64,000 nt of DNA from Bacteroidia bacterium (GTDB taxonomy: Bacteria > Bacteroidota > Bacteroidia > M30B66), in assembly GCA_965279035.1 (NCBI GenBank), contig OZ257142.1:2528001-2592000 (forward strand), read 5' to 3'. This document shows positions 1 to 64,000 of this stretch, piece after piece. The first letter of the stretch is position 1. Each line of letters opens with the position of its first letter. The notes beneath the pieces are model-generated. The model had not been told where the DNA came from and searched no databases. It saw only the letters and a program-made list of their open reading frames with translations. The position numbers and the translations under genes are program-made.

Positions 1-1
1 A

Positions 2-112
2 CCTTATAGCGAAGAACGTGTATACCAAAAATTGTATGAATATGTATGTTCTTTTTCGGAAGGTGATTGTGCTGCTCGATTAGAAATCTATTCATACGGT
101 GGCAGTCATTAA
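2..112 (+). CDS. 3' end of an upstream gene (partial, unknown product)
   Basis: Open frame from the window edge reading PYSEERVYQKLYEYVCSFSEGDCAARLEIYSYGGSH, stop TAA at 110-112, just before the nuclease gene. Confidence 0.5.
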   Translation, partial: PYSEERVYQKLYEYVCSFSEGDCAARLEIYSYGGSH

Positions 113-134
113 AAACATGTTTCAAAACAGATCG

Positions 135-1406
135 ATGGTTAAACAATTTCAGTTAGTAGTCGCTCTGTTTCTTTTTCTTTCAAGTAATATATTAGCTCAA
201 GTTCCTATTGAGCAACGAATTGATCAATATCAAAGTCAGCTTAAATCCTTACAATCGGATCAAGAAAAATTACTAAAGGAACTTGAAGAACTTAAGTTAG
301 AAAACTTGCGTGCTGATTTAAAAAAGTGGGGATTGCCACAGCTTCAACCGAATGAAGAAATAATTATGCATTCGGCAATGGCTCTGGTTTATAACGAGAA
401 ATATGAACAGGCTTCTTGGGTTGCTCACATCATTTTGCCTGATGTTGTTAGCGGTATGGTTGGTCGAAGCAACGATTTCCGCCCCGATCCTCTTGTAAAA
501 ACAGGTTCAGCTGTTGAACGTGATTATATGATCAAAGACACCTTGGCAGATGGTTCAATTAAATACGATGGATTTGGATACGATCGCGGACATCTAGCAC
601 CATCGGCCGATTTTCGTTGGTCTCAAAAAGCACTTTCCGAAAGTTTTTATTATTCCAATATGTCGCCTCAGGTTGCTGATTTCAACCGAGATAGTTGGGC
701 AAAATTAGAAGATCTTTTTAGAGCTTACGTTCAGGAAAAAAAAGTTCCTCTTTATATTGTAACAGCTCCCTTACTTCGTGAAGGATTGCCTGTAGTTGAA
801 CGCGGTCAAAACCATGTTGCAATTCCTGTTTATTACTACAAGATAGCGCTCGATCCAGCAAACAAACAGGCCATTGCTTTTCTAATGCCCAATAAGAAAT
901 GCGAATATCCTACAGAGCATTATGCAGTGAGTATTGATAGCTTAGAACATTTAACCGGCCGTGATTTTTTCCCAGCACTACCCGATTCATTAGAAAATCG
1001 TTTAGAGCTAATGGATTCGGCAAAACCTTGGATGAAACTGAAGGAAAAAAATGATGAAAAGCCACTCGATCCAACCAGTTTACCTAGAAATCATTTCAAC
1101 ACAGTTCAGGCTAAATTGTACCAAAATCAAAACGAGAAAATTACTGTCTGCGGAACAGTCGTAAGTACAAAATTATCGTCCAAAGGGAATGTGTTTCTAA
1201 ACCTTGATAAAGGTTTTCCAAACCAAATTTTCACTGTTACCATTTTTAAAGATCAACTCGTCAATTTTACTTATCCACCTCAAACTGAGCTTATGGGAAA
1301 AGTTATTTGTGTTGAAGGTAAAGTAGCTGATTTTAATGGCACTCCATCCATGGTTGTTGAAAACGAAAAAGCTATTCGTCTGTATTTATTGGATGATGAA
1401 AATTGA
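135..1406 (+). CDS. Exported DNA/RNA non-specific (His-Me finger, NucA/EndA-type) endonuclease with N-terminal coiled coil and C-terminal OB-fold
   Basis: GYDRGHLAPSAD catalytic motif, SFYYSNMSPQ...FNR..W motif; signal peptide from ATG 135 (ORF track starts at 99); C-terminal ITVCGTVV...VFLNLDKGFPNQIFTVTIF...GKVICVEGKV OB-like domain. Confidence 0.88.
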   Translation: MVKQFQLVVALFLFLSSNILAQVPIEQRIDQYQSQLKSLQSDQEKLLKELEELKLENLRADLKKWGLPQLQPNEEIIMHSAMALVYNEKYEQASWVAHIILPDVVSGMVGRSNDFRPDPLVKTGSAVERDYMIKDTLADGSIKYDGFGYDRGHLAPSADFRWSQKALSESFYYSNMSPQVADFNRDSWAKLEDLFRAYVQEKKVPLYIVTAPLLREGLPVVERGQNHVAIPVYYYKIALDPANKQAIAFLMPNKKCEYPTEHYAVSIDSLEHLTGRDFFPALPDSLENRLELMDSAKPWMKLKEKNDEKPLDPTSLPRNHFNTVQAKLYQNQNEKITVCGTVVSTKLSSKGNVFLNLDKGFPNQIFTVTIFKDQLVNFTYPPQTELMGKVICVEGKVADFNGTPSMVVENEKAIRLYLLDDEN

Positions 1407-1414
1407 ATTCCTTT

Positions 1415-1430
1415 TATGATGAATATCATA
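1415..1430 (+). promoter_or_regulatory. Fnr/Crp-family-like palindrome TATGAT-N4-ATCATA
   Basis: Perfect 6-4-6 inverted repeat resembling the Fnr box TTGAT-N4-ATCAA, upstream of a TAATTTTG -7 element at 1452-1459. Confidence 0.65.
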
Positions 1431-1472
1431 GTCAGCATGCCATTGCTTTCCTAATTTTGAAATAAAAATAAT

Positions 1473-1877
1473 ATGCTACTTCATATCGAAAAAAACATGA
1501 GTCTGGCTGAAGTACAAGCTGCATTCAGTTTGAGTTTTCCTTTCCTTAAAATTGGATTTTTTATCGACTCAAACAAGGACAATACCTTGACTGCGGATGA
1601 GCAAATTAAGAATCTTAAAATGACCATTGGCTCCATTCGAGAAATTGATTCAGATGGAGATTTGAGAATTGAAGGTGCAATGACGCCCAAACAAGTTGAA
1701 TACGCTTTCAAGAATTCATTCGGACTGGACATTCAAATTTTCCGCAAATCAGGAAATACTTGGTTAGTTACTACCAGTACCGATGATCGCAGCTTAAATG
1801 AACAAAATGAAATTGCGCGCGAAATGAGTTCTCCTGCCGAAAGCCCTGAATTGCCCGATTATCAAGACCACGAATAA
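1473..1877 (+). CDS. Conserved hypothetical protein (Bacteroidota)
   Basis: 134-aa ORF with own promoter; motifs FPFLKIGFF and FGLDIQIFRKSGNTW; function unknown. Confidence 0.75.
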   Translation: MLLHIEKNMSLAEVQAAFSLSFPFLKIGFFIDSNKDNTLTADEQIKNLKMTIGSIREIDSDGDLRIEGAMTPKQVEYAFKNSFGLDIQIFRKSGNTWLVTTSTDDRSLNEQNEIAREMSSPAESPELPDYQDHE

Positions 1878-1889
1878 TTGAATAATCGC

Positions 1890-1908
1890 TTTAGGTTATC
1901 CACCTAAA
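1890..1908. terminator. Short hairpin between convergent genes
   Basis: TTTAGGT-TATCC-ACCTAAA inverted repeat. Confidence 0.35.
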
Positions 1909-1926
1909 ATAGTGTTTACTAATATT

Positions 1927-2295
1927 TTAACGAATTTCCTCTATTTTGACTTTGATTAGTCCGTGACGAATCATATCAATTTTTTGGGCTGCGGCTGGAC
2001 TTAAGTCGATTATCCGGTTTGTCCCTTTCATTCCTCGATCGTTCACTTTAACAATGACTGATTGATTGTTTTTCAAATTGGTTACCCGTACACGAGTTCC
2101 AAAGGGCAAGTATTTATGGGCTGCTGTTAAGCTGTCTTTAGAAAATATTTCACCACTGGCTGTTTTGCGTCCATGAAATTTATGAGCATAAAAGCTAGCC
2201 ATTCCAGTTTGTTTGTACAATGTATCCTTTTGTGCATGAGCAGAATAACTCAATATCAAACAAAATAATATCACACTATTCCGGATGAAATGCAT
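1927..2295 (-). CDS. rlpA: Septal ring lytic transglycosylase RlpA family (DPBB domain)
   Basis: G.ASFY...FHGRKTASGE, TAAHKYLPFGT, VKVNDRG, RIIDLS motifs; signal peptide. Confidence 0.92.
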   Translation of the reverse strand: MHFIRNSVILFCLILSYSAHAQKDTLYKQTGMASFYAHKFHGRKTASGEIFSKDSLTAAHKYLPFGTRVRVTNLKNNQSVIVKVNDRGMKGTNRIIDLSPAAAQKIDMIRHGLIKVKIEEIR

Positions 2296-2421
2296 GCGTG
2301 TTTTTTTGTGAAAGTAAGCATTCTGTAATTAATGCTTTTTGAAATTGGGTTTTCAATCAGTACAAAAAACATCCAAACCCAAAATGAGATTGAAAAATTC
2401 CTGTAGTTTGCAGGCTCAATC

Positions 2422-3444
2422 ATGTCAATAAAACCAAGCATTCTAATTACAAGTTCTGCTGGACTTGTTGGAAGTCACACTCTCCTTAATCTTACAAAAA
2501 AGGGGATAGCTGTTCGAGCAATGGTCCGTCAACTTAGTCATTCTAAAAAACGAATTGCTAAAATTTTCGAACTCTATGGTGAAAATTTCGATAGCTTGGA
2601 GCAATACATTGAATTTGTAGAAGCCGATTTGTTGGACATAGGTTCTTTAGAAGATGCTTTAGTAGGAATTGATTCAGTTATCCACTGTGCAGCTATCGTT
2701 CGAAACTTGAAAAATTCAGATTCAAGTATGTCGAAAGTGAATGTAGAAGGAACTGCAAACTTGGTGAATGTATGTCTAGAAAATAAAATCAGCTGGTTTC
2801 TTCATGTAAGCTCTGTTGCTACACTAGGTCCGAATCCTGAAGGTTTAGTGGATGAAGATTTCTTTTTCAAATACAATCCACGACTTTCGAATTATGCAAT
2901 TAGTAAATACAGTGCAGAACAAGAAGTTTGGAGAGCCTATGAAGAAGGTTTACCTGTTGTGATTATTAATCCATCGTTCATCATTGGTCCATCGGATTCA
3001 GAAAACAGCAGTAGTGCTGTATTCAATGCTGCTCGAAAAGGAATTCCTTATTATACCAAGGGCTTGGGAGCTTATGTTGCGGTGGAAGATGTTGCAGAAA
3101 TTATTGCTCAGTTGTATTTGAAAAAGTTTGTTGGAAAACGCTTTATCGTTTCATCCGAAAATTGGGAAAACAAGGATTTCATTAGCGAAATATCGATAGC
3201 CATGAAATCAGAACCGCCTCAAAAAATGCTTAAAGAATGGATGATTTTTCCTGCTTTGATTTTATTTCGTTTGCGAAAATTAATTACTGGTAAATCGTTC
3301 CCATTGAATCGACAAGTAATACGTATGGCTCAAAGTAGAAATGCATATGATAATTCCCGAATTGTAGAATTAACAAAAATCAATTTCACTCCAGTGAAAG
3401 AAGCTATTCATCGTACTTCATTGAACATGCTAAAATTGAATTAG
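2422..3444 (+). CDS. NAD-dependent epimerase/dehydratase (extended SDR)
   Basis: ILITSSAGLVGS (degenerate GxxGxxG), VIHCAA, NVEGT, YAISK catalytic YxxxK. Confidence 0.85.
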   Translation: MSIKPSILITSSAGLVGSHTLLNLTKKGIAVRAMVRQLSHSKKRIAKIFELYGENFDSLEQYIEFVEADLLDIGSLEDALVGIDSVIHCAAIVRNLKNSDSSMSKVNVEGTANLVNVCLENKISWFLHVSSVATLGPNPEGLVDEDFFFKYNPRLSNYAISKYSAEQEVWRAYEEGLPVVIINPSFIIGPSDSENSSSAVFNAARKGIPYYTKGLGAYVAVEDVAEIIAQLYLKKFVGKRFIVSSENWENKDFISEISIAMKSEPPQKMLKEWMIFPALILFRLRKLITGKSFPLNRQVIRMAQSRNAYDNSRIVELTKINFTPVKEAIHRTSLNMLKLN

Positions 3445-4196
3445 AAATATCCTTGTTGCCAGAGACTTAATAAGTCCATTCCAATGGCGATACTGAAATG
3501 AACCAAAATTCCCGGAAGAATGGAGCGTGATCTCAGTGCCATTGTGCCTAATACCAAACCAGCAACGATTGCCCCGATTGTTTCTGGAAATGGTTTTCCA
3601 AAATGAATCATCACATATGGAAGCAATGGTACAAGAACCGCTATGTTTCCTAAGTATTTCTCAAAAGAAAAAAGAATAAATCCTCGAAAGAAATATTCTA
3701 CTGCAACAAATTGAAAGAAATATGCAAGTTCCCATAAAAGTAGCGTTTGTCCGAAATGTTCTCCTTTGGGAATATAAACAAATGGATACGTTTGTTGAAA
3801 TGAATTGAGATAAGAAGCGCCAATTAATGGAAGTATCATAAAGATCAACATGCCACCATAAATCATCCAATGCGATTTTGGTAATTTCCATTGGAAAAGG
3901 GAAGGCTCATCCGGAAAAAGAATTCTTCGAATAAGCATCGGAATCAACAAATAAAACAGAACACAGGAAGCTGCCCAGAAAATTAGTGAATGCAAACTGC
4001 TACTTTCTCCTTCAAAAAAGTATGCTGCAAGCTCTCTTTTCCACGAATCGATGGATTCAGTCCTCCACGATTTGAAAATAGATGCCTTTCCAAAATATTC
4101 TTTGCAAGTCAATAAAACTGCTATACATGCAGTAATGATATAGATTCTGCGATCTTCAGATCGAATTTTAAGTTCCGAAAGGAGGTGTTCATTCAT
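3441..4196 (-). CDS. CPBP (Abi/CAAX) family intramembrane glutamic endopeptidase
   Basis: EYFFRG motif, H in MIHFGKP, C-terminal GILVH; multiple TM segments. Confidence 0.85.
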   Translation of the reverse strand: MNEHLLSELKIRSEDRRIYIITACIAVLLTCKEYFGKASIFKSWRTESIDSWKRELAAYFFEGESSSLHSLIFWAASCVLFYLLIPMLIRRILFPDEPSLFQWKLPKSHWMIYGGMLIFMILPLIGASYLNSFQQTYPFVYIPKGEHFGQTLLLWELAYFFQFVAVEYFFRGFILFSFEKYLGNIAVLVPLLPYVMIHFGKPFPETIGAIVAGLVLGTMALRSRSILPGILVHFSIAIGMDLLSLWQQGYF

Positions 4197-4272
4197 CGCG
4201 CTTAAATTGTAAATAATTCTGTTTATAACTGAATGCCGATGAAAATTTCATTGCAATAGTTTTTTTGCACAT

Positions 4273-5820
4273 TTGAACGCATTGGATGTGAATTTCTTTA
4301 TGTGCGTTCGATTTCCTAAAACAAACTCGTTGAATACTGTTTTTAACCCGTCTTTCTTCCGAAATTTAAAACGGATATTTCTTTTTGTTGCACTGATTTT
4401 GGGCTTCCAATCTGTTGCCCAAGAACTTCAGATTTTATCAGTCGATACATCTCAATATCCCGCCATTCGCCTTTCTATTGCATATAAAGGCAGTACACGT
4501 TTTGATTCTGATCAATTGAATTTGAAGCAAGATGAAAAAAATCTGCCTTTTACTATTCGAGAAAGTGCTCCTGGTTCGGCTCCAGAAAAAGGCAGAGCAG
4601 TTTTCTTTCTCATTGAATCTTCGGGAAACACTTTTGGTAAAGGTCTTATCGATATTCGTGAAGGAATAATTGGTTCGATGGATAACCTCGACACCAAAGA
4701 TCTAATTAACATTGGATGGTTTGGGAGTTATGATGCTGATAGTGTGGGAATGCGCTTATTAAATCCACACTTTACTAATGAACAAGCTAATATTCGTTCA
4801 CTCATTCAATCGAAAATCACTGCAAAAGCTGATTCCTTAAACCGATCAGATCTTTACAAAAACATTATTGCTGGCTTGAATTATATTTCCACAGAGAAAG
4901 ATTTGCCTCAAAACAAATTATTTATTGTCATTTCTTCTGCACGAAATAATAGCTCTTCCCCACTCTCTTCATCTGATTGTATAAGCAAAGCAAAAGAAAT
5001 TGGCGTTCCTATTTATTCAATAACCTATTTGGTCAACGATAGTGCTTATAGTTCGGGAATGATGACAAGAATTTCGGCTCGAACAGGTGGTAAAAACGTA
5101 CAAGCCAGAACTCAAATCGAAATTATCAATGCCATTACAGATTTCTTCAATGCTCCCGTCCCCGTAGCTATGCAGGAATCTTTTTATGACATTTTATTCA
5201 ATGCCAACACCAATACAAATCCTAGTCGAGCTAAAATTGACATCAGCTTTCGAGGCAATCGTCAAATTTTGATTGTAGCCGACCCCAATACAGGTAGCTT
5301 GATTCCATCGGACTATAAAAAATACCTGTGGTATTCGATAGGAATTCTTGGATTGATAGTTCTTTGTATGTTATTAATTAATCTATTTTCACGCAAAGGA
5401 AATCGTGCAAACGAAAGTAATTCAGAGGCTACGGCAGAAACTGAATCAAGTCCATTAGCCGTTAGAAAAAATACCGTGACTATAAGTAACGAGAATATTC
5501 AAGAGCAAACTCCGATTTCAACACCTGAAATTAAACCGATGGGCCCAGTAATCTTGGTAAGTATGAATGGAAGAACAACGCCCCATCCACTTACTAAATC
5601 AGAAACTACCATAGGAAGACACGATACAAACGACATTATCCTCCCCGAACAAATCATTACAGGGAAACATGCTATTATTCGCATGGAAGACAATGTGATA
5701 ACTATCAATGACCTTGGTAGCACAAACGGAACTTTTGTAAATGGAGAACGTATCCGTACAAAAGAACTCAAATCTGGCGATCGTATTCGGATCGGCACCA
5801 TTGAGTTAACGCTAAAGTGA
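4273..5820 (+). CDS. Signal peptide-vWA-like domain-TM-FHA domain protein (start uncertain: 4273/4300/4330)
   Basis: vWA-like strands (VFFLIESSG, KLFIVISSA, GVPIYSITY, ISARTGG), TM helix YLWYSIGILGLIVLCMLLINL, C-terminal FHA (IGR..., TGKHA, DLGSTNGTFVNG). Confidence 0.8.
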   Translation: MNALDVNFFMCVRFPKTNSLNTVFNPSFFRNLKRIFLFVALILGFQSVAQELQILSVDTSQYPAIRLSIAYKGSTRFDSDQLNLKQDEKNLPFTIRESAPGSAPEKGRAVFFLIESSGNTFGKGLIDIREGIIGSMDNLDTKDLINIGWFGSYDADSVGMRLLNPHFTNEQANIRSLIQSKITAKADSLNRSDLYKNIIAGLNYISTEKDLPQNKLFIVISSARNNSSSPLSSSDCISKAKEIGVPIYSITYLVNDSAYSSGMMTRISARTGGKNVQARTQIEIINAITDFFNAPVPVAMQESFYDILFNANTNTNPSRAKIDISFRGNRQILIVADPNTGSLIPSDYKKYLWYSIGILGLIVLCMLLINLFSRKGNRANESNSEATAETESSPLAVRKNTVTISNENIQEQTPISTPEIKPMGPVILVSMNGRTTPHPLTKSETTIGRHDTNDIILPEQIITGKHAIIRMEDNVITINDLGSTNGTFVNGERIRTKELKSGDRIRIGTIELTLK

Positions 5821-5830
5821 AATTCCTAAC

Positions 5831-6673
5831 ATGGTTCAAAAATGTCGCATCGGTCGAAATCAGGAAAACAATCTGGTTCTCAATGATCGAGCGGCTAATG
5901 ATTTCCATGCGGTAATTACAGTGAATGAAGACGGTCTTGTATTATTAGAAGATCTTAACACGCATTACGGAACATATGTCAATGGAAAACGAATTTCAAA
6001 AATTCAATTATTTCCGGGTGATGAAGTTCAAATTGGATTTGCACGAATTGATTGGTTAAGCTTTTCTGGTATCGCAAATCCAATCAACGAAATTGAAATT
6101 CGTCCTAGTTTTTCTGTCCCAATTAAAAAACCGATTAAGAAAGAACTCGAATCCTATAAATCGTCCACCGACGAACGCGTGGGTAATTTATATTCTGGTA
6201 AAGCCTCTGTGGATTTAGCCGATTTCGTTTTAAAAACAGAATCCTTTGCAGATCGAATTGAACGTGAAATTCAAACAAGCGATATTGAAGAAATTAATCA
6301 ATCACACCTTCCAATAGAATCGAAGGAAATTGATACGAACATTTCCCCGATTCCGGATCAAAAAATTGAACTACCAGTTGAGAAGAAATTACACACTGAA
6401 TTTGAAGATCAAAATCTGAGTGTATCGCTTCCCAATATTGAAAATAATCATGTAGAAGTTTCCAATGAGTCAATTTCAAAAGATGAACTTGACCTGCCTA
6501 AAACTTCCGAAAGAATAGTAAAGATTGAGGAGCCGAAGCCCAAAGTAATTATTGCTAAAACACCCGATTTTCCTATAAAAAGAAAATCCAACAATGAATT
6601 TATTCAGGCGATAGTTGTCATTGTAACAACCATATTACTCATTCTAGTTGGATGGTTAATTGGCAGTTTATAA
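5831..6673 (+). CDS. FHA domain protein with acidic linker and C-terminal TM anchor
   Basis: N-terminal IGRNQENNLVL...HA...EDLNTHYGTYVNG; C-terminal hydrophobic helix. Confidence 0.8.
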   Translation: MVQKCRIGRNQENNLVLNDRAANDFHAVITVNEDGLVLLEDLNTHYGTYVNGKRISKIQLFPGDEVQIGFARIDWLSFSGIANPINEIEIRPSFSVPIKKPIKKELESYKSSTDERVGNLYSGKASVDLADFVLKTESFADRIEREIQTSDIEEINQSHLPIESKEIDTNISPIPDQKIELPVEKKLHTEFEDQNLSVSLPNIENNHVEVSNESISKDELDLPKTSERIVKIEEPKPKVIIAKTPDFPIKRKSNNEFIQAIVVIVTTILLILVGWLIGSL

Positions 6674-6675
6674 TC

Positions 6676-7338
6676 TTACTGTTCAGCCATCGAAATAGCT
6701 GAATTCAGGTATTGAATCAAAGGAAACAATTTACGAAATACATCTCCAGCCAATTCAGGAAGTTTGGATGATGAAACTTCTTTATCAGTCAGCGAATGCA
6801 TCACCACATAGCTCTTGTATTTCAATAAATCAATGGCAGGATGATCTTTTTCAAATCCTTTGGGAACAGTCTTTAATTGTTGATTATCGAGACTACCAAA
6901 GGTTTTTACGAAATCTGCTTGATTGATAATTGTTCGTAAATTCTCATGATTGAAGTAGATTTCCTGACGAATCGCATTCAATACAGGAGCTTCAGGCATC
7001 CAAATTCCACCAGCGACAAAAGATGCCCCAGGCTGAATATGTAAATAATATCCTGCCTTGGGCGATTTCTTTCCTCCATCAGTAAATGAAGAACCTATAT
7101 TGTTTTTATAGGGCAATTTATTCGACGAAAATCGCGTATCCCTGAAAATGCGGAATATGCAGTCCTTCGGTGTTAATGGAGCAATTGTAGAATCAAACGA
7201 AGCAATTTTCTGAATAACCGCAGCCGTTAAGTCAACGAGTTCCTTTTTGGATTGCTCATAGTCTTTACGGTGTTTATCGAACCATTCGCGATCATTGTTT
7301 TTGGACAATTCACGCAGAAATTCCAACGAATGTTTCAT
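6676..7338 (-). CDS. DUF2461 (TIGR02453) family protein
   Basis: NNDREWF, IFRIFRDTRFS.NKLPYK, GYYLHIQP, PKGFEKDHP motifs. Confidence 0.9.
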   Translation of the reverse strand: MKHSLEFLRELSKNNDREWFDKHRKDYEQSKKELVDLTAAVIQKIASFDSTIAPLTPKDCIFRIFRDTRFSSNKLPYKNNIGSSFTDGGKKSPKAGYYLHIQPGASFVAGGIWMPEAPVLNAIRQEIYFNHENLRTIINQADFVKTFGSLDNQQLKTVPKGFEKDHPAIDLLKYKSYVVMHSLTDKEVSSSKLPELAGDVFRKLFPLIQYLNSAISMAEQ

Positions 7339-7352
7339 ACTGGTTTAGGCGA

Positions 7353-7790
7353 TCAAAAAGGGAGATCGTTGCTATCGTCGTTCGACTCGAAAAAATTAGG
7401 TGAGTTCGGAGTTGGTGCTTGTTGAAAGTTTTGTCCTGGGGCTGAAAATGCTGGTGCAGGAGCCGATTGTGGTACTTGAAACGAAGGTGCACCTTGCGAT
7501 GGAGCAGCTGAGATTGCTCCGGCTGGATCCAATTTCCAAGCTCTTACTTCGGTATACCAACGCTCGTTGTACTCACGAGATTCCAAATTGAAACTTACTT
7601 TCACATCATCGCCCGGTTGAAAACGACGAAGTTGTTCTGTTTTATCACCCCAAACGGAACAACATATTTTTTTGGGATACTGATCAAAAGTTTCGATCAC
7701 AAATTCTTGTTTAACCCAACCACCATTTCGTGATTCGCCAGTAACCTGTTCCATTACTTTTACAAGCTTACCGTTAATTTCCAATGCCAT
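7353..7790 (-). CDS. DUF3127 family OB-fold (SSB-like) protein
   Basis: WVKQEFVIET..QYPKKI, SREYNERWYT..AWK; low-complexity linker and acidic DDSNDLPF tail. Confidence 0.88.
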   Translation of the reverse strand: MALEINGKLVKVMEQVTGESRNGGWVKQEFVIETFDQYPKKICCSVWGDKTEQLRRFQPGDDVKVSFNLESREYNERWYTEVRAWKLDPAGAISAAPSQGAPSFQVPQSAPAPAFSAPGQNFQQAPTPNSPNFFESNDDSNDLPF

Positions 7791-7926
7791 AAAATGAAAT
7801 TTTGCTCAAAATTAACCATTCAAATTTGCTAAGAGCAGTTTCATTCAGGAAATAGTTTTGAACATTGTTGTGGATTGCCTGAATACTTCTTTCTCCGTAT
7901 TAAATTCGTCCATTCGAACAAACCGT

Positions 7927-10900
7927 ATGAAACGAAATCTCCTTTCTCCAATTTTCTCATCTCCGCTTGTTTTACTACTTCTCCTTGTATCATGTACCGG
8001 AAATTCTCCCAAGTGGATTGAAGTAAGTGCCGATTTCATTCCCTACGTAAGCGCCTATACAGGCGGTATCATCTCAAGTACCAGTTCCATTCGTATTCGA
8101 TTAGCACAAGACATTCGTGGAATTGTTTCTTTCGGTGAACCTATTGAAGAAGAATATTTTGATTTTGAGCCTTCTATTACTGGTAAAACAAAATGGATAG
8201 ATGCCAATACCATTGAATTCGTCCCCGAAAAACGACTTCCTCAAAACCAACAATACACCGCCCATTTTAATTTAGGAAAACTGCTTAAAGTCCCTGAAAA
8301 GCTAGAGGACATGGCTTTTTCATTCAAAACAATTAAGCAATCGGCCGAAGTAAAACTAGGCTTTCCTCAAACCTATTCACCCGATGATTTTAGCAAACAA
8401 TACGTCGAAGGCACTTTAACGACCGCCGATAAAGCGGATCTCGAAACAGTCAAAAAAACCATTCAAGCCAAACAAAGTGTAGGAGAATTAACAATTAATT
8501 GGAGCCAAAGTGCCGATCAACACAAGCATTTCTTTAAGATTGAACAAATCAAACGTCCTTCAACCAAAGAAGATATACTACGGGTAAATTATGATGCTGA
8601 TGCATTTGAAAATGATGAAACGGAAGAATGGACGCGCAGCATCGTTCCACAAAATGAATATCGTGTTGTAAATGCCTCTGTGGTAAATGATGATGAACCG
8701 CGGGTAGAAATAGTTTTTAGTGATCCCTTGCTTGAAATGCAGGATTTAACTGGACTTGTACAAGTTATTGGAACCGATTTGCCCGATGCAGTTATTAATG
8801 GACACATTCTATCTATCTATAAATCGGATGCAGCTGAAAGTACAACAACGCTTTCGCTTTCTCCAGGAATACTTAATGCCAAAGGGAAATCGCTCGAAAA
8901 AGGCGGAAGTTTTACCGTATCGTATGATGATCCGAAACCCGATGTTCGATTTCCTGGTGGAGGAGTTATTTTACCAAGCGACAATGGGATGATTGTCCCG
9001 TTCGAGGCTGTTTCATTAAAGAAAGTGGATGTTCAAATCACCAAAATATTTGAAAACAATATTCCGCAGTTTCTTCAAAATAATGAATTAGATGGAAGTG
9101 GTAGTTTGAAGCAAGTCGGTAAAATTATCGCCATCAAATCCATTCCCCTCGAAACTGCTCATATCTCAAGCAGGAAAAAATACAGTGGCTATGCATTGAA
9201 TCTCAATGAATTAATCAAAACAGAACCGGGTGCTATCTATCGCGTTGAACTAAGCTTTCAACAATCCTATGCAACCTGCGAGTGTTTGGATGAAAATTCC
9301 TCGGAGGATCTGCAATCGGTTCAAGCTAAACCCAATTTCCGTGAGCTAAATAAACCCGGATATTATGGTGGTGATTATGCCTATTATGAAGATTATGAAG
9401 GAGATGATTACAATGAAAGTTACGACTGGCGAGAACGCAATAATCCATGTTCTGCAACATATTATATGGATCATCGAGCGGCTTCACGGAATATTCTCTC
9501 TTCGAACATTGGCTTACTAGCTAAAAGCGGAGCTGATGGTTCTTGGCAATTTATTTCAACCAACATTTTAACTGCCGAACCCTTAGCTGGTGTTGATTTG
9601 AAAATTCTCGACTATCAACAACAACAAATTGCAACATTAAAAACCGATCGGGATGGTTTCGCCTTTCTGAAAAGTAGTCCTGACGATGAACCATTTCTCT
9701 TATTGGCTTCTCAAGGAAAACACAAAGGATATCTAAAACTAAATTCTTCTTCAGCACTCAGCACCAGTCAATTTGAAGTGAGCGGTGAAGAAATTAAAGA
9801 AGGTTTGAAAGGTTTTCTCTATGCCGAACGTGGAGTATGGCGACCGGGCGATACTTTATTTATTAATCTCATGCTAGAAGTTCCCGATGCTACTAAATCG
9901 GCAGCTCAACCTATCATTTTTGAAATCCTTAATTCGCGCGGACAACGCATCAAAAAAGAGATTCAAGTATACGATCCTGAAAAAGTAATTTATAGTTTTC
10001 CTGTTGCAACGAATCCAGAAGCTCCAACTGGGAATTATTCTGCACAAGTTTCTATCGGAAGCACCGTGTTTCAAAAGAGTTTCAAGGTAGAAACAATCCA
10101 ACCGAATCGACTTAAAATCGACTTCAACTTTCCCGAAACAACCTTGAGAGCGTCACAAGCAACTACATCTGTTCCACTAAGAGCAACCTGGCTGCATGGT
10201 TCTCCGGCTGCAAATCTCAGAGCAAATGTTGCTGTTACTTTAAGTGCATCAACAACGAGTTTTCCTGCTTTTAAAGACTATATTTTTGATGATCCGTCCA
10301 GAACAACTTCAACCGAAGAAGTAACTGTGTTTGATGGCTTATTGAATGATCAAGGAGAAACGACAATCAATCCAATGATTCGTTCATCGCAACAAGCTCC
10401 TGGTCAATTAAAAGCCGATTTCACCGTACGAGTTTTTGAGCAAGGTGGCGGTTTTAGTATCGATCGGTTTAGCATTCCCTATTTGCCTTATACAAGTTTT
10501 GCTGGTATAAAAACTCCCGAAGGAGAAGGCTGGGCTAATATTCTATCCTCAGATAAACAACACACCTTGGATTTAGCTTGTGTAGATGATCGAGGAAAAG
10601 GTATTGCCGGAAGAACACTTACCGTGAATTTTTACAAAACGAGCTACGAATGGTGGTGGCAACGGAATGGTAATATTAACGACTATTACAATGCCGAATA
10701 TGCAGTTGCTGCAAGAACTGGAAAAGTAACAACCAATGCATCGGGAAAAGCAAGCTTCAATTTTAGTTTTAATGAGGATGAATTAGCTACTTATTTGGTT
10801 CGAGTTTGCGACGAAACTAGCGGTCATTGCACGGGTACAACCATTTATATTGACGATGATTCTTGGATGAGCCGAACCACCACAAAAACTCAAAATGCAC

Positions 10901-13521
10901 GAGATATCACCCTTAAATCGGATAAAGAAAAATACACTACCGGTGAATCAATTAAACTAAGTTTTCCTAGTCCAGCAGATTCCAAAGCTTTGTTAAGCAT
11001 CGAAGATGGAAGTCATGTTTTGGAAAGCCGTTGGATAAATACCACGCAAGGACAAACCGAAATTACATTCAAGGCAAAACCCGAATATGCTCCCAATGTA
11101 TATGCACATATTACGGTGCTTCAACCACATCAACATGCCAATGAGTTACCATTACGTATGTATGGTGTTTTGCCTGTGTATGTTGAAGATCCTTCCACTC
11201 GACTTGAACCCATTATTTCTTCACCCGAAATAGTACGACCTGAAACCGTTTTGAATATAGGTGTGAAAGAAAAATCGGGGCAAGAAATGGAATATACCAT
11301 CGCTTTAGTAGATGATGGATTGCTTGATTTAACACGTTATAAAACACCCGATCCTTGGAGTTCATTTTATGCGAAAGAAGCTTTGGGTGTTGTTTCTTGG
11401 GATTTGTTTGATGATGTCATTGGAGCCTATGCTGGTGCTTTCGAAAGTATTGTCACCATTGGTGGAGATGCTGAACTCGATGGGAAAAAGAAAAGCGCCA
11501 AAGCCAATCGATTCAAACCGATGGTGCGTTTTATTGGACCTTTCAAATTGAAAAAAGGCGGATCTGCTTCTCACAAAATTGCTATTCCATCCTATTTCGG
11601 TTCAGCCCGAATTATGGTCATTGCAGGAAATCCAAAGCATGCCTATGGAAGTGCAGAAAAGAAAATCACCATTCGCAAACCTTTGATGGTGCTAACAACT
11701 TTGCCTCGTGTGGTTAGTCCGGGTGAAACAATCCAACTTCCTATCAACATTTTTGCACTCGATAAATCCATCAAAAACGTAAACATCACATGCAGTCCCA
11801 ACGCGTTCTTCAAAATCAATGGTGTTGCTAAAAAAACCATTACAATGCGCTCTCCTGGTGAATCTTTAGAAGAGTTCGAATTGAAGGTTGTCAATACTAC
11901 TGGAATTGGAAAAGTAAAGGTAACAGTGAGTAGCGGCAATGAAATCGCATCGGCCGAAACAGAAATCGAAATTCGATCACCTAATGTGCCAATTACAGAT
12001 GTGACAGAAATCCTTTTAAAACCGGGTGAAATCTGGAAAGGTGATATTCAAGCGAATGGTATAGCTGGTTCACGCGAAGCATCCATCGAACTTTCGGGAA
12101 TGCCGGCTATCAATTTAAGTAAACGTTTGAAGGAATTAACTGCTTATCCGCATGGTTGCTTAGAACAAACTACATCGGCAGCATTTCCTCAAATCTATCT
12201 AAGTAATTTGGTTGATCTCTCAGAAAAAGATCAAAAAAGAACAGCAGATCATGTTCGTGCAGCCATCAAAAAAATTGGGTATTTCCAATTAGGAAATGGA
12301 GGAATGGCATATTGGCCCGGTGCCTCACAAGCCGATGAATGGTCGACTTCCTATGTTGGACACTTTTTAGTTGAAGCTCAACATGCTGGCTATCCAGTGA
12401 GTTCTTCCGTATTAAAAGGCTGGAAGAATTTTCAAAAAGTAACGGCAAAACTCTGGAAACCAACATTAAATTCATTCAATCGAGACCAAGTTCAAGCATA
12501 TCGATTATATACTCTTTCGTTGGCTGGTAGTCCTGAAATGGGAGCTATGAATCGTATGCGTGAAATCAAAAATTTGAGTCCACAATCGCGTTGGCATCTT
12601 GCGGGTGCATACGAACTCGCTGGCCAACATGAAACTGCTCTTGCCATGCTCAAGCTTTTACCGAAAGTATTTACTGAAAGTGATGTGTATTCATTCGGAA
12701 GCATTCAACGTGATGAAGCCTTGGTTTTATTAACGCTTTCAGAAGTTGGAATGGAACAAGAAGCGATGAAAATGGCAAGGAAAGTCGCGATGAATCTTGG
12801 TAATAATTCCTGGATGAGTACTCAAACTACAGCATGGTCATTAGTTGCAATTGCTAAACAAAATAAAAATCCCAAATCAGGAAAACGTTTAGATGCAGAA
12901 GTTACCTGCTCCAATAAACTTCAAAAAATTTCTGGAAATAAGCCTTTGGTTGAAGTACCGGTTACATTAGATGTATATGGGAAATCAAACGTCATCATTA
13001 AAAACACCAATAAAACAGCATTATATGTTCGTTTAATTCGTCGAGGAATTCCAGGATCAGATAAAATCATCACCCAACAAAACAATGGTTTAGCCATGAA
13101 CATTCAATATAACGATATGACTGGTCGAGCCTTAGATCCTTCATCCATTCCTCAAGGAACCGATTTTACCTTAACAGTTTCAGTTAATAATCCGACAAGT
13201 TCTACTTCGTATTCTGATTTAGCATTTTCGCTTCTTTTCGCATCGGGTTGGGAATTCAACAATACACGTGTGAATGATGTTGCTAATGCACAAGAGGCAT
13301 CCAATTTTGATTATCAGGATATTCGGGATGACCGAGTACAAACTTATTTTCAGCTTTCTTCACGAGATTCTAAAGTCTTCAAATTCAAATTCAATGCTTC
13401 CTATACTGGAACATTTTATTTGCCTTCATTTTTAGTGGAGTCGATGTATGATAATACAATCTATGCTCGAACAGCCTCATCTTGGGTACGCGTTTTAAGA
13501 CCACAAGCACGGGCAATCTGA
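7927..13521 (+). CDS. Bacterial alpha-2-macroglobulin (YfhM-like lipoprotein, thioester type)
   Basis: Lipobox LLVSC, ERGVWRPGD MG2 motif, YPHGCLEQ thioester motif, DIRDDRV C-terminal motif; ~1860 aa from ATG 7927. Confidence 0.95.
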   Translation: MKRNLLSPIFSSPLVLLLLLVSCTGNSPKWIEVSADFIPYVSAYTGGIISSTSSIRIRLAQDIRGIVSFGEPIEEEYFDFEPSITGKTKWIDANTIEFVPEKRLPQNQQYTAHFNLGKLLKVPEKLEDMAFSFKTIKQSAEVKLGFPQTYSPDDFSKQYVEGTLTTADKADLETVKKTIQAKQSVGELTINWSQSADQHKHFFKIEQIKRPSTKEDILRVNYDADAFENDETEEWTRSIVPQNEYRVVNASVVNDDEPRVEIVFSDPLLEMQDLTGLVQVIGTDLPDAVINGHILSIYKSDAAESTTTLSLSPGILNAKGKSLEKGGSFTVSYDDPKPDVRFPGGGVILPSDNGMIVPFEAVSLKKVDVQITKIFENNIPQFLQNNELDGSGSLKQVGKIIAIKSIPLETAHISSRKKYSGYALNLNELIKTEPGAIYRVELSFQQSYATCECLDENSSEDLQSVQAKPNFRELNKPGYYGGDYAYYEDYEGDDYNESYDWRERNNPCSATYYMDHRAASRNILSSNIGLLAKSGADGSWQFISTNILTAEPLAGVDLKILDYQQQQIATLKTDRDGFAFLKSSPDDEPFLLLASQGKHKGYLKLNSSSALSTSQFEVSGEEIKEGLKGFLYAERGVWRPGDTLFINLMLEVPDATKSAAQPIIFEILNSRGQRIKKEIQVYDPEKVIYSFPVATNPEAPTGNYSAQVSIGSTVFQKSFKVETIQPNRLKIDFNFPETTLRASQATTSVPLRATWLHGSPAANLRANVAVTLSASTTSFPAFKDYIFDDPSRTTSTEEVTVFDGLLNDQGETTINPMIRSSQQAPGQLKADFTVRVFEQGGGFSIDRFSIPYLPYTSFAGIKTPEGEGWANILSSDKQHTLDLACVDDRGKGIAGRTLTVNFYKTSYEWWWQRNGNINDYYNAEYAVAARTGKVTTNASGKASFNFSFNEDELATYLVRVCDETSGHCTGTTIYIDDDSWMSRTTTKTQNARDITLKSDKEKYTTGESIKLSFPSPADSKALLSIEDGSHVLESRWINTTQGQTEITFKAKPEYAPNVYAHITVLQPHQHANELPLRMYGVLPVYVEDPSTRLEPIISSPEIVRPETVLNIGVKEKSGQEMEYTIALVDDGLLDLTRYKTPDPWSSFYAKEALGVVSWDLFDDVIGAYAGAFESIVTIGGDAELDGKKKSAKANRFKPMVRFIGPFKLKKGGSASHKIAIPSYFGSARIMVIAGNPKHAYGSAEKKITIRKPLMVLTTLPRVVSPGETIQLPINIFALDKSIKNVNITCSPNAFFKINGVAKKTITMRSPGESLEEFELKVVNTTGIGKVKVTVSSGNEIASAETEIEIRSPNVPITDVTEILLKPGEIWKGDIQANGIAGSREASIELSGMPAINLSKRLKELTAYPHGCLEQTTSAAFPQIYLSNLVDLSEKDQKRTADHVRAAIKKIGYFQLGNGGMAYWPGASQADEWSTSYVGHFLVEAQHAGYPVSSSVLKGWKNFQKVTAKLWKPTLNSFNRDQVQAYRLYTLSLAGSPEMGAMNRMREIKNLSPQSRWHLAGAYELAGQHETALAMLKLLPKVFTESDVYSFGSIQRDEALVLLTLSEVGMEQEAMKMARKVAMNLGNNSWMSTQTTAWSLVAIAKQNKNPKSGKRLDAEVTCSNKLQKISGNKPLVEVPVTLDVYGKSNVIIKNTNKTALYVRLIRRGIPGSDKIITQQNNGLAMNIQYNDMTGRALDPSSIPQGTDFTLTVSVNNPTSSTSYSDLAFSLLFASGWEFNNTRVNDVANAQEASNFDYQDIRDDRVQTYFQLSSRDSKVFKFKFNASYTGTFYLPSFLVESMYDNTIYARTASSWVRVLRPQARAI

Positions 13522-13588
13522 AAAAGTTGTTGATGAATCTTCATATTTTCACCCGAGTACAATCGAATGAAATAGATAGTTTTTTCAC

Positions 13589-13596
13589 TACATTTG
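13589..13596 (+). promoter_or_regulatory. Bacteroidota -7 promoter element (TACATTTG) for etfBA
   Basis: Exact TAnnTTTG match 32 nt before the etfB ATG. Confidence 0.6.
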
Positions 13597-13628
13597 CACG
13601 CCCAAAAAAATCAACCAATACCGACTAA

Positions 13629-14366
13629 ATGAAGATACTCGTTTGCATCAGTCAGGTACCTGATACCACTAGTAAAATTGCGTTTACAGATAACAACACC
13701 AAATTCAGCGAGGACAAAGTTCAATACATCGTCAATCCATACGACGAGTGGTATGCGCTTGTTCGTGCACTCGAAATAAAAGAAGCGTCTGGTGGAAATG
13801 TTAGCATCATCACCGTAGGAACATCAGCGGTTGAACCAATCATTCGAAAAGCTTTGGCCATTGGTGCTGATGACGCTATTCGTATTGATGCTGATCCTAA
13901 AGATGCTTTTTCAACAGCCAAAGCAATTGCAGATTATGCTTCTGGAAAAGGCTTTGATTTGATTCTTGCAGGAAAAGAAACTATCGATTATAATGGTTCT
14001 GAAGTAGGCGGAATGATTGCTGGTTTGATGGATTTACCATTTATTTCTTTAGCATCAAAACTTGACATTAACGGATCCAATGCAGTAACAGAAATTGACA
14101 TTGAAGGTGGTGTTGAAATTACTACTTCACCCCTGCCCTGTGTAATTTCTTGCGCCAAAGGAATGGCAGAAGCTCGCATTCCAAACATGCGTGGAATCAT
14201 GGCTGCTCGAACTAAAAACATCGAAGTCATTTCGAATTCTGTCGCTCCACTCGTGAGTGTCAAAGAATTTACTTTACCTGCTCCTAAATCTGCTGTAAAG
14301 TTGATTGATCCTGCAAACATGGACCAACTTGTTGAATTACTTCATTCTGAAGCAAAAGTTATTTGA
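13629..14366 (+). CDS. etfB: Electron transfer flavoprotein beta subunit
   Basis: MKILVCISQVPDT, NPYDE, ALAIGAD, GKETIDY, RIPNMRGIM. Confidence 0.95.
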   Translation: MKILVCISQVPDTTSKIAFTDNNTKFSEDKVQYIVNPYDEWYALVRALEIKEASGGNVSIITVGTSAVEPIIRKALAIGADDAIRIDADPKDAFSTAKAIADYASGKGFDLILAGKETIDYNGSEVGGMIAGLMDLPFISLASKLDINGSNAVTEIDIEGGVEITTSPLPCVISCAKGMAEARIPNMRGIMAARTKNIEVISNSVAPLVSVKEFTLPAPKSAVKLIDPANMDQLVELLHSEAKVI

Positions 14367-14368
14367 TC

Positions 14369-15349
14369 ATGGCTGTACTTATTGTTACCGAAACTTCCAA
14401 AGGAAAATTCAATAAAGCTTCCATTGAAGCTATTTCATACGGAGCTCAAGTAGCTCGACAACTTTCAACAGAAGCAACATTACTTTCAATTGGTACTGGT
14501 GCTGATGAAGAACTTTCCAAAGCTGGTGAATATGGCGTAAAGGCTGTACTTAAAGCAGATAGTTCAAAACTCAATCATTTCGATACACAATTATTTAGCA
14601 AACTCATTTTATCTGCATTAGATAAAACTGGAGCTGATGTATTGATTATGAGTCACGATCGTACGGGAAAAGCTGTCGCACCGCGAATTTCGGCCATTCT
14701 GCAAGCAGGCTTAATTTCAGGTGCAGTTGCTTTACCGAATACATCTGCAGGATTTTCTGTAAAAAAGAATGTTTTTTCGGGGAAAGCTTTTGCAGAATAC
14801 AACATTAGTACACCAAAAAAAATAATTACACTTTTACCGAATTCTGTTCCGGTTCAAAATACAGGTGGTTCAGCAACGGTATCTTCTTATAATGAAGTGC
14901 CAGATGCATTTAATTCTGTATTAAAAATCGAAGAACGTGTTCATCAAACCGATGGTGAAATTCCACTTCCGGGCGCTGATCTCGTTGTTTCTGCAGGTCG
15001 TGGAATGAAAGGTCCCGAAAATTGGGGGATGATTGAAGACCTTGCTAAAACATTAGGTGCTGCTACTGCTTGCTCACGTCCAGTTGCTGATATAGGCTGG
15101 CGTCCTCATCACGAACACGTGGGACAAACTGGAATTGCCATTCGCCCAAACTTGTATATCGCTGTCGGGATTTCAGGTGCTATTCAACATTTAGCAGGTG
15201 TAAATGGGTCGAAAGTGATTGTGGTAATCAACAAAGATCCTGAAGCTCCTTTCTTTAAAGCGGCTGATTATGGTGTTGTTGGTGATGCATTTGAAATTGT
15301 TCCGAAACTGAACGAAGCTTTTCGTAAATTCAAGGCTCAGAATGCCTGA
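14369..15349 (+). CDS. etfA: Electron transfer flavoprotein alpha subunit
   Basis: VVSAGRG, ACSRPV, HVGQTG, LYIAVGISGAIQHLAG FAD-binding motifs; ATG at 14369. Confidence 0.95.
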   Translation: MAVLIVTETSKGKFNKASIEAISYGAQVARQLSTEATLLSIGTGADEELSKAGEYGVKAVLKADSSKLNHFDTQLFSKLILSALDKTGADVLIMSHDRTGKAVAPRISAILQAGLISGAVALPNTSAGFSVKKNVFSGKAFAEYNISTPKKIITLLPNSVPVQNTGGSATVSSYNEVPDAFNSVLKIEERVHQTDGEIPLPGADLVVSAGRGMKGPENWGMIEDLAKTLGAATACSRPVADIGWRPHHEHVGQTGIAIRPNLYIAVGISGAIQHLAGVNGSKVIVVINKDPEAPFFKAADYGVVGDAFEIVPKLNEAFRKFKAQNA

Positions 15350-15401
15350 GTAATTATCAATACTGCCGACCGAAAGTCTAGCACTTTCATGTGAAGCCAT
15401 T

Positions 15402-16010
15402 ATGAAGAAAATTAAGCTCGAAATATCTGGACTTTCCTACAGTCAAACTCAAAGTGGAGCCTATGCGCTTGTCCTTGGAGAAAATGGAGGAAAACGTCGA
15501 CTACCGATTATCATCGGCGGATTTGAAGCACAAGCCATCGCTATTGAACTAGAAAAGATGGCTCCTACTCGACCACTCACGCATGATTTATTTAAATCAT
15601 TCGCAGAATCATTCAATGTACATGTTCGTGAAGTGGTGATTTATAATTTGGTTGAGGGGATTTTTTACGCCAAGTTGATTTGTCAACAAGATGGTGCAAA
15701 CGATGTAGAGGTTGATGCTCGAACAAGCGATGCCATTGCATTAGCAGTCCGTTTTCAATGCCCAATTTATACCTACGAATTTATTTTAAGTTCAGCAGGA
15801 ATTTTAATTGATGATGTGGGAGATGATGCAACAGCCGCCCTTCCTGCAGCCGAAAGTTCCGCTTCCAAAGAACCAATCACCAAAGAACCAAGCACAGAAT
15901 TGAGTGGAAAAAGTAAAGACGAACTCAAGCAAATGCTAAAAGCAGCAATCGAAGATGAAGCTTATGAAAAAGCTGGAAAAATTCGAGATGAGTTAGAGAA
16001 GCGGAAATAA
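15402..16010 (+). CDS. Bifunctional nuclease family (DUF151) protein with C-terminal UVR domain
   Basis: LPIIIGGFEAQAIA, RPLTHDL, DARTSDAIALA; C-terminal AIEDEAYEKAGKIRDEL. Confidence 0.92.
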   Translation: MKKIKLEISGLSYSQTQSGAYALVLGENGGKRRLPIIIGGFEAQAIAIELEKMAPTRPLTHDLFKSFAESFNVHVREVVIYNLVEGIFYAKLICQQDGANDVEVDARTSDAIALAVRFQCPIYTYEFILSSAGILIDDVGDDATAALPAAESSASKEPITKEPSTELSGKSKDELKQMLKAAIEDEAYEKAGKIRDELEKRK

Positions 16011-16028
16011 TCCCGATAGCAATCGGGA
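16011..16028. repeat. Short palindrome TCCCGAT-AGCA-ATCGGGA (REP-like)
   Basis: Perfect 7-bp inverted repeat directly after the DUF151 stop codon. Confidence 0.7.
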
Positions 16029-16029
16029 G

Positions 16030-16073
16030 ATGTGCTAGTGTGTTGATGTGCTAATGTGTTGATGAGATAATGT
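16030..16073. repeat. Degenerate octamer tandem repeat (ATGTGCTA/ATGTGTTG)
   Basis: Units ATGTGCTA GTGTGTTG ATGTGCTA ATGTGTTG ATGAGATA ATGT. Confidence 0.85.
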
Positions 16074-16078
16074 ACTCC

Positions 16079-16127
16079 TTTCGACAAGCTCAAGGAGCAA
16101 TAATCGAACGCTGAGCTTTTGTCGAAA
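16079..16127. repeat. REP-like inverted repeat TTTCGACAAGCTCA...TGAGCTTTTGTCGAAA
   Basis: 14-bp arms, right arm with 2 extra T, 19-nt spacer. Confidence 0.75.
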
Positions 16128-16201
16128 CGTGATGATGATAACTATAGAGAGTTGTGATTAATGATCCAAAGTATATAATTAAACATATCGTAATTTCAAA
16201 T

Positions 16202-16271
16202 TCGTATATCGTACATCGTACATCGTATATCGTATATCGTAATTCGTAATTCGTAATTCATAATTCGTAAT
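16202..16271. repeat. Heptamer tandem repeat (TCGTAnn x10)
   Basis: TCGTATA TCGTACA TCGTACA TCGTATA TCGTATA TCGTAAT TCGTAAT TCGTAAT TCATAAT TCGTAAT, ending 4 nt before mnmE. Confidence 0.92.
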
Positions 16272-16275
16272 AAAA

Positions 16276-17664
16276 TTGAAACTCGAACACGAAACCACTA
16301 TTTGTGCATTAGCAACGGGAGGAGGAATGTCGGCCATTGCGGTAATTCGTGTTTCGGGAAAAGATGCAATTGAGTTATGTGATCAAGTATTCAGAGGGAA
16401 AAAAGGTAAAAAGCTTGCAGATCAAAAAGGCTATACCATTCATTTTGGATCTATAATCTGGAATGAAAGAGTAATTGATGAAGTGCTCGTTTCGGTATTT
16501 CGTTCACCCAATTCGTATACAGGTGAAAATACACTTGAAATAAGTTGTCATGGTTCAACTTTTATTCAGCAAGAATTATTATCTGCTCTATATTCTACAG
16601 GCATTCAACCAGCCAAACCGGGTGAATTTACCTTGCGTGCATTTTTAAATGGAAAGATGGACTTGAGTCAAGCCGAAGCGGTTGCCGACCTCATATCATC
16701 CGAAAACAAAGCTTCACATGAATTGGCCTTAAAGCAAATGCGTGGTGGTTTTTCAGAAGAAATAGCGAAGCTACGAGAGCAGCTCATGAATTTTGCTGCA
16801 CTCATCGAACTCGAACTCGACTTCAGCACCGAAGATGTAGAATTTGCTGATCGCTCATTATTACTCACATTAGTCAAACATGTTATACATGTTGTTCATT
16901 CCCTCAAAGAAAGTTATGCTCTCGGAAATGTTCTAAAACAAGGCATTCCTGTTACCATTGCAGGTCGACCCAACGCAGGAAAATCGACTTTGTTAAATGC
17001 TTTATTAAATGAAGAAAGAGCGATTGTTAGTCCAATAGCCGGCACAACACGAGATAGTATTGAAGACAATTTAATTATTGACGGAATTTCGTTTCGATTT
17101 ATTGATACAGCAGGCTTGAGAGATTCTAAAGATGAAATTGAAAGCATTGGAGTTGAGCGTAGTTATCAAAAAATAAATGAAGCTGAAATTGTTTTATTTC
17201 TGTTTGATGCAAGCTTTGCCAATCAACCACAAATTTTAGAAGATCTCCTTGTGCTTCGTGAACGTGTTGGTTCAGGCAAATTCATCATACCGGTTGGAAA
17301 TAAAGTGGATCAATTAGATGAACCTGTACTTGATATTTACAATCAATTGATGGGAGCTGCTTGGATTTCTGCACTGAAGAAAGATGGGCTTGTTGAATTG
17401 AAGCAACAATTGATTCAATGGGTAAATTCAGGCATTCAGGGGAATTCAGAAATTATAGTTACGAATGCTCGTCATGTTGATGCACTTAGTCGTGCAGAAG
17501 AAAATTTGTTGGATGTTCAGAAAGATTTAGAATTAAATATTGCTAGTGATTTATTAGCTATTGATATTCGTTCGGCTATTTCAACACTTTCAGAAATCAC
17601 TGGAGAAGTAAATAATGAAGACCTTTTAGGGCATATTTTCGGCAAATTCTGTATCGGAAAATAA
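16276..17664 (+). CDS. mnmE: tRNA uridine-5-carboxymethylaminomethyl(34) synthesis GTPase
   Basis: TICALAT, SYTGE, EISCHG, GRPNAGKS, GTTRD, DTAG, NKVD, C-terminal FCIGK. Confidence 0.97.
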   Translation: MKLEHETTICALATGGGMSAIAVIRVSGKDAIELCDQVFRGKKGKKLADQKGYTIHFGSIIWNERVIDEVLVSVFRSPNSYTGENTLEISCHGSTFIQQELLSALYSTGIQPAKPGEFTLRAFLNGKMDLSQAEAVADLISSENKASHELALKQMRGGFSEEIAKLREQLMNFAALIELELDFSTEDVEFADRSLLLTLVKHVIHVVHSLKESYALGNVLKQGIPVTIAGRPNAGKSTLLNALLNEERAIVSPIAGTTRDSIEDNLIIDGISFRFIDTAGLRDSKDEIESIGVERSYQKINEAEIVLFLFDASFANQPQILEDLLVLRERVGSGKFIIPVGNKVDQLDEPVLDIYNQLMGAAWISALKKDGLVELKQQLIQWVNSGIQGNSEIIVTNARHVDALSRAEENLLDVQKDLELNIASDLLAIDIRSAISTLSEITGEVNNEDLLGHIFGKFCIGK

Positions 17665-17750
17665 TGTAGATTTTTAATAGCTGGTATTCATTCGTATTTC
17701 TAAAATGATACTTTTGATTATTAGCAAACTCTAAGACTCCCAATTGGAAT

Positions 17751-19616
17751 ATGGAATTTAATAGCTCCGATCAATTTAATGAAGATGCAAATAGTATTTC
17801 CAATGCCTTAATGGGTATTATTAACTCAACTACTGATTTGATATGGTCGGTCAATTCTCAATTTTGCTATACCTATTTTAACGATCGTTTTAGAGAATAT
17901 TTGATTTCTAATTACAATACAATTCCTGAAATTGGAAATAAAATAATATCAGCCTCTTCCGATTTACCTGAATTAAAGTACTTATTTAAAATGATTCAGA
18001 AGGGATTTGAAGGGGAGTTTCTATATGAAGAAATATCATTACCCCATTTAGTAGCTCAGGTCAATGTTAATCCAATTTTTAATGAAAAAAAAGAAATCAT
18101 TGGGTCAGCAATATATTGTAGAGATATAACAATCAGCAAGATCAATGAATTAAAACTAAAAGAAAGTGAAAACCGATACAAAGATGTTATTGAAAGTGTC
18201 CACGAAATTATTTTTCAAACAGATATTGTAGGCAATTGGTCATTTTTGAATAAATCATGGGAACGCGTTTTCGGGTTTAAAGTTGAAGACTGTTTAGGTA
18301 AGCCCTTTTTTGGCTTTTTACATCCTGATGACGTTCAAAAAAACATGGATTTATTTGAACCACTCATTCAACGGAAAAAGAATTTCTGTGACCATGAAAT
18401 TCGATATATCACTTCGACTGGAAAAGTTCTCAATATTCGAGTTTATGCAGTCATCCGATTGAACGAATCGGATGAAATTATTGGAACAAGTGGTACACTT
18501 CAAGATATTACGGAACAAAAACGGAATAAAGAGATGTATCAATTATTATCCGAAAATGTGCGCGATTTAATTGTACTTCATACAATGGCTGGGAATATTT
18601 CCTATATAACTCCATCGTGTTACACGCTATTAGGCTACCATAGTGATGAATTAATTGGGACAAATCCATTCAATTTAGTTCATCCAGATGATATAAGAAA
18701 TATTCAATTATTGCAACAAAGTATTATTGATGGTGGGAATCAAAATACCTTAATCTCATATCGATTTAAACATAAAAATGGAACTTATCATTGGCTTGAA
18801 ACAAATTCAAAACTAATGACTGATTCTCAAGGGAATCCATCTGGAATTATTGCTTCATCACGCATTGTTGATGAACGAAAAAAATTGGAAGAAAATCTTA
18901 TTGAATCTTTAGTGAAAGAAAAAGAATTAAATGAATTAAAATCACGATTCGTGAGTATGGCCTCTCATGAGTTCCGAACTCCAATGGCAACAATTAAATC
19001 AAGTACCGAAATTCTTGAAATCCGAATTAAGGAACTAAAAAATGAAACAACTGTTGAATCATTTAATAAACACTTGCAAATAATAAATTCTGAAATTGAT
19101 CGCTTGACTTTTTTAATGAATGATGTGTTATTACTTGGTAAAATCGAAGCTGATAAGGTTGTATTTAAACCTGAATCAACAAACGTGATCGAACTTATTC
19201 AAGATATTATTAAAAGACAAGAGAACAAACAAACTGATGGTCGAAAAATTATATTTGAATTTACAGGAAAACCACATCATGTAATGATTGATCCTTCACA
19301 ATTCAATCACATTTTAGATAATTTAATTTCGAATGCTTATAAATATTCGATAGGAGAAAAATCACCCGAATTGACTTTGCATTTTAAAAACAAATCAATT
19401 AAACTAGAATTAAGGGATTATGGAATTGGGGTTCCGAAAGAAGAAGAAAAACAACTATTTGTATCTTTCTTCAGAGCAAGAAATGCCGATATTATTCAAG
19501 GTACCGGACTCGGACTAGTCATTGTCAAAAACTTTGTAACAATGCATGGAGGCAAAATCACATTTCAATCCGAAAACATCAAAGGGACAATTTTCACTGT
19601 TGAATTACCCTATTAA
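17751..19616 (+). CDS. Cytoplasmic multi-PAS sensor histidine kinase
   Basis: Three PAS/PAC-like repeats (HPDD motifs), SHEFRTP H-box, NLISNAYKYS, DYGIG, GTGLGL; no TM. Confidence 0.92.
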   Translation: MEFNSSDQFNEDANSISNALMGIINSTTDLIWSVNSQFCYTYFNDRFREYLISNYNTIPEIGNKIISASSDLPELKYLFKMIQKGFEGEFLYEEISLPHLVAQVNVNPIFNEKKEIIGSAIYCRDITISKINELKLKESENRYKDVIESVHEIIFQTDIVGNWSFLNKSWERVFGFKVEDCLGKPFFGFLHPDDVQKNMDLFEPLIQRKKNFCDHEIRYITSTGKVLNIRVYAVIRLNESDEIIGTSGTLQDITEQKRNKEMYQLLSENVRDLIVLHTMAGNISYITPSCYTLLGYHSDELIGTNPFNLVHPDDIRNIQLLQQSIIDGGNQNTLISYRFKHKNGTYHWLETNSKLMTDSQGNPSGIIASSRIVDERKKLEENLIESLVKEKELNELKSRFVSMASHEFRTPMATIKSSTEILEIRIKELKNETTVESFNKHLQIINSEIDRLTFLMNDVLLLGKIEADKVVFKPESTNVIELIQDIIKRQENKQTDGRKIIFEFTGKPHHVMIDPSQFNHILDNLISNAYKYSIGEKSPELTLHFKNKSIKLELRDYGIGVPKEEEKQLFVSFFRARNADIIQGTGLGLVIVKNFVTMHGGKITFQSENIKGTIFTVELPY

Positions 19617-20374
19617 TTCGTTTGAGAAATTTCGCTAGAACTTGCTCCGAGCACCTTTCCAGTATTGGAATCTTGAAGCCATAGAATTAGTTTCAATTTC
19701 TTAGTTGATAGCTCAATTGGCAAATTCAGGTAAACATTCCCACTTCGTTTATCAGTCGACATACTCATATAACTCCGGACAGTATTTCGACTAATCATCA
19801 ATTTCCCAGCGTTTTCTCCCGATTGAATTGTACTCGTATCGCGATCACTTACTAATGCAGCATTTAAAATTTGCAATAAACTATCAGATCGTTCAAAATG
19901 AAAAAGAACTCTATTTTCTTTTATCCGAATTGCACTTAACGCAATCTCTTCGTTGAATTTACCCTTTGAGCTGGCCAACAATTCTCTCTTCAATCGGGCT
20001 CCATTTGTTCCTGGAAACCCACTTTCACCATTGATAAATAACTCAGGTGTATACAGGTCTTTAGATTTATTAAGTTGAACATAGTGATTTTGTCTTTCCG
20101 TGTATTTCGCTTTACTTAACGGATCAACCCATCCACGTTCATTCCAATAATCAACATGAAAACTTAACAAAATAAAATTAGATTCTAAAAAACTTGTATC
20201 TCGGTATAATTCATCAATTAGTTGATCTGCTATAAAACAGTTTGAACATCCTTGAGAAGTATAGAGTTCAATAATAGCGAAAGGTGTAGATTGAGGTATT
20301 TGAGATTTTAAGTTCGTAACACTACAAATCAACAATAAAATGAATAACACAAATAGGGTATAGCATCTAGTCAT
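19613..20374 (-). CDS. DUF1223 family secreted thioredoxin-like protein
   Basis: IELYTSQGCSNC, FHVDYWN..GWVDP, YTPE, GENAG motifs; signal peptide. Confidence 0.88.
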   Translation of the reverse strand: MTRCYTLFVLFILLLICSVTNLKSQIPQSTPFAIIELYTSQGCSNCFIADQLIDELYRDTSFLESNFILLSFHVDYWNERGWVDPLSKAKYTERQNHYVQLNKSKDLYTPELFINGESGFPGTNGARLKRELLASSKGKFNEEIALSAIRIKENRVLFHFERSDSLLQILNAALVSDRDTSTIQSGENAGKLMISRNTVRSYMSMSTDKRSGNVYLNLPIELSTKKLKLILWLQDSNTGKVLGASSSEISQTN

Positions 20375-21017
20375 TTAATCGAATAATTTTATTTTTCAAT
20401 GCATAAAATACCAGTCCAATTCGAGATTGAATTTTCAACTTTGTAAAGATTGAATCTCTATATCCATCAATGGTTCGAATACTTACAATCATTTTATCTG
20501 CAATTTCCTTATAACTTAATTCGGAAGCTGCTAAAACAAGAAAATCAAGTTCCCTTTTTGATAGTTTCGTAGATTTTTCAACTACTTCAGTATTGAATTG
20601 CAACGAAGCAGCCCTTCCAGCAATGTTCTCTGAATAATAAAATTCATCTTCTAAAACAGCTTGAATCCCTTTTACCAATTCATCTGGTTCACAGTCTTTC
20701 AACAGATATCCTTTCGCACCAGCTTTTATCATTCGTATCACTGAGCTATCATTATCCATCATTGATAATGCAAGTACTTTTACATTTAATCCTAAATTAT
20801 GGATCTGTTGCATAGTAGATACACCATCGAGAATTGGCATATTTACATCTAATAAAATAACATCAGGTAGTCTATTCTTTATAAGTTTCAATAATTCTGA
20901 TCCGTTGGACGCTTCTGCTATTACCTCAAATCCTCTATGATGTAAAATATGAATTAACCCTTTACGAACTAAAGAATGATCATCTGCAATTGCAATCTTA
21001 ACTTTTTCGAAAGACAT
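20367..21017 (-). CDS. NarL/LuxR-family DNA-binding response regulator
   Basis: IADDH, LLDVNMP..DG, GYLLK receiver; HTH YKEIADKM..SIRTIDGYRD; ATG at 21017. Confidence 0.93.
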   Translation of the reverse strand: MSFEKVKIAIADDHSLVRKGLIHILHHRGFEVIAEASNGSELLKLIKNRLPDVILLDVNMPILDGVSTMQQIHNLGLNVKVLALSMMDNDSSVIRMIKAGAKGYLLKDCEPDELVKGIQAVLEDEFYYSENIAGRAASLQFNTEVVEKSTKLSKRELDFLVLAASELSYKEIADKMIVSIRTIDGYRDSIFTKLKIQSRIGLVFYALKNKIIRLND

Positions 21018-21467
21018 ATTCAAAATTAATCAAATGGTAGGAAAAAAATACAAATTACTTCTATGTATCTCACCAAACTCATATAACACACTAATTTTTT
21101 TACTATTTATTTGATTGATGTATTGAAAATTCTATAGGAGATTTTAAATATTCTAAATCCAATCATTTACTAATCATCCTCTAATTTTCGCCCAAATAAC
21201 TATCTATTACAAAAATTAAATCCTAAATCAAATAAGTAAAATATGAATTTTGAATTTCCAAATTGTTGAATATTATTTGCCAATGAATATTTTGCACAAT
21301 TTGAATAACTGTATCTTATTTCAAATTAATTGCTACATATTATAGTACAATAGCTAGAAATTTTGGTATTTACTAAAATGCATCTGAGAAAAATACCGTT
21401 AAATAACCCCTCCCTCTGGGTCTTTTTACCCTTTTTTATTTCATAAAGCTGGTACATATTTGCAATA

Positions 21468-21634
21468 GAATATCATTGAGTCCTAACCCAATGTTTATTC
21501 TTTATAAGTGGTGTGCGTACTGCTTGTAATCAAACAAAAAACCGTGAAACATATATTCAAGGTTTTATAAAATACCAAAAGGTATCAATGCCAGGGATAG
21601 ATGGTTGAAACTTCCTTGGCATTGTTTTTTTTTT
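21468..21634 (+). ncRNA. Candidate small RNA (or small-peptide transcript)
   Basis: Near-consensus -7 element CATATTTG (21455-21462), strong intrinsic terminator at 21586-21634, no long ORF between. Confidence 0.4.
21586..21634 (+). terminator. Intrinsic terminator
   Basis: CAATGCCAGGGA / TCCTTGGCATTG 12-bp stem (one G:U) followed by T10. Confidence 0.8.
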
Positions 21635-21756
21635 AAATAACTCTAAGTAAAATTCATTGAGTTATCTTTATACCTTTTCATATTAGATAAATCATCAATT
21701 TTCTCTAATGTGATACATTATACTTTAGTGCTTTTAGTTTGTTTATCTATATACGA

Positions 21757-24009
21757 ATGGAATCCAATACTACATTAGAATTAATATACCGATTAGTCCA
21801 TTTTACCAATAAAAATATATTCATAACTGGTAAAGCAGGAACTGGAAAAACTACGCTACTAAAACAAATTACACAACAAACTCATAAACGATTTGCTATT
21901 GTTGCACCAACCGGTGTAGCTGCTATTCAGGCTGGAGGTGTGACCATACATTCGTTTTTTGGAATTCACCCACATACGTTCATCCCTTTCGGAAATATTC
22001 CAAATAATGCTTCAATTCCAATCGAATCGGCGTATAGTTTGAGTCGAACATTGAGAATCTCCCAAGAAAAAATCAATATTCTTCGTAGCATCGATTTACT
22101 CATCATCGATGAAATCAGCATGGTAAGATGCGATCTCCTCGATTCCATCGATACCGTTCTTAGAAAATATAAAAAACCAGAACTACCATTTGGTGGTGTT
22201 CAACTTTTATTGTTTGGCGATTTATTTCAATTACCTCCCGTTGTCAAAGAAGAAGAAGCACAAATTTTAACAAACTATTATCCCGGTTTTTATTTTTATG
22301 AAAGCAAAGCGCTTCAAAAAGCCGAATACAAACGAATTGAATTAACACATATCTACCGACAAACCGATCAACAATTCATTGAAATTTTAAATGAAATTCG
22401 ATTTGGTACTCTATCTGAAAATACCAACCGCCTACTGCAAAAAAAAATATCAAAACATAAATCTGATTTACCCGAAGGAACTATCACATTGACTACTCAC
22501 GTCAAAAAAGCAGATGAAATAAATACACATCAACTCAATCAACTAAAAGAAAAACAAATCGTTTTCGAAGCCAGTATTTCAGGTGAATTTCAGCCTTCCT
22601 CCTATCCTACCGAAGCCTCATTAAAGCTGAAAAAAGGTGCTCAGGTGATGTTCATCAAAAACGATAAAGAACGAAGATTCTATAATGGAAAAATTGGTAT
22701 TGTTGAACATTGGGAATTAGATGAAGATCTTGAAGTAATTTATGTTCGTTGCCCCGATCAAGCAAATTTAATTTGTGTAAGTCGTGAAACTTGGCGTAAC
22801 GTTAAATATTCGTTTGATCAAACAAAAAATGCAATTCAAGAAGACGAAAAAGGCGAGTTCTCCCAATTTCCTCTTCGTCTTGCATGGGCAATTACCATTC
22901 ATAAAAGCCAAGGATTAACCTTTGAAAAAGTAATCATCGATATTGAAAATCTATTTATTCCTGGACAATTTTATGTCGCAATGAGTCGCTGTAAAAGTTT
23001 GGATGGCATTTCATTCTTACACTCAATTTCAAATAGAGAATTAAAGCCCAATAGCGATATCATCCATTTCACCAATAATTTTCAGCCTCTCGAAAAAATA
23101 GTCGACCAATTAGCTGATGAGGAATTAGTCTATGCGTATTCTAAAAGCTTGAATGCCTTCGATTTCACCTGGCTTAAACCTCAGATTCGAGAAGCCCAAG
23201 ATGCACTCATTCCTTTTTTGAAATATTTAAATACTGAATCAAAAGAAAAAATTAAATCCCTCGAAGAATTTAATCAATCAATAACTGCTCATTCAAGAAA
23301 TTACAAACCTAAAATCGAACAATTATTTTATTCATTAAGCAAAGGGAATTTCATAACTGAAGAACTTATTAGATTTCCAAAAGGTGTAGATTACTTCTGC
23401 CACGAACTCATACATAATATCAGTGAACCTTTTCACCAAATTCTACAAGAATTAAAAGAAGTTCACAAAATTAAATCCTTATCCTCTTGCATCCACAAAA
23501 TAGATTCTCGTATAAAAGAAGCTATTCGTCAATTAATCGAATCCAAACTTTTACTACACACATGGATAAATCGAGGAGAAGTTTTGAGCATTAAACAAGC
23601 TTTAAATCAAAGTATTGAAGATGAATACTCGCTATTAAATAAACTAAATCAAGAGGTTCTTTCAGCTCAAATAAAAACCACTAAAACAAAAAATAAAAAG
23701 AAAGAAAAAACACCCAAAGGCAGCACTCAAAATTTATCATTCAAATTATTTAAACAAGGAATGAGTATTCAAGAAATTGCTTTAAACAGAGAACTAAAAT
23801 CAACAACCATTTATTCCCATTTAACAAAATACATTCAATCTGGAGAATTGAATATAAATGAAATTATCTCTGAAAATACAATCACTTCCATACAACTGGC
23901 AATTAAAAAATTCCCCAAAGACACGAAACTAGGACCTATATTATCAAGTCTTAATAAACAATTCGAAACAGATGAAATTAAATTAGTTTATGCTGATTTG
24001 TTCAAATAA
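21757..24009 (+). CDS. PIF1/RecD-like SF1B helicase with C-terminal helix-turn-helix domain
   Basis: GKAGTGKT, APTGVAA, IIDEISM, GDLFQLPPV, WAITIHKSQG, YVAMSR; C-terminal IQEIALNRELKSTTIYSHL. Confidence 0.92.
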   Translation: MESNTTLELIYRLVHFTNKNIFITGKAGTGKTTLLKQITQQTHKRFAIVAPTGVAAIQAGGVTIHSFFGIHPHTFIPFGNIPNNASIPIESAYSLSRTLRISQEKINILRSIDLLIIDEISMVRCDLLDSIDTVLRKYKKPELPFGGVQLLLFGDLFQLPPVVKEEEAQILTNYYPGFYFYESKALQKAEYKRIELTHIYRQTDQQFIEILNEIRFGTLSENTNRLLQKKISKHKSDLPEGTITLTTHVKKADEINTHQLNQLKEKQIVFEASISGEFQPSSYPTEASLKLKKGAQVMFIKNDKERRFYNGKIGIVEHWELDEDLEVIYVRCPDQANLICVSRETWRNVKYSFDQTKNAIQEDEKGEFSQFPLRLAWAITIHKSQGLTFEKVIIDIENLFIPGQFYVAMSRCKSLDGISFLHSISNRELKPNSDIIHFTNNFQPLEKIVDQLADEELVYAYSKSLNAFDFTWLKPQIREAQDALIPFLKYLNTESKEKIKSLEEFNQSITAHSRNYKPKIEQLFYSLSKGNFITEELIRFPKGVDYFCHELIHNISEPFHQILQELKEVHKIKSLSSCIHKIDSRIKEAIRQLIESKLLLHTWINRGEVLSIKQALNQSIEDEYSLLNKLNQEVLSAQIKTTKTKNKKKEKTPKGSTQNLSFKLFKQGMSIQEIALNRELKSTTIYSHLTKYIQSGELNINEIISENTITSIQLAIKKFPKDTKLGPILSSLNKQFETDEIKLVYADLFK

Positions 24010-24160
24010 ATTTTAAATTTTTTATTAATTTATCTCATCTCCCTTCTCTTAATTTTTTTCTTCCTTTAAATTTCCAATCAATTTCATCCATCTATTTTTG
24101 CTTTCTTTTTCTCACATTAAATTCTAATAATTTTAATTCCCTTTTTCTCACCTTTGCACA

Positions 24161-25147
24161 ATGCAAATAAATACACGCCGTCCTCGTCGTAATCGTCGTT
24201 CCGAAGCTGTTCGCAGCATGATTCAGGAAACACATCTCCATCCTTCACAACTCATTTTACCCTTTTTTCTTGTCAATGGTGAGAACCTTAAAATCGAAAT
24301 CGCTTCCATGCCCGGAGTATTTCGCTGGAGCATCGACTTAGCACTGAAAGAAGCTGCTCAATGTGTGCAATTAGGTATTCGAAATTTCATCCTTTTTCCT
24401 GCTATTGACGAATCAAAAAAAGACAAGTTTGCTACCTGGAGCTATCATCCCGATTGCTTCTACCTTAAAGCAATTCATGCTTTCAAATCGACATTACCAG
24501 AATGTTCAATAACTACCGATGTTGCTATGGATCCATACAGCAGCGATGGTCATGATGGTATTTATGAAAATGGAATTATTCTCAACGATGCAACTCTCGA
24601 AATTTTAGGAAAAATGTCGCTTGCGCAAGCTGCTGCTGGTGCCGATATCATTGGTCCTAGTGATATGATGGATGGACGAGTTGGCTACATTCGTCAAACC
24701 CTCGATGCTGCTGGTTTTACAGATGTGGCAATTATGAGTTACACCGCAAAATATGCATCCTGCTTTTATGGCCCTTTCCGCGATGCACTTGATTCTGCTC
24801 CAAAGCACGGCAACAAACTCACGTATCAAATGCATCCTGCAAATCGTCGCGAAGCACTCATCGAAGCCCAACTCGATACCGAAGAAGGCGCCGATTACCT
24901 CATGGTGAAACCCGCTTTGTCTTATCTCGACATCATTTCTGACCTCAAATCCAACAGTCAATTACCCATTGTAGCCTATAATATCAGTGGCGAATATTCG
25001 ATGATTAAAGCTGCTGCCGAAAAAGGTTGGATCGATGAAACTGCCGCTATGAACGAAGTTCTTACCTCGATCAAACGCGCCGGAGCCGATATCATCATCA
25101 CGTATTTCGCTCGTCAATTCGCCGAATTCTTTGTTAAGAAATCGTGA
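24161..25147 (+). CDS. hemB: Porphobilinogen synthase (ALA dehydratase)
   Basis: RPRRNR, DVAMDPYSSDGHDG, PSDMMDGRV, YGPFRDA, MVKPA. Confidence 0.97.
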   Translation: MQINTRRPRRNRRSEAVRSMIQETHLHPSQLILPFFLVNGENLKIEIASMPGVFRWSIDLALKEAAQCVQLGIRNFILFPAIDESKKDKFATWSYHPDCFYLKAIHAFKSTLPECSITTDVAMDPYSSDGHDGIYENGIILNDATLEILGKMSLAQAAAGADIIGPSDMMDGRVGYIRQTLDAAGFTDVAIMSYTAKYASCFYGPFRDALDSAPKHGNKLTYQMHPANRREALIEAQLDTEEGADYLMVKPALSYLDIISDLKSNSQLPIVAYNISGEYSMIKAAAEKGWIDETAAMNEVLTSIKRAGADIIITYFARQFAEFFVKKS

Positions 25148-25219
25148 ATCCCTTGACTCGTTCACGGATTTCAATACGAAGAAACTAACTTGCAAGCTCA
25201 ATTAGTTTTCGATTTCTAT

Positions 25220-25289
25220 GGGGCTTCCGCCGTTTTCGTTCCTCAAACGCCGTCAGGTGCTCGGCCATACACGGTATTTGCCTCGCCCC
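25220..25289. other. GC-rich structured intergenic element (repeat/MITE-like or RNA motif)
   Basis: 44/70 GC in an AT-rich context; closing stem GGGGC/GCCCC with two internal hairpins. Confidence 0.5.
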
Positions 25290-25328
25290 TTAAGCCATAA
25301 ATTCTTCTCTGTTTGCTTCTAAATTCTT

Positions 25329-26387
25329 ATGAAAAAAATCCTCCTTTTTAGTTCTGCTTGCTTGGTTCTGATACTGAGCTATACTGCCTGTAAGAATCAC
25401 CAAAAACAAAGTGCTAAGGGTAAAGCTTCCGCTTTTCGTGTCATGTTCTACAATGTCGAAAACCTTTACGACACAGTAGATGATCCCAACATCGATGATC
25501 AAGAATATCTTCCCGGCTCCGATCTGCAATGGACCAACGAACGCCTCGATGCAAAACTGAAAAACATCGCTCAAGTTATCCAAGCAGTCGGTGCTCAACA
25601 ACTTCTTCCCGATGTCATAGGCTTAGCTGAAATCGAAAACCGAACTGTCCTCGATTACCTACTCACTAAAACCGAATTATCCAAATTAGGTTACTCTATC
25701 GCCCATTTCGACTCTCCCGATAAACGCGGAATTGATGTAGCACTTCTTTATAGTAGCAGCCGATTCAAACCTTTAAAAATCAATAAATATCCTGTCATTT
25801 TCCCCGGTGACATGGAAAAACCAACGCGCGATATTCTCTATGTAAAAGGCGAACTTCCCAATAAATCAACCTTAAATATTTTGGTCAATCACTGGCCTAG
25901 CCGCAGCGGTGGACAAAAAGAAACCGAACCCAAACGAATCATCGCTGCTCAAACAGCAAAACGCGTTTGCGATTCCATCGCCTTTAACGACCGCAATGCC
26001 AATATTTTACTCATGGGCGATCTCAACGATTATCCAACTGATAAAAGTTTAACCGAAGCATTGGGCGCCCAAAACGACACGACAAATTCAACATCCCAAT
26101 TGTATAATTTAATGGGATGGCAAAAAGGCGAAAATGTTGGTTCGCATCCATACAAAGGTGAATGGGGATTTTTAGATCAAATCATTGTTTCGACATCTGT
26201 TATCAAAGGAGAAAAAGGCCTAAAAACCTATTTCAATCAAGCCAAAGCATTCCGTGCCGATTTCCTCATCGAGAAAAACGAGAAATTCAATAACTGGCAA
26301 ACCAAACGCACCTACGGCGGCAAAAACTACCTTGGTGGTTATAGCGACCATCTACCTGTTTTTGTGAATTTATATATGATTAATTAA
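25329..26387 (+). CDS. Endonuclease/exonuclease/phosphatase (EEP) family lipoprotein
   Basis: Lipobox YTAC; FYNVENLYD, GLAEIEN, NHWPSR, MGDLND, LDQI, GYSDHLPV. Confidence 0.92.
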   Translation: MKKILLFSSACLVLILSYTACKNHQKQSAKGKASAFRVMFYNVENLYDTVDDPNIDDQEYLPGSDLQWTNERLDAKLKNIAQVIQAVGAQQLLPDVIGLAEIENRTVLDYLLTKTELSKLGYSIAHFDSPDKRGIDVALLYSSSRFKPLKINKYPVIFPGDMEKPTRDILYVKGELPNKSTLNILVNHWPSRSGGQKETEPKRIIAAQTAKRVCDSIAFNDRNANILLMGDLNDYPTDKSLTEALGAQNDTTNSTSQLYNLMGWQKGENVGSHPYKGEWGFLDQIIVSTSVIKGEKGLKTYFNQAKAFRADFLIEKNEKFNNWQTKRTYGGKNYLGGYSDHLPVFVNLYMIN

Positions 26388-26525
26388 TGTGCTGGTGTGC
26401 TAATGTGTTAATGACCTATTAATCAACTTACCAGCATATCAGCCATCATCATCTAATCATCACATCATATAATCACCACATCATCTAATCATCACATCAT
26501 CTAATCAGCAAATCAGCACATCACC
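26387..26525. repeat. Bipartite degenerate octamer repeat (G/T-rich arm then C/A-rich arm)
   Basis: ATGTGCTG GTGTGCTA ATGTGTTA ATGACCTA, then nine ATCAnnnn octamers 26448-26519 up to the hutI ATG. Confidence 0.9.
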
Positions 26526-27758
26526 ATGACTCTTCTCATCAAAAACATAGGTCAATTAATTCAAGTTCGTCCTGAAGCACCAAAAATGTTGAAAGGCGCC
26601 GAAATGAGTGAATTACCTTGCATTGAAAATGCATGGATTTTAATCATAGATGGATTGATTCATTCATTTGGAGAAATGGAAAGTTGTCCATATTCAGCCG
26701 ATGAAATTCAAGATGCAGAAGGTGGATTTGTTTTTCCTTCTTGGTGCGATAGTCATACGCATATTGTCTATGCTGGTAGTCGAGAATCAGAATTTGTAGA
26801 TAAAATTCATGGTCTCAGCTACGAAGAAATTGCTCGTCGTGGTGGTGGTATTCTAAATTCTGCCAGAAAATTACAAGCTACTTCCGAAGATGAATTGTTC
26901 AATCAAGCATTGAAAAGAGCCATTGAAATTCAATCGTATGGTACCGGAGCTATTGAAATAAAAAGTGGCTATGGATTAACAGTCGACGATGAACTGAAAA
27001 TGCTTCGTGTTATAAAGCGAATTCGCCATGCAACTGATTTAACCATTCGTGCAACATTTTTAGGTGCTCATGCAATCCCTTCCGAATACAAGGAAAATCG
27101 TTCTGCATATATCGATTTAATTGTAGATCAAATGTTACCTAAAGTTATCTCCGAAGGACTAGCCGATTTTGTCGATGTGTTTTGCGACAAAGGTTTCTTT
27201 ACAATCGATGAAACCGATCGTATTCTAGAAGCTGCAAAAAGATTGGGACTTCGAGCAAAAATTCACGCCAACGAACTCGATTATTCGGGAGGAATTCAAG
27301 TTGGCGTTAAACACAATGCACTTAGTGTTGATCATTTGGAATATACAGGTGAAGAAGAAATGGAGGTGTTACTCAAAAGTGATACAATGCCGACCTTATT
27401 GCCTTCAACAGCATTTTTCCTAAAAATAAAACAACCACCTGCCCGTGAAATGATCGCAGCAGGACTACCCATCGCGCTAGCAAGTGATTATAATCCGGGT
27501 TCATCTCCTTCGGGACGTATGCAATTTGTCCTCAGTTTGGCTTGCATCAATTTATGTATGACACCCGAAGAAGCTATCAATGCAGCTACTATTAATTCGG
27601 CTTATGCTATGGGATTGCACGAAACACATGGAAGTATTACTCCTGGTAAAGTGGCGAATTTATTTATCACTTCACAAATTCCATCCTATGCATTTCTGCC
27701 CTATGCTTTTGGAACCGACTTGGTAAAAAACATCATTTTAAATGGAGTAATGCAATAA
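26526..27758 (+). CDS. hutI: Imidazolonepropionase
   Basis: DSHTH, GGGILNS, EIKSGYGL, VFCDKGFF, KIHANEL, SVDHLE, ASDYNPGS. Confidence 0.96.
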   Translation: MTLLIKNIGQLIQVRPEAPKMLKGAEMSELPCIENAWILIIDGLIHSFGEMESCPYSADEIQDAEGGFVFPSWCDSHTHIVYAGSRESEFVDKIHGLSYEEIARRGGGILNSARKLQATSEDELFNQALKRAIEIQSYGTGAIEIKSGYGLTVDDELKMLRVIKRIRHATDLTIRATFLGAHAIPSEYKENRSAYIDLIVDQMLPKVISEGLADFVDVFCDKGFFTIDETDRILEAAKRLGLRAKIHANELDYSGGIQVGVKHNALSVDHLEYTGEEEMEVLLKSDTMPTLLPSTAFFLKIKQPPAREMIAAGLPIALASDYNPGSSPSGRMQFVLSLACINLCMTPEEAINAATINSAYAMGLHETHGSITPGKVANLFITSQIPSYAFLPYAFGTDLVKNIILNGVMQ

Positions 27759-27797
27759 TGTGATACCATCCTTCATTCTCTATTAAATTCTACCAGT

Positions 27798-28523
27798 ATG
27801 AAAAATGTGTTTTCATTCCTTGCAAGTATCCTATTTCTAACGGCACAAGCACAAGAAATTCCAGCTATTAAAGTCACCGGTGTGGCTAATATGGATGTAA
27901 CTCCTGATATCGCTGTATTCTCACTTCAACTGAATGCACGGAATAAATCAGAAAGTCTAAGTATTCAAGATTTAACAGTCGTTTCGAATAATGTCCTAAC
28001 CAAATTAAAGGAGCTTGGTTATAGTGAAAAGGAAATCATTTTAAACAATTATTCAGTAGATGCTAATTATGATTATGTAGGTGATAAATCCAAACGTAAC
28101 GGATATAGAGCCACTCAAAATCTCACCGTTAAAACACGATTAAGTAAAGACATCATTCTAAAAACATTGAAAGCATTTTCAACGGATGATGCCCGTCAAA
28201 CGTACATTACATACAATTCAATTTGTTCCGATAGTTTACAAAAAGCAGTAGAGAAAAAACTCATTGAGCAAGCTATAATGGATGCATCCGAAAAAGCGAA
28301 CATCATTGCTATTTCGTTAAAAGTTAAACTCTCACAAGTGCAACAAGTTTTTTATGAAGTAAATGAAGGCTACGGTTCAGGAAACGGTCTTGTCTATGGA
28401 AATAGTTCTGGTAAAGCAATGAATGAAATGGACCTTGTCAACGAAACCTATTTCACCATAGAAAAAGAAAATTTTACCAAATCTGTCCGCATCGATTTTG
28501 GAATTGAGCAATATAAACCCTGA
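27798..28523 (+). CDS. SIMPL (DUF541) domain periplasmic protein
   Basis: Signal peptide; IKVTG..DVTPDIA, GYRATQ, AIMDASEKA. Confidence 0.8.
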   Translation: MKNVFSFLASILFLTAQAQEIPAIKVTGVANMDVTPDIAVFSLQLNARNKSESLSIQDLTVVSNNVLTKLKELGYSEKEIILNNYSVDANYDYVGDKSKRNGYRATQNLTVKTRLSKDIILKTLKAFSTDDARQTYITYNSICSDSLQKAVEKKLIEQAIMDASEKANIIAISLKVKLSQVQQVFYEVNEGYGSGNGLVYGNSSGKAMNEMDLVNETYFTIEKENFTKSVRIDFGIEQYKP

Positions 28524-28526
28524 TTG

Positions 28527-29276
28527 CTAAAACCATTGAATACTTCCATGCACAAAGGCTTCTTCTACTCCATTTTCAAGTTGAAGAACTAAGCGCCCTT
28601 GCTCATCAACACATTCAATTGTTGCCTGAAAATCTTTTCCATCTTTTTGAAAAGTATGCAATTGACCTCGTTTCCATAAAAGCGAATTGTATTCTTGTGA
28701 AATCAAATTTCGTTGCCCCGATCGCAACTTCAAGTAATAAACTTCTAGCTGTTTGCTCAATAAATTCATCACATCATCTAATTTTAGTTCACGACCTAAT
28801 TCCATCGCCATTGAAACTGGATTCCCGCCAGAAACTTGAAATGAAGTTTGATTCACATTCAATCCAATTCCAGCCAAACAACTGACAATCTGGCTGCCCT
28901 TCACCGACGTTTCGACTAGGATGCCTGCCAATTTTCGATTTTCCAGAAAAATGTCGTTGGGCCATTTAATTCGAATAAATGAAGCTGGTATAATCAACTC
29001 AGCTGTCCTTGCAACAGCTACAGCAATAGCTTTATTCAGAATATATTGATCTTCAATTAAAATAAATCCAGGTCGAAGAATGTAGGTTAAGGTTAAATTT
29101 TTTCCTGGTTCAGAATACCATGAATTCCCACGTTGTCCGCGCCCACCAGTCTGTTCACGGGCTACAATGACAGCACCTTCAGCAATATTTCTTTGAAGTA
29201 CAGTGGCAGCAAAATTGTTGGTCGACTCGACGCTGTCCAAACGGATTACGTGGCGGCCCATAAATAAGAGTTCCAT
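28527..29276 (-). CDS. birA: Biotin--[acetyl-CoA-carboxylase] ligase (no N-terminal HTH)
   Basis: STN, QTGGRGQRGNSW, IKWPNDI, KLAGILVE, GIGLNVN; ATG at 29276. Confidence 0.92.
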   Translation of the reverse strand: MELLFMGRHVIRLDSVESTNNFAATVLQRNIAEGAVIVAREQTGGRGQRGNSWYSEPGKNLTLTYILRPGFILIEDQYILNKAIAVAVARTAELIIPASFIRIKWPNDIFLENRKLAGILVETSVKGSQIVSCLAGIGLNVNQTSFQVSGGNPVSMAMELGRELKLDDVMNLLSKQLEVYYLKLRSGQRNLISQEYNSLLWKRGQLHTFQKDGKDFQATIECVDEQGRLVLQLENGVEEAFVHGSIQWF

Positions 29277-29291
29277 AATCGGCAGAAATAC

Positions 29292-29299
29292 TAAATTTG
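29292..29299 (+). promoter_or_regulatory. -7 promoter element (TAAATTTG) for rsfS-ftsH
   Basis: Exact TAnnTTTG 21 nt before the rsfS ATG. Confidence 0.55.
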
Positions 29300-29320
29300 T
29301 CGCAACAATCAAGCATCTGA

Positions 29321-29710
29321 ATGAAAAAGAAGGCAGCATCTATTGCTACTGACTCCGCTGAAGCACTGATCGACCCGATCATCAAAGGAATCGAAGAAAA
29401 GAAAGGTAAAAACATCCAGATCTTCGATCTGCGGCAGACAGGACATTCGGTCTGCGATTTTTTCGTCATCTGTAACGCCGATTCGGGCACGCAGGTAGAT
29501 GCAATCGCATATTCGGTTGAACACGAAGTGAAAGTAGCCACAGGAGAGTCTCCTTGGCGAAGCGAGGGTTTTGAAAACCAAGAGTGGATTTTGATTGATT
29601 ACGTAAATGTAGTTGTTCATTGTTTTCAAACTTCCATCCGAGACTTTTATAAAATTGAACGACTCTGGGCAGATGCAACTGTTCGAGTAATACCAGAATC
29701 TGTTGCTTGA
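29321..29710 (+). CDS. rsfS: Ribosome silencing factor
   Basis: EEKKG..I, DFFVIC, WILIDYVNVVVH, FYKIERLW. Confidence 0.95.
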   Translation: MKKKAASIATDSAEALIDPIIKGIEEKKGKNIQIFDLRQTGHSVCDFFVICNADSGTQVDAIAYSVEHEVKVATGESPWRSEGFENQEWILIDYVNVVVHCFQTSIRDFYKIERLWADATVRVIPESVA

Positions 29711-29770
29711 TAAACTAATCAGCGAAAATTGTGTTTTGCTTACACTATTAATCACGCTTTGAATTTCCAA

Positions 29771-31936
29771 ATGGCTGAACAACCTCAAAATAATAATCCG
29801 GGTACACCCAAAAATTCCGGAAACCGTAGACTCTTTCCTCAATCTGGTAAACCTAAGCCTTCAAGTGGTGGAGGTTCCAATTTTTACTGGATTTATGGAA
29901 TCATTACTTTGCTTTTTATTGGTTCGTATTTTTATAATGTAGGAACAAATACCCGCGAAATTAAAACCGACAAATTCACCGAGATGCTTACTGCCGGTGA
30001 TGTGAAAGAAATTACTGTTGTAAATAAAGAATTTGCGGAAATAACCATTAAAAAGGAAAAACTGGTTAAGCCTGAATACAATAACCTGAAATCACCGAAT
30101 ATGAGTTCTTCGGTTGAAAATGGTCCTCATTATAATTATACTATCGGTTCAGTTGAAGATTTAAATAAAATCATTGATAGTGCTCAAGTAAATATCCCTC
30201 CTACACTTCAAGTTCATCCTAGTTATGAATCACGAAAAAATTGGAGTGGTGAAATTTTAAGCTGGGTAATTTTACTTGGAATAGTATTTCTTTTCTGGAT
30301 TTTTCTTATTCGCAGAATGGGCGGCGGCGGCGGCGGCGGACAAATATTTAATATCGGAAAAAGTAGAGCACAACTGTTTGATAAAGACACGCATGTTACT
30401 GTTACGTTTGACAACGTTGCTGGCTTAGATGAAGCAAAAGTTGAGATTAGAGAAATTGTAGATTTCCTTAAGAACCCAAAAAAATATACTGTTTTGGGTG
30501 GTAAAATTCCACGCGGGGCATTGTTAGTAGGACCTCCAGGAACTGGAAAAACCTTGTTAGCTAAAGCAGTTGCTGGTGAAGCTCAAGTTCCTTTTTTCTC
30601 TCTTTCAGGTTCTGATTTCGTAGAAATGTTTGTTGGTGTTGGAGCAAGTCGGGTTCGGGATTTATTCAAGCAAGCCAAAGAAAAAGCACCTGCAATTATC
30701 TTCATCGATGAAATTGATGCCATTGGACGTGCTCGTGGAAAAAACCCAATGGCTGGTGCAAATGATGAACGTGAAAACACACTCAATCAATTGCTCACCG
30801 AAATGGACGGATTTGGAACCAATAACGGTGTAATTATCCTTGCGGCTACAAACCGTGCTGATATTCTAGATCGCGCATTACTTCGTCCGGGACGTTTCGA
30901 TCGTCAGATATATGTTGAGCTTCCTGACTTGAATGGTCGTCGTGAAATTTTCAAAGTGCATTTGAAACCAATCAAAACCGACCAAACATTAGATATCGAA
31001 TTCTTAGCTCGTCAAACGCCTGGTTTCTCCGGTGCAGACATAGCCAATGTGTGTAATGAAGCCGCCTTGATTGCTGCTCGTAAAAACAAAGATGTTGTTG
31101 GTAAGCAAGACTTCCTCGATGCTGTAGATCGTATCATTGGTGGTTTAGAGAAGAAGAATAAGATCATCTCTATGGATGAAAAACGAGTGATTGCCTTTCA
31201 TGAAGCTGGACATGCTTCGGTAAGTTGGTTACTCGAACATGCTTCACCTTTGGTAAAAGTAACCATTGTACCACGCGGTCAATCATTAGGTGCTGCTTGG
31301 TACCTTCCTGAAGAACGCTCAATTACTACGTTTGAGCAGTTGCTTGATGAAATGTGTGCCGCATTGGGTGGAAGAGCTGCCGAAGAAGTAACATTTGGAA
31401 AAATATCTACCGGTGCTTTAAGTGATTTGGAAAAAATTACGAAACAAGCCTATGCTATGGTAACAATTTATGGCTTGAATGATAAAATTGGAAACATCAG
31501 TTTCTATGATTCTTCTGGTCAATCAGAATATAGTTTTAATCGCCCTTACAGCGAAAAAACAGCGGAGACTATTGATCAGGAAGTGAAAAAACTGATCGAC
31601 ATGGCGTATGAGAGAACGAAGAAAATTCTTCATGAAAATAAATCTAAATTGGATGCATTGGCTGCAATTCTTTTAGAACGTGAAGTTATTTTCCGTGAAG
31701 ACTTAGAAGAAATATTTGGCAAACGAATTTGGGATAAAGACGACCTAAGTGCTAGTTCTGATATTTCGCGTTCTTATAAAGATCAAATGAATGATAATCT
31801 AGAAATTGCTGCTGCAGCTTCGGCAAAAGAAAAAGAAAACAATTCTAAGGATTCTGATTCTAATGCATTACCTATCGTAGAAAATGCAGTTTCAAAACAA
31901 AAACAAGAAAGAACAAATCCTTCGGAAGAAGCTTGA
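29771..31936 (+). CDS. ftsH: ATP-dependent zinc metalloprotease FtsH
   Basis: Two TMs, [18 protein letters not shown] (ATNR...LLRPGRFDR), HEAGH; ATG at 29771. Confidence 0.97.
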
Positions 31937-31960
31937 TGTTTCAAAATAAATGAATGATTT

Positions 31961-31986
31961 AAAAGGGCAACTCAGGTTGTCCTTTT
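31961..31986 (+). terminator. Intrinsic terminator after ftsH
   Basis: AAAAGGGCAAC-TCAG-GTTGTCCTTTT. Confidence 0.75.
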
Positions 31987-32016
31987 CTATTTTACAATAT
32001 TGATGTACTTTGCAAC

Positions 32017-32247
32017 ATGGAGATTCAATGGATAGTAATAGCAAGTGATACCAATCTTTCCAGTCTTTACTTATTGCAAAATTTGTTAAGTCTGCATTCG
32101 ATCCCAACCCAGATTTTGAATAAAATGGATTCAGTTTATCCAAGTATTGGTGAAGCTGAATTATACATCGATTCTGCTTATAGAATAAAGGCTCTGCAGC
32201 TAATACACGATTCGAAAAGTGAGTCCGATAATGATGAACATGAATAA
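32017..32247 (+). CDS. DUF2007-like small putative signal-transducing protein
   Basis: LNKMDSVYP.IGEAELYI pattern; lies between ftsH and cdsA. Confidence 0.7.
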   Translation: MEIQWIVIASDTNLSSLYLLQNLLSLHSIPTQILNKMDSVYPSIGEAELYIDSAYRIKALQLIHDSKSESDNDEHE

Positions 32248-32260
32248 TTTCTGACCAATA

Positions 32261-33100
32261 ATGGCATTATCTAACCTTCAAAACCGAGTAATAACTGGAA
32301 TCATCTTCGGAATTACTTTAATTGGTGGAATATTATTTTCAAAATATGCATTCATTACCATAGCATTATTCATTTTAATCGTTGCTTGCTTTGAATTGAA
32401 CCGAATTCTTCGTGCATTATCTATACATCCTAATCAACTATTTTTATACGCAGCAAATGGTTTGTCCTTTATTGCATGTATTTATTTCTCAACTACTTCT
32501 TTTGCATTAAGTGATATTAATCAAAGTACTTTTATTTTTTTGACTCTGTTTCTTGTTTTAATATTCTGCCTATTTACATTCGAGTTATTCCGAAATATTC
32601 CAAAACCCTTTGAAAATATTAGTAGTTCAATTTCAAGTATATTTTATTTAGGCATTCCTTGTGGCTTACTCGTTTCAAGTTCTATCAACAAAACAGGTGA
32701 TTATTCTCCCTGGAATGTATTATTCCTGTTTTTCTTTATGTGGGCATCCGATACAGGCGCCTACTTTTCAGGAAGAGCTTTTGGTAAAAACAAATTATTT
32801 GAACGGCTTTCTCCCAAAAAAACAATAGAGGGATTTATAGGTGGAATTGTCACTTCGATGCTCGTTGGTATTGCAGCTTTTTATTGTATTGGAGAGGCTC
32901 CACTTTTAACTTGGATTTTAATTGGTGGTGTTCTTTCGGTGACTGGAACACTAGGTGATTTATTTGAATCGATGCTTAAAAGACAAGCAGGAATAAAAGA
33001 TTCTGGTAATATTTTACCCGGACATGGAGGCATTTTAGATCGCTTCGATTCCACTTTTTTAAGTGCTCCGATATATTGGATTATACTTCATTTGATATAG
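32261..33100 (+). CDS. cdsA: Phosphatidate cytidylyltransferase
   Basis: WASDTGAY, SPKKTIEG, GDLFESMLKRQAGIKDSGNILPGHGGILDRFDS. Confidence 0.96.
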   Translation: MALSNLQNRVITGIIFGITLIGGILFSKYAFITIALFILIVACFELNRILRALSIHPNQLFLYAANGLSFIACIYFSTTSFALSDINQSTFIFLTLFLVLIFCLFTFELFRNIPKPFENISSSISSIFYLGIPCGLLVSSSINKTGDYSPWNVLFLFFFMWASDTGAYFSGRAFGKNKLFERLSPKKTIEGFIGGIVTSMLVGIAAFYCIGEAPLLTWILIGGVLSVTGTLGDLFESMLKRQAGIKDSGNILPGHGGILDRFDSTFLSAPIYWIILHLI

Positions 33101-33282
33101 CTTTTATTGCCTGAAATCTTTATTTAACAAGGATTTCAACTTTATTTAGCTTTATATGAAGAATTAAAAAATACACCAAAAGGAGTATATGAACTGTCAT
33201 CCTCAATAACTACTTTTCCTCGGTGTAATTTGCCGTCTTGTTACACAGGGTGGTTTGTGATCCCAATATTTATAGTGGCATT

Positions 33283-33310
33283 CGGTCCGGATTTTCCGGA
33301 CCGTTTTTTT
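33283..33310 (+). terminator. Strong intrinsic terminator
   Basis: CGGTCCGGA-TTT-TCCGGACCG then T7. Confidence 0.85.
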
Positions 33311-33356
33311 ATCCTATTATTTTAACATTTCATCCTTATTATTAGTTGCTTCATCG
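33308..33356 (+). promoter_or_regulatory. Three direct repeats at 21-bp period (putative LytTR sites)
   Basis: TTTATCC (33308), TTCATCC (33329), TTCATCG (33350) upstream of an operon ending in a LytTR regulator. Confidence 0.6.
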
Positions 33357-33415
33357 GAATTAGTAAGTCAAAAAAAACGAATCAAAGGATTTTTGTCTTT
33401 CATTCTAATAAGCAT

Positions 33416-35824
33416 ATGAAAACAAACATTTCAAGATTTCCCCAAACACATTATTCGATAATTTTATTTTTCCTACCAATTTTCTTGTTTTTATTTTCTT
33501 CAAGAATTTCGGCTCAAGGACTCACACAAACAATTCGTGGAACGGTTAGCGATGCCGCATCACAGAGTCCTATTCCTGGTGCAATGGTCATATTAGTTGA
33601 TTCGAAACCGCTTGTTGGAGCATCAACCGATATCAATGGAAATTTCCGTTTAGAATCAATTCCAATTGGACGTCCCGTAATACAAATTAGTATGATGGGA
33701 TATCAACCCATTAAACTCAGCAACCTTGTACTTTCTTCTTCAAAAGAACTCATATTGAATATTAGCTTAGAATCAGCAGCTATACAAGGAAAAGAAGTGG
33801 AAATCGTTGCTAAAATCGATAAGGATAAACCATTAAATGAATTATCGAGCGTAAGTGCCAGAACCTTTTCTGTTGATGAAGCACAACGATATGCAGGTAG
33901 TTTCGGCGATCCTGCTCGATTAGCTACCAGTTTTGCTGGTGTAGTTGCTGGGAATGATCAACGTAACGACATTGTTGTTCGTGGAAATACGCCTCTTGGT
34001 GTCCTTTGGCGTTTAGAAGGAATCGACATTCCAAGCCCTAGTCACTATAGTGGAGCTGGTACAAGTGGTGGTGCTGTATCCATTTTAAATACTAACGTAT
34101 TAGCCAATAGTGATTTCTTATCTGGAGCTTATGCTGCCGAATATGGTAACGCAACCTCTGCGGCATTCGATGTTAAAATGCGAAAAGGCAATAATGAAAA
34201 ACACGAATTTACTGGTCAAATTGGATTCAATGGTTTTGAACTCGGTGCGGAAGGCCCCTTATCTAAAAACAAAAAATCATCTTTCCTTATTAATTATCGC
34301 TATTCTACACTAGGAGCATTTAATGCCGTAGGGATTGAATTTGTTAAAGGTGGAGTTCCAAAGTATCAAGATATAAGTATGAAACTTCACTTCCAACATC
34401 AAAATGGATATACCAGTTTATTTGGAATTGCAGGAACAAGCGACATTCATTTTGTTTCTGAAAAAGACAGCCTAATTTGGATAAAGGATCCTGCTAAACG
34501 TCAAGATCTAAAGAATGGATCTGATATGGCTGTTCTAGGTATAACACATGTTCACTTTTTAAGTAGTAAAACGAGTTTGCGTGGAACAGTGGCTGCAACA
34601 GGAAATCGTTTTCGCACATCGGTAGATTCGATATCTCCTTCATATAATTTCCTCGATAATTTTAGAAGCAAGATGACCGAAAGTAAAATAATCGGAACGC
34701 TTGTCTTGAATAATCGCATAAATTCTAAAACAACATTACGTTCAGGAATCATTATAAGTCACTTAATGTATAATAGCAATGTCAATCAATTTTCAGCAAC
34801 ATTAAACGCTCGTCAACAACTTATCGATTTTAAAGGAAATGGTGATCTCATACAGGGATATGCACAATGGCATTATAAAGCAGGATTACGTTGGACATTT
34901 GATTTGGGTTTGCATGCACTTCACTATTATGTAAATAATAAAAGTTCAATTGAACCAAGAGCCTCCATAAGTTTTCAAGCTACTGGAAATCAACGAATCA
35001 GTTTAGGATATGGAAATCATAGTCGTGTTTTACCCATTACTATTTATTTGAGAGAAACCCAATTAGCCGATGGTAGCACAATTCAAACGAATAAAAACTT
35101 GGATTTACTACGTTCGAATCATTTTGTTGTAGGATACGATTGGTTAATTCGTGAGCATTTGCGCTTAAAAGCTGAAATCTATTACCAGCAACAATACAAT
35201 GTTGGTATTCATGAAGGAAATTCATCCAGTTTATCGGTGTTAAATTATGGAGCTAATTTCGGGGATGTTATTGGGCCAGACAGCCTAGTTTCAAAAGGAA
35301 AAGGATTTAATAAAGGAATAGAAATAACACTCGAAAAATTCTTTCACAAAAATTACTATTTCTTAATGACAGCAAGCCTTTATGATAGTAAATATCAAGG
35401 TTCTGATGGTATCGAACGAAATACCGCATTCAATAATAAATATGCGTTCAATCTTTTAGCAGGAAAAGAAATTCCTCTTGGAAAGAACAAACAAAATGTC
35501 CTTGTACTAAGTTTTCGACAAGTAATTACAGGTGGAATGTGGACTACGCCAATAAATATAGAAGCCTCTCAACAAAAGGGATATGAAATTAGAAATGAAC
35601 AATTAGCCTACTCTGAACAATTGCCTGGTTATTTTAGAACAGATATACGTATAGGATTTCGAAGGAATAAAAAGAAAATTACTGAAGAGTATGGACTTGA
35701 TTTTCAAAATCTAACGAATCAGAAAAACATTTTTAGTCGATCATATAATAATTTGTCTAAAAAAATAGAGAACAACTATCAAGTAGGGATTTTTCCAATG
35801 TTGCTTTATAGAATTAATTTCTAA
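33416..35824 (+). CDS. TonB-dependent receptor with carboxypeptidase-regulatory-like N-terminal domain
   Basis: Signal peptide, IRGTVSD..P IPGA, plug (GDPARL..FAGV, NDIVVRG), C-terminal aromatic YRINF. Confidence 0.92.
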   Translation: MKTNISRFPQTHYSIILFFLPIFLFLFSSRISAQGLTQTIRGTVSDAASQSPIPGAMVILVDSKPLVGASTDINGNFRLESIPIGRPVIQISMMGYQPIKLSNLVLSSSKELILNISLESAAIQGKEVEIVAKIDKDKPLNELSSVSARTFSVDEAQRYAGSFGDPARLATSFAGVVAGNDQRNDIVVRGNTPLGVLWRLEGIDIPSPSHYSGAGTSGGAVSILNTNVLANSDFLSGAYAAEYGNATSAAFDVKMRKGNNEKHEFTGQIGFNGFELGAEGPLSKNKKSSFLINYRYSTLGAFNAVGIEFVKGGVPKYQDISMKLHFQHQNGYTSLFGIAGTSDIHFVSEKDSLIWIKDPAKRQDLKNGSDMAVLGITHVHFLSSKTSLRGTVAATGNRFRTSVDSISPSYNFLDNFRSKMTESKIIGTLVLNNRINSKTTLRSGIIISHLMYNSNVNQFSATLNARQQLIDFKGNGDLIQGYAQWHYKAGLRWTFDLGLHALHYYVNNKSSIEPRASISFQATGNQRISLGYGNHSRVLPITIYLRETQLADGSTIQTNKNLDLLRSNHFVVGYDWLIREHLRLKAEIYYQQQYNVGIHEGNSSSLSVLNYGANFGDVIGPDSLVSKGKGFNKGIEITLEKFFHKNYYFLMTASLYDSKYQGSDGIERNTAFNNKYAFNLLAGKEIPLGKNKQNVLVLSFRQVITGGMWTTPINIEASQQKGYEIRNEQLAYSEQLPGYFRTDIRIGFRRNKKKITEEYGLDFQNLTNQKNIFSRSYNNLSKKIENNYQVGIFPMLLYRINF

Positions 35825-35838
35825 TCAATTATTTTGTG

Positions 35839-36510
35839 ATGAAAACACTTCATACATTTTTGTTAATTCTTCACGTTGCAGGAGGAATGACGGGACTCAT
35901 AACAGGTCTATTAAATATCAGTAATAAAAAAGGAAAACAATTCCATAGGCTCATAGGTAAAATATATGTTGGAGGAATGTTTACTGCCACATTGAGTGGT
36001 ACTGTTTTAGCTGCTTTCGGGGGAAATCATTTTCTGTTTTTAATCGGAATATTCAGTTTTTACCTAGCATTTTCGGGTTTACGTACAATTCAACATAAAA
36101 TGTTCAACGGTGTTATCCATTATGCTTTAATAGATAAACTAGTTGCAGGATTGACGGGGATTTTCGGTGCATTGATGATTGTAACTGGAATAATCCAACC
36201 CGATGGAATATCGAAAATGACTATTCCAATATTATTAGTTTTTGGTAGTATCAGTTTGATGTTTTCTCTTGGTGATTTATCACTATTTATGGGTATTAGG
36301 AAATTAAAGGATATTAAAAATCGTTGGTTTTTTAATCATATTGGTCGAATGATTGGATCCTATATTTCGGCGGTTACAGCATTCTTAGTTGTTAATTTAG
36401 ATAATTTACTTCCTCCATTAATTATTTGGTTGGGTCCTACAGTAATAGGTTCCATATTGATATCAGTATTTACAACATATTATAAACGTAAATTTGCTTC
36501 TGGTAAATAA
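35839..36510 (+). CDS. DUF2306-like membrane protein
   Basis: ILHV.GG, KKG..HR.IGKIY, HIGRMIGSYI; ~6-7 TMs. Confidence 0.75.
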   Translation: MKTLHTFLLILHVAGGMTGLITGLLNISNKKGKQFHRLIGKIYVGGMFTATLSGTVLAAFGGNHFLFLIGIFSFYLAFSGLRTIQHKMFNGVIHYALIDKLVAGLTGIFGALMIVTGIIQPDGISKMTIPILLVFGSISLMFSLGDLSLFMGIRKLKDIKNRWFFNHIGRMIGSYISAVTAFLVVNLDNLLPPLIIWLGPTVIGSILISVFTTYYKRKFASGK

Positions 36511-36515
36511 TTTAT

Positions 36516-37580
36516 ATGTCTTCTGAATCGAAACATACAATCTTCTCTGGCAGTCGTATCGCGAATATCAAGGATATCCTACTCATGATTTTTGTAGGAG
36601 TTTTGGTTGTCAGTTACATGTTTGTTAAAAATGCAATTCAAGGAAATGAAGCTGAACAAGCACCTGATACTGTAGTTAATAATGCGCTTTTTTCAGTAAG
36701 CATTAGTATTATTTTATATGTAGTTTTTCGGGTGATGTTTCGATATCTGAATATCCATTATCCTTGGTTAAAGTCTATTGGCAAACGTATTTGGATTCAA
36801 TTGGCATTAGTTATCGGTTTATCTTCTTCGATAATGGCCTTATTTACTTGGGTATGGAATAATTTGTTTTTTGAAGGATGTTTTACATTGAGTTCATTCT
36901 TTAGTAATATTATTATTGCCGTAATTGTTTCACTATTAATTAATGCAATTTATGAAGCTGTTAATTTATTTCGTCAATTAAAAGATAGTCAAATTGAAAC
37001 GGAACAACTTAAACGTCAAAATATTGAATCGCATTTTGAGACATTGAAAAATCAAGTTGGACCACATTTTTTATTTAATAGCTTAAATACTTTGCTTGCA
37101 TTAATTGATGAAGATAAAAATCAAGCGAAAGAGTTTGTGAGCAAATTAGCCACGTATTATCGTTATGCATTGCAAGTGAATGAACGTGAAATGGTTGAAA
37201 TGTCTACAGAAATCGAACTAGTAAAGAGTTATGTTTTCTTGCTAGAATCTCGTTTTGGAAAAAACCTTCAAGTGAATTTCAATGTTTCTGATGAATATAA
37301 TAATTATAAAGTGGTTCCTCTCGCAATACAAATGTTGGTCGAGAATGCAGTTAAACACAATGTAATTTCTGAAGCTCACCCATTAATGATTGATATTTTT
37401 ATTCTGGATAATTATCTTGTTGTTAGAAATAACAAGAGAAAGAAAGATGCACTGGAACAAAGTAACCAAATAGGCTTAGGAAATATTAATAATCGATATT
37501 CAATTTTAACGGGTAAAAACATTCAAATTGAGAGTGAATTGGATTCAACATTCAGTGTAAAACTTCCACTGATTGATTAA
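36516..37580 (+). CDS. LytS/YehU-type sensor histidine kinase
   Basis: LKNQVGPHFLFNSLN, QMLVENAVKHN, IGLGNI; 4 N-terminal TMs. Confidence 0.93.
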   Translation: MSSESKHTIFSGSRIANIKDILLMIFVGVLVVSYMFVKNAIQGNEAEQAPDTVVNNALFSVSISIILYVVFRVMFRYLNIHYPWLKSIGKRIWIQLALVIGLSSSIMALFTWVWNNLFFEGCFTLSSFFSNIIIAVIVSLLINAIYEAVNLFRQLKDSQIETEQLKRQNIESHFETLKNQVGPHFLFNSLNTLLALIDEDKNQAKEFVSKLATYYRYALQVNEREMVEMSTEIELVKSYVFLLESRFGKNLQVNFNVSDEYNNYKVVPLAIQMLVENAVKHNVISEAHPLMIDIFILDNYLVVRNNKRKKDALEQSNQIGLGNINNRYSILTGKNIQIESELDSTFSVKLPLID

Positions 37581-37594
37581 TATACTGAATCGGT

Positions 37595-38347
37595 ATGAAA
37601 CGTATTTATATAATAGAAGACGAACCATTGGCAATGAGACGCTTGAGTCGTATGATTCAAGAAATACAACCATATTGGGAAATTGTTGGTCATGCAGATA
37701 GCATTGAAAGTGCTGTTTCATATTTAAAATCCAACAGTAAGCCTGATTTATTATTCATGGATATTCAATTAGCTGATGGAATAAGTTTTAGCATATTTGA
37801 ACAAATTGAGATTAACATACCAGTGATTTTTACAACTGCCTATGATGATTATACATTAAAAGCATTCAAAGTAAATAGTGTAGATTATTTATTAAAACCA
37901 ATTGACTCCATTGAATTGCAAGCTGCAATTTCAAAATTCAATTCAAGATCAATTGAACAAATCCCCAATATTGCAGCATTATTAAGTTCTTTTAATCAAG
38001 AAATAAAGTATCGAAGTCGTTTTTTATTGACTAAAGGCGATTCATTAATTCCAGTTAATACAAATGAAATAGCATGGATTATTGCTGAAGATAAACTAGT
38101 CTTTCTAATGCAAAAATCTGGTGTTAAATCGATTTTCCCTTATACATTAGATGATTTACAAACTCAATTAAATCCTCAAGATTTTTTTCGTATAAACCGA
38201 TCTGTATTGGCTCATCGAAACTGTATTCATAAGGCGGAATTACATTTTAACGGGAAAATTAAAATTCAACTCAATCCTTCATTAGAAACTGATTTATTTG
38301 TAAGTAGAGAAAAAGCTACAAATTTTAAAAATTGGTGGGGGGAATAA
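37595..38347 (+). CDS. LytTR-family response regulator
   Basis: IEDE, MDIQLADG, FTTAYD, DYLLKP receiver; FFRINRS, VSREK LytTR domain. Confidence 0.95.
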   Translation: MKRIYIIEDEPLAMRRLSRMIQEIQPYWEIVGHADSIESAVSYLKSNSKPDLLFMDIQLADGISFSIFEQIEINIPVIFTTAYDDYTLKAFKVNSVDYLLKPIDSIELQAAISKFNSRSIEQIPNIAALLSSFNQEIKYRSRFLLTKGDSLIPVNTNEIAWIIAEDKLVFLMQKSGVKSIFPYTLDDLQTQLNPQDFFRINRSVLAHRNCIHKAELHFNGKIKIQLNPSLETDLFVSREKATNFKNWWGE

Positions 38348-38382
38348 TTCTTTTTCTTGTAAATAAAGATTATATTTTATTA

Positions 38383-39060
38383 TCAATTATTTATTTTCAA
38401 ATAATCCAACAATCCATTTTTCATTACAAAAAGCACCAAACCTGTTTTTGATTTAATAGAGAATTTATTAAAAACTGAATCTCTATAACCATCCACAGTT
38501 CTACGATGAACTCCCATCATATACCCTATTTGCTCATAAGTATATTCTTCTTCATTGCAAACTAATAATAAAAACTCCTTTTCTCTTTTAGTTAGTTGAG
38601 ATAATAAATCCGATTGAGGGTTATTATTAATTAATGAATTTTCATTCCTCAAAGCATGGGCTAATAAGTCATTATGATAGTATCCACGAGTAAAAATATC
38701 ATTTAATGCTTCACCCAAAACGGTTGCAGTACAGTTTTTAGGTAAATAACCTCTTGCTCCAGACCGAAAAAGCTTAATATGTTTATTTTCATCATCATTC
38801 AATGTTAATATTAAAACAGGTATCGAATATCCTCTTGAATTCATCTCATCCAAAACCTGATCTCCATGCATTTCTGGCATCGATAAATCCATAATAATTA
38901 GATCGAAATCAACATTATTTTCAAGATATTTAAGCAAATCAGTTCCTAAATCAAACTCAACTGATATTTCATAAGGACCTATTTTTTCAATAAGCTCTCT
39001 TAAGCCATTTCGGACAACTACATGATCATCAACAAGAATGATTCTTTTCTTAGGCGTCAT
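38383..39060 (-). CDS. NarL/LuxR-family response regulator
   Basis: LVDDH, MDLSMP, GYLPK; HTH YEQIGYMMGVHRRTVDGYRD. Confidence 0.93.
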   Translation of the reverse strand: MTPKKRIILVDDHVVVRNGLRELIEKIGPYEISVEFDLGTDLLKYLENNVDFDLIIMDLSMPEMHGDQVLDEMNSRGYSIPVLILTLNDDENKHIKLFRSGARGYLPKNCTATVLGEALNDIFTRGYYHNDLLAHALRNENSLINNNPQSDLLSQLTKREKEFLLLVCNEEEYTYEQIGYMMGVHRRTVDGYRDSVFNKFSIKSKTGLVLFVMKNGLLDYLKINN

Positions 39061-39844
39061 GATTCACAGTATTTTTAAGAGAAAGGGTTAGTTTAGTTCC
39101 TTTATCAATATTAGATTCAATATGAAGATTCATTTGTGCTAAACTAGCACGTTTAATCATATTATTTAAACCAGATGCCTTTTTAGAATAATTTACCTGG
39201 TCTAATTGAAAACCACATCCATCATCTTCTACTTGAACAAGATAGGTATCAAAATTAAATCGAATAGTAACTGTATTAGCCGCAGAATGCTTAATAGCAT
39301 TATTAATGATTTCTTGAAATATTCGAAATGCCATTAATTGTTGGTTTTTATCTATTTCTAATGAAGAATTGGATTCGCCAACATTAAATTGAATTGACTT
39401 TTTTGATATAATTTTCAATCGATCTACTTCTAATGCAATAGCCTCATACAAATCTAATTGTTGAACAAATTCAGAATTCAACGAACGACTGAGCATTCGA
39501 AGTTGTTCAGAAGCTTGAACAAGGTACTTTTCGATAGGAGTAAATACAGAAACCAAGCTTGGGTCATCTATCTTCTTATTTTCAATTAATAAACGCATAT
39601 AGGTTAATGTATGTCCTACGTTATCATGAATCTCTCTTGAAAAATAATTCATCAATTGCTCACGAACTTCTAATTCAGCATCTCTTAACTCTTTTTCATA
39701 AGCCAACTCTAACTTGGAAATTTGAATGTTCTGAGCTAGTCGTTGCTTATAAGAAACAATTACACTAAATACTACCCCACCAACAAGTAATAAAATGACT
39801 AAAGTAACTCCTAAAATACCTATATAAATTTCATTTGAACTCAT
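39050..39844 (-). CDS. Minimal single-TM HisKA_3 sensor histidine kinase
   Basis: One N-terminal TM, SREIHDNVGH H-box, QEIINNAIKHS, DDGCGF, GLNNM..RA, GT. Confidence 0.92.
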   Translation of the reverse strand: MSSNEIYIGILGVTLVILLLVGGVVFSVIVSYKQRLAQNIQISKLELAYEKELRDAELEVREQLMNYFSREIHDNVGHTLTYMRLLIENKKIDDPSLVSVFTPIEKYLVQASEQLRMLSRSLNSEFVQQLDLYEAIALEVDRLKIISKKSIQFNVGESNSSLEIDKNQQLMAFRIFQEIINNAIKHSAANTVTIRFNFDTYLVQVEDDGCGFQLDQVNYSKKASGLNNMIKRASLAQMNLHIESNIDKGTKLTLSLKNTVNHDA

Positions 39845-40488
39845 TGAGAAATGTATTTTTTATTAAATTTTAGCTCGTAAAAGATGATTATAAATGCAAC
39901 TGATATTAGAAAATAACGGATAATCACAATATTTCTATTTACAATATCGAATAATTCATCAGTCAATTGTAGGTTATTATGCAATAAATATTCTCGACAA
40001 ATAAATAGTGGGGTTACAGCACAAAAATATACAATATGAGCAATTGAAATCAAAATCATTGGGTTCTTAAAAATCGATTTCTCACCATTGGGTTCAATAA
40101 TTATAAACATATTGATTGAACCTATTAAAATGAACCCAATAATCAAAAGATATGTATTAAATACATATATGCTATTCCAATAAAATGAACATAATGCAAA
40201 AATTAAATAAAATAGCATTATTATATTCAGCCTATTATTCCAAGTTCTTTTCTTAAAATAAAGCATAGCACTGCCTCCTAATAGGAGAACCTCAAGAATC
40301 ATATATACATTGTAAATTTCATAATTTGATCCAGTCAATCTTCCATACCATTCAGCATAAAAATCAGTAAGTAAGCTCATTCCCAAATGAATAAAAATTA
40401 ATGAGTATTGTAATTTTATCTTTGGAAGAGAAAGGATTCCAATAGTAAGCCCTAAAAATTGAAATATATAATCTAGAAAAATCCTCAC
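39841..40488 (-). CDS. ~7-TM membrane protein, putative stand-alone sensor subunit
   Basis: Hydrophobic throughout; NYEIYNVYMILE motif; stop overlaps kinase start (ATGA); GTG start. Confidence 0.8.
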   Translation of the reverse strand: MRIFLDYIFQFLGLTIGILSLPKIKLQYSLIFIHLGMSLLTDFYAEWYGRLTGSNYEIYNVYMILEVLLLGGSAMLYFKKRTWNNRLNIIMLFYLIFALCSFYWNSIYVFNTYLLIIGFILIGSINMFIIIEPNGEKSIFKNPMILISIAHIVYFCAVTPLFICREYLLHNNLQLTDELFDIVNRNIVIIRYFLISVAFIIIFYELKFNKKYISQ

Positions 40489-40508
40489 TTAAAATTATTT
40501 ATTAAAAG

Positions 40509-41414
40509 CTATTGAGAAACAGCCCCATTAATAACATTTATCTTTGAACATTTTGTTGGACAAAGCCTATTGAAATTTGCTGCTTTATTAATAAAATTTC
40601 CTTGTGTTGGATTACTCCCCGGCTTTACTACTTCTGAAGTCATTACTATGGAATGTCTGAAATCATCTGAATTAGATGTAAGAGAATGTGACATTGAATA
40701 GAAATAAATATCAGGATGGGCTGTCCCAATATTGTTATTGGCATACAATAAATCAATCAATTGAATTGGAAAAAATGATGATCTTGCATCACTATCTATC
40801 GAAAATGGTTTGAAATTCGTTTCTTTATTATGCTTAATATATATAGAATCTGTATAGCGATTAAATCGTGTGATAGCATCATTTAACTCACTATCATCAT
40901 TATTTATTTTAGTAAGATTACCTCCGACCAATGTATATATATCAAAAACATTGCTTCGTATTAATTCAATAATATTCCCAGAACTTTCTGACAAATCATA
41001 CTCTGTACTAACTTTTAAATCTTGGTAAGCATAAACGGGTACATAATATAATTTAATTTCATTGTTGCTCTCCAATGTATAGTAAATTTTCAAACCTTTA
41101 AAATATTTACCAGTATAATAAGGTCTCATAGCATCAGCCATCGATTTTATATCTTCATATGCTACTTGCTCAACTTGTGTTTTATCAAAAACAGTTGTAT
41201 TAGCTCCATATGCAAAATGATGTTTGAAGGTATCAATACCAGCTATTAAACTATCAAAATGAAATTCATGTACACTGAGATTCAAGGAAATTTCAGTTCC
41301 TGCTTGAATTTGATAGGATTCTTCCTTATCCAAAAAGGACGAATTAGAACTAATTAATTTTCCTGCAATCACAATCGCAAAAGCAACAGTCAATAACAAA
41401 ATTGGATTTTTCAT
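40509..41414 (-). CDS. Secreted hypothetical protein with C-terminal CPxxC motif
   Basis: N-terminal hydrophobic signal; only two Cys, in KAANFNRLCPTKC near the C-terminus; ATG at 41414. Confidence 0.8.
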   Translation of the reverse strand: MKNPILLLTVAFAIVIAGKLISSNSSFLDKEESYQIQAGTEISLNLSVHEFHFDSLIAGIDTFKHHFAYGANTTVFDKTQVEQVAYEDIKSMADAMRPYYTGKYFKGLKIYYTLESNNEIKLYYVPVYAYQDLKVSTEYDLSESSGNIIELIRSNVFDIYTLVGGNLTKINNDDSELNDAITRFNRYTDSIYIKHNKETNFKPFSIDSDARSSFFPIQLIDLLYANNNIGTAHPDIYFYSMSHSLTSNSDDFRHSIVMTSEVVKPGSNPTQGNFINKAANFNRLCPTKCSKINVINGAVSQ

Positions 41415-41747
41415 TTTCAAATATAGTTGAATTCGTTGTTTAGAAAAGAATTTTAAGATTCACCAAATCTTGAAAAATGAATCGAATATAAATAGGGTTC
41501 TTTCATCAAATACATTACGTGTAAAACACCTGTATTCTTTATTAAATCTTTCTATCCCTCGTTATTAAGTAGCAAATGCATATCCTTAACATATAATCAT
41601 TCTATTTCTAATAATCTATCCACATCTAAAACATAAATCATCAATCTTCCATAATTTATATCAACTAAACGAAATACTTTTTCAAGAAAAGTATTTTTAC
41701 AATTGTCTTCAAATACTGTGTATTTTAGTCGAACTAACATCATCATT

Positions 41748-43334
41748 ATGAATAAACTTCACCTTTTTATACAATGCACCATCTGGTTTTCTATCCAATT
41801 AAATGCTCAAAACTTTGAATGGATTCAAACAGATACAATTTTACATAATCTATCAGGTAGCAATCAAGAAATTCCAGTCTTTGCAACTGAAGATGCTGTA
41901 TATCAAGCTCGATTGGACTCGACTAGTTTAATTTATGATCAATATGACTTTGGTAAATGTGTCATTGAAGAAAGAACAAACCAAGGCGAACTAATCTGGC
42001 AATATTCAATTGGTGATTCAGTTTCTGTTCGTGATTTGGTTGTAGATGATTCTGGGAATGTATTTATCGGTGGACTGTTTCTCAAACGTTTCATTTCAGT
42101 TGGCCATACTCCAACGAGTAATACACAAGCAAATCAACCATATAGCTATAACATGTTCCTGTTATGCATTCATCCGAATGGTACATTTAACTGGATTCGA
42201 AATTTGAGTATTGGACTGAATGGATTAGAAAATGAAAAATTAGATGCTCTTGCAATAGATAATCAAAATCGATGCTGGTATGGCTATAATAATTTTGCGA
42301 AAATAAATATTCGTCGAATTAATGCTTTAGGTGAGGATGTTCAAACGTATTTAATTGATAAAGGATTGATTTTAGGTGATATGGATTTTGACAATCAGGG
42401 CAATTTATTTCTCGCTGGTGCTGTAGGAAATGGTCCCTTAACAATCAACTCTACCTCTTATCCAGTACCTTTTTCTTATAATTTTTTTGTCTCTAAAATC
42501 AATGCTTCAGGCCTAAGTGAATGGACCAATTTTTATGAAGATATTTCTTTTCAAACACCCTCTATCGACATTGATCCCGATGGGAATCCCGTTTTTTCAG
42601 CTCAGCTTTTTCAAAGCATGATAGTGGATACGTTTAACCTTGTACATCCTAATTTTGGAAAGGACTTTATTTTAGCAAAACTCAATACAGACGGTGATTT
42701 ACTTTGGGCTCGAAATGTTCCAAACCAACCGGGTCTTGGTAGTTTTGATTTGTCTTCTCGTAAAGCAATTTCTATTGATACGAATGGGCATATTTGGCTA
42801 GCTGGAGAATTAAGTGGAAGTATAGAATTTGAAAACAATCAAAGCCTGTCTTCTGGAGATATACTCAATACAGATCCCGCCTTTATTCAGTTTAATGCAT
42901 CTGGAATTGCAACAAATACAGCACATGGTGGAAGTCGTGCTCATGATTGGAACTGTGGAATGTGCCTAGCTCCCAATGGAGATATGTACTATACTGCCTT
43001 AGTTCATGATACAATCCATTTTGGCCCACTTGAACTACTATTGCCTTCAACCTATACAACAATTTTGGGTAAATGGACAGCCGATTCCACTGCTTCTATA
43101 TTCAGTCCGACCACTCCTTTACTATTCAATCTATTTCCCAATCCTTCCAATGGAATATTAATGCTAAATGGAGGTATAGCCAATCGAACTCGTATTCTCG
43201 ATTTTCAAGGTAGAATTATTCGTGATTTAAATGGAAATTCAGTTTATGATTTAAGCGACTTAGCAGCTGGTTTATATTTCGTTCAAATTTTTGAAAAAGA
43301 GAATGTTGGAGTATATCGCTGGGTAAAATATTGA
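41748..43334 (+). CDS. T9SS type A sorting-domain protein with beta-propeller-like repeats
   Basis: Repeated D..GN...G and F..K.N..G...W motifs; C-terminal LFPNPSNG...DLSDLAAGLYFV; signal peptide from ATG 41748. Confidence 0.88.
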   Translation: MNKLHLFIQCTIWFSIQLNAQNFEWIQTDTILHNLSGSNQEIPVFATEDAVYQARLDSTSLIYDQYDFGKCVIEERTNQGELIWQYSIGDSVSVRDLVVDDSGNVFIGGLFLKRFISVGHTPTSNTQANQPYSYNMFLLCIHPNGTFNWIRNLSIGLNGLENEKLDALAIDNQNRCWYGYNNFAKINIRRINALGEDVQTYLIDKGLILGDMDFDNQGNLFLAGAVGNGPLTINSTSYPVPFSYNFFVSKINASGLSEWTNFYEDISFQTPSIDIDPDGNPVFSAQLFQSMIVDTFNLVHPNFGKDFILAKLNTDGDLLWARNVPNQPGLGSFDLSSRKAISIDTNGHIWLAGELSGSIEFENNQSLSSGDILNTDPAFIQFNASGIATNTAHGGSRAHDWNCGMCLAPNGDMYYTALVHDTIHFGPLELLLPSTYTTILGKWTADSTASIFSPTTPLLFNLFPNPSNGILMLNGGIANRTRILDFQGRIIRDLNGNSVYDLSDLAAGLYFVQIFEKENVGVYRWVKY

Positions 43335-43358
43335 AGTAAATTCTTAAAACTTTACAGG

Positions 43359-43808
43359 ATGAAATTCATTGAAAATTCAATTATAATTCATGCTTCGATA
43401 GAACGCGTTTGGAATACTTTAACCAAACCTGAAGAAACACGCAAATACATGTTTGGCTGCGAAACGGTGAGTGATTGGAATGTAGGCAGCAGCTTAGTTT
43501 GGAGAGGAGAATATGAAGGCAAGTTGATGGACTTTGTAGTCGGAAAAATCCTAGTGCTTGAACCTTTGAAAAAGTTGGTTTATTCAACTTTTGATCCTTT
43601 CTCAACTATAGAAAATATTCCACAAAATTATCTTCATGTTTCCTATAAATTGGAAGAAATTCCCGAAGGTGTTTTATTTCGTGTAACTCAAGGAGATTAC
43701 GATGAAGTGGCCGATGGCGATCGTCGATACCAAGAAGCATGGAACAATGGACTTGGCTGGTCTCCCATTCTTGCAGAAATTAAGAAGGTAGCCGAGCAGA
43801 CTCTATAA
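43359..43808 (+). CDS. SRPBCC/AHSA1-like domain protein
   Basis: IHASIERVWNTLT.PE, SDWNVGS, GWSPIL..IK. Confidence 0.85.
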   Translation: MKFIENSIIIHASIERVWNTLTKPEETRKYMFGCETVSDWNVGSSLVWRGEYEGKLMDFVVGKILVLEPLKKLVYSTFDPFSTIENIPQNYLHVSYKLEEIPEGVLFRVTQGDYDEVADGDRRYQEAWNNGLGWSPILAEIKKVAEQTL

Positions 43809-44189
43809 ATGCAATTCTCTTTGCAGCGTTTCTTTTTTACCTATTCGATTGCTTTCTCGATGTTGCTGCTTGCCTCCTGCAATAGGAGCGATTGCAATCA
43901 TCCTGCAATGAATTCCGTTTCTGTAACTATCCAAAATAAAAGTTCTCAAACTATTCATTCCCTTGAATTATTTCAAGGTACTAATCACACTAAATTAGGA
44001 CGGCTTGAACTCGATCAAACTGTTTGCTTCAACTATACTTGCGCTGGAGAGAGTACGTTTCGCATTATCGCTGTCCTTCAATCGGGCGATACACTTTTAT
44101 CCGAGAACTATGCCGAAGGTGGCTATCAACTTCATCTAATGATTGAAGATCATGTGATAAAATCTGTGAGGACTTCTCGCTATAATTAA
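43809..44189 (+). CDS. Hypothetical lipoprotein
   Basis: Lipobox LLASC; starts immediately after the SRPBCC stop. Confidence 0.65.
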   Translation: MQFSLQRFFFTYSIAFSMLLLASCNRSDCNHPAMNSVSVTIQNKSSQTIHSLELFQGTNHTKLGRLELDQTVCFNYTCAGESTFRIIAVLQSGDTLLSENYAEGGYQLHLMIEDHVIKSVRTSRYN

Positions 44190-44204
44190 TAATTGAACGA
44201 GAAT

Positions 44205-44807
44205 TCAAATCGGGCTTGCTACTAATGCTGAATTGCCCAAGACCAAATCCCCTCCTCTTAACCACTCCTGCTCCCTATTTTCAGCAATGATCATGGGCAT
44301 TCGCTTCGCTGAATTATGAATCTGACTCATTAATTCGTTGGCTTCGGTGGTGAGGATGGTGTATGTTTTCAGGATTTCACCGGTTGATTTATCTACCCAT
44401 TCGGTCCACAAGCCAGCAAAGGCAAAGGCTTCCCCATTGGGAACTGTAATTTCAAATTTCTGTTTCTTCTTGCCTTTTTCATCCAGCCACTGCCATTCAT
44501 AAAAGCCATCCGCCAGCACTAAACATCGGTTGTTTGTGATGTTTCGGAAAGAAGGCTTCTCCCCTAGTGTTTCGTAACGGGCATTGAGGGTGTTTTTTCG
44601 AAAACTACTGTCTTTTGCCCAAGCAGGAATAAGTCCCCAATTCAGGAGCTCGATTGTTTGGGGATGCAGATGAGTGATGACGGGCGTTTGAGGATATTGA
44701 AATCCGTTGTAGATGCCGGGTGTGTACTGTTCTTCGTGAAGAAATTCAGCTTTAAATCGAACTTTAAGTTCCTGAGCCGATTTGGATTGCTTGGAGTGAA
44801 AACACAT
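44205..44807 (-). CDS. SOS response-associated peptidase (SRAP/YedK/HMCES family)
   Basis: True start MC (Cys2) at 44807, coupled to the umuC stop (TGATG); WGLIP.W, NAR.ET, RCLV.ADGFYEW, IH...RMP. Confidence 0.93.
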   Translation of the reverse strand: MCFHSKQSKSAQELKVRFKAEFLHEEQYTPGIYNGFQYPQTPVITHLHPQTIELLNWGLIPAWAKDSSFRKNTLNARYETLGEKPSFRNITNNRCLVLADGFYEWQWLDEKGKKKQKFEITVPNGEAFAFAGLWTEWVDKSTGEILKTYTILTTEANELMSQIHNSAKRMPMIIAENREQEWLRGGDLVLGNSALVASPI

Positions 44808-46066
44808 CAGGTATGAATGATAATGATATCGCTCAGTTTGGTGGTGTAGCGGGGCGATAGTTTTTCCTGCTTCATTTTCCACACGCGCTTCTGGTCCTGC
44901 GCTGCGAGCCGAATCTTCTGCTGTCCATACATCGCGTTAATCTTATCGACCGCCGTCATGAGCGGAATGTGAAGAGCGTTGCTATTGTCGAAAAGACGTA
45001 ATTGAGTTTTGTCCTGTGGCGTGAAATCCATCACAAGTACGCCCGCTTTTTTGTAGTGATAACCCTCGCGAAAGATATGCTTCAATGCCTGTTTAGCGAA
45101 TTTGGCGAGTTCAATTCCGGAGTTGGTTGCGAAAGGTAGCTTGACCACGATATTCCGGCTGTATTGGGGTAAATCTTTGCGGTGACCGTTGGTATGAATA
45201 AAGACCATGATGGTATTGCAGCAAGACTTCTGTTTGCGGAGTTTCTCAGCGCAGGAAACCGCGAATGTAGCTACGCGCTCCTCGAGTTCGGCGAGTTTGG
45301 TGTAATTGCGTTCGAAGGAGCGTGTGGTGGCGATATTTTTCTTAGGCTGAACCAGTTCAAGATCGAGTGTGGGCGAGCCTTGCAGATCGTGTTTGAGGCG
45401 TAGGCCGACGATAGACATGTGATGTTGCACCCAGGCATCGTGCAGCTGAGTGAAATCGTAGGCTGTTTTCACACCGATGAGCCGAAGCCGTTTGGCGTGC
45501 TGACGACCAATTCCCCATACATCTTCAATCTGAACCCATTTGAGCGCTTTGATGCGTTTTTCCTCGGTGTTGATGAGGTAGGAACTGCCCGTTTCCTTGG
45601 GAAATTTCTTGGCAATCCGATTGGCAATTTTCGCGAGAGCTTTGGTAGGGGCTATTCCAACACTGACCGGTATTCCAGTCCATTTAGTTACCCGGCGCTG
45701 CATGTCTTTCCCGTATTCCTGCAGATTGAAACGTTCGAAACCTTTGAGTTTGAGGAAGGCTTCGTCGATGCTGTATATTTCGATATCGGGTGTGTATTCG
45801 CCCAGGATGTTCATCACCCGCTGACTCATATCGCCATAGAGCGGGAAATTGGCGGAGAAAACGTGTACCTGATGTTGCACAAACAGCGCTTCGTATTCGA
45901 ATGCTGGGGCGCCCATGGGAATTCCAACGGCTTTGGCTTCGTTGCTGCGGGCAATCACGCAACCGTCGTTGTTCGACAGCACCACAATGGGTTTACCGAT
46001 GAGTTCGGGGCGAAAAACCCGCTCACAGGAAGCGTAAAAGTTGTTGCAATCAATGAGGGCAAACAT
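44807..46066 (-). CDS. umuC: Y-family DNA polymerase V catalytic subunit
   Basis: [27 protein letters not shown]-terminal [14 protein letters not shown]. Confidence 0.95.
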
Positions 46067-46515
46067 TAGAACGATTTAATCACGTGCGTGACGATTCCCC
46101 AGATGAGAAAGTCGTTTTCGGCGGTTACTTGAATGGGTTTGTAGAGTTCGTTGGCGGGCATGAGCCAGCATTCTTTTTTATCGATGCGAATGCGTTTGAT
46201 GGTGAATTCTCCATCGAGGTAACACACGGCAATTTTTCCATCGGCAGGTTGCAGACTTTTATCAATCACAAGCAAATCGCCATCGTTAATACCTTCATCT
46301 TTCATCGATTGACCTTTCACTCGACCGTAGAAGGTGGAAGAAGGATGTTTGATGAGGTGCTTGTTGAGATCGATGGTGAGATCGGTGAAATCCATTGCCG
46401 GCGAGGGAAAGCCCGCGCTAATGCCATCGGAAACGAGGGGCAAATCGAGTGCTGTATCCGAAAGAGCGGAATAGATATCGAGTGTATTGGAAGAATGTAA
46501 TTTGAGAGCAGCCAT
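46066..46515 (-). CDS. umuD: DNA polymerase V accessory subunit (S24 autopeptidase)
   Basis: SAGFPSPA cleavage region, GQSM catalytic Ser, FTIKR Lys; no LexA DNA-binding domain. Confidence 0.94.
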
Positions 46516-46688
46516 GCGCAGATGAGCAAGGCGGAAACTGGTGTATTACTGGCATTTACCAGCTAACGAACTCCTCCCTGCTACTTGTGCAAGATACGAA
46601 AGGAGTAGAATGAAGATCGACTATGAATGAAAAAATACAGAACGATTCCAAGGACGTTGGAACGCTGTTGCAAAACGTTTGAAGAGAA

Positions 46689-46886
46689 TCACAGAGATTC
46701 TTCGTCTTGACTTTCGTCGTAGCGAAGATGTTCAAGCAAATCAGCTATTTTGAGAATATTTTGCTTCTCCTCATGACTCAAAACGGGGACGCTCGAAACA
46801 CCTTGATCAACAAAAAGGGGGTTTGTAGAAATGATTCCTTTCTGATCGAAGGGTTTTGCGGAGGATATGGCTTGATTCCTTTTCAT
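46689..46886 (-). CDS. Small hypothetical protein
   Basis: 65-aa ORF whose ATG overlaps the kinase stop (ATGA). Confidence 0.45.
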   Translation of the reverse strand: MKRNQAISSAKPFDQKGIISTNPLFVDQGVSSVPVLSHEEKQNILKIADLLEHLRYDESQDEESL

Positions 46887-48706
46887 TGTGATACAGAGGA
46901 AACGTTACTGTTGCTTGAAGATTGTGCAATAGTAGCAGGTTGTTTGAGTGTAAACTGAAACGGTTTAAAAGCAGAGTTTCCTTGTTTAGGCCAACGGAAA
47001 ATAAAGCGAGTGAATTTACCGACTTCCGATTCAAGCCAAATTGTTCCTCCACTTTCTTCAACAATTTTCTTTACAATAGCAAGTCCTACCCCAGTACTTT
47101 CGAACGTATCGCGAGCCTGAAGAGTTTGAAAAATAACAAAAATCTTATCGAAAAATTGTTCATCGATTCCCGGTCCATTATCTTCCACCGAGAAAACAAA
47201 ATCATCCTCCTCTTCAACACAAGAAACACGTATAAGGGTCAACTCTTTATCGCTGTGCTTAATTGCATTATTAATGAGGTTTGAGAATACCTGCTGCAAT
47301 TTCATTCGTTCGGTGAACAGAACAGGCAAGGATGGAGAAATGTCGACTTTGACATTCTCGTCTTGAACTAGAGTTTCAACCACTTCGTCAAGAAGTTCTT
47401 TCACATTCACATTGACGTTAGGACTTTTCACGCGGTCGGCACGAGAATAATCAAGAATCCCATTTATTAATCCTTCCATGCGCATGACGCGTCCTTTGAG
47501 CATTTTAAAATGATCACTTGCGTCTTCGGTAAATCGGTCTCCAATATCTTCTTCAATCCATGCAGTAAGATTGCTAATCGCTCGAAGCGGAGCTTTCAAG
47601 TCGTGCGAAACAACATAAGCGAATTTATCAAGTTCTTTATTCGCTTTTTCAAGGTATGTATAGTATTCAGCCATTTTCACCTCCGCCTTTTTGCGTTCTG
47701 AAATATCACTTTCAACGTGAACAAACCGAGATAAACGTCCATCATTTTCGACTATAGGCGTTATGGTCACTTGCACCCAAATAGTACTTCCATTTTTGTG
47801 ATACTTTTGAATTTCACCAGAAAAAGATTGCCTCTTTGAGGTGAGTTCCTGAATACGGGCTATTGTTTCCTTGCTCGTTAAAGGGCCATAAAACAAATCC
47901 TGTGGTTTTTTTCCAATAACTTCTTCAAAAGAAAAACCCTTCATTCGAACAAATCCTTCATTTACCCATTCGATAAATCCAAATTGGTCTGTAATAAGGA
48001 CTGAATTATCGGTACTAGAAGCAACAAGAGAAAGTTTCTTCAACTCTTCATTGTTTTTCTCAAGAGTCTCTTTTGCCTCAGTAACTTTAGCAATGACAAT
48101 ATTTTTGGAACTTTCTAGATTATTCGAAAGACTATAAATCAATAATGTTCCAGTACAATAGGTAATCAAGTAATCCATATTAAGCATATCGCCTGTTGAA
48201 TCACTATCGATGATATTTCTTACATCATGCCCAATGGTTGATGAGTAAATGTAAAAGAAGATTATGTTGATAATACTGATGATTGAAATGATCTTGCCTT
48301 CGCGATTGCCCAGCAACATAAATGCAACCAAAATGAATGAACCCAAATAGACCATCCCAGAATTTCGAATGCCGCCCGAATAGTAGGTTACAGCATGTAA
48401 AGTGAGAATCGAAGCGATGATTGCAATACGATATGAGAGTTTGTAATTAAGATGCTGGTTTAATGTAAAATAATTTAATCCAATAATGAATGTAAGTAAT
48501 ATGAGGGCTAATCCAATAAAGTCAAACCAATTAAAAATGGAGATAACTTGATACGTAATTGTTAAAGAAATCAGAAATGCAGTAAGGGAATACGTGCGAA
48601 ATAGATTGAGACGTTGTCGAGATATAAGATCATCTTCATGCAAGGGATGTTCCGCTTTGCGAATCAGAAGGAAATCAAGAATACGCTTGGTAAAGCTTTG
48701 TTTCAT
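46883..48706 (-). CDS. Membrane-bound PAS sensor histidine kinase
   Basis: ~6 N-terminal TMs, PAS/PAC, SHDLKAPL H-box, NLINNAIKH, DNGPGI, GVGL. Confidence 0.92.
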   Translation of the reverse strand: MKQSFTKRILDFLLIRKAEHPLHEDDLISRQRLNLFRTYSLTAFLISLTITYQVISIFNWFDFIGLALILLTFIIGLNYFTLNQHLNYKLSYRIAIIASILTLHAVTYYSGGIRNSGMVYLGSFILVAFMLLGNREGKIISIISIINIIFFYIYSSTIGHDVRNIIDSDSTGDMLNMDYLITYCTGTLLIYSLSNNLESSKNIVIAKVTEAKETLEKNNEELKKLSLVASSTDNSVLITDQFGFIEWVNEGFVRMKGFSFEEVIGKKPQDLFYGPLTSKETIARIQELTSKRQSFSGEIQKYHKNGSTIWVQVTITPIVENDGRLSRFVHVESDISERKKAEVKMAEYYTYLEKANKELDKFAYVVSHDLKAPLRAISNLTAWIEEDIGDRFTEDASDHFKMLKGRVMRMEGLINGILDYSRADRVKSPNVNVNVKELLDEVVETLVQDENVKVDISPSLPVLFTERMKLQQVFSNLINNAIKHSDKELTLIRVSCVEEEDDFVFSVEDNGPGIDEQFFDKIFVIFQTLQARDTFESTGVGLAIVKKIVEESGGTIWLESEVGKFTRFIFRWPKQGNSAFKPFQFTLKQPATIAQSSSNSNVSSVSQ

Positions 48707-48859
48707 TTCTTGGATTTTTATAAGACAACAGTCTTAAAAGTCACTCGTTCTTATTCGTCAAACTTCCAAATTGGTTACTTATGTATGTATATTAAAGCAA
48801 TCAATTTGCACATACATCTTACACGAAATCTGATAGGTATACTATTTTGAAGTATGAAG

Positions 48860-49774
48860 TTACTCTTTTTTTAATCTACCAATTAAAGGAAACCATTTTC
48901 CTTGTCGAATTCGTGGACGAGCTAAAGCCAAGTATAATCCTGTACCTGAAATAAATCCGAAAACAAAACCTTCTCTCAAAAAAACAAAACTCTGACTCCA
49001 ACCTTCCATAAATCCAATTGCAATAGCAGCAAATAAAAAGATAAGCCCCCAACCAATGAGCAGTTGAATACCAGCCATAGTTATTTTATTTTGGACAGGT
49101 TCAGAATGGAAAAATTCGGAATGATTGAGTGTATTATTCATCATTCGTCCCCAAGCAATCAACATACATAAAACAAGTCCAATCCCAAGTAAATATGTTT
49201 GTCCATCGGAAATGAGTGCATTGAATAATCCGTGAAAACTAGCGGCAATGGGATAGGCAAAACAAAAAACTATGAATCCGGGAATATTAGAGCGTTTCTT
49301 CAATGCATACATACAGTAAGCTATAAATGAAGAAGTAAACATGTGCATAACAGCAGTATAAAATGCTCTTCCTTCAATGATGTGAAGGTTTTTACTGAAA
49401 TACAACACATTTTCTAGAGCTGCAAAACCCATAGCACCAAGCGATGCATATTTGATATAATCGAATGATTCGTTAATGATACGTTTACTAAATAGTAAGA
49501 GAAGAAAGGGAGATATCTTGGCCAATTCCTCTACAGAAGCAACAGAAAAAAAATGAAATTGAAATCGGATTGCAAAGTTTCCTTCTTGAGGAAGAGCCGT
49601 AATCTGAGGAAAGAAATAATAAACGCAAAATACACCAGCAACAGAAAAAACTCCTAAGAAAAAACAAATCCATGTGTATCTCCATTGTTCTGGTTCAAAT
49701 ACATCCATTTGGCGAAGAAAACGGATGTAAACCAATGCAATTAAAAAAGAAGCAATTAGAGCGAAATAGAACAT
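48860..49774 (-). CDS. PrsW-family glutamic intramembrane protease
   Basis: D..EPE, VEELAK, GFAALEN, H..., FHGLFN motifs. Confidence 0.88.
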   Translation of the reverse strand: MFYFALIASFLIALVYIRFLRQMDVFEPEQWRYTWICFFLGVFSVAGVFCVYYFFPQITALPQEGNFAIRFQFHFFSVASVEELAKISPFLLLLFSKRIINESFDYIKYASLGAMGFAALENVLYFSKNLHIIEGRAFYTAVMHMFTSSFIAYCMYALKKRSNIPGFIVFCFAYPIAASFHGLFNALISDGQTYLLGIGLVLCMLIAWGRMMNNTLNHSEFFHSEPVQNKITMAGIQLLIGWGLIFLFAAIAIGFMEGWSQSFVFLREGFVFGFISGTGLYLALARPRIRQGKWFPLIGRLKKE

Positions 49775-49851
49775 AAAGAGAAATAAAAATGAAATATACA
49801 AAAATGAAATTCTGGCATTTTAGAAACTATTAAAATGATGTAGCTTGCATT

Positions 49852-50370
49852 ATGATTTGGAATGACTTGCTTCAAATAACAGGAAGAACAGTAGCGGTAT
49901 ATTTATTTATCGTTTTATTTCTAAGAATATTTGGAAAAAAAGAATTAGCACAACTTTCTGTTGTAGATCTAGTTTTTATCTTGTTAATAAGTAATTCAGT
50001 ACAAAATGCCATGTTAGGTCCTGATACTTCTTTAATAGGTGGATTAATCGCAGCAGGTACATTATTCTTAATTAATTTTATATTTAAATACTTGTTTCGA
50101 AAGATTCCTCATTTCAATAAGTTTGTTCAAGGTGAGCCCATCATGCTGATATATAAGGGAATCGTTAAGAATGAGAATCTAAAGAAAATTCAAATGAGTC
50201 ATGATGAACTCGAAGCTGCTGTTAGAGAACATGGAATTGAATCAATAGCAAAAGTTGATATAGCTGTATTTGAAGTTGATGGAAATATTAGCGTTCTTTC
50301 TCAAGATTTCACTAAACATACACAACGTCGACACAAAACGCATAAACCCAATCTAAACTCCCCCATGTAA
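49852..50370 (+). CDS. DUF421 (YetF) membrane protein
   Basis: [26 protein letters not shown]. Confidence 0.9.
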
Positions 50371-50906
50371 TGCATCCTTGGCATGATATATCACCCGGAT
50401 CGTTTCTACCTGAACGCGTATTGGCTATTATTGAAATTCCTAAAGGAAGTAAAGCTAAATATGAGGTAGATAAACCGAGTGGATTAATAAAACTTGATCG
50501 GGTTTTATTTTCAGCTGTTCACTATCCTGCAAATTATGGTTTCATTCCCCAAACATATGCTGGAGATAACGATCCATTAGATATTCTCGTTTTTAGTCAA
50601 ATTGATTTTCCTCCTTTAACTCTTGTTGAAGCAACTGTTATTGGGGTTATGCGAATGGTAGATAAAGGAGAAATTGATGCTAAAATTATTGCTGTTGCTA
50701 CTCAGGATATTTCTGTGAACTATTTAAACGAGCTTTCTGAATTACCTCCTCATACAATGATGGAAGTACAGCGTTTTTTTGAAGATTACAAAAAGCTTGA
50801 AAACAAGAACCCCGTAGTAATTCCGACTATTTTAGGTAAAGAAGATGCATTCAAAATCATTCAAGAAAGCATAAAGGAATATACAAAGCGATTTCCTAAA
50901 AAGTAA
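50370..50906 (+). CDS. ppa: Soluble family I inorganic pyrophosphatase
   Basis: [34 protein letters not shown]. Confidence 0.96.
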
Positions 50907-50908
50907 AT

Positions 50909-53900
50909 TTATTTGTTTTGCTTTTTATCGTTAAATAATTCGCCAAGATTATCAAACTCCCGTCTGTAAAACAAACCTACACCTTGTGTATAGGGTACGT
51001 CATTACTTAAAAGTAAATACTGATTGGATCGATTGAAAACGCGAATCCTAACAGTTCCGTCCTCAGTTAATTTAACTTCAATATTAAATTCTCCCACCAT
51101 ATTAGTTGTATTGGCTGAAGTTGTATTTGTTCCAGCTGTACCAACATTTCCATCTATACTCACCCGATCGTTGAATAATTGTGTTTGTAAATTCACAGAA
51201 ACCTGGTCTTTACTCGCGGCTCCACCTTGGCTATAATTGACACCAATATTAACATCATTACTTAATTGCGATAACATATTACTTAATTGACTAGATATTA
51301 ATTCCCCTGCATTTGAGCCAACACCATTAATTCCTGTAGTTTCGGTTGCACCTCCTTGATTAGGTAAGAAGCTTTTAAACATTACTAATGAAAAAATCTG
51401 TTTATTCAGTTCATCTTCACTATAGATTTGAGATTTAAAAAGATTGATGGTATTATCATCAGCGTTAGGTAATGCAATATCAAATGTAATTTGAGGCTTC
51501 ATGAGTTTATCATTTAAATTCATGATCGCATTGACATCAATTGTTCTTTTTACTGCTGCACTTGAATCAATGTTTTTAACAAGATTGTAAAGTGATGTTC
51601 TTACTTTATAAATCGCTGTTAAATTAATATCTGCATCATAAGGATCGCCTTTAAAACTAATGACACCACCCTTTTGTAAAACAAATTTCTTATTGATTAC
51701 ATTTTGTAAAGTGAATAAATAATCACCATGATCTATATAGTAATCACCATATATATTAAACTCACCTGCTTCAGTTACTTCCATTCTTAAATTAGCTGTC
51801 CCATTTCCTTTAATCATATCTCCAACTTTGGGATCAAAAAGTAAATAAGCTTCAGCATCCGGAGTAACTTCCAAATTAAAATTTAATTCATATCCTTTAG
51901 AGCTAATTTTCCGAGAACTTAATTTACGTAATGGTTTAATTTCCCCTTTCTTTTCAAATGTAATAAAGTCTTGTTGACTCACATCGCTTGTACCCGTTAA
52001 TGGGAGAAAAAATGTTGTACCCTTTTCGGTTTTAGCATTAATATTCATTACAATATTGTCGAGAGGACCATTTGCTCTAAATGTACCCGAAACAAAAGCT
52101 TTACCATAGAATAAATCGCTTTGGTTTTCATTCGTATTTAAAGCTTGAAGAGAGTTCGCTTAAGAAAAACATCAAAATAAAAATCATCATAATTTGTATG
52201 ACTTATCTTCAAATCAAGTTTACCTGAATTAGAATTTTCATCTGTAATTTGAATGTTTTTAGCTTGAATTTGATTCTTCGTTACAATGAATTCATGAGCA
52301 AAGAAATAGCGTGTATTTAATAATCCAATTGTTACAGCAGTTCGTTTTAAATTAATTGTACCGTTTGTAATTAAATCGTCAGGTGATCCTGTTAAATGAA
52401 TGTTTCCATCAGCTAAGCCACTTATATCTGAAAATATATCCTCCAAATATTTCTTAAAAAGAGATATTTGAATATTATTCATTGCTAATTGTATATCAAT
52501 ATTATTTTTTTGTTTTGAAGGAATAAAATAACCGTTAAATGCTAATTTAGGAACTGAACCAGTTTTGATTTGTCCATCTAATAATATCCGTTCAGTTTTC
52601 GGATCCCATTTACTTGTAATAAGTCCATCACCAATAAGATCATTGTTAATTTGAATATTTTTCATATCCAAATCACTTTTAAAGAAAGGTCTACCAAAAA
52701 GGTCTGCAATAGATATAATACCTCGAGTAGAACCCTCAAGTTTAATATCTGATTCGGAGATAAATGGATTTAAATTTCGAAGTTGAAAATTATCCAAAAC
52801 TAAATCTAGCTCATCTTTTTCATCTTTACTTACTTTACCATCAATCCTTATAAATTCCTTTTGATGTGTAAATGACAAATTATTAAATTGAACTAAACCA
52901 GTATCAATAACGATTGAGTTCTCTTCGTTTACTTGCCATAAAGTATCTTCAATTAGAATTAATGAAGGAAGAACTTGGATGTTTATTCGAGATCCTGAAA
53001 ACGAAGCCTTTGCATTTAATTGAGCATCTGGTGCATCTAACCTTTTTCTAGAAGCCCATTTAAAATTCATACCAAGGCTATCCGTTATAGCATTCGATCT
53101 TAGTTGAACATAATTTACTTGAACACTGTCAGTAATAAACATTTTTTGTGCTCCTGCATAGAATTTCAACTTATGGTTCTCTGAATTAGCTTGTGAATTA
53201 AAGTCTTCAAATCGAACACCTCCAATTAATAATTTGGAAGAATTAATATCGATATTTAAAATATTTCCGGTTGATGAAAAATTGCCATTAATCTTAGTTC
53301 CAGGACTAATAATAACCGAAGGAAAAAAAAGATCTGATATTAAATCAATGTCTTTTATGGCGACAGAAAAATTAAATTTCTGATTAAACTCTTCTGTTTT
53401 ATCAATATGTATACTAGTAAAACTTGGTAAAAAACTATTTAACACTTTTGAAACTGCATCTGATAAACTAGCTAATCTAAATGCCCCATCAATTTTAGCA
53501 TCCAACATATCAGAATATAAATGAATTGATTTTGCCTCAGATTCACCATAAGATTCAAATAATAAATCTTCCATTTTGTAATGCTGAGTTCCATAAATAA
53601 CAGATGTTTGAGCCATTTCAATTTGGCCTTCAACTTGATCTAATGATTTGCCTTTGAACTTACTTGTGATTTCAGTTGAAAGTATTAATGCGGAATCGCG
53701 TTTAACTAATTTAAGTTCTGTTAAGTTTATTTTATGAATATCAGCTTGAAAATCAAAATCCGGTTTTTCACCTGAAAGATCAACTAAACCTGAAAAATTC
53801 AAATTCAAATTTGAGTCATTTACTTTCAATTTTCCATCATACGTTTTACCATTTACAATTCCAGTTGCAGTAATATTCGAATACGAATACCCATTTAATT

Positions 53901-55290
53901 GAATAAATGGAATTGTACAATTGATCTCTGCTTTCAAATTTTCCTCATCAAATCCAATCCCATTGATTTCGGAATTAATAGATAAATCGCCTAGTCGAGG
54001 TTCAATGCCTAATAACTTACCAATTTTAGCTTCAGCAGAACCAAATCGACCTGCATATGCATATTGATTTAATTCACTTCGAAACCAGACACGTAAATCA
54101 GCTTCTAGATCGCCAACATCTGTTGAGAACTTACCTTCCGCTTTCACATCATCTAAATAACCGGTTAAGGTTCCACGATATGATATTATACCCATTTTAG
54201 AAACCATCTCGGGTAGAGCGAGTTTCTCTCCAGAACTGAATGGATAAGATTGAATTTGATCTAAGTCTGATTTGGATGTTTGTAATTCAACTATGTTATA
54301 ATGAAAATACATTTTATCAGTATCAGGTAAACCATCCATTTCATAACTTCCTATAAATCGACTATCTTCTCCAAAACTTAAAAGTGTATTGAATCCTTTT
54401 AAATGATCAACAGTTCCTTTAAAACCTCCTGAATATTCAATTTGCTGTTTAAGTCCTTTTAATTCAGGGGCAAAAACAGCCAATTCATCTAAATCGACAG
54501 ACGATTTTCGAATTTTCCCTCTCATTTGAACTTTTTCAATAAAATCACTCAGATCATCGTAAGTATCATAATCAAAATGAGCTTTCCCTTCTAAGAAACT
54601 TTTTGGTGTTCGAATACTCATATTGGAAAAATCCATCATGGTATAAGCAACAATAAAATCAGCATTAAAATCATCCACTTGAAATCCACTAGATTCTTTG
54701 AATTTCATGTGACTCAACTTTCCAGATAAAGAATCATCAATGATCAAAAAATTGCTCAATTTTGCTGATATGTCGCGAATTTGAATGTGATTATAATTCA
54801 TTCCAAATCCAGTATCTGGAATTGTATCACGGAATTCATACGTAAAATCAACATTTTCTACATCAACATCCCAAAAGAACATTTCGGGTGGTTTTGATTT
54901 TAATTTTGAGGTTGTGTCCTTAGGTCCATTGATAGCATCCAAGATAAATTGAATGTTTAAATCCTCTTCTCCTTCAAATTGCCTCACATTAAATTGACCG
55001 TCACGAATTGTTGCATGATCAAAGTCAAAGTGAGAAAAACCTAAATACACATCATCAAAATTTGCTTCTACATAGTCAGCATACAATAATGTGTCTTTAT
55101 GAAGATCTTCGACATAAAATCCCTCTAAAGTTACTCGATCGAAGAAGCGTAATTTAATTGCCCGAATATCAACTTTAGCCCCGATTTCGCTACTAATTCT
55201 GGCAGCAACTTCTTTTGCCAACCACGTTTGAAATCTCCCACTTTGAAATAACACAATGCACCCAGTGAGTAAAATCAACACGGAGAGCAA
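50909..55290 (-). CDS. tamB: Translocation/assembly module TamB family protein, split by an apparent 1-nt deletion near 52160
   Basis: ORFs 52138-55290 and 50909-52048 join into one ~1460-aa protein if one base is restored; C-terminal DUF490-type GDPYDA..., YTQGVGLFYRREF; divergent from tsaD. Confidence 0.85.
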
Positions 55291-55336
55291 AAAAAAACCT
55301 GTTATTTTGCGAAGTAGTTTAATAGTAAATAAATTT

Positions 55337-56359
55337 ATGAGGAATCAACCGGTGTATATATTAGGCATTGAATCTTCTTGTGACGATACAGCGGCTGCTA
55401 TTCTGGCCGACGACAAAATGCTTGCCAATGTAATTGCTGGTCAAGAAGTCCACCGAAACTGGGGAGGAGTTGTTCCTGAATTAGCATCTAGAGCACATCA
55501 GCAGCACATTGTTCCGGTAGTGGAAGAAGCGCTTCGAGTAGCAAAAATAAGCAAACATGAGCTACATGCAGTAGCTTATACGCGCGGACCTGGATTATTA
55601 GGTAGTTTACTAGTTGGGAGTTCATTTGCAAAAGGTTTTTCATTTGGCCTAGGTATTCCACTTATTGAAATTAATCATATGCAAGCTCATATTCTTGCTC
55701 ATTTTATTCAAGGAGAAAACCCCGCCCCTAAATTTCCATTTTTATGTTTAACCGTTTCTGGAGGTCATACACAGATAGTTCAGGTGAATAGTCCATTTGA
55801 AATGAAAGTCATTGGAGAAACTCTTGATGATGCCGCCGGTGAAGCATTTGATAAAGTGGCAAAAATTCTTGGTTTACCTTATCCTGGAGGACCTATGGTT
55901 GATCAATTAGCAAAAACAGGAAATAGTCAACGATTTAAATTTACAGAGCCCAAAGCGGAAGGATTTGATTTTAGTTTTAGTGGTTTAAAAACTTCCTTTT
56001 TGTACTTGGTCAGAGATGAAATGAAGAAAGATCCTGATTTTATTAATAAGAATTTAAATGATTTATGTGCTTCAATTCAGTTTACCATTGTAAAAATCCT
56101 CGTTAGTAAAATCAAGCAGGCTGCTCAGATGTTAAAGATACAGTCTCTCGCTTTAGCAGGTGGAGTTTCTGCAAATTCACATTTGCGCAATGAAATACAA
56201 GCTCTTAGTAAAGATGGATTTACGGTTCACATTCCGGCATTTGAATATTGTACCGACAATGCTGCAATGGTGGCTATTTCAGGATACTACAAGTATATAG
56301 CTGGAGAATTTTCATCTGAAAACGAAAGCTCATTAGCCCGTTATCCATTAACTAGGTAA
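55337..56359 (+). CDS. tsaD: tRNA N6-threonylcarbamoyltransferase
   Basis: LGIESSCDDT, GGVVPELASRAH, NHMQAH, VSGGHT, DDAAGEAFDK, CTDNAAM. Confidence 0.97.
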   Translation: MRNQPVYILGIESSCDDTAAAILADDKMLANVIAGQEVHRNWGGVVPELASRAHQQHIVPVVEEALRVAKISKHELHAVAYTRGPGLLGSLLVGSSFAKGFSFGLGIPLIEINHMQAHILAHFIQGENPAPKFPFLCLTVSGGHTQIVQVNSPFEMKVIGETLDDAAGEAFDKVAKILGLPYPGGPMVDQLAKTGNSQRFKFTEPKAEGFDFSFSGLKTSFLYLVRDEMKKDPDFINKNLNDLCASIQFTIVKILVSKIKQAAQMLKIQSLALAGGVSANSHLRNEIQALSKDGFTVHIPAFEYCTDNAAMVAISGYYKYIAGEFSSENESSLARYPLTR

Positions 56360-56369
56360 TTTCTAAATT

Positions 56370-56954
56370 TTACTTCTTTTCAGCTTGTTTTTTTTCTTCA
56401 TTTAATGTGACAGGTTCATCTGCTTTAGATGTATCTGAATTCATTTTTTCAAATTCACGAATGAGTTCTTCATCCGATTTACCTAAATTTTTAATTGATG
56501 CTTCAGCACTAGCAGCAAATTCGTGATTCGGATACTTTTTAAGAAACTCTCTATAGTAGTTGCCAGCTAAAGCATCATCATTCAATTGATTATCATACAC
56601 AAAGCCTTTATAAAATAAAGCCTCAGCAGCACGTTTATGATCAGGATAAACATTAGTAAACTTATCGAGTATATCCAATGCCGATTTTCCCCAATTTAAA
56701 CTCATGCTCAAGTTTGCTGCTTTGAAAAGATATTCTGGAGCTAAAGAATCGGTTGGATATTTCTCTGCAAATTCGGTGTAAGCAACTTGGAGATTATATG
56801 CGGCAACTTCGTCTTTCGCTTTGAGTGAGTCCTGCAATAAACGCGATTCCAGGTCTTTAATTTTACTCAATTTCTCTTCTCTTCCACCATTACATGCAGC
56901 TAGTAAAAGTAAAACTGATAAGCTGAAAGCTGAAAAATACGTTGTTAATTTCAT
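56370..56954 (-). CDS. TPR-containing lipoprotein (YfiO/CpoB-like repeats)
   Basis: Lipobox LLAAC; repeated F..KYP....A helical hairpin motifs. Confidence 0.8.
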   Translation of the reverse strand: MKLTTYFSAFSLSVLLLLAACNGGREEKLSKIKDLESRLLQDSLKAKDEVAAYNLQVAYTEFAEKYPTDSLAPEYLFKAANLSMSLNWGKSALDILDKFTNVYPDHKRAAEALFYKGFVYDNQLNDDALAGNYYREFLKKYPNHEFAASAEASIKNLGKSDEELIREFEKMNSDTSKADEPVTLNEEKKQAEKK

Positions 56955-57000
56955 GGATCTTTATTAAGTTAATTTGCGTAAAAATAGAAAAAGCAAAACA

Positions 57001-57564
57001 CTACCTACGAAATTGAGGAAATTTCATTCGATAATCAACTTTCACTTTTCCTTTTGAGATTTCTTGGAGCTTACCACGTAAAAGTGTTCTTCTTAATTGA
57101 CTGAGTCGATCTGTAAACAAAATACCATCAATATGATCATATTCATGTTGAATTATTCGAGCTAATATACCATCAAACGTTTCTTCAAACGAATTGAAAT
57201 TTTCATCTTGGTATCTCAATCGAATTACCGGTTTCCTTTCTACATCTTCCCGAATATGTGGAATACTCAAACAACCTTCATTGAATTTCCATTCTTCTCC
57301 CGAATCTTCAATAATTTCAGCATTAATAAATACCTTTTTCACACCCTCCAATTCTGGATGCTCATCGGCAAAAGGGGATGCATCAAGTACAAATAATCGT
57401 ATTGAAACTCCAACTTGTGGTGCAGCCAAACCAACTCCAGGAGCATTGTACATTGTTTCGAACATATTGGCGATAAGCTCGGCTAAGCCCGGATGCTCTG
57501 CATCTATAAAGGCTCCTTTCTGTTTTAAAACGGGCGTTCCGTATGCGACAATCGGTAATATCAT
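57001..57564 (-). CDS. def: Peptide deformylase
   Basis: GVGLAAPQVG, EGCLS, QHEYDH. Confidence 0.97.
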   Translation of the reverse strand: MILPIVAYGTPVLKQKGAFIDAEHPGLAELIANMFETMYNAPGVGLAAPQVGVSIRLFVLDASPFADEHPELEGVKKVFINAEIIEDSGEEWKFNEGCLSIPHIREDVERKPVIRLRYQDENFNSFEETFDGILARIIQHEYDHIDGILFTDRLSQLRRTLLRGKLQEISKGKVKVDYRMKFPQFRR

Positions 57565-57573
57565 TTTGCAAAA

Positions 57574-57999
57574 TTACATTTTTCCAAATTGTATTTGCTC
57601 CATATAGCTTTGTAAAATAATCACCGCACTTAAAGTATCTATCAATGATTTGTCTTTACGTTGTTTTTTACTTGCCCCAGCTTCTATCAATGTGCCGAAT
57701 GCTATCTTACTTGTGAATCGTTCATCAATACGTACAATTTTTACTGTAGGAAATGCCTTTTCGATTGCTCTAACAAAATTGTTTAACGATTCTTGAGGAC
57801 CACTAGAAGTTCCATCAAGATGCTTTGGATCACCAATAACGATTGTTTCTACATTCTCTTTTGAAAGGTAAAGCTTCAAATAGGGGATTGTTTCTTCATT
57901 TGAAACTGTTTTTAAAGGATTGGCGATTAATTGCAAATTGTCGGTTACTGCAATTCCAATTCGTTTTGTTCCAAAATCTAAAGCTAAAATTCGAGGCAT
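57574..57999 (-). CDS. ruvX: YqgF/RuvX putative pre-16S rRNA nuclease
   Basis: ILALDFGTKRIGIAVTD, DERFTS, ID..SAVIILQSY; ATG at 57999. Confidence 0.95.
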   Translation of the reverse strand: MPRILALDFGTKRIGIAVTDNLQLIANPLKTVSNEETIPYLKLYLSKENVETIVIGDPKHLDGTSSGPQESLNNFVRAIEKAFPTVKIVRIDERFTSKIAFGTLIEAGASKKQRKDKSLIDTLSAVIILQSYMEQIQFGKM

Positions 58000-58095
58000 A
58001 AAAAGAATTCTTTGAGAATGATTCGTTCGTTGTAAAGATGATATAATATTTGAATTCGAAAATGCATGTACGTACATTTAGTTTATCTTTGAATT

Positions 58096-58962
58096 ATGAA
58101 ACGAAGAGGGTTTCTTTACGCATCTACACTTAGCATAATGGGAAGTGGTTTAGCCAGTTTGAAAGATATTATGTCAAATCCTAGGGATTCTGAAAGAATG
58201 CCCGTTTTATTTATTGGTCATGGAAATCCAATGAATGCCATTGAGAAAAATAAATACTCATTATCGTGGGAACAAATGGGGAAAAATTTACCGAAACCCA
58301 AAGCGATTGTATGTGTTTCGGCGCATTGGGAGACAAGAGGAACCAAAGTTACAGCAACACCATTTCCCGAAACTATTCATGATTTTGGTGGGTTTCCACA
58401 AGCCTTGTTTGATGTTCAATATCCAGCAAGTGGAAATCCAGAATTAGCATTAGAAATTGGCAGAATGGTTCACTCAGTTGGAGTTCAACAAGATTTACAA
58501 TGGGGACTTGATCATGGTACTTGGAGTGTACTCAAACCCATGTATCCATTAGCCGATATTCCAGTTATTCAGCTCAGTTTGGATATTAATAAAACACCAC
58601 AACAACATGTTGAATTAGCTAAAGAACTTTCTTTCTTAAGAGATAAAGGGGTTTTGATTATTGGAAGTGGAAATATTGTTCATAATCTTGGACGAATCGA
58701 TTGGCAAAATCCGAATCGAGGTTATGATTGGGCAATTGAATTTAATGATCAAGTAAAAAAGACAATCTTAAACAGAGAATTTAGCAAACTGAGTTTTTAC
58801 AAAGAATTGAGTAAATCGGCAGAATTAGCTGTTCCTTCAACAGAACATTACCTTCCACTACTCTATGCAACAGCAATTGCTACTGAAAAAGATCAATTAG
58901 AATTTTTCAATGATGATCCTCAAATGGGTTCTCTTACTATGACCAGTTTAAAAATCTCCTAA
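58096..58962 (+). CDS. ygiD: 4,5-DOPA dioxygenase extradiol (LigB family)
   Basis: PVLFIGHGNPMN, SAHW, TIHDFGGFP, GLDHG, GSGNIVHNL, EHYLPLLY. Confidence 0.92.
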   Translation: MKRRGFLYASTLSIMGSGLASLKDIMSNPRDSERMPVLFIGHGNPMNAIEKNKYSLSWEQMGKNLPKPKAIVCVSAHWETRGTKVTATPFPETIHDFGGFPQALFDVQYPASGNPELALEIGRMVHSVGVQQDLQWGLDHGTWSVLKPMYPLADIPVIQLSLDINKTPQQHVELAKELSFLRDKGVLIIGSGNIVHNLGRIDWQNPNRGYDWAIEFNDQVKKTILNREFSKLSFYKELSKSAELAVPSTEHYLPLLYATAIATEKDQLEFFNDDPQMGSLTMTSLKIS

Positions 58963-59757
58963 TTATTTAACTCCCGAATCTGTATTCATCAACAAAGGCT
59001 GTTTACCATCTGTGATAATAATTTTGCTATTTGGTGAATTCGAAAGGCTCTTTAACATGAGAATCTGATTATATTGAAGCAACTTCTCGGTTAAAGATGA
59101 ATTAATTATGTCCTGAGCTTCTTTTGTAGCTTGTGCTTCAATCAAAACGCGTTCAGCTTCCTTTTTTTGTTTTGCAATAACAAATTCCATTTGCAAAACT
59201 GCTTGTTCAGCATTTACCTTATCTTGAATTGCTGTCACCATTTGAGGTGGCAATAAAATATCTTTTAATAATACGGCATCAACTATAAATCCGTAATCAG
59301 CAATATGTTTACTTAATTCTTCTGCTATGGCTGTTTCTATTTTACTACGTTCGGTAGCATATAATTCTTTTGCGAAAAAACGAGCACTTATTTCACGAGC
59401 TGTAGCTCTAAAATTACTTAGCACAATTACTTCTTCGTAATTAGATCCAAATTTTAAATAAACATCATTTGCTGCTTCAGGTTTCACATGATACAAAAGA
59501 CTGATTTCAGTATTAACACTTAATCCTTCTTTGGTAGGCAATGGAAGCACATTATATACTTCAACAACCCGTGTATTAATTTTAACAATCTTCGTCCCGA
59601 AAGGATTAAACCAAACTACTCCAGCATGAATAGGCTTTCCTTTTATTTTACCAAGTGTTTGTCGAATCCCAATTTCTCCTGGACGGACAATTGAACACGA
59701 ATTTAAAGTCAATAAAATGAAGTAAGCGATTGACGCTTTGAATGCAAGACGAAACAT
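58963..59757 (-). CDS. Prohibitin/SPFH (band 7) family lipoprotein
   Basis: LNSC lipobox, VRPGEIG, TKEGL.V, coiled-coil EAER. Confidence 0.9.
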   Translation of the reverse strand: MFRLAFKASIAYFILLTLNSCSIVRPGEIGIRQTLGKIKGKPIHAGVVWFNPFGTKIVKINTRVVEVYNVLPLPTKEGLSVNTEISLLYHVKPEAANDVYLKFGSNYEEVIVLSNFRATAREISARFFAKELYATERSKIETAIAEELSKHIADYGFIVDAVLLKDILLPPQMVTAIQDKVNAEQAVLQMEFVIAKQKKEAERVLIEAQATKEAQDIINSSLTEKLLQYNQILMLKSLSNSPNSKIIITDGKQPLLMNTDSGVK

Positions 59758-59835
59758 ATATTTTTTTTCTCAAAACTAAAGGCTAGTTTCTTAATATATG
59801 CTTAAGAATAAATATTGAATTCAAGGTTTATGAAG

Positions 59836-60513
59836 CTATGGGCGATTGATTTTATCATTCCCCATCAATACATACTGCACTAGATTTGCTCCCATTTTCA
59901 GTGCTTTCTGTCTAGTAACTTCAGAATCTTTATGAACAGATGGATCTTCCCATCCATCACCTAAATCACACTCATACGTATACAAGACAACCAATCGACC
60001 TTCCCAAAATAATCCAAATGCTTGAGGAGGAGTTCCATCATGCTCGTGAATTTTAGGTAATCCACCGGGAAAATCAAATTTTTGATGAAAAATGGGATGC
60101 GAAGGAGGTAATTCAACTAAATCAAGTTCAGGAAAGATATGTTTCAATTGAGGACGAATAAATACATCCATTCCATAATTATCATCAATATGTAAAAAAC
60201 CACCGGCAATGAGATAAGTCCTCAAATTATCACTTTCAGCAGAGCTAAATATTACATTTCCATGACCGGTCATGTGTATAAATGGAAGGTTGAAAATCTC
60301 CGGATTATTTGCCTCAATTGTTATTGGATCTGGTGATATGCTTGTTCCAATATTTTTATTGCAGAATGAAATTAGATTAGGTAATGAGGTTGGATTTGCA
60401 TACCAATCTCCTCCTCCATTGTATTTTAATAAACCAATATTATAGGTTCCTTGAGCATTTATTTTATGAAGTAGAATCAAACAAATGATCAAAAATTGAA
60501 AACGTTTCATCAT
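59836..60513 (-). CDS. DUF4159 family protein
   Basis: LKYNGGGDWYANP, MTGHG, GGFLHIDDNYG, PKIHEHD, DLGDGWED. Confidence 0.88.
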   Translation of the reverse strand: MMKRFQFLIICLILLHKINAQGTYNIGLLKYNGGGDWYANPTSLPNLISFCNKNIGTSISPDPITIEANNPEIFNLPFIHMTGHGNVIFSSAESDNLRTYLIAGGFLHIDDNYGMDVFIRPQLKHIFPELDLVELPPSHPIFHQKFDFPGGLPKIHEHDGTPPQAFGLFWEGRLVVLYTYECDLGDGWEDPSVHKDSEVTRQKALKMGANLVQYVLMGNDKINRP

Positions 60514-60544
60514 GTTATTATTGAAATTCAAATGTCGTATTTAT

Positions 60545-61255
60545 TTAGGAATGAATTTGCCAAGCTGTTTGAACTTGAGCACAAACGATAATTCCCGCTG
60601 TTTCAGCTCTTAAACGACTTTCTCCTAGGGAAATTGCCGTATATCCCAACTTCAATGCTGCATCTACTTCTTCTTGAGTAAAATCTCCTTCTGGTCCAAC
60701 AAGAACAGTTATTTGATTGTGATTTCGAGCTTGATATGATAAGTAAGGTTTTTCAGAAGGAATGCAATGGGCTATATAGCGTGATCCTGAAATGTCCTTT
60801 TTTATAAAATCACCAAATAAAATTGAATCATTCAAAACAGGCAGTTGTGCATTCATACTTTGTTTCATGGCTGAAAGTACAATTTTTTCAACACGTTGCA
60901 TTTTCACATGATTCCGTTCAGTTCTTTTGGAAATGATTGGAGTGATTTCATCAATACCAATTTCAGTCGCCTTTTCTAAAAACCACTCAAAACGTTCCAT
61001 CATTTTAGTTGGAGCAATAGCAACGTGCAGTCGGTAGGGACGATTATTAGAATCTTTCAACTTTCGTAAATTCCCAATGCTTGAATTTTTCTGATGTACC
61101 AAAATAACTTCCCCTTCAAACATTCCACCTTTTCCATCTAACAATAGAACTGTAACCCCTTCTTTTAAACGAAGAACTTTGCTTAAGTGCAAACTTTCTT
61201 CTTCTGAAAGAATTGCATTATTCAATTGAATGTTGTTTGAATAAAATACATGCAT
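60545..61255 (-). CDS. rsmE: 16S rRNA m3U1498 methyltransferase
   Basis: HLSKVLRL, EKATEIG, AMKQS, VGPEGDF, LGESRLRAETA. Confidence 0.95.
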   Translation of the reverse strand: MHVFYSNNIQLNNAILSEEESLHLSKVLRLKEGVTVLLLDGKGGMFEGEVILVHQKNSSIGNLRKLKDSNNRPYRLHVAIAPTKMMERFEWFLEKATEIGIDEITPIISKRTERNHVKMQRVEKIVLSAMKQSMNAQLPVLNDSILFGDFIKKDISGSRYIAHCIPSEKPYLSYQARNHNQITVLVGPEGDFTQEEVDAALKLGYTAISLGESRLRAETAGIIVCAQVQTAWQIHS

Positions 61256-61268
61256 TGTCTATGAAGAT

Positions 61269-64000
61269 TTAATTCATTCGGGTAGATTCTAACAATTTAG
61301 CCAGAGCGTTCACTGCTTGATCTAAATTACCCGTTTGTTCCATCACCAAAGTGAGTTTATTGTTTCGTTCTTTTAAACGTGCTTTTCCTGGAAAGCGTGT
61401 TAAAAACTGCATCAAGCGTCCAAAAAAATCGCTTTGATAGAAGCTACTTTGTTGATTCTGTACAAAGTAACCGACAAAGGTTTTCTGTTTTAACACAACT
61501 TTCTCAAAGCCCATGTCTTTGGCAATCCAACGTAAACGGATGGCATTCATTAACTCCAAAGTTGGCTTAGGCACTGCACCAAAACGATCGGTTAACTGCT
61601 TTTCAAATTGTAGCAATTCATCTTCAGTTTCCATATTATCGAGGTCCTTGTATAAGAGCAAACGTTCGTAATATTGGTTACATAAGCATCTGGAATGAGG
61701 ATTTCTAAATCGGTATCAATCTGACAATCGCTTACCCATACTTTTCGTTTTTCTTCGAGTTCTTCGTGAAACAACTCTTTAAAATCACTCTCCTTTAATT
61801 CCTGAATGGCCTCATCGAGAATTTTATTGTACATCTCAAATCCAATTTCAGAAATAAACCCACTCTGTTCACCACCTAAAAGATCTCCGGCACCCCGAAT
61901 ATCTAAATCACGCATGGCGATGTTAAAACCACTTCCTAATTCAGCAAAATCTTCAATGGCTTTCAATCTTTTACGCGCATCACTTGTGAGCAAAGAAACT
62001 GGCGTAGTGAGCAAATAGCAAAATGCTTTTTTGTTGCTCCGACCAACTCGGCCCCGCATCTGATGCAAATCGCTCAATCCAAATAAATGGGCATTATTAA
62101 TCAATATCGTATTGGCATTCGAAATGTCCAATCCCGATTCAATGATAGTCGTTGCTACTAATACATCGTAATCGCCGTCGATAAAACGCATCATTACATT
62201 TTCCAATTCTTCAGGCTCCATTTGTCCGTGTCCACAACACACACGAACACCTGGGCAAAGGCGGCGAATCATATCTCCAACTTCTTGAATGTTTTGGACA
62301 CGATTATGAACAAAGAAAACTTGTCCGCCACGTTGAACCTCAAAAGTGACAGCATCACGAATGAGTTCTTCATTAAACGTGTGCAACTCGGTTTGAACGG
62401 GGTAGCGATTGGGTGGAGGTGTATTGATAATGCTTAAATCACGAGCACCCATCATGCTAAAATGCAAGGTGCGCGGAATTGGTGTTGCTGTTAATGTTAG
62501 AGTGTCAACATTAATTTTAATTTGTTTGAGTTTTTCTTTTGCAGCTACTCCAAATTTCTGTTCTTCATCAATAATCATCAAGCCCAAATCTTTGAACTTG
62601 ACATCTTTACTTATGATACGATGCGTACCAATGAGGATATCAATTTCACCTTTTGCTAATCGTTCGAGCGTTTCTTTTTGTTGTTTGGGCGATTTAAAAC
62701 GGTTGATGTAGTCGACATTACAGGGAAATTGCGACAATCGTTCTGCAAAAGTTTTATAATGCTGTAAAGCTAAAATGGTAGTTGGAACAAGTATCGCCAC
62801 TTGTTTGCTATCGTTTACAGCCTTGAATGCAGCACGTACAGCAATTTCGGTTTTCCCAAAACCCACATCACCACAAACCAAACGATCCATGGGAGCATCT
62901 TTTTCCATATCACGCTTAACATCGCGCGTTGCTTTTACTTGATCGGGTGTGTCTTCATAGATAAAAGAAGCTTCCAATTCATCTTGCAAATACGTGTCTT
63001 TCCCAAATGCAAAACCCTTCTTAGTGCGACGTTCAGCGTAAAGTTTAATTAAATCACGCGCAATATCTTTAACCCGGCTTTTCGTTTTCTGCTTGAGATT
63101 TGCCCAAACTGCACTTCCTAATTTATTTAATTTCGGTTCGGTTCCTTCTTTCCCTGTAAATTTTGAAATACGATGTAATGAATGAATACTAACGTATAAA
63201 ATGTCATTGTCGCGATACACTAAACGAATGGCTTCTTGCTGTTTTCCATTGACATCAATCTTTTCAAGTCCTGCATATTTCCCAACACCATGATCCACAT
63301 GAGTCACATAATCACCGGGTTGAAGGCCTTTCAGTTCTTTTAATGTGATGGCTTCTTTGCGAGCATAACCATCTTTGAGCTTAAACCGATGATACCGATC
63401 AAATAATTGATGATCAGTAAAACAAACAATTTTTAATTCCGGATCGGAAAATCCTTCATGCAGAGAATGATTCACCGGAATGAAATGTATTTCCTTTCCT
63501 ATGTCTTCGAATATTGCATAAATGCGTTCAATTTGACGAGTGTTATCACTGAAAATAAAATTCTCCATTCCAGCCTTGGTGTTGGCTGTAAGCTGTTTCG
63601 TGATGAGATCGAAATTTTTATTGAAGCTTGGTTGAGGAATTCCGGTAAAAGTAAATGCATCTTTTTTAGAAAAAACTGCACCACTTCCATTTTCAATAAT
63701 CGAAAAATGAAGAAGTTGATTACTTAATAATTCTCTTGAGCAATATAATTCATCAGGAGCTAATTGAACAGTTGAGTTCTCCATGAATGAATACGTCAAT
63801 TCTGCTTTATCGTATTCGTTTGAAATCAGTTGAAGACATAATTCTGTTTCACGCAACCAAATGAGTGAATTTTTAGGGATAAAATCGAGGAAGCTCTCTC
63901 GACTTTCTTGAAGTATTTTCCCTTGAATATCTGGGACGATATGAATAAAATCGAGGTTGCGAGTTGATAATTGATCAACAGGATTAAACGATCGAATAGA
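61269..64000 (-). CDS. mfd: Transcription-repair coupling factor (5' part outside window), apparent 1-nt deletion near 61667
   Basis: CarD-like domain (HVDHGVG), GDVGFGKT, DEEQ, TATPIPRT, QMRGRVGR, TRG motif; C-terminal TRCF domain in the shifted frame (61269-61661); frame open to the window edge. Confidence 0.95.

Follow-up and report, generated by a model that had tools for sequence, protein, structure and literature searches.

How does a histidine kinase that lacks a sensor domain receive its signal? The question is raised by four co-oriented open reading frames (ORFs), g1 to g4, at positions 38383–41414 on the minus strand of the window, the 64,000-nucleotide stretch of Bacteroidia bacterium contig OZ257142.1 analyzed here (Table 1). 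The genes are tightly packed, as an earlier note on this DNA had stated: the overlap is 4 nt between g2 and g3 and 11 nt between g3 and g4, and only 20 nt lie between g1 and g2. We read them, with moderate confidence, as one operon encoding a multi-component signaling cassette in which a seven-transmembrane (7-TM) protein and a protein with a conserved C-terminal tail provide accessory input to the sensorless kinase. Two-component systems with accessory sensors are a known kind; this one is built from two undescribed protein families.

Table 1. Features of the four-gene locus, with positions in the window and the basis of each assignment.
Feature	Position	Strand	Basis
g1	41420/41414..40509	-	ORF; 301 aa from ATG at 41414, 303 aa from TTG at 41420
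C-terminal tail motif ANFNRLCPTKC of g1	40548..40580	-	translation
g2, 215-aa seven-helix membrane protein	39841..40488	-	ORF, hydropathy
g3, 264-aa single-TM histidine kinase	39050..39844	-	Pfam, hydropathy
g4, 225-aa NarL/FixJ-type response regulator	38383..39060	-	Pfam
Divergent intergenic region, 282 nt, upstream of g1	41421..41702	.	sequence

The kinase g3 is composed of a single N-terminal TM helix, a coiled linker and the HisKA_3 and HATPase_c domains, and has neither an extracytoplasmic nor a cytoplasmic sensor domain. Both catalytic domains score above the Pfam cut-offs (PF07730, 25.3 bits against 24; PF02518, 42.1 bits against 26.4). The best NCBIfam matches of g3 (UhpB, NarQ and LiaS) involve the catalytic core only and fall far under their cut-offs, with 80.2 bits against 408 for UhpB, the best of them, and 45.6 bits against 450 for LiaS. 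The g4 protein combines a receiver domain (PF00072, 83.3 bits) with a GerE/LuxR helix-turn-helix (PF00196, 29.1 bits) and scores 85 bits on the NCBIfam NarL model, below the cut-off of 250. With these domains, g3 and g4 fit a HisKA_3/NarL-type two-component system, and the Pfam and hydropathy results agree with the earlier description of a one-helix kinase without a sensor domain paired with a NarL-type regulator.

The gene before the kinase had been described as a pure ~7-TM protein and indeed encodes six to seven hydrophobic segments in only 215 aa. Its positive-inside count (K+R, 11 versus 3) predicts an N-terminus outside and a C-terminus inside, and K+R on the odd loops and C-terminus exceed those on the even loops in 51/52, 30/34 and 12/13 members of its family. 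The family comprises 80 representative clusters of 96–234 aa; its members, typically put at about 150–234 aa, always stand alone, and a fused 7-TM–kinase form was found in none of the 80. Its nearly invariant residues are N60, E66, Y154, P160, L179, R191 and Y192, with no nearly invariant His or Cys among them. Neither g2 nor 52 family members match Pfam, g2 has no NCBIfam match, and sequence searches of the PDB with the profiles A3 (the g2 alignment) and A5 returned nothing below E 0.067. The ESM Atlas places g2 with unnamed Bacteroidota clusters at 0.93 and with one cluster auto-named YhhN. We rejected a YhhN identity (PF07947): no member among 52 matches with an E-value of 0.01 or lower; PF07947 occurs in five genomes at only one, different, locus and in none of the 7-TM copies; and hhalign of A3 against the YhhN protein of that locus gave 0.6% probability.

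The first gene product, g1, has zero family matches in Pfam and NCBIfam, and its ESM Atlas leads all lie below 0.9. It carries hydrophobic residues near the N-terminus (4–27) and is probably exported or anchored on the periplasmic side. The protein (301 aa in its database copy) has exactly two cysteines, residues 287 and 291, both in the near-terminal ANFNRLCPTKC that had already been singled out from the sequence, and both are kept in all four close relatives. Profile comparison makes it quite probable that g1 is a long-form member of a CPPxC-tail family. The long forms align with the small forms over g1 residues 209–303, tail included (hhalign, 89.9% probability, E 1.7e-6), and g1 residues 107–135 align with a small-form hairpin that is also matched within 209–303 (74.6%). 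The family motif is (aromatic)-(D/N)-x-G/x-x-(L/I/M)-C-P-P-x-C. Its third C-P-P-x-C position is Thr, not Pro, in g1 and likewise at loci L086, L119, L163 and L168. The tail motif is kept in the relatives P0002 and P0003 and in the metagenome relative L177, where it reads AANFTRLCPTNC.

Tails of this type are strongly associated with the position upstream of the 7-TM gene. Of the 86 upstream ORFs, 53 have CPxxC within their final 45 aa, compared with 3 of 359 other ORFs at the same loci (Fisher p 6.5e-42), which confirms the pattern mentioned in the earlier note, that genes ending in CP(P)xC precede membrane protein/kinase pairs in this phylum. Conservation of CPxxC itself is partial: in about one third of the upstream proteins, the tail lacks Cys but retains a Gly...Pro-Pro core. 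CPP appears in the last 45 aa of 3/86, and most of the remaining ORFs end in Gly...Pro-Pro. A broader screen found five ORFs with such a tail outside the upstream set, four of which are further family members. The motif lies 0–25 residues from the C-terminus, some proteins stop exactly at the motif Pro, and it is common to proteins that are otherwise <20% identical. As a third component of the cassette, the first gene is genuine and conserved.

The proteins that carry these tails are 100–370 aa long and share a conserved small alpha/beta domain of ~100 aa, modeled in a small form with a pLDDT of 80.1. An additional Cys occurs in many small forms, in a ...PG-C-xG(I/L)R... strand. The AlphaFold2 model of g1 itself, built from 3 sequences, is unusable (pLDDT 35.6). 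Foldseek comparison of the small-form model with the PDB gave no significant match. We do not claim a PAS-like fold for the small forms, as the best hits, LOV/PAS domains, reached only E 0.13 and a TM-score <=0.25. An N-terminal export signal is absent from 51/86 upstream proteins, and the other 35/86 have a hydrophobic or lipoprotein-like N-terminus (Sec or lipoprotein-type), so that a puzzle arises from the identical tail type on proteins with and without export signals. Among HisKA_3 cassettes, the proteins without a signal have 25 Cys-type and 20 Cys-free tails and those with a signal have 8 and 9, respectively; thus, Cys content is independent of the predicted compartment.

We sampled 401 Bacteroidota genomes and found members of the 7-TM family in 72 of them, with as many as 6 copies in a single genome. 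The next same-strand ORF was sought for 99 copies at 90 loci. It encodes a g3-like single-TM kinase in 67, a tandem 7-TM copy in 7 and another protein in 18, with nothing found in 7. Three of the 18 other ORFs were compared with Pfam, and all three are PAS+HisKA+HATPase kinases with one N-terminal TM helix each. The tail protein accompanies the 7-TM gene before either class of kinase. A converse count in five genomes, starting from the kinases, found a 7-TM family gene beside 17 of 21 short g3-like ones. The stand-alone family, its place before two kinase classes and these 17 kinases support the earlier proposal of a polytopic partner separate from a sensorless kinase. Tandem arrays of 2–3 7-TM genes precede one kinase at L116, L126, L154, L157 and L159. 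The arrangement that we define as the cassette, a 7-TM gene directly upstream of a single-helix kinase gene, with a tail protein upstream and a regulator, is present in the window, and L177 has the same four genes amid different flanking genes.

Identity between the window and L177 is 41% for g1, 46% for g2, 65% for g3 and 76% for g4. The same order emerges from mean pairwise identities across 51 complete cassettes (upstream protein, 0.18; 7-TM protein, 0.19; kinase, 0.27; regulator, 0.37), and these alignments identify the input-side proteins of the g1 and g2 types as the fastest to diverge. Between the window and L177, g1 residues 271–300 are 57% identical compared with 41% over the whole protein; by this comparison, the tail ranks with the more conserved regions of g1 and is not hypervariable. 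All distance matrices of the four proteins are correlated in the 51 cassettes (0/300 permutations reach the observed value). Such correlated divergence, which the earlier note proposed to score, would arise between linked genes in any case and is no proof that the proteins interact.

These observations are consistent with sensing in trans. The g3 kinase is a bare transmitter, with one membrane helix and almost nothing outside the membrane, whose HisKA_3/HATPase core would phosphorylate g4. The 7-TM protein and its conserved-tail partner probably supply the sensing that the kinase lacks. In this arrangement, g2 would most likely contact the single helix of g3 within the membrane and set kinase activity. 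The cue may be read in a pocket lined by the conserved polar cluster N60, E66, Y154, R191 and Y192 of g2, predicted to sit largely in that half of the helix bundle which faces the periplasm, and g1 may sense jointly with the 7-TM/kinase pair or modulate it. By analogy with LiaF, an accessory membrane protein of the inhibitor or scaffold type, the 7-TM protein could also have one of these roles instead of being the sensor. We tested by loop charge if the 7-TM partners of signal-less upstream proteins have an inverted topology and found none, the charge pattern being the same in both groups. The same tail with and without an export signal, together with the same 7-TM topology, rules out one docking face shared by all systems. 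An exception would be signal-less tail proteins that are exported by some unknown route. Complex prediction for g2 (profile A3) and g1 residues 205–303 (profile A6) gave no answer (score of 0.00), which counts neither for nor against contact.

The position of g1 at the head of the operon could also mean that it is an output: an effector or stress protein that shares a transcript with its own regulators, which might also induce it, leaving sensing to the 7-TM protein and kinase only. LiaI and LiaH sit upstream of liaFSR. In the window, g1 follows a 282-nt region with a perfect 10-nt inverted repeat (41672–41696). No conserved target genes were seen beside the cassettes, suggesting that the operon may be its own main target, and variable localization (51 proteins without and 35 with a signal) is easier to reconcile with an effector than with a docking partner. 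We nevertheless consider an output role unlikely. The tail protein/7-TM pair stays intact before two unrelated kinase classes, HisKA_3 and PAS-HisKA, which ties g1 to the 7-TM protein and not to a particular regulator. Furthermore, the g1-type proteins match the 7-TM protein in speed of divergence, as is usual for sensing parts, and their fold has no significant match to solved structures, known stress proteins included (Foldseek E 0.13).

Somewhat less probable still is an Agr/ComQXPA-type circuit in which the 7-TM protein cuts, and perhaps cyclizes via Cys, the CPxxC segment of g1 for release and sensing by the 7-TM/kinase pair. The order of a precursor-like gene, a ~200-aa polytopic protein, a kinase and a regulator resembles agrBDCA and comQXPA, and the 51/86 upstream proteins without a Sec signal recall AgrD and ComX. 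Rapid divergence of the upstream and 7-TM proteins and a motif 0–25 residues from the C-terminus, with some proteins finishing at its Pro, also suit a processed precursor. However, the tail is well conserved and not hypervariable (the 57% versus 41% identity noted above), its motif is shared by proteins <20% identical elsewhere, and the upstream proteins have a folded domain of ~100 aa (pLDDT 80.1) instead of a short leader. The tail Cys is missing in about one third of the proteins and Sec or lipoprotein-type signals are present in 35/86. Moreover, no His or Cys is nearly invariant in the 7-TM family, which has no Pfam match either, AgrB included, and g3 has no polytopic receptor domain. The earlier suggestions of a disulfide-closed or processed peptide ligand supplied by the first gene and of a quorum-sensing-like circuit are not supported as stated (Cys-free third, 51/86 without an export signal, conserved tail, folded domain), although the tail may yet be processed. 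We assign a similarly low likelihood to a broader proposal, in which the CPPxC/Pro-Pro tail would be a recognition or processing tag and a new 7-TM receptor family would signal laterally to single-pass kinases, in a GPCR-like manner. If so, Bacteroidota would own a protein- or peptide-based signaling system, tandem arrays of 2–3 receptor genes before one kinase would let several cues converge, and release of the tail would make it a peptide quorum-sensing system in this phylum.

Least probable is a thiol or metal switch, in which the two CPxxC cysteines of g1, joined by a third in many small forms, would sense redox or bind Cu/Zn and inform the 7-TM/kinase pair: the pair provides the only Cys of g1 and is kept in all four close relatives, CPxxC recurs in 53/86 family members, the ...PG-C-xG(I/L)R... 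strand adds a Cys in many small forms, and the C-x3-C motifs of Sco-type proteins bind copper, but about one third of the tails keep the Gly...Pro-Pro core without Cys, Cys content does not follow the predicted compartment (25/20 versus 8/9), and thioredoxin, Sco and other Pfam families give no match. The periplasmic redox-sensing partner entertained earlier is weakened by the same Cys-free third and by the 51/86 proteins without an export signal.

The preferred reading, accessory input to a sensorless kinase, has partial precedents. In the UhpABC system of Escherichia coli, the polytopic UhpC senses and controls the HisKA_3-type UhpB, which acts on the NarL-type UhpA. The cassette likewise has a separate polytopic membrane protein, a HisKA_3 kinase and a NarL-type regulator. 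However, UhpC is a 12-helix MFS transporter homologue and the N-terminus of UhpB is polytopic, whereas here a 215-aa 7-TM protein is the partner of a single-helix kinase; furthermore, the Uhp system has no g1 counterpart. Membership in UhpABC was rejected, as g2 has no MFS match and g3 falls far short of the UhpB cut-off (80.2 bits against 408).

Minimally anchored, intramembrane-sensing HisKA_3 kinases that depend on an adjacent membrane protein of the same operon, with output through a NarL-type regulator, are known from LiaFSR and VraTSR. These systems share with the cassette the minimal anchor, the neighboring membrane protein and extra first genes in the operon, but they come from Firmicutes, and LiaF is an inhibitor that lacks the 7-TM architecture. 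LiaFSR membership was also rejected, based on the LiaS score (45.6 bits, cut-off 450) and the lack of Pfam or NCBIfam matches to g2. Another pairing of a kinase with an accessory membrane protein is SpdC–WalK of Staphylococcus aureus (PMC5854430).

The operon logic of a precursor-like gene, a membrane protein, a kinase and a regulator, and a conserved Cys or modified residue, are shared with Agr and ComQXPA. ComP and ComA are of the HisKA_3 and NarL types, AgrD and ComX are peptides of ~46–55 aa, and AgrC and ComP have polytopic sensor domains. In contrast, g3 has one helix, g1-type proteins are folded and 100–370 aa long, and their tail is conserved, not strain-variable. Membership in ComQXPA was rejected because g3 has one helix, g1 and g2 have no Pfam match and hence no polyprenyl synthase that could stand for the ComQ isoprenyl transferase is present, and g1 has 301–303 aa. 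Agr was rejected because g2 and 52 relatives have no Pfam match and no nearly invariant His or Cys, and the regulator is of the GerE type, not LytTR. 7TMR-DISM and similar 7-TM sensor modules are fused to the kinase and usually have an extracellular domain. They resemble g2 as ~200-aa seven-helix modules associated with histidine kinases in Bacteroidota and elsewhere; unlike them, the g2 family is never fused (0/80 clusters) and has no Pfam match.

For sensorless two-component kinases, the signal source thus seems to be encoded next door, by two families absent from curated libraries. Neither the motif nor the 7-TM family nor the cassette is described in the portions of text that the literature search covered, although a supplementary table may mention them, and CPPxC turned up there only in connection with a polyphosphatase probe. 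The presence of the 7-TM family in 72/401 genomes, often in several copies, implies that a substantial share of Bacteroidota signaling now carries the labels 'hypothetical protein' and 'sensor histidine kinase'. The cassette could reveal a new coupling of a 7-TM receptor to a kinase, and its compactness (four genes, short proteins and a sharp C-terminal motif) makes it genetically easy to test.

A scan for sigma-70-type promoters found 22 sites compared with 25.1 expected, not above chance, and 0 terminator-like sites; the Bacteroidota-type TAnnTTTG motif was not detected upstream of g1. The AT-rich block reported earlier is real, with a GC content of 0.26–0.30 over 38.0–42.0 kb, but it is not operon-specific, since GC is ~0.26–0.31 over all of 35.5–42 kb.

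The finding of the earlier note is real and broader than its reader could know: the four genes form a compact signalling cassette that is common in Bacteroidota, and in which two undescribed protein families are arranged around an ordinary HisKA_3/NarL (or PAS-HisKA) core. The description of the genes, designated g1 (tail protein), g2 (7-TM protein), g3 (histidine kinase) and g4 (NarL-type regulator), was correct throughout. They run head to tail in the order g1-g2-g3-g4, with a gap of 20 nt between g1 and g2 and overlaps of 4 nt (g2/g3) and 11 nt (g3/g4), as expected of the four co-oriented, packed genes first reported. Pfam assigns HisKA_3 and HATPase_c to g3 and Response_reg and GerE to g4; g1 and g2 have zero matches in Pfam and likewise in NCBIfam. 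Hydropathy and Pfam also agree with the claim of a kinase with one TM and no sensor domain, a single N-terminal hydrophobic helix being all that precedes the phospho-acceptor domain of g3. The 215 residues of g2 contain six to seven hydrophobic segments, close to the seven proposed. The N-terminus of g1 is hydrophobic, and its only cysteines (287 and 291) are indeed near-terminal, within ANFNRLCPTKC. The block is AT-rich (GC of 0.26-0.30 in the operon), though the whole region from about 35.5 to 42 kb is equally so.

Positions of the operon and of neighbouring features in the window
Feature	Position	Strand	Remarks
g1	41420 (TTG) or 41414 (ATG) to 40509	-	ORF
g2	40488 to 39841	-	ORF
g3	39844 to 39050	-	ORF
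g4	39060 to 38383	-	ORF
Inverted repeat AAATACTTTT/AAAAGTATTT	41672-41696		Perfect, 10 nt, 5-nt spacer; divergent intergenic region between g1 and beta-propeller gene
T9SS-tailed beta-propeller gene	41703-43334		Divergent to g1
Second signalling unit	33416-38347	+	Converging on operon
SRAP (SOS-response-associated peptidase), IMS/UmuC-type Y-family polymerase and Peptidase_S24 (UmuD/LexA-like) genes	44205-46515	-	

Searched exhaustively with HMMER, 1.84 billion representatives yielded 80 clusters of the 7-TM family at E 0.001 or better, none of them (0/80) fused to a kinase, since every cluster has just 96-234 amino acids. Pfam at E 0.01 or better matched none of 52 aligned members, three single chance-level matches aside. 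Identity with YhhN, to which the ESM Atlas pointed, was rejected on testing. Of 401 genomes spread evenly over the phylum, 72 have the family by a profile of the 52 aligned members; a single genome has as many as six copies, and some copies form tandem arrays. Counts of lysine and arginine in the loops of 100 aligned members assign the C-terminus and the odd loops to the inner side in 51/52, 30/34 and 12/13 members of three groups, and do so for g2 of the window as well, which predicts an outer N-terminus and an inner C-terminus. Residues N60, E66, Y154, P160, L179, R191 and Y192 are nearly invariant. Placed by hydropathy boundaries rather than by a structure, most of them would lie in the last outer loop and in that half of helices 3, 6 and 7 which faces the periplasm.

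The neighbours of the 7-TM genes were surveyed in 90 loci (30 initial and 60 around further matches of the same list, by order of E-value) holding 99 ORFs of the family. The next ORF on the same strand was a g3-like kinase in 67 of the 99, with one hydrophobic stretch near the N-terminus and, immediately after it, a basic stop-transfer and coiled segment. Elsewhere it was a different ORF (18), a second 7-TM copy (7) or none was found (7); at least two of these last (L090 and L105) are high-GC loci in which the neighbour rule missed an over-long kinase ORF. Three of the 18 different ORFs, scanned with Pfam (L091, L101 and L102), are PAS + HisKA + HATPase_c kinases, and most of the remainder, judged by eye only, have one helix followed by ...SE(R/Q)KYRNLFE...; one is a second g1-like gene. 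The 7-TM family therefore precedes single-helix kinases from two unrelated classes. In the reverse survey, which started from the kinase, g3 had 36 matches (E 1e-8 or better) in five genomes, 15 in the long reading frames (545-1811 aa) of sensor-bearing kinases and 21 in short kinases. Sixteen of the short kinases adjoin a 7-TM match, and so does a seventeenth (L172), whose 7-TM neighbour matches at E 3.2e-11. The four short kinases lacking a 7-TM neighbour have several hydrophobic segments (L171) or a single helix (L173), or are soluble (L174 and L175). At L116, L126, L136, L154, L157 and L159, two or three tandem 7-TM genes stand ahead of one kinase, which suggests several receptors feeding one transmitter.

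Of 86 upstream ORFs (7-TM copies left out), 53 contain CPxxC in the final 45 residues and another 3 contain CPP there. An alignment of the tails on this motif gives the consensus (aromatic)-(D/N)-x-(G/S/T)-x-(L/I/M)-C-P-P-x-C, to which D-x-x-S-E/P-L is often added. As a control, a C-terminal CPxxC is present in 3 of 359 complete ORFs from elsewhere in these loci (Fisher p 6.5e-42), and a broader screen of ORFs not in the upstream set gave five such tails, 4/5 in further copies of the tail family. Between roughly a quarter and a third of the upstream proteins have Cys-free tails instead (e.g., ...DPMNYGNIGRPP..., ...YDLGGLQP and ...LNHGVLNP), several with proline as the last residue. The small forms of the family (about 100-180 aa) share a domain with a helix, ...F...(I/L)L.Q.G-C.G(I/L)R.YYG and then ...LVLVGVD..G.D. 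AlphaFold2 modelled one of them (L121, 110 aa, 55-sequence alignment) as a small alpha/beta domain (pLDDT 80.1), for which the PDB gave nothing significant in searches with either structure or sequence. A profile search yielded 435 clusters from sources including Flavobacterium species and Bacteroidota and Ignavibacteria-type MAGs, none with a Pfam domain and all 'hypothetical' except for a few JGI 'PPK2' labels. The name 'polyphosphate kinase 2 (PPK2 family)' on P0173, P0184, P0189-P0191 and P0196 looks like a carried-over misannotation, because these proteins have 98-143 aa and no Pfam domain.

The g1 protein is a long form, which aligns with other long upstream proteins (among them L081, L082, L083, L086 and L165) not just in the tail but over several further blocks. 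Comparison of the long-form and small-form profiles pairs residues 209-303 of g1, tail included, with the small forms (89.9% probability, E 1.7e-6). Residues 107-135 match the same small-form hairpin at 74.6%, so that g1 may contain two copies of the domain. Extra tail-family genes (L110, 125-490, minus strand; L121, 3693-4127, plus; L125, 2044-2442, plus) are positioned downstream of the kinase, after the 7-TM gene or about 490 nt upstream; the gene order of the cassette is therefore not absolutely fixed.

A metagenome contig (L177) preserves the gene order g1-g2-g3-g4, with overlaps of 4 nt, amid flanking genes that are unrelated. The C-terminus of its g1 is AANFTRLCPTNC, and identity to the window is 41% for g1, 46% for g2, 65% for g3 and 76% for g4; the most conserved blocks of g1 are 211-240 (70%) and 271-300 (57%). 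Across 51 complete HisKA_3 cassettes, mean pairwise identity is 0.18 for the upstream protein, 0.19 for the 7-TM protein, 0.27 for the kinase and 0.37 for the regulator. The distance matrices correlate in every pairing (Spearman 0.20-0.71; observed value reached in 0/300 permutations). Linkage alone would give such a correlation, and the informative part is the divergence gradient. Input modules usually diverge fastest, a pattern that the two unannotated proteins fit. We lean slightly towards a joint mechanism in which g3 would be a bare transmitter, g2 would control it through contact inside the membrane in response to a cue sensed by its own conserved polar cluster, g1 would belong to the input as a co-evolving accessory, and g4 would be the output. 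That g1 is instead an effector is unlikely, its rapid divergence being more in the manner of an input.

In the two-component systems UhpC-UhpB-UhpA and LiaF-LiaS-LiaR, the membrane sensor or modulator is encoded by a gene of its own. SpdC is reported in such a role with the kinase WalK (PMC5854430). The cassette follows the logic of all three; membership in any of them fails on the defining proteins. Agr and ComQXPA have their gene order in common with the cassette but not their parts. The quorum-sensing reading proposed earlier, in which an Agr/Com-like processed peptide would be the signal, is possible but a minority view at present, and we regard it as unlikely. No description of the motif or of the cassette was found in the literature searched at the level of titles and the openings of abstracts.

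The upstream proteins differ in their export signals. The N-terminus is hydrophobic or lipoprotein-type, as in g1, in 35 of 86 and neither in 51. Counted per locus, 17 HisKA_3 cassettes have a signal and 45 have none; the PAS-type cassettes number 14 and 4, respectively. Both Cys-type and Cys-free tails are present among signal-bearing and signal-less proteins, and the predicted topology of the 7-TM partner is unaffected by the signal. Thus, barring an unknown export route, one conserved tail cannot dock on a single receptor face in all systems. The same distribution speaks against g1 acting purely in the periplasm through disulfide or redox chemistry, and a thiol or metal switch has the slimmest chance of the readings considered.

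The MnmE encoded in the window shares no more than 56% identity with the MnmE of the species representatives searched, with the best matches in Flavobacteriales and other Bacteroidota, and Pfam finds a T9SS sorting domain on the gene adjoining the operon; by these sequences, the host is a member of the Bacteroidota without a close sequenced relative in the collection searched. The contig L041, which carries the label of an uncultured Acidimicrobiia MAG, encodes an MnmE with 52% identity to that of the window, a value comparable with those of the Bacteroidota matches; the contig may be mis-binned. The inverted repeat upstream of g1 could be an operator for g4, because its half-site TACTTTT resembles the NarL heptamer. 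The converging signalling unit encodes a CarboxypepD_reg-domain outer-membrane-type protein (802 aa), a DUF2306 membrane protein, a LytS-type His_kinase (PF06580, 354 aa) and a LytTR response regulator; 36 nt separate the end of this regulator gene from the g4 stop. On the other side, the genes for SRAP, the Y-family polymerase and Peptidase_S24 are a mutagenesis/SOS cassette with a composition unlike that of its neighbours (GC 0.43-0.50, richer than theirs).
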